Below, in pieces: positions 1-14,169 of a DNA stretch of 14,169 bases; the first letter of the stretch is position 1; every line of letters starts with the position of its first letter. A model generated the notes under the pieces. The model was not told the origin of the DNA, did not search any database, and saw only the letters and a program-made list of their open reading frames with translations. A program made the position numbers and the translations under genes. This DNA is from a bacterium (GTDB lineage: Bacteria; Babelota; Babeliae; Babelales; RVW-14). The DNA is taken from contig JBDRBF010000049.1 in the NCBI GenBank assembly GCA_043822925.1, positions 1 to 14,169 on the forward strand, read 5' to 3'.

Positions 1-504
1 GTTTCAAAAAGTGAGCGTAAAAAACAAAAGAATTTGTCCAAGGGGACACTAAAAGAAAATATCGGCCAAGAAACGCGTGATGCGTTTCATATAAGTACTC
101 AGTTGGGTAAAGAAACAGGCCTCGTGCTTGTTAATTTGCCAGCGGGCGAGGTTGCAGGGGCTATTTGCAAGCCGGTTGGTAACTTTCAGATTCAGTTAGC
201 ATCTGTACAAAATAGTTTTTCAAAAATTATTGAAACATTGGTTGATGATGCTAAGCCTTTTAAAAAAGCAAAAAGAAGAGATTTGTGTAGTGCTTACGAG
301 TGCATGAAGAATGTAAATCAAAGTTTAAATAAACAGTTGCAAGATTTACGTGCGATACAAAAGAATGTTGCATTAGTATCAGGCAAACAAGAGGCTGTTG
401 CTGGGTGTGTTAAAAAGATTTCTGATGACATGCAGCGTTGCGTGACAAGTCTTAAGATGCTTAATAATAATATAAGTGCTCAAGTGTGTTTGAAAACAGT
501 ATGA
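1..504 (+). CDS. Hypothetical, probably coiled-coil protein; 5' end truncated by window edge
   Basis: Frame 1 is open from base 1 (VSKSERKKQKNLSKGTLKE...), so the TTG at 34 is probably not the true start. Heptad-like K/Q/N-rich helices. The TGA stop (502-504) overlaps the lpxB ATG (ATGA), suggesting translational coupling. Confidence 0.7.
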   Translation, partial: VSKSERKKQKNLSKGTLKENIGQETRDAFHISTQLGKETGLVLVNLPAGEVAGAICKPVGNFQIQLASVQNSFSKIIETLVDDAKPFKKAKRRDLCSAYECMKNVNQSLNKQLQDLRAIQKNVALVSGKQEAVAGCVKKISDDMQRCVTSLKMLNNNISAQVCLKTV

Positions 505-1694
505 AGAAAATATTTATAATGACCGGTGAACTTTCTGGCGACAAACTCGGCGCATGGTATCTTGACCGTGTGCTTGGGTATAAGCCTGTAGTTATGGCTG
601 CGCAAGACAAGCTTGTTTCTAACGAGCCTCAAGATGAGGGCAGCGGGTCAGCTAGCGCAGAAGCTGTACACATAGAAGCTGTCGGCGGAGACTTTTTGGC
701 CGGCGCTGGTGCTCAGCTTTATGCACGCTTTGAAACATTAAATATTACTGGGCTTTTTGAAATTGTCTCAAAGTTGCCGTATATCGTAAAAATGCTCAAG
801 CAATTAACCGCGTATATTATTGATAATAACTTTGATGAAGTTGTGCTTATCGATTTTCCTGGGTTTAATTTAAAGCTTGCTCAGTATCTTAAGAAAAAGC
901 GTCCAGAGCTTACGATAACGTATTTTTCTCCACCGCAATTGTGGTGCTGGGGTGCGTGGCGTATAAAAAAATTAAAAAAATATTGTGACCATCTGATTGT
1001 TTTGTATCCATTTGAAGTCGAATGGTATAAACAGCGTGGGCTTGAGGTCCAGTGGGTTGGCAGCCCGGTCTATGACCGGCTTAGTAAGTATTTTGAGTTG
1101 GCAGATGCCAATAAAAAAAAGTATATTGCGATATTTCCTGGGTCTCGCATAGCTGAGATAGAAAATATGTTTGCTGCGTTTGCCCAAGTTATGAAGCGTT
1201 TTTTGGTCAGGTATCCAGATGTTATTTGTGTATTGCCGATAGCTCAATCGATATCGCGTAATTTTATTGAACAAAAAATGTCACAAACGGGACTTGATGG
1301 ATACAGCAATAGAGTGCGTGTTATTGTTGATGAACAAGAAAAGTATAATGTCTTGAGCCAATGTTGTTTGGCTATAACAAAGCCGGGTACCGTGACGCTT
1401 GAACTTGCGTTGCTTGGTATACCAGCGATTGTAATGTTTAAAACAACCTGGCTTAATTATCTTTTAATGCGCCCTTTTGTGCGAGTCCGGTATATGGCGT
1501 TGCCAAATTTGTTGCTCAATAAAGAAGTGTATCCGGAACTTATTCAGGGGGACTGTGTACCTGAACGTATTTTCGAGCAAGCAACAAGTTTGTATGAGAG
1601 TTATTGTTCTGGTGGCGACCAGTATCGGTATAAGCAGCAAGAGCTTTTACGCTTGCGGGCTGAGCTTTCTCCGGAAAATAAAATTAAAAAATAA
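501..1694 (+). CDS. lpxB: Lipid-A-disaccharide synthase (GT19)
   Basis: MKKIFIMTGELSGD N-terminus, IDFPGFN, SPPQLWCWGAWR, FPGSRxxE, KPGTVTLELALLGIP and LPNLL are LpxB family motifs. Start placed at ATG 501 (ATGA overlap) rather than 486. Confidence 0.93.
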   Translation: MKKIFIMTGELSGDKLGAWYLDRVLGYKPVVMAAQDKLVSNEPQDEGSGSASAEAVHIEAVGGDFLAGAGAQLYARFETLNITGLFEIVSKLPYIVKMLKQLTAYIIDNNFDEVVLIDFPGFNLKLAQYLKKKRPELTITYFSPPQLWCWGAWRIKKLKKYCDHLIVLYPFEVEWYKQRGLEVQWVGSPVYDRLSKYFELADANKKKYIAIFPGSRIAEIENMFAAFAQVMKRFLVRYPDVICVLPIAQSISRNFIEQKMSQTGLDGYSNRVRVIVDEQEKYNVLSQCCLAITKPGTVTLELALLGIPAIVMFKTTWLNYLLMRPFVRVRYMALPNLLLNKEVYPELIQGDCVPERIFEQATSLYESYCSGGDQYRYKQQELLRLRAELSPENKIKK

Positions 1695-1817
1695 AGCTAG
1701 GTATTAGATTTTTTTCTGATACTCTTTTCTTGCTTAAACTTTATTATTGGGTTAAATAACTCTTACGTTTTATATTTTTTTAGTTTAGTTTTCTAGTTTA
1801 GAAAGGCTCGAAACAAT

Positions 1818-2381
1818 ATGGCAAGTTACAATCGCGTTATTATTATGGGCAACTTGACCCGTGATCCAGAACTTAAACAGATTAATTCCGGTCAATCAGT
1901 ATGCCGTTTTGGTGTTGCATCTAACCGTCAATTTAAAAATAAACAAACCGGTATGATGATCCAAGAAGTTTGTTTTATTGATATTGATGTTTGGGGCGCA
2001 CAAGCTGAAAGCTGCGGCCAATACTTACAAAAAGGTCGTTTGGTTTTAGTCGAAGGTCGTCTCAAGTTTGATTCTTGGGAAGACAACGAAGGTAACAAAC
2101 GCAGCAAGCACTCAGTCGTTGCTGACCGTGTAACTTTCTTGGCCAATGCTGGCGCACAAGCTGATGTTGAAGATGCTGAAGCTGGTAGTTCAGGTGAGTC
2201 TGAACGTCCTGCTCCTAAATCAGCTAGTTCATCTGAAGGTGCATCATATACAGCGCCTCGTTCAGCAGCTCCAAAAAGAGCCGCTAAACCTGCCGCTCCT
2301 ACTGGCGATACACAGATTCCTAATACGGGTGAAATTAGCTTTGAAGGCGAAAAGCCATTCGAAGACGATTTGCCATTTTAG
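1818..2381 (+). CDS. ssb: Single-stranded DNA-binding protein
   Basis: NRVIIMGNLTRDPEL OB-fold start, LQKGRLVLVEGRL, low-complexity A/S/P linker and acidic C-terminal tip DDLPF. Confidence 0.97.
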   Translation: MASYNRVIIMGNLTRDPELKQINSGQSVCRFGVASNRQFKNKQTGMMIQEVCFIDIDVWGAQAESCGQYLQKGRLVLVEGRLKFDSWEDNEGNKRSKHSVVADRVTFLANAGAQADVEDAEAGSSGESERPAPKSASSSEGASYTAPRSAAPKRAAKPAAPTGDTQIPNTGEISFEGEKPFEDDLPF

Positions 2382-2390
2382 TTTTGTCAT

Positions 2391-2450
2391 TTTAATTACG
2401 TAATTAAATTTTTTAATATTATGGGGCGGCTGCCCTGTAATATTAAAAAA
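2391..2450 (+). repeat. Perfect 18-bp palindrome followed by a 19-bp-stem hairpin in the ssb 3' region
   Basis: TTTAATTAC|GTAATTAAA (2391-2408), then TTTTTTAATATTATGGGGC-GGCT-GCCCTGTAATATTAAAAAA (2409-2450) with two G-U pairs. Confidence 0.8.
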
Positions 2451-2483
2451 AGAGACTGGTGTAAAAGCTGGTCTCTTTTTTTT
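2445..2483 (+). terminator. Rho-independent terminator after ssb (possibly bidirectional)
   Basis: A7-GAGACTGGT-GTAAAA-GCTGGTCTC-T8: stem-loop followed by a U tract, with an A tract on the 5' side. Confidence 0.85.
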
Positions 2484-2542
2484 GCATTTTTTGGGGGGAT
2501 AGGAATATGGACCCAGTTGTTGTTCGTCTATATATGTTCTGA

Positions 2543-2571
2543 TTGTAAAGAAAATAGATACGTTGTATGCT
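2543..2571 (+). promoter_or_regulatory. Putative sigma70 promoter for the 461-aa gene
   Basis: TTGTAA (2543-2548), 17-bp spacer, TATGCT (2566-2571). It lies downstream of the ssb terminator, so a new promoter is expected here. Confidence 0.5.
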
Positions 2572-2626
2572 AAAAACCAAGTTAATAAAAAATATTTTAG
2601 GTAACAAAAAATATTTCTGACAAAAC

Positions 2627-2654
2627 TCAGTAGGTTAAAATCAGTAGGTTAAAA
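2627..2654. repeat. Perfect 14-bp tandem duplication
   Basis: TCAGTAGGTTAAAA at 2627-2640 and again at 2641-2654. Confidence 0.9.
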
Positions 2655-2674
2655 AACAAATAAAGGGACAAGAT

Positions 2675-4060
2675 TTGAAGATGTGTAATAAGCGTTATTT
2701 TTTATTAGGTCTTGTGTTTTTTACTCAAAGTTTTATTGGTTTACTGGCAACAGATTTGCCAGTATTTTACCGGGCACCTTTTTTTCGTTCTATTCATGAT
2801 GCACCCAGTGATTGGAAAACACAGGCAACTATACGGCTTGGTACGGGCGATACGCGCCAAGGGTGGGGACTTGATGATCATCATGGTGCGTTATTTAGCA
2901 TATATGGTGCTACTGATGTTACACAATTAGGTTTTGGTCTTGAAGATCTTGCGACAAAGCCTATTACAAATAATTATTGGAAAAAAAATGGGACGTTTAA
3001 TCCTGATGCCCCGGTTGATCCATCTAACCCTTTGAATCTTAAGAATAAAGACGGTCAGGTAGCGTTTAGTGGTAAACTTAAAGTTGACGATATCGCTCTT
3101 ACGGTAAAACAAACGATATTTTCAGGTTTTTATATACAGGCGTATTTGCCTGTGCGTCGAATTAAAATAGATCAGGTAACTGCAACAAATTTGGGTGCGC
3201 CAACGATCGCTGGTGGGATAGTTATGGCTGATTTCTTGACGACAGCTGATGGATTGCCGGAAATTTTGAGAGAAAATGGGTATGCATCTTTTACGACGTT
3301 TAAAGAAAGTGTATTTAAAAAAACAGAAACCCCTGAATTTTTATTATCTGTTGGTTGGCAAGGTCAAGGGGACCAAGAATTTGGGATTGTCGATAAAGTA
3401 CGAGGCTTTATGCAAGCTGGCATAATTGTGCCAACGGGCGAGAAAAAGAATGAAGATTTATTGTTTGCTATACCTATTGGTTACAATAAATTTTGGGGCG
3501 TTAATTGCCAACTGGGCGCAGAAGTTGCGTTTTGGAAGTTTGTAGTTTTAGGTGCGAGTGCTGGAACGACGATGTTTTTCTCCGAAGTGCGCGATATACG
3601 TATGAAAACGAATTCTGCCCAAACCGGTTGGTTTATGCTTGGTAAGGGGATGTCAAAAGTCGATCAGGGTTCTATGTGGGATTTGACTGGTTATGTTAAA
3701 GCTGATCACGTTGTTGCAGATCTTTCATTTATTGCTGGTTATAGTTTTAACCGTCAAGAAGATACGCAATTGCATGTTAAAGATGATAAATTTTTGTCTA
3801 CGTATGTTGCCCAGCAGAGAGCATTGGTCCCACCGGTACTTGTTTCAAAAGATAGTATCGTTAATAGTGACAAGCGTTTACGTGGCTGGAATCAGCATGT
3901 ATTGCATCTTATGGCAGAGTATAGTGCTGGGCCGGACGCAAAATCATGGTTTTCTCCAATAGTTCGTTTTGAATATAGTTATCCAATTGCTGGTCGTAGG
4001 GCCTTTGCTACAGATATGCTTGCCGGTACGCTTGGGCTGCAGGTTCAGTGGGCTATATAG
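2675..4060 (+). CDS. Exported hypothetical protein, putative outer-membrane beta-barrel
   Basis: 461-aa ORF. Basic plus hydrophobic N-terminus resembles a signal peptide. Many alternating amphipathic G/aromatic-rich strands (IVRFEYSYPI, LGLQVQW), and the C-terminus ends in a beta-strand with a near-terminal Trp. SD-like AAGGGA at 2663-2668. Start is TTG 2675 or ATG 2681. Confidence 0.65.
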   Translation: MKMCNKRYFLLGLVFFTQSFIGLLATDLPVFYRAPFFRSIHDAPSDWKTQATIRLGTGDTRQGWGLDDHHGALFSIYGATDVTQLGFGLEDLATKPITNNYWKKNGTFNPDAPVDPSNPLNLKNKDGQVAFSGKLKVDDIALTVKQTIFSGFYIQAYLPVRRIKIDQVTATNLGAPTIAGGIVMADFLTTADGLPEILRENGYASFTTFKESVFKKTETPEFLLSVGWQGQGDQEFGIVDKVRGFMQAGIIVPTGEKKNEDLLFAIPIGYNKFWGVNCQLGAEVAFWKFVVLGASAGTTMFFSEVRDIRMKTNSAQTGWFMLGKGMSKVDQGSMWDLTGYVKADHVVADLSFIAGYSFNRQEDTQLHVKDDKFLSTYVAQQRALVPPVLVSKDSIVNSDKRLRGWNQHVLHLMAEYSAGPDAKSWFSPIVRFEYSYPIAGRRAFATDMLAGTLGLQVQWAI

Positions 4061-4078
4061 GCTTAGGTAAGACTGGTC

Positions 4079-4107
4079 TTCCCAAAAAATAGCCAAAATG
4101 CTAGAAT
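4079..4107 (+). promoter_or_regulatory. Putative extended -10 sigma70 promoter for the argS operon
   Basis: TG-c-TAGAAT (4099-4107) with a weak -35 TTCCCA (4079-4084) at 17-bp spacing. Confidence 0.4.
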
Positions 4108-4166
4108 AGGCGTCATATATACGTAAATATTTATTTTTTTTAGAGCTTAATGTCTTAAGGTTAATT

Positions 4167-5873
4167 ATGAACACGCTTGTTCGCGTAAAAAGTGAATTAT
4201 TAACACGCTTGCAAAATTTATTTGATCTTGATGCATCTTTGATGTCAGGTCTTGAGGTTATGCGTGAAAATTTGGACAAAGATAGTACGTTTGGTGATTT
4301 TAGCTGTAACGGTGCGTTGGTGTTAGCTAAACTTTTAAAGCAAAATCCAAAAGTATTGGCACAGCAAATTCAGGAAAACTTTGAAAAGCTTACGTTAGAT
4401 AATATTGGGCCAGTTTTTGCAAGCGTTACGGTTGCAAATCCAGGGTTTGTGAATATGATGCTTACGTCAAAAGTATGGCAAATTATTGCACAAGAGCTAT
4501 TTACTCAAAAAGAAGCGTATTTTAAACGTAATGAAACTGAAAGAAAATTACGTTATTTGATTGAGTTTGTGAGTGGTAATCCTACCGGCCCGTTGCACTT
4601 GGGTGCTGGTCGTAATGGGATTATTGGTGATGTGCTCGCCCGTGTCTCACGGTTTGTGGGGCACGATGTGCACACAGAATATTATGTGAACGATGCGGGC
4701 AATCAAGTCTTAAAACTTGGCGAATCTTTTTTTGTGCGCTGTAAACAAGAATTGGGATTAGACGCAATTTTGCCGGAAGACGGCTATGTTGGCGATTATT
4801 TAATAGAGCTCGCAAAAATATGTGTAGCTGAGCATGGTAAGAGTTTGCTTGAAAAAGATATAAGTTTTTTTATAGAATACGCGATTGAGCATATGCTCGT
4901 CATGATTAAAACAGATTTGCAAAGTTATGGTATAACGTTTGACGACTGGGTATCAGAAAAAAAATTGCATGAAAATGGTTCTGTCGCTCAAGCGATAGAG
5001 CTTTTAGCTCAAAAAGATTTAGTGTACGAAAAAGATAGTGCTCTTTGGTTTAAAGCTACGCAGTTTGGTGATGAAAAAGATCGTGTAATTAAAAAAAGTA
5101 CCGGTGAGATGACCTATGTTGCTGGCGATATAGCGTATCATAAAGATAAATTTGATCGAGGGTATGATAAAATTATTGATATTTTGGGGCAAGATCATCA
5201 TGGGTATATTAAACGTTTAAAATCGACGATGGAAGCACTTGGTTTTGATGCACAAAAACTTGATGTTATTATGTACCAGTTGGTGTCTATCAAAGATAAT
5301 GGCGAGCTCGTTAAGATGTCCAAACGTGCGGGAACGTTTACATCTTTGCATGATATTATAGAAACAGTCGGTTCTGATGTTGCGCGTTTTTTTTATTTAA
5401 ATCGTAAAGCTGAGGCGCATTTAGAATTTGACTTGGCTGTTGCGCTTAAAAAAACTCAAGAAAATCCAGTATATTATATTCAGTATGCATATGTGCGTAC
5501 GCATAGTTTATTTGAAAAAGCGTCAGAGTTTGATGCTCTTAAAAAATATGTTGTCCAGCTAAAAACTGGCAAAATACAAGATCTAGAAAAGATTGTCGAA
5601 AATTTTGGGTCTGAAGAAGTAGCCGTTTTGAGAAAAATAGTCGCTTTGCATGATTTGTTACGTGTTATTGTTTCTACCTATCAGACGCATTTAATAGCAT
5701 ATTATTCGTGGGAGCTTGCTCATACGTTCCATACGTTTTACACGAACAACCGCGTGCTTGATGAAAAAAATATTCCTGCGACACAGGCACGTTTATTGCT
5801 CGTCGCTCTCGTACATAATACTCTTGATATTTGTTTGAATTTACTTGGCGTTAGCTGCCCGGAAAAAATGTAA
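4167..5873 (+). CDS. argS: Arginine--tRNA ligase
   Basis: FGDFSCN N-terminal domain, IEFVSGNPTGPLHLGA (HIGH region), EYYVNDAGNQ, GQDHHGY, KMSKRAG, NPVYYIQYAYVR anticodon-binding domain, C-terminal LGVSCPEKM. Confidence 0.97.
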   Translation: MNTLVRVKSELLTRLQNLFDLDASLMSGLEVMRENLDKDSTFGDFSCNGALVLAKLLKQNPKVLAQQIQENFEKLTLDNIGPVFASVTVANPGFVNMMLTSKVWQIIAQELFTQKEAYFKRNETERKLRYLIEFVSGNPTGPLHLGAGRNGIIGDVLARVSRFVGHDVHTEYYVNDAGNQVLKLGESFFVRCKQELGLDAILPEDGYVGDYLIELAKICVAEHGKSLLEKDISFFIEYAIEHMLVMIKTDLQSYGITFDDWVSEKKLHENGSVAQAIELLAQKDLVYEKDSALWFKATQFGDEKDRVIKKSTGEMTYVAGDIAYHKDKFDRGYDKIIDILGQDHHGYIKRLKSTMEALGFDAQKLDVIMYQLVSIKDNGELVKMSKRAGTFTSLHDIIETVGSDVARFFYLNRKAEAHLEFDLAVALKKTQENPVYYIQYAYVRTHSLFEKASEFDALKKYVVQLKTGKIQDLEKIVENFGSEEVAVLRKIVALHDLLRVIVSTYQTHLIAYYSWELAHTFHTFYTNNRVLDEKNIPATQARLLLVALVHNTLDICLNLLGVSCPEKM

Positions 5874-5892
5874 TACTAAATTAAGAAGAAAT

Positions 5893-6276
5893 ATGACGAA
5901 TATAAAGTTGTTTTTGCTCGCGTGCGTTGGTGCTATTGGTACGTTAATGAGTTATTCTGTTTTTGTTTTTTTTTCAAGCAGGTGTCCAAGTTTTCCTTGT
6001 GCGACGTTATTTGTTAATATGTCTGGAGCTTTAGTCGCTGGTTTTTTACGTGAAATGTTTTTTTTGGTACCTGTTTCTTATTCGATGAAAATTATTGTGA
6101 CTGTTGGATTACTTGGTGCGTTTACGACCTACTCGGCATTTGTATGGGAGGTGGTTGCGCTGGTCCGCGATGGTTTTATTATGCGTGGGTTAGGATATAT
6201 GTTTTTTACCAATATTGCAGGTGTAATATTGATATGTGTTGGAATTTTTATTGCTCGGTTGATATTTGCTCAATAA
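5893..6276 (+). CDS. crcB: Fluoride channel Fluc/CrcB family protein (divergent)
   Basis: 127 aa with four hydrophobic segments, GAIG, FPCATLFVN and GLLGAFTTYSAF (family GxxGxxTTFSTF). Start placed at ATG 5893, after the argS stop. Confidence 0.88.
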   Translation: MTNIKLFLLACVGAIGTLMSYSVFVFFSSRCPSFPCATLFVNMSGALVAGFLREMFFLVPVSYSMKIIVTVGLLGAFTTYSAFVWEVVALVRDGFIMRGLGYMFFTNIAGVILICVGIFIARLIFAQ

Positions 6277-6304
6277 ATGTTTGTCTAATAGTGGAAAATA
6301 AATA

Positions 6305-8134
6305 ATGGATATACGAAGTTTAACTGGTTTTGATATAAAGAATTTTAAGCATGAGCATATTCGGAATTTTTCGATTGTCGCTCATATAGATCACGGTAAG
6401 TCGACGCTTGCTGACCGTATGCTTGAGGTAAGCAAAACGATTTCTTCTCGTGAGCACCAAGCTCAATTTTTGGATAAGTTGCAAGTAGAGCAAGAACGTG
6501 GAATAACGGTAAAAGCTCAAACCGCGTCGTTGTTTTATGAATATAAAGGTACGGTATATTTACTTAATTTAATTGATACACCAGGTCATGTTGATTTTAA
6601 TTATGAAGTTTCACGTTCTTTGGCTGCTTGCCAGGGGGCGTTATTGTTGGTTGATGCGGTGCAGGGAGTGCAAGCTCAGACGCTTGCTAACTTTTATTTA
6701 GCCTACGATCTGGATCTAACAATTATTCCTGCTATTAACAAAATTGATATGCAAGCTGCAGATATTAATCGAGTCTCTGGTGAAATGCATAAGGCTTTTG
6801 ATATCGCGAAAGACGAGATCTTACATATATCAGCAAAAAATGGCATAGGCATAGATGATGTTTTTGCCGCAATCATAGAAAAAATTCCGGCCCCTACAGG
6901 TGACGAACAAAAACCAGTTAAAGCATTGTTGTTTGATTCTTGGTTCGACGAGTATCGCGGTGTTGTTTGTTTGATTGAAGTAATTGATAATCAAATCAAA
7001 AAAGGTGACTATATTACGGCAGCGTATAGCGGTCGTGAGTATGAAGTGCTTGATATTGGTCTTATGTACCCAGATATGTTTTCGACGGGCGCGCTTTATA
7101 CTGGGCAAGTTGGATATATAATTTGTGGTATGAAAACGGTTAAAGAAGCGCGAGTTGGTGATACGTTTTTTAGTATAAAAACGCCAATCGAGCCGCTTCC
7201 TGGTTTTAAACCTGCTAAATCAATGGTGTTCGCAGGGATTTATCCTGTTGAAGCAACAGAATTTGATGAAGTGCGCGATGCGATAGAAAAATTAACGCTT
7301 AATGATCCAAGTGTGCATGTTGAGAAAGAGAGTTCTACTGCGCTTGGTCTTGGGTTTAGGTGTGGGTTTTTAGGTTTGTTGCATATGGATGTGTTTAAGC
7401 AACGTTTAGAACAAGAGTATGATGCAAATATTATTGTTACGTCACCGACAGTATCGTACAAAGTAATTTATACTGATGGGCAAGAAGAAATTATTGATAA
7501 TCCATCGAAATTAGAAGATACGGTTAAAATAGAAGAAATTCATGAACCATTAATAAAAGCGACGATTGTGTTACCCAGAGAATATTTGGGAAGTATCTTG
7601 AATTTGTGTCAGGAGCGACGAGGTGAACAGCTTGACATGAGTTATTTGGATGAAAATAGAATAGTTGTGCATTATAAGATGCCGCTAAACGAAATTGTGA
7701 CTGACTTTTACGATAAACTAAAATCGTTAAGTTCCGGGTATGCGAGTTTTGATTATGAAAGTATGGGTTATGAGCCATCTGATTTAGTTAAAATGAATAT
7801 TTTGCTTAATGGTAAAGCAGTAGATGCTCTTTCGCTTATTGTGCATAGAGATAAAGCTTTTTCTATTGGTAGTCAGTTGACGAAAAAATTAAAGACCGTT
7901 ATTCCTCGCCAAATGTTTGAGGTTGCTATACAAGCGGCTATTGGGGCTAAAGTTATCGCCCGTGAAACAGTATCTGCTATGCGTAAAAACGTTATAGCAA
8001 AATGTTACGGTGGCGATATTACCAGAAAGCGTAAGCTGCTTGAGAAGCAGAAAAAAGGTAAGAAAAAGATGAAGCAGGTTGGTAATGTTGAAGTGCCACA
8101 AGAGGCCTTTTTAACGATTTTAAAGAACGAATAG
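6305..8134 (+). CDS. lepA: Elongation factor 4 (LepA/GUF1 translational GTPase)
   Basis: IRNFSIVAHIDHGKSTLADR (G1), ERGITVK (G2), DTPGHVDF (G3), NKID (G4), GFRCGFLGLLHM, and LepA C-terminal KCYGGDITRKRKLLEKQK. Confidence 0.98.
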   Translation: MDIRSLTGFDIKNFKHEHIRNFSIVAHIDHGKSTLADRMLEVSKTISSREHQAQFLDKLQVEQERGITVKAQTASLFYEYKGTVYLLNLIDTPGHVDFNYEVSRSLAACQGALLLVDAVQGVQAQTLANFYLAYDLDLTIIPAINKIDMQAADINRVSGEMHKAFDIAKDEILHISAKNGIGIDDVFAAIIEKIPAPTGDEQKPVKALLFDSWFDEYRGVVCLIEVIDNQIKKGDYITAAYSGREYEVLDIGLMYPDMFSTGALYTGQVGYIICGMKTVKEARVGDTFFSIKTPIEPLPGFKPAKSMVFAGIYPVEATEFDEVRDAIEKLTLNDPSVHVEKESSTALGLGFRCGFLGLLHMDVFKQRLEQEYDANIIVTSPTVSYKVIYTDGQEEIIDNPSKLEDTVKIEEIHEPLIKATIVLPREYLGSILNLCQERRGEQLDMSYLDENRIVVHYKMPLNEIVTDFYDKLKSLSSGYASFDYESMGYEPSDLVKMNILLNGKAVDALSLIVHRDKAFSIGSQLTKKLKTVIPRQMFEVAIQAAIGAKVIARETVSAMRKNVIAKCYGGDITRKRKLLEKQKKGKKKMKQVGNVEVPQEAFLTILKNE

Positions 8135-8154
8135 AAAAAAAAGGGAGCGTCACT

Positions 8155-8610
8155 ATGAGGAGAAGGAAGGGGTTTTACTCGATTTCTATTGTTGCGAAAA
8201 TGTTTGGCGTTCATCAGCAAACGATTCGTATGTATGAAAAAGAGGGTTTGTTTACTCCCAAGAGATCTGAGGGGAATACGCGCCTATTTTCAGAAGAAGA
8301 TGTCGAGCAACTTGAAGAAATTATTAATTTGACGCACAACATGGGTGTTAATTTAGCTGGCGTTGAAATTATCTTGAAGTTGCAGAAAAAAGTGAAGCGC
8401 ATGCAAACAGACATGAATAAGCTTTTTGATCAGATGAATGGCCAACTGGTCGAAGAAAGTGAAGACTATAAAAAAGATGCAAAAAAACAGGTTGAGCGTT
8501 TGGTCGAGATAAAGAAAGAAAATGTGGCTTTAACTGAGAAAAAAACAGAAGAAGAACATGAAAAAGCGGTAGTAGTAGATGACTGGGAAATTGATTATGA
8601 AGACAAATAA
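8155..8610 (+). CDS. hspR: MerR-family HTH regulator, HspR-like heat-shock repressor
   Basis: YSISIVAKMFGVHQQTIRMYEKEGL MerR HTH, PKRSEGNTRLFS wing, and LTHNMGVNLAGVEIIL (HspR-typical GVNLAG) followed by a coiled coil. SD GGGAG upstream. Adjacent to htpX. Confidence 0.8.
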   Translation: MRRRKGFYSISIVAKMFGVHQQTIRMYEKEGLFTPKRSEGNTRLFSEEDVEQLEEIINLTHNMGVNLAGVEIILKLQKKVKRMQTDMNKLFDQMNGQLVEESEDYKKDAKKQVERLVEIKKENVALTEKKTEEEHEKAVVVDDWEIDYEDK

Positions 8611-8645
8611 ATAGTTATATATACACAAAGTAGAGGACAAAATAT

Positions 8646-9512
8646 ATGTTCTTAAATCAAATAAAAACGGTGATCTTGCTTGCTGGTTTAAGTGGTTTGT
8701 TTTTTCTCATAGGCTTCTGGTTTGGCGGAAGTAACGGGTTAATTGTAGCGTTTGCTTTTTCTATAATCATGAACTTTTTAACGTATTTTTATTCAGACAA
8801 GTTAGTGCTCGCTATGTATGGTGCAAAAGAACTTGATCATGACAAATTTGCTTACGTATACGCAATGGTGCAGGATTTGTGCGATAACGCACAGTTGCCT
8901 ATGCCAAAATTGTGGTTTATAGATACGCCAATGGCCAATGCTTTTGCAACGGGAAGAAATCCAGCGCATGCATCAGTAGCAGTTACACAGGGTCTTCTTG
9001 AGGTTTTAGAAGAGCATGAATTGCGCGGCGTTTTGGCGCATGAGCTTGCGCATGTTAAAAATAGAGATATTTTGATTGCAACTATTGCTGCAACACTTGC
9101 TACAGCTATTGGATATCTTGCTCATATGGTTCAGTGGGCATTTATTTTTGGTGGCTATGGCAAAAGCGATGAGCGAAGTAATGGTGGAGGTATTGGTGCT
9201 TTGGTGATAGCAATTATTATGCCGATAGCTGCAATGCTCATACAGATGGCTATCTCTCGGTCGCGTGAATATTTGGCTGACGAATCTGGTGCGAATTATG
9301 CACATGATCCACTCGCTCTAGCGTCAGCGCTTGAGAAGTTACATAATACGGCAGATAAGCAGCATTTAGCTCCAGCATCATCAGCGCATGCTGCGACAGC
9401 GAGTTTATTTATAGTTTTTCCGTTTTCAGCCAAAGGGGCCTTGAGTCTTTTTTCAACGCATCCTCCGATGGAAAAAAGAATAGAGCGTTTAAGAAAAATG
9501 GCTGGGATTTAA
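8646..9512 (+). CDS. htpX: Membrane zinc metalloprotease HtpX (M48)
   Basis: Two N-terminal TM helices, NAFATGRNP, HELAH (HExxH), ISRSREYLAD and FSTHPP motifs. SD GAGG upstream. Confidence 0.96.
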   Translation: MFLNQIKTVILLAGLSGLFFLIGFWFGGSNGLIVAFAFSIIMNFLTYFYSDKLVLAMYGAKELDHDKFAYVYAMVQDLCDNAQLPMPKLWFIDTPMANAFATGRNPAHASVAVTQGLLEVLEEHELRGVLAHELAHVKNRDILIATIAATLATAIGYLAHMVQWAFIFGGYGKSDERSNGGGIGALVIAIIMPIAAMLIQMAISRSREYLADESGANYAHDPLALASALEKLHNTADKQHLAPASSAHAATASLFIVFPFSAKGALSLFSTHPPMEKRIERLRKMAGI

Positions 9513-9633
9513 TAGTAAATTACGGTATAAGTACGCGTTTTTTGAAATAAAATAATAACGGGAAAGATAGTGGAAACGAGTAAGTGGGCGAGCTATCGAT
9601 CGATTAAATTTGTAAAATTAACACTTATTCGTC

Positions 9634-9662
9634 TTGCTCATTGTTTAAAAATCTGATACATT
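9634..9662 (+). promoter_or_regulatory. Putative sigma70 promoter for tRNA-Leu/secD
   Basis: TTGCTC (9634-9639), 17-bp spacer, TACATT (9657-9662), with extended -10 TG at 9654-9655. Confidence 0.55.
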
Positions 9663-9668
9663 TCCTTT

Positions 9669-9724
9669 ATCTTAAATTTGCATCTTAAATTTGCATCTTA
9701 AATTTGTATCTTAAATTTGATCTT
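9669..9724. repeat. 13-bp tandem repeat, 4 copies plus a partial copy
   Basis: ATCTTAAATTTG(C/T) starting at 9669, 9682, 9695 and 9708 (last copy 12 bp), then partial ATCTT at 9720. Confidence 0.95.
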
Positions 9725-9732
9725 TGTTATTA

Positions 9733-9819
9733 GCCGAGATGGTGAAATTGGCAGACACACTGCTTTAAGGGGGCAGCGGGAGAAATCCCATAGGGGTTCA
9801 AGTCCCCTTCTCGGCACCA
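9733..9819 (+). tRNA. tRNA-Leu (anticodon AAG), CCA encoded
   Basis: Cloverleaf: acceptor GCCGAGA/TCTCGGC, D stem GTG/CAC with GG in the loop, anticodon stem CTGCT/GGCAG with loop TT-AAG-GG (anticodon 9767-9769), long variable arm, T arm AGGGG-TTCAAGT-CCCCT, discriminator A, then CCA. Confidence 0.95.
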
Positions 9820-9876
9820 AAACGTAATCAGGTAAGTGGTAGTTGAAGCTATATTGAAGTTTATAAGGATACATAC

Positions 9877-11520
9877 ATGAATGCTCAGTCACGTATTTTT
9901 AAATTCTTGTTTTCGCCAGTTATCTATTGGTTGGCTTTTTGTGCAATTGGTTCTTATTTTATGTTTACGGTTGATCGCAAAGTTTATCAAGAAGGCGTAC
10001 AGAAAGAAGCAGGCGTTCTTGGCCATGTAAAAAGTTTTTTTGCAGCTACTCGTTTAGAGCATGTCGGCAAGGGTATTGATCTTGCAGGTGGAACATATCT
10101 CGTTTTGGGCGTTGATTTAGAAAAAGCTATTGAAAACCGTTTAGTTGTAGAAAACAAAGCGCTTGATCAGTTGTTTGAAAGCAAGAAGCTTGCGATTTTG
10201 CCTAAAAAGAAAGAAATTAAAAAAACGGTTCTAGAACTGACATTTGAAGAAGAAGAAGCTGCAAAATCATGTTTTAATCTTATTCAAGATAATCGTACAG
10301 CCCTTTTAAAAGTTTCGCGTACTGGTGCTCTGGTTCAAGCATCTATAGCTCCAGAAGTAGAAGTAAGTATTCGTAAAGGGGCTGTTGATCAAGCTGTTAG
10401 TGTTTTGACGAATCGTTTGGCTAGTTATGATGTTGAAGGCATCATTGTTCAGCCTCATGGTGAACGGCAAATAGTTATTCAGCTTCCTGGTATTAACGAT
10501 CCAGATCGTATTAAAAGTGTTGTGACAAAAACAGCGCACTTAGAATTTAAGCTCGTAGAAGATACAGCTGCAACGCGTCAGCATTTGCTTGATAAATTTG
10601 ATGGCGAGCTTCCACCTGATAAAATGATTGTTTCTGGCGGTAAAGATGAAGGTGATCATTTTTATTTAGTCTCCGCTTATCCTGATTTGAGTGGCGAACA
10701 TATTGTTGAGGCTCAGGTTGCTTTTGATCAATTTAATAAACCTGAAGTAGATTTTAGGCTTGATAGTATTGGCGCTAAAGAATTTGGAGATTTAACTGCG
10801 AATAATATTGGTCGACGTCTTGCTATAATTATTGACGATGTTGTTATGTCTTCTCCTTCTATTAATAGTGAAATTCCTGGTGGAAGAGCGCAAATTACTG
10901 GTCACTTTACACAAAAAGATGCGCTTGATTTATCGATTGTTCTTAAATCAGGTTCATTGAAAGCACCATTGAAGTTTGAACAGGAAAGCCGTGTTGGCGC
11001 AACACTTGGGCAAGATTCTATTAACAAAGGCTTTATGGCTTGCGCTGTTGCAATTTTGTTATTGTGCTTGTTCAGCTTGTTGTATTACGGGCTTGCAGGA
11101 TTCTTTACGGTATTGGCTCTCTTTTATAACTTATTTTTGGTATTATTGTTCTTGTCTTACTTTAATGCAACGCTCACGTTGCCAGGTATAGCTGGTATTG
11201 TTTTAACTGTAGCAATGGCAATAGATGCATCGATTATTATTTATGAACGTATTCGTGAATATTTGTCTGAAGGCGAATCGTTTAGAGTAGCTGTAACTAA
11301 GGGATTTCAGGGCGCAACAGTTAATATATTAGATGCTAATATTACTGCTTTCTTAACGGGTCTTGTTTTGTTCCAATTCGGTGGACCTGGTGTAAAAGGC
11401 TTTGCAGTAACATTAATGGCTGGTATAATAGCAACAGTTCTTTCCGGTGTGTTCTTTTTGAAATCGATTATGATCTTCTCTCTTGATAATCTTGGTGTAA
11501 GATCACTTCTGAAAAAATAG
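9877..11520 (+). CDS. secD: Protein translocase subunit SecD
   Basis: GIDLAGG, QIVIQLPG, large periplasmic domain with RLAIIIDD, LKSGSLKAP, VGATLGQDSI, TLTLPGIAGIVL, IDAxxxIYERIRE, ILDANIT, GVKGFAVTL. SD AAGGA upstream. Confidence 0.96.
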   Translation: MNAQSRIFKFLFSPVIYWLAFCAIGSYFMFTVDRKVYQEGVQKEAGVLGHVKSFFAATRLEHVGKGIDLAGGTYLVLGVDLEKAIENRLVVENKALDQLFESKKLAILPKKKEIKKTVLELTFEEEEAAKSCFNLIQDNRTALLKVSRTGALVQASIAPEVEVSIRKGAVDQAVSVLTNRLASYDVEGIIVQPHGERQIVIQLPGINDPDRIKSVVTKTAHLEFKLVEDTAATRQHLLDKFDGELPPDKMIVSGGKDEGDHFYLVSAYPDLSGEHIVEAQVAFDQFNKPEVDFRLDSIGAKEFGDLTANNIGRRLAIIIDDVVMSSPSINSEIPGGRAQITGHFTQKDALDLSIVLKSGSLKAPLKFEQESRVGATLGQDSINKGFMACAVAILLLCLFSLLYYGLAGFFTVLALFYNLFLVLLFLSYFNATLTLPGIAGIVLTVAMAIDASIIIYERIREYLSEGESFRVAVTKGFQGATVNILDANITAFLTGLVLFQFGGPGVKGFAVTLMAGIIATVLSGVFFLKSIMIFSLDNLGVRSLLKK

Positions 11521-11531
11521 TTTATACGTTT

Positions 11532-11605
11532 GGCGGCGTAGCTCAGTTGGTTAGAGCGGCGGAATCATAATCCGTAGGTCCGGGGTTCGAATCCCTGCGC
11601 CGCTA
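11532..11605 (+). tRNA. tRNA-Met (CAT), probably elongator; CCA not encoded
   Basis: Acceptor GGCGGCG/CGCCGCT, D arm GCTC/GAGC, anticodon stem GCGGA/TCCGT with loop AT-CAT-AA (11566-11568), T arm CGGGG-TTCGAAT-CCCTG, discriminator A. Lacks initiator hallmarks. Ile2 (lysidine) identity is not formally excluded. Confidence 0.92.
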
Positions 11606-11644
11606 TTTTTCAGCCAAACAAAAGAAAAAAGTTAAAGGTTAGTA

Positions 11645-12253
11645 GTGTTACTTGTCGCTCTGTTTGTTCTTGCATATCTTATTGGCTCTATTCCAACCGG
11701 ATATCTTATCTGTCGTTACTGTTTTAATATCGATGTTACACAACATGGTTCTGGAAATATTGGCGCAACAAATGTTGCTCGTGTTTTGGGCAAGGGCATA
11801 AAGTATTTTGTTTTTATCTTTCTTATCGATGCAGCTAAAGCATATCTTTCGTTATACGCAGCAAATTATTTTTTCGTACATAATTTATTAATAAACGCAG
11901 CTCAGGTGCAAAATTATATTTTGCTTTTGGCTTGTGCTGTTTTATTGGGCAATGCTCATTCAATATTTCTTAAGTTTAAAGGTGGTAAAGGGGTTGCAAC
12001 AAGTCTTGGTATTATTGTATATCTTATTCCTGTATCGCTTGTACTTTTATTTTTGGCCAGTTGGCTTATTATTCTCGCGTTTACCCGGCGTGTATTTATG
12101 GCTTCGATTGGTGCAACGATTATTATGACTGGCATGTATGGTTATTTGTATTTTACTGGCAATAATCTTTTGTTTTATTTTCTGATTATTATTTGTTACT
12201 GGTTAATATTAAGACATAGAGCGAATATTAAGCTTTTTTTGCATAGCCATTAA
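11645..12253 (+). CDS. plsY: Glycerol-3-phosphate acyltransferase PlsY
   Basis: AYLIGSIPTG, GSGNIGATNVARVLG, DAAK, FKGGKGVAT and HRANI motifs. Multi-TM, GTG start. Confidence 0.95.
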   Translation: MLLVALFVLAYLIGSIPTGYLICRYCFNIDVTQHGSGNIGATNVARVLGKGIKYFVFIFLIDAAKAYLSLYAANYFFVHNLLINAAQVQNYILLLACAVLLGNAHSIFLKFKGGKGVATSLGIIVYLIPVSLVLLFLASWLIILAFTRRVFMASIGATIIMTGMYGYLYFTGNNLLFYFLIIICYWLILRHRANIKLFLHSH

Positions 12254-12258
12254 ACACA

Positions 12259-12390
12259 TATAGTTGAAACCATAGGCTGGAATAAATTTCAGGCGATTAC
12301 GCCTGAGAAAATAACCAGAAAATAAGATTAAAGCTCAGGTTCTCAGGCGTAATCGCCTGAAGCTCCTGCAAGCCTAGTGTTTTAACAATA
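12259..12390. repeat. Nested inverted-repeat element (REP-doublet/REPIN- or MITE-like)
   Basis: Perfect 22-bp inverted repeat TTCAGGCGATTACGCCTGAGAA (12288-12309) / TTCTCAGGCGTAATCGCCTGAA (12340-12361). Each arm is itself a hairpin (TCAGGCG-N4-CGCCTGA). Outer arms 12259-12280 and 12369-12390 match 17/22 about the same symmetry axis. Confidence 0.85.
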
Positions 12391-12415
12391 GGCTGACAAA
12401 TAAAGAAAGGGGTTT

Positions 12416-14169
12416 ATGAAGTTTCAAGAAGTAGCTCAAATATTTGAATTATTAGAAAAAGAACCTAAACGTTTAAAAATGACCGAGCTTCTCGCTCAAA
12501 TTTTAAAAAAAGCAACGCCTGACGATGCTGCGACTATATCGTATTTAGCGCTTGGTAGCTTGCGACCTGTTTATATGAGTACACAGTTTAATTTTGCTCA
12601 AAAAAGCATGGTAAAAGTTCTTGCTCGTTTATTGGCCAAATCAGAAGCTGAGATCGAAGATTATAGTCATAAATCTGGTGATTTGGGCTCAGTAATTGTC
12701 CAATTATTCGAACAAAAAAAAGATATTCAAGATCTTTCTATTAAACAGGTAAATGCAAAGCTTTTTGACTTTTTAGATCTTACTGGTACGGGATCACAAG
12801 AGAAGAAAGAACAAGAGTTACTCGATATATTACACGCGCTTGATGCGCTTTCGTGCAAATATATTGTGCGTATAATATTGGGTAAATTACGTCTTGGTTT
12901 TTCTGATATGACGCTTCTTGATGCTTTTTCATGGATGGAGTGCGGCGATAAGTCTATACGCCAAGAACTTGAAGATGCATATAATATTTCGGTTGATATT
13001 GGCTTAATTATAAAAGTTTTAAAAGAACACGGTATAGTTGGTATTCGTAAAATTACGATAACACCTGGCATACCAATACGTCCAGCTGCTGCTGAACGCG
13101 CTCCAGACGCACAATCGATTGTAAAACGTTTGGGCACCTGTTTAGCGCAGCCTAAACTTGATGGTTTTCGATTACAAGTACACATAGATAAATCTGGCGA
13201 AAAACCTGAAATTAAATTTTTCTCACGTAACTTGCTTGATATGTCGTCTATGTTCCCAGAATTATACACAGCTGTCCTTGATCTAGAAGTTGATACGTTG
13301 GTGGCCGAGGGGGAAGCTATAGCATTTGATATAGAAACCAAAAGTTTTTTGCCATTTCAAGAAACGGTTAAACGTAAACGTAAACATGATATAGAACAAA
13401 CGGCGCAAGACTTCCCATTAAAACTCTATTTTTTCGATTTGTTATATTTTAATGGGCATTCGTATTTAGATAAAACACACACAGAGCGTCGTAAAGCGTT
13501 ATTAAAACTTACTGAAACTAAAAAAGTAGAAAAGCATGATGTTATTTATGTCGTTGAAGAACAAGAGATAGAAACAGCTGCGCAATTAGACACGTATTTT
13601 ATGCAAACAGTATCGTTGGGTCTAGAAGGCTTGGTCGTAAAGCGTCCGGATGCAATATATCAGCCTGGTAAGCGTAATTTTAACTGGATAAAACTTAAGC
13701 GCCAAGAAACAGGGTCGCTTGAAGATACGGTTGATTGCGTTATTTTGGGCTACTATTTTGGTAAGGGTAAGCGGGCCAAGTTTGGCATAGGAGCACTTCT
13801 TGTTGGTATATTTAATAAAAAACAAGATCGTTTTGAAACAGTTGCGAAAATTGGCACTGGTCTATCAGACCAAGAATGGATAGATCAGAAAAAAGTATGT
13901 GATGATAGTGCGGTGCCGGATCAGCCCAAAAACGTCGACTGTGCGCCTGAATTATATCCAGATGTTTGGGTTGCGCCCAAAACTGTGTGTATGATTCGTG
14001 CTGACGAAATTACTCGTTCGCCGCTACATAGAGCTGGTGCAACAGAAGATAATTTGGGTTTTGCCCTACGGTTTCCAAGATTAATGGGCTATCGTCCAGA
14101 TAAGTCGCCGTTTGATGCAACGACGGTTATAGAGCTTGAAGAGCTATTTGATATGCAGTTTAGCAAGAG
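12416..14169 (+). CDS. lig: ATP-dependent DNA ligase (ligase I / archaeal Lig architecture); 3' end truncated by window edge
   Basis: Not in the supplied ORF track because there is no stop in the window. ATG 12416 follows SD AAGGGG. MKFQEVAQIFELLEKEPKRLKMTELLA N-terminal DNA-binding domain; motif I QPKLDGFR (Lys codon 13154-13156); III EGEAI; IIIa FFDLLYFNG; IV EGLVVK (13625); V WIKLK; VI LRFPR (14066). At least 584 codons. Confidence 0.95.
   Translation, partial: MKFQEVAQIFELLEKEPKRLKMTELLAQILKKATPDDAATISYLALGSLRPVYMSTQFNFAQKSMVKVLARLLAKSEAEIEDYSHKSGDLGSVIVQLFEQKKDIQDLSIKQVNAKLFDFLDLTGTGSQEKKEQELLDILHALDALSCKYIVRIILGKLRLGFSDMTLLDAFSWMECGDKSIRQELEDAYNISVDIGLIIKVLKEHGIVGIRKITITPGIPIRPAAAERAPDAQSIVKRLGTCLAQPKLDGFRLQVHIDKSGEKPEIKFFSRNLLDMSSMFPELYTAVLDLEVDTLVAEGEAIAFDIETKSFLPFQETVKRKRKHDIEQTAQDFPLKLYFFDLLYFNGHSYLDKTHTERRKALLKLTETKKVEKHDVIYVVEEQEIETAAQLDTYFMQTVSLGLEGLVVKRPDAIYQPGKRNFNWIKLKRQETGSLEDTVDCVILGYYFGKGKRAKFGIGALLVGIFNKKQDRFETVAKIGTGLSDQEWIDQKKVCDDSAVPDQPKNVDCAPELYPDVWVAPKTVCMIRADEITRSPLHRAGATEDNLGFALRFPRLMGYRPDKSPFDATTVIELEELFDMQFSK

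Follow-up and report, generated by a model that had tools for sequence, protein, structure and literature searches.

The 87-nt gene at 9733..9819 on the forward strand of the window (the whole stretch of DNA analysed here, 14,169 nt) is a genuine, intact and selected tRNA-Leu with adenosine at wobble position 34 (A34), which stands in for tRNA-Leu(GAG). In Dependentiae, the tRNA-Leu predicted to read CUY codons has G at the wobble position in some genomes and A in others, and the two states have replaced each other even within genera; neither TadA nor codon usage changes along with them. Taken as a single gene, the tRNA-Leu(AAG) of the window, by its sequence a working tRNA-Leu, is an ordinary annotation, and the tRNA kind itself is already known from lactic acid bacteria. 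What is new here is a phylum-wide, repeatedly flipping polymorphism with no correlate in TadA or codon usage, together with the tRNA set of genus g3.

Wobble inosine outside tRNA-Arg is textbook-eukaryotic and has been regarded as exceptional in bacteria. Here at least 27% of the species genomes of an uncultured phylum show the A34 trait, and G and A have flipped repeatedly. Dependentiae thus offer a natural series of matched AAG/GAG pairs for the question of whether TadA specificity must change before a new A34 tRNA arises, a question that also underlies the origin of eukaryotic ADAT.

Genome and gene neighbourhood

The window belongs to a Dependentiae/TM6 MAG (G000, hereafter the source genome) of 1.52 Mb in 86 contigs, with 37.3% GC and 92% completeness. 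The best relatives of its LepA (63-74% identity) come from MAGs whose label is candidate division TM6, Dependentiae or Babelota. LpxB, SSB, ArgRS, CrcB, LepA, a MerR regulator and an M48 protease are encoded ahead of tRNA-Leu(AAG), which is followed by SecD, tRNA-Met(CAT), PlsY and an ATP-dependent DNA ligase. The ligase gene of this small bacterial genome (12416-14167, running off the window) codes for three domains (Pfam DNA_ligase_A_N, _M and _C). Two window ORFs, 2675-4060 (461 aa) and 1-504 (167 aa), match no Pfam family at E <= 0.001; the 461-aa product starts with a hydrophobic, signal-like segment.

Structure of the gene for tRNA-Leu(AAG)

ARAGORN reports a tRNA-Leu(aag) in the window at 9733-9819 of the forward strand, where the sequence reads GCCGAGA-TG-GTG-AAATTGGCAGA-CAC-A-CTGCT-TTAAGGG-GGCAG-(variable arm)-GGGGTTCAAGTCCCC-T-TCTCGGC-A-CCA. 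This is a class II tRNA with a long variable arm. Direct reading gives the acceptor stem GCCGAGA/TCTCGGC and the 3' end ...TCTCGGC-A-CCA, with an encoded CCA behind the discriminator A73, a leucine identity element. The anticodon arm (9759..9775, forward strand) has the stem CTGCT/GGCAG, whose last pair, 31-39, is U.G, and the loop U32 U33 A34 A35 G36 G37 G38 (UUAAGGG), G37 and G38 following the anticodon. A34 itself is base 9767 of the forward strand, a position occupied by G in GAG orthologues. The anticodon AAG with G37 and the CTGCT/GGCAG stem had been proposed from the letters of the window alone in an earlier sequence-only reading; ARAGORN and the direct reading bear both out.

The Rfam tRNA model RF00005 matches the gene with 45.9 bits in a 501-base scan (gathering score 29). 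The gene is not reported in a scan of the whole window at the gathering threshold because of the speed filters, a stage at which class II tRNAs can drop out of Rfam scans. Together with the ARAGORN call and the terminal A-CCA, the RF00005 score confirms the earlier claim of an intact gene with encoded CCA. In an alignment of 19 AAG orthologues, 13 of the 26 predicted pairs are preserved through two-sided changes; RNAalifold also paired two loop positions of these orthologues as U.G, which is taken as an artefact. A check of base 9767 had been advised, and it is indeed A: a 379-nt contig from run X2, the groundwater metagenome of another study, spans 9421-9799 with 0 differences, base 9767 included. 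Among RNA data sets, none was listed for 8000-12000 of the window, and the RNA run X12, when compared with it, placed nothing on the tRNA.

The promoter candidate that the sequence-only reading assigned to the gene is not supported beyond chance. A consensus scan yields one weak site, at 9542-9571 with 9/12 matches, where 1.9 are expected from shuffled sequences. The upstream region also carries a 13-bp tandem repeat (9669-9724, consensus ATCTTAAATTTGC, 4.4 copies, 95% matches) that ends 8 bases 5' of the tRNA; in G017 (L082), the closest relative sharing this tRNA, no such repeat lies upstream. The repeat is perhaps a microsatellite of recent origin in the leader or promoter region of the tRNA.

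tRNA set and codon usage of the source genome

ARAGORN finds 41 tRNA genes in the source genome, those for leucine having the anticodons TAG, CAG, AAG, CAA and TAA (two genes). It detects no tRNA-Leu(GAG) in this 92% complete MAG, and A34 stands only in tRNA-Leu(AAG) and in tRNA-Arg(ACG), the latter with the canonical loop CUACGAA. A genome-wide listing of ANN anticodons and a look for tRNA-Leu(GAG) had been proposed earlier. The arginine tRNAs reported by ARAGORN are Arg(ACG) and Arg(TCT) only; Arg(CCG) and Arg(CCT) were not found, and the crude ORFs contain 1163 CGG and 780 AGG codons. The two missing tRNAs may reflect the incompleteness of the MAG (92%) or a reduced decoding set.

CTT had been judged by eye to be the commonest CUN codon near the tRNA gene, and the counts agree: 141 CTT against 24 CTC, 16 CTA and 13 CTG in 12 window ORFs. 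Over 1098 crude ORFs of the source genome the shares of leucine codons are.29 for TTA,.17 for TTG,.28 for CTT,.11 for CTC,.09 for CTA and.07 for CTG. CTT makes up 51% of CUN genome-wide and 73% in the window. CTC amounts to 4494 codons in the crude ORFs (11% of Leu; CTC/(CTC+CTT) = 0.28) in a genome without a G34 reader.

Distribution of AAG and GAG in Dependentiae

The 261 Dependentiae species genomes were searched with an AAG pattern, GGYAGACRCRCNNNNTTAAGG, and with a GAG pattern that is the same with TTGAGG. The first matches 71/261 genomes and the second 143/261. A row-by-row comparison of the two tables found no genome among the 261 with both, and reversed-pattern controls gave 0 matches in both searches of these genomes. 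Neither pattern matches the other 47 genomes; all five that were sampled carry GAG with a variant D-arm, and the counts of 71 and 143 are therefore lower bounds. All Dependentiae genomes that were read carry one of the two anticodons and lack the other; of the 29 related genomes that were read completely, 20 have AAG. In this phylum AAG replaces GAG and never accompanies it.

The AAG pattern dominates several families, namely f7 (12/12), f16 (6/7), f19 (5/6), f4 (4/4), f8 (3/3) and f1 (23/34, plus the source genome). Matches are few in f21 (9/80) and f3 (1/41), and none was found in f12, f6, f11, f13, f15 and f2. Two genera are mixed: g12, with GAG in G011 and AAG in G022, G158 and G159, and g132, with GAG in G232 and G233 and AAG in G234. 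The tRNAs of L093 (AAG) and L094 (GAG), both from g12, differ only at position 34 and at one variable-loop base. In the anticodon stem, AAG genes have the same sequence as the GAG genes of their local relatives, for example ...GCACTGCTTTAAGG in f1 and ...ACGCAGCTTTAAGG in f21; the anticodon arm of the window recurs in most Dependentiae AAG tRNAs. From these sequences we infer several independent changes at position 34, in both directions.

Position 34 is A at 21 of the 30 orthologous loci (source and related genomes) and G at 9. The syntenic place downstream of lepA (lepA ... tRNA-Leu, secD, tRNA-Met) is occupied by AAG in L003 and by GAG in L011, both on named MAG contigs; a tRNA-Leu is present at 2 of 26 lepA-linked Dependentiae loci. 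The sequence-only reading held that relatives with GAG at this locus would speak against its A34. Such relatives exist (9/30 loci, and also the syntenic locus L011), but they reflect an A/G polymorphism and not an error in the source genome.

Codon usage was contrasted between 15 AAG and 17 GAG genomes, in small samples of 20-40 kb of crude ORFs each. CUC/CUY is 0.24 in AAG and 0.26 in GAG genomes (Mann-Whitney p 0.79). Between the same 15 and 17 genomes no leucine codon shift accompanies AAG (CUN share of Leu 0.54 vs 0.55), no single CUN codon differs (all p >= 0.5), and there is no difference in GC (mean 0.383 in AAG vs 0.386 in GAG, p 0.97). With no difference in CUC use between the two groups, the A34 tRNA serves CUC-containing genes as well as the G34 tRNA does, as one would expect of I34 and less so of A34.

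Leucine tRNAs of genus g3

The genomes G002 (95% complete) and G019 (94% complete) of genus g3 have 35 and 33 Rfam tRNA matches, respectively. All matches of at least 82 nt in these two genomes are accounted for by four tRNA-Ser, one tRNA-Tyr and tRNA-Leu with the anticodons AAG, CAG, CAA and TAA. No tRNA-Leu(UAG) was found in G002, G019 or G152 by a DNA search with the Leu(UAG) gene of the source genome, which found only CAG, AAG and CAA. The same three genomes also miss tRNA-Lys(CTT), a gene that adjoins tRNA-Leu(TAG) in the other Dependentiae genomes whose locus was read. CUA nevertheless makes up 20.5% of CUN codons in G002 and 16.8% in G019 (40 kb samples). Since CAG cannot read CUA and UAG is missing, the AAG tRNA of g3, whose anticodon arm is identical to that of the window, would have to read CUA, fitting I.A pairing. 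This tRNA set, as assembled in MAGs, is the strongest in silico pointer to inosine.

In G151 (81% complete), the fourth genome of g3, a Lys(CTT)-Leu(TAG) pair lies on a 3.2 kb contig (L198 = G151:C51). The searched part of the flanking ORF on this contig was not found in the other three g3 genomes, and the flanks do not match the Lys-Leu(TAG) locus of the source genome either. The genes on either side of Lys(CTT)-Leu(TAG), compared with a view to a true deletion in g3, are not syntenic even in the nearest genus. The query with the Leu(UAG) gene of the source genome also detected no UAG gene in the GAG genomes G103 and G236, so single assemblies do lose the UAG locus.

A UAG pattern matches 240 of the 261 Dependentiae genomes. 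Loss of Leu(UAG) was considered as a general mark of AAG genomes and rejected: the pattern misses 8/71 AAG and 8/143 GAG genomes, and g3 alone is consistent. The misses in G028, G115, G229, G175 and G247 are D-loop variants only. A Leu(UAG)-like gene with an odd loop lies beside tRNA-Lys(CTT) at L376 1501-1584 (G247:C9), where ARAGORN reports 'tRNA-??? anticodon (tagg)'.

TadA of Dependentiae

The sole TadA of the source genome is encoded on the minus strand at G000:C41:66321-66749 (PF14437, 118.5 bits) and has 153 aa in the frame read. It features the zinc and catalytic motifs HAE and PCxxC (AHAE, EPCLMC), which are found in every aligned Dependentiae TadA. Its match to NF008113 reaches 114.8 bits over profile positions 10-154 of 165, under the NCBIfam curated cut-off of 150. 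The best solved relative is the Staphylococcus aureus TadA 2b3j (E 7e-37); the S. pyogenes (2nx8, E 1.8e-26) and E. coli (1z3a, E 1.6e-21) enzymes match as well. The alignment to 2b3j, 7cph and 1wwr is full length, including the C-terminal helix (...FFKNLR). The source genome has a second deaminase-fold protein (C32), whose match to the TadA profile stops after the first 108 positions and so covers its N-terminal two thirds. This protein may resemble guanine deaminases; 1wkq, 1tiy and 7dbf are among the weaker PDB matches of the TadA query.

TadA was found in 25 of 26 AAG and in 26 of 26 GAG Dependentiae genomes. The alignment comprises 26 AAG sequences (that of the source genome included) and 25 GAG sequences; G038, whose match is split by stops, was omitted, and G239 gave no match. 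No column of this alignment (26 vs 25) separates AAG from GAG genomes, the largest frequency gap being 0.42, at positions that track phylogeny. Within g12, the TadA of G011 (GAG) and those of G158 and G159 (AAG) are alike by eye, with no discriminating change.

At L126 (G027:C5:10557-10991, minus strand) the TadA frame extends to 276 aa and its C-terminal part ends with CxxC...CxxC, which we take to resemble a DksA/TraR-type zinc finger. Either the long frame reflects a fusion, or a stop was missed.

tRNA-Leu(AAG) beyond Dependentiae

When the AAG pattern was run against 185,579 species genomes, it matched at least 120 stretches, and 80 of the matches listed were read. ARAGORN recognizes a tRNA-Leu(AAG) in 73 of these 80 matches listed (54 of the first 60); among the 7 failures, 6 have an unpaired stem and 1 is cut by a contig end. 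The loops in 74 of the matches listed are UUAAGGA (36), UUAAGGG (34) and UUAAGGU (4). Taxa represented among the matches listed include Lactobacillales, many Clostridia and Christensenellales, Ca. Actinomarina, Acidimicrobiales, Opitutales, Puniceicoccales and other Verrucomicrobiota, Vampirovibrionales, Fermentibacteria, Nitrospirales, Patescibacteria, Hydrogenedentota and Caldiserica. The rarity that had been ascribed to bacterial tRNA-Leu(AAG) was thus overstated, in view of 71/261 Dependentiae species and of the many phyla behind the 73 of 80 matches listed.

Inosine or adenosine at position 34

The tRNA-Leu(AAG) of the window is probably read as IAG after deamination of A34 by TadA. The wobble base of the CUY-reading tRNA-Leu would have changed from G to A, and A34 would be deaminated to inosine by the single TadA of the genome, which must already edit tRNA-Arg(ACG). 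TadA is needed anyway because of that tRNA with its canonical loop. Once mature, tRNA-Leu(IAG) would decode CUU and CUC, and CUA less well, beside tRNA-Leu(UAG) and tRNA-Leu(CAG), and the Dependentiae TadA would accept the UAAG loop. According to PMC11472039, the S. pyogenes enzyme widened the editing consensus from YUACGAA to YUAMGRA; the loop UUAAGGG fits it at positions 32-37 and has G at position 38, where the consensus has A. Since E. coli TadA leaves tRNA-Leu(AAG) unedited in vitro (PMC11472039), having a TadA proves nothing by itself. Inosine is also not strictly needed in the source genome, which keeps Leu(UAG) and Leu(CAG).

An A34 that stays unmodified, in a tRNA reading mainly CUU (A.U) and perhaps CUC weakly while Leu(UAG) and Leu(CAG) cover the rest and TadA is specific for Arg(ACG), is possible though unlikely. 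It would suit the weight of CTT among CUN codons (51% genome-wide, 73% in the window), the retained Leu(UAG) and Leu(CAG) genes, with a UAG pattern in 240/261 genomes, and a TadA without AAG-linked change. The departure of G38 from the streptococcal editing motif and the rejection of tRNA-Leu(AAG) by E. coli TadA (PMC11472039) count on the same side, as do statements in two other sources, that A34, if unmodified, prefers U as its partner and pairs with C to a modest degree (PMC11066159) and that four-fold-box A34 tRNAs can be tolerated in E. coli (bioRxiv 10.64898/2026.05.15.725136). Such a tRNA is harder to reconcile with a use of CUC in AAG genomes that is not below that in GAG genomes, or with the g3 genomes, which have AAG and CAG without UAG and still use CUA. 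Moreover, according to PMC11472039 and PMC13249217, all bacterial tRNA-Leu(AAG) tested so far are fully I34. That A34 is left unmodified in most Dependentiae AAG genomes is likewise doubtful; if true, more than 70 species would carry a natural, selected four-fold-box tRNA with unmodified A34 despite an active TadA. The sequence-only reading had offered a TadA with expanded substrate range or an unmodified A34. The pair of options was correct and the evidence leans to inosine, but a specially expanded TadA is not supported, there being no AAG-linked column. Dependentiae TadA may instead be constitutively permissive for UAAG loops, in which case G34 -> A34 would lead to wider inosine decoding in a single neutral step.

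Two further explanations were considered. The genome is a MAG of 86 contigs and some relatives have G at the base, which would suit an A at 9767 that arose by mistake in sequencing or assembly, or a tRNA-Leu(GAG) copy in decay. Either is most improbable, given the identical contig in run X2, the occurrence of AAG in 71/261 species genomes with intact cloverleaves and compensatory changes, and a source genome that has no other CUY-reading tRNA. Dependentiae are symbionts or parasites of protists, and AAG tRNAs occur in many phyla; the gene might accordingly have come from another phylum or from a eukaryotic host, tRNA-Leu(IAG) being normal in eukaryotes. This origin is hardly credible for a tRNA that is orthologous to the phylum's own GAG gene, with L093 and L094 differing at position 34 and one variable-loop base, that occupies the same syntenic place (lepA ... 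tRNA-Leu, secD, tRNA-Met) in L003 (AAG) and L011 (GAG), and whose AAG lineages carry the anticodon-stem sequence of local GAG relatives.

Comparison with known systems

Mycoplasma reportedly has a tRNA-Thr(AGU) with unmodified A34, for which bioRxiv 10.64898/2026.05.15.725136 cites Andachi 1987 and Inagaki 1995. Like the tRNA-Leu(AAG) of the window, it is an ANN tRNA of a four-fold box in a small AT-rich genome. In Mollicutes with this tRNA, TadA-dependent decoding has been lost or altered, whereas the source genome keeps TadA and tRNA-Arg(ACG). The conversion of tRNA-Arg(ACG) to ICG presumably shares with tRNA-Leu(AAG) the same enzyme and the same wobble logic, I34 reading U, C and A. The Leu(AAG) loop differs from that of Arg(ACG) in having A instead of C at position 35 and GG instead of AA at positions 37-38, and a loop with A35 and G37-G38 is not accepted by E. 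coli TadA according to PMC11472039.

In S. pyogenes, tRNA-Leu(AAG) is fully I34, and its TadA, which has a C-terminal extension, edits it in vivo and in vitro; the first case, O. oeni, is credited there to Rafels-Ybern 2019 (PMC11472039). In PMC13249217, S. pneumoniae TadA is reported to edit tRNA-Leu(AAG) in vitro, and tRNA-Leu(IAG) to occur throughout Lactobacillales together with a shift in leucine codons; a short look at GtRNAdb in that paper adds Mycoplasma and Prochlorococcus. A count of 695 non-ACG ANN genes in GtRNAdb, most frequently Leu-AAG and Thr-AGT, is given in bioRxiv 10.64898/2026.05.15.725136. These published surveys cover GtRNAdb genomes and name Lactobacillales, Mycoplasma and Prochlorococcus (PMC13249217; bioRxiv 10.64898/2026.05.15.725136). 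The word 'Dependentiae' has 0 occurrences in these two texts, whose supplementary GtRNAdb genus lists may name further lineages. PMC3711424 has nothing on tRNA-Leu(AAG), and a full-text literature search for Dependentiae with tRNA anticodon returned nothing relevant by title or abstract.

The closest known system is the tRNA-Leu(AAG->IAG) of Lactobacillales (O. oeni, S. pyogenes, S. mutans, S. pneumoniae TadA). As there, the tRNA of the window is of class II, has A34 and G37 and replaces GAG, a single TadA of the homodimer type would also serve tRNA-Arg(ACG), and U-rich CUN codons are preferred. Editing is known in Lactobacillales, while in the phylum Dependentiae it is deduced from the genes. 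The Lactobacillales loci have an A38 loop, UUAAGGA, in contrast to UUAAGGG with a U31.G39 pair in Dependentiae. The leucine codon shift of Lactobacillales has no counterpart in Dependentiae AAG genomes, and the A34 state, which is fixed in Lactobacillales, is in Dependentiae an A/G polymorphism within families and genera.
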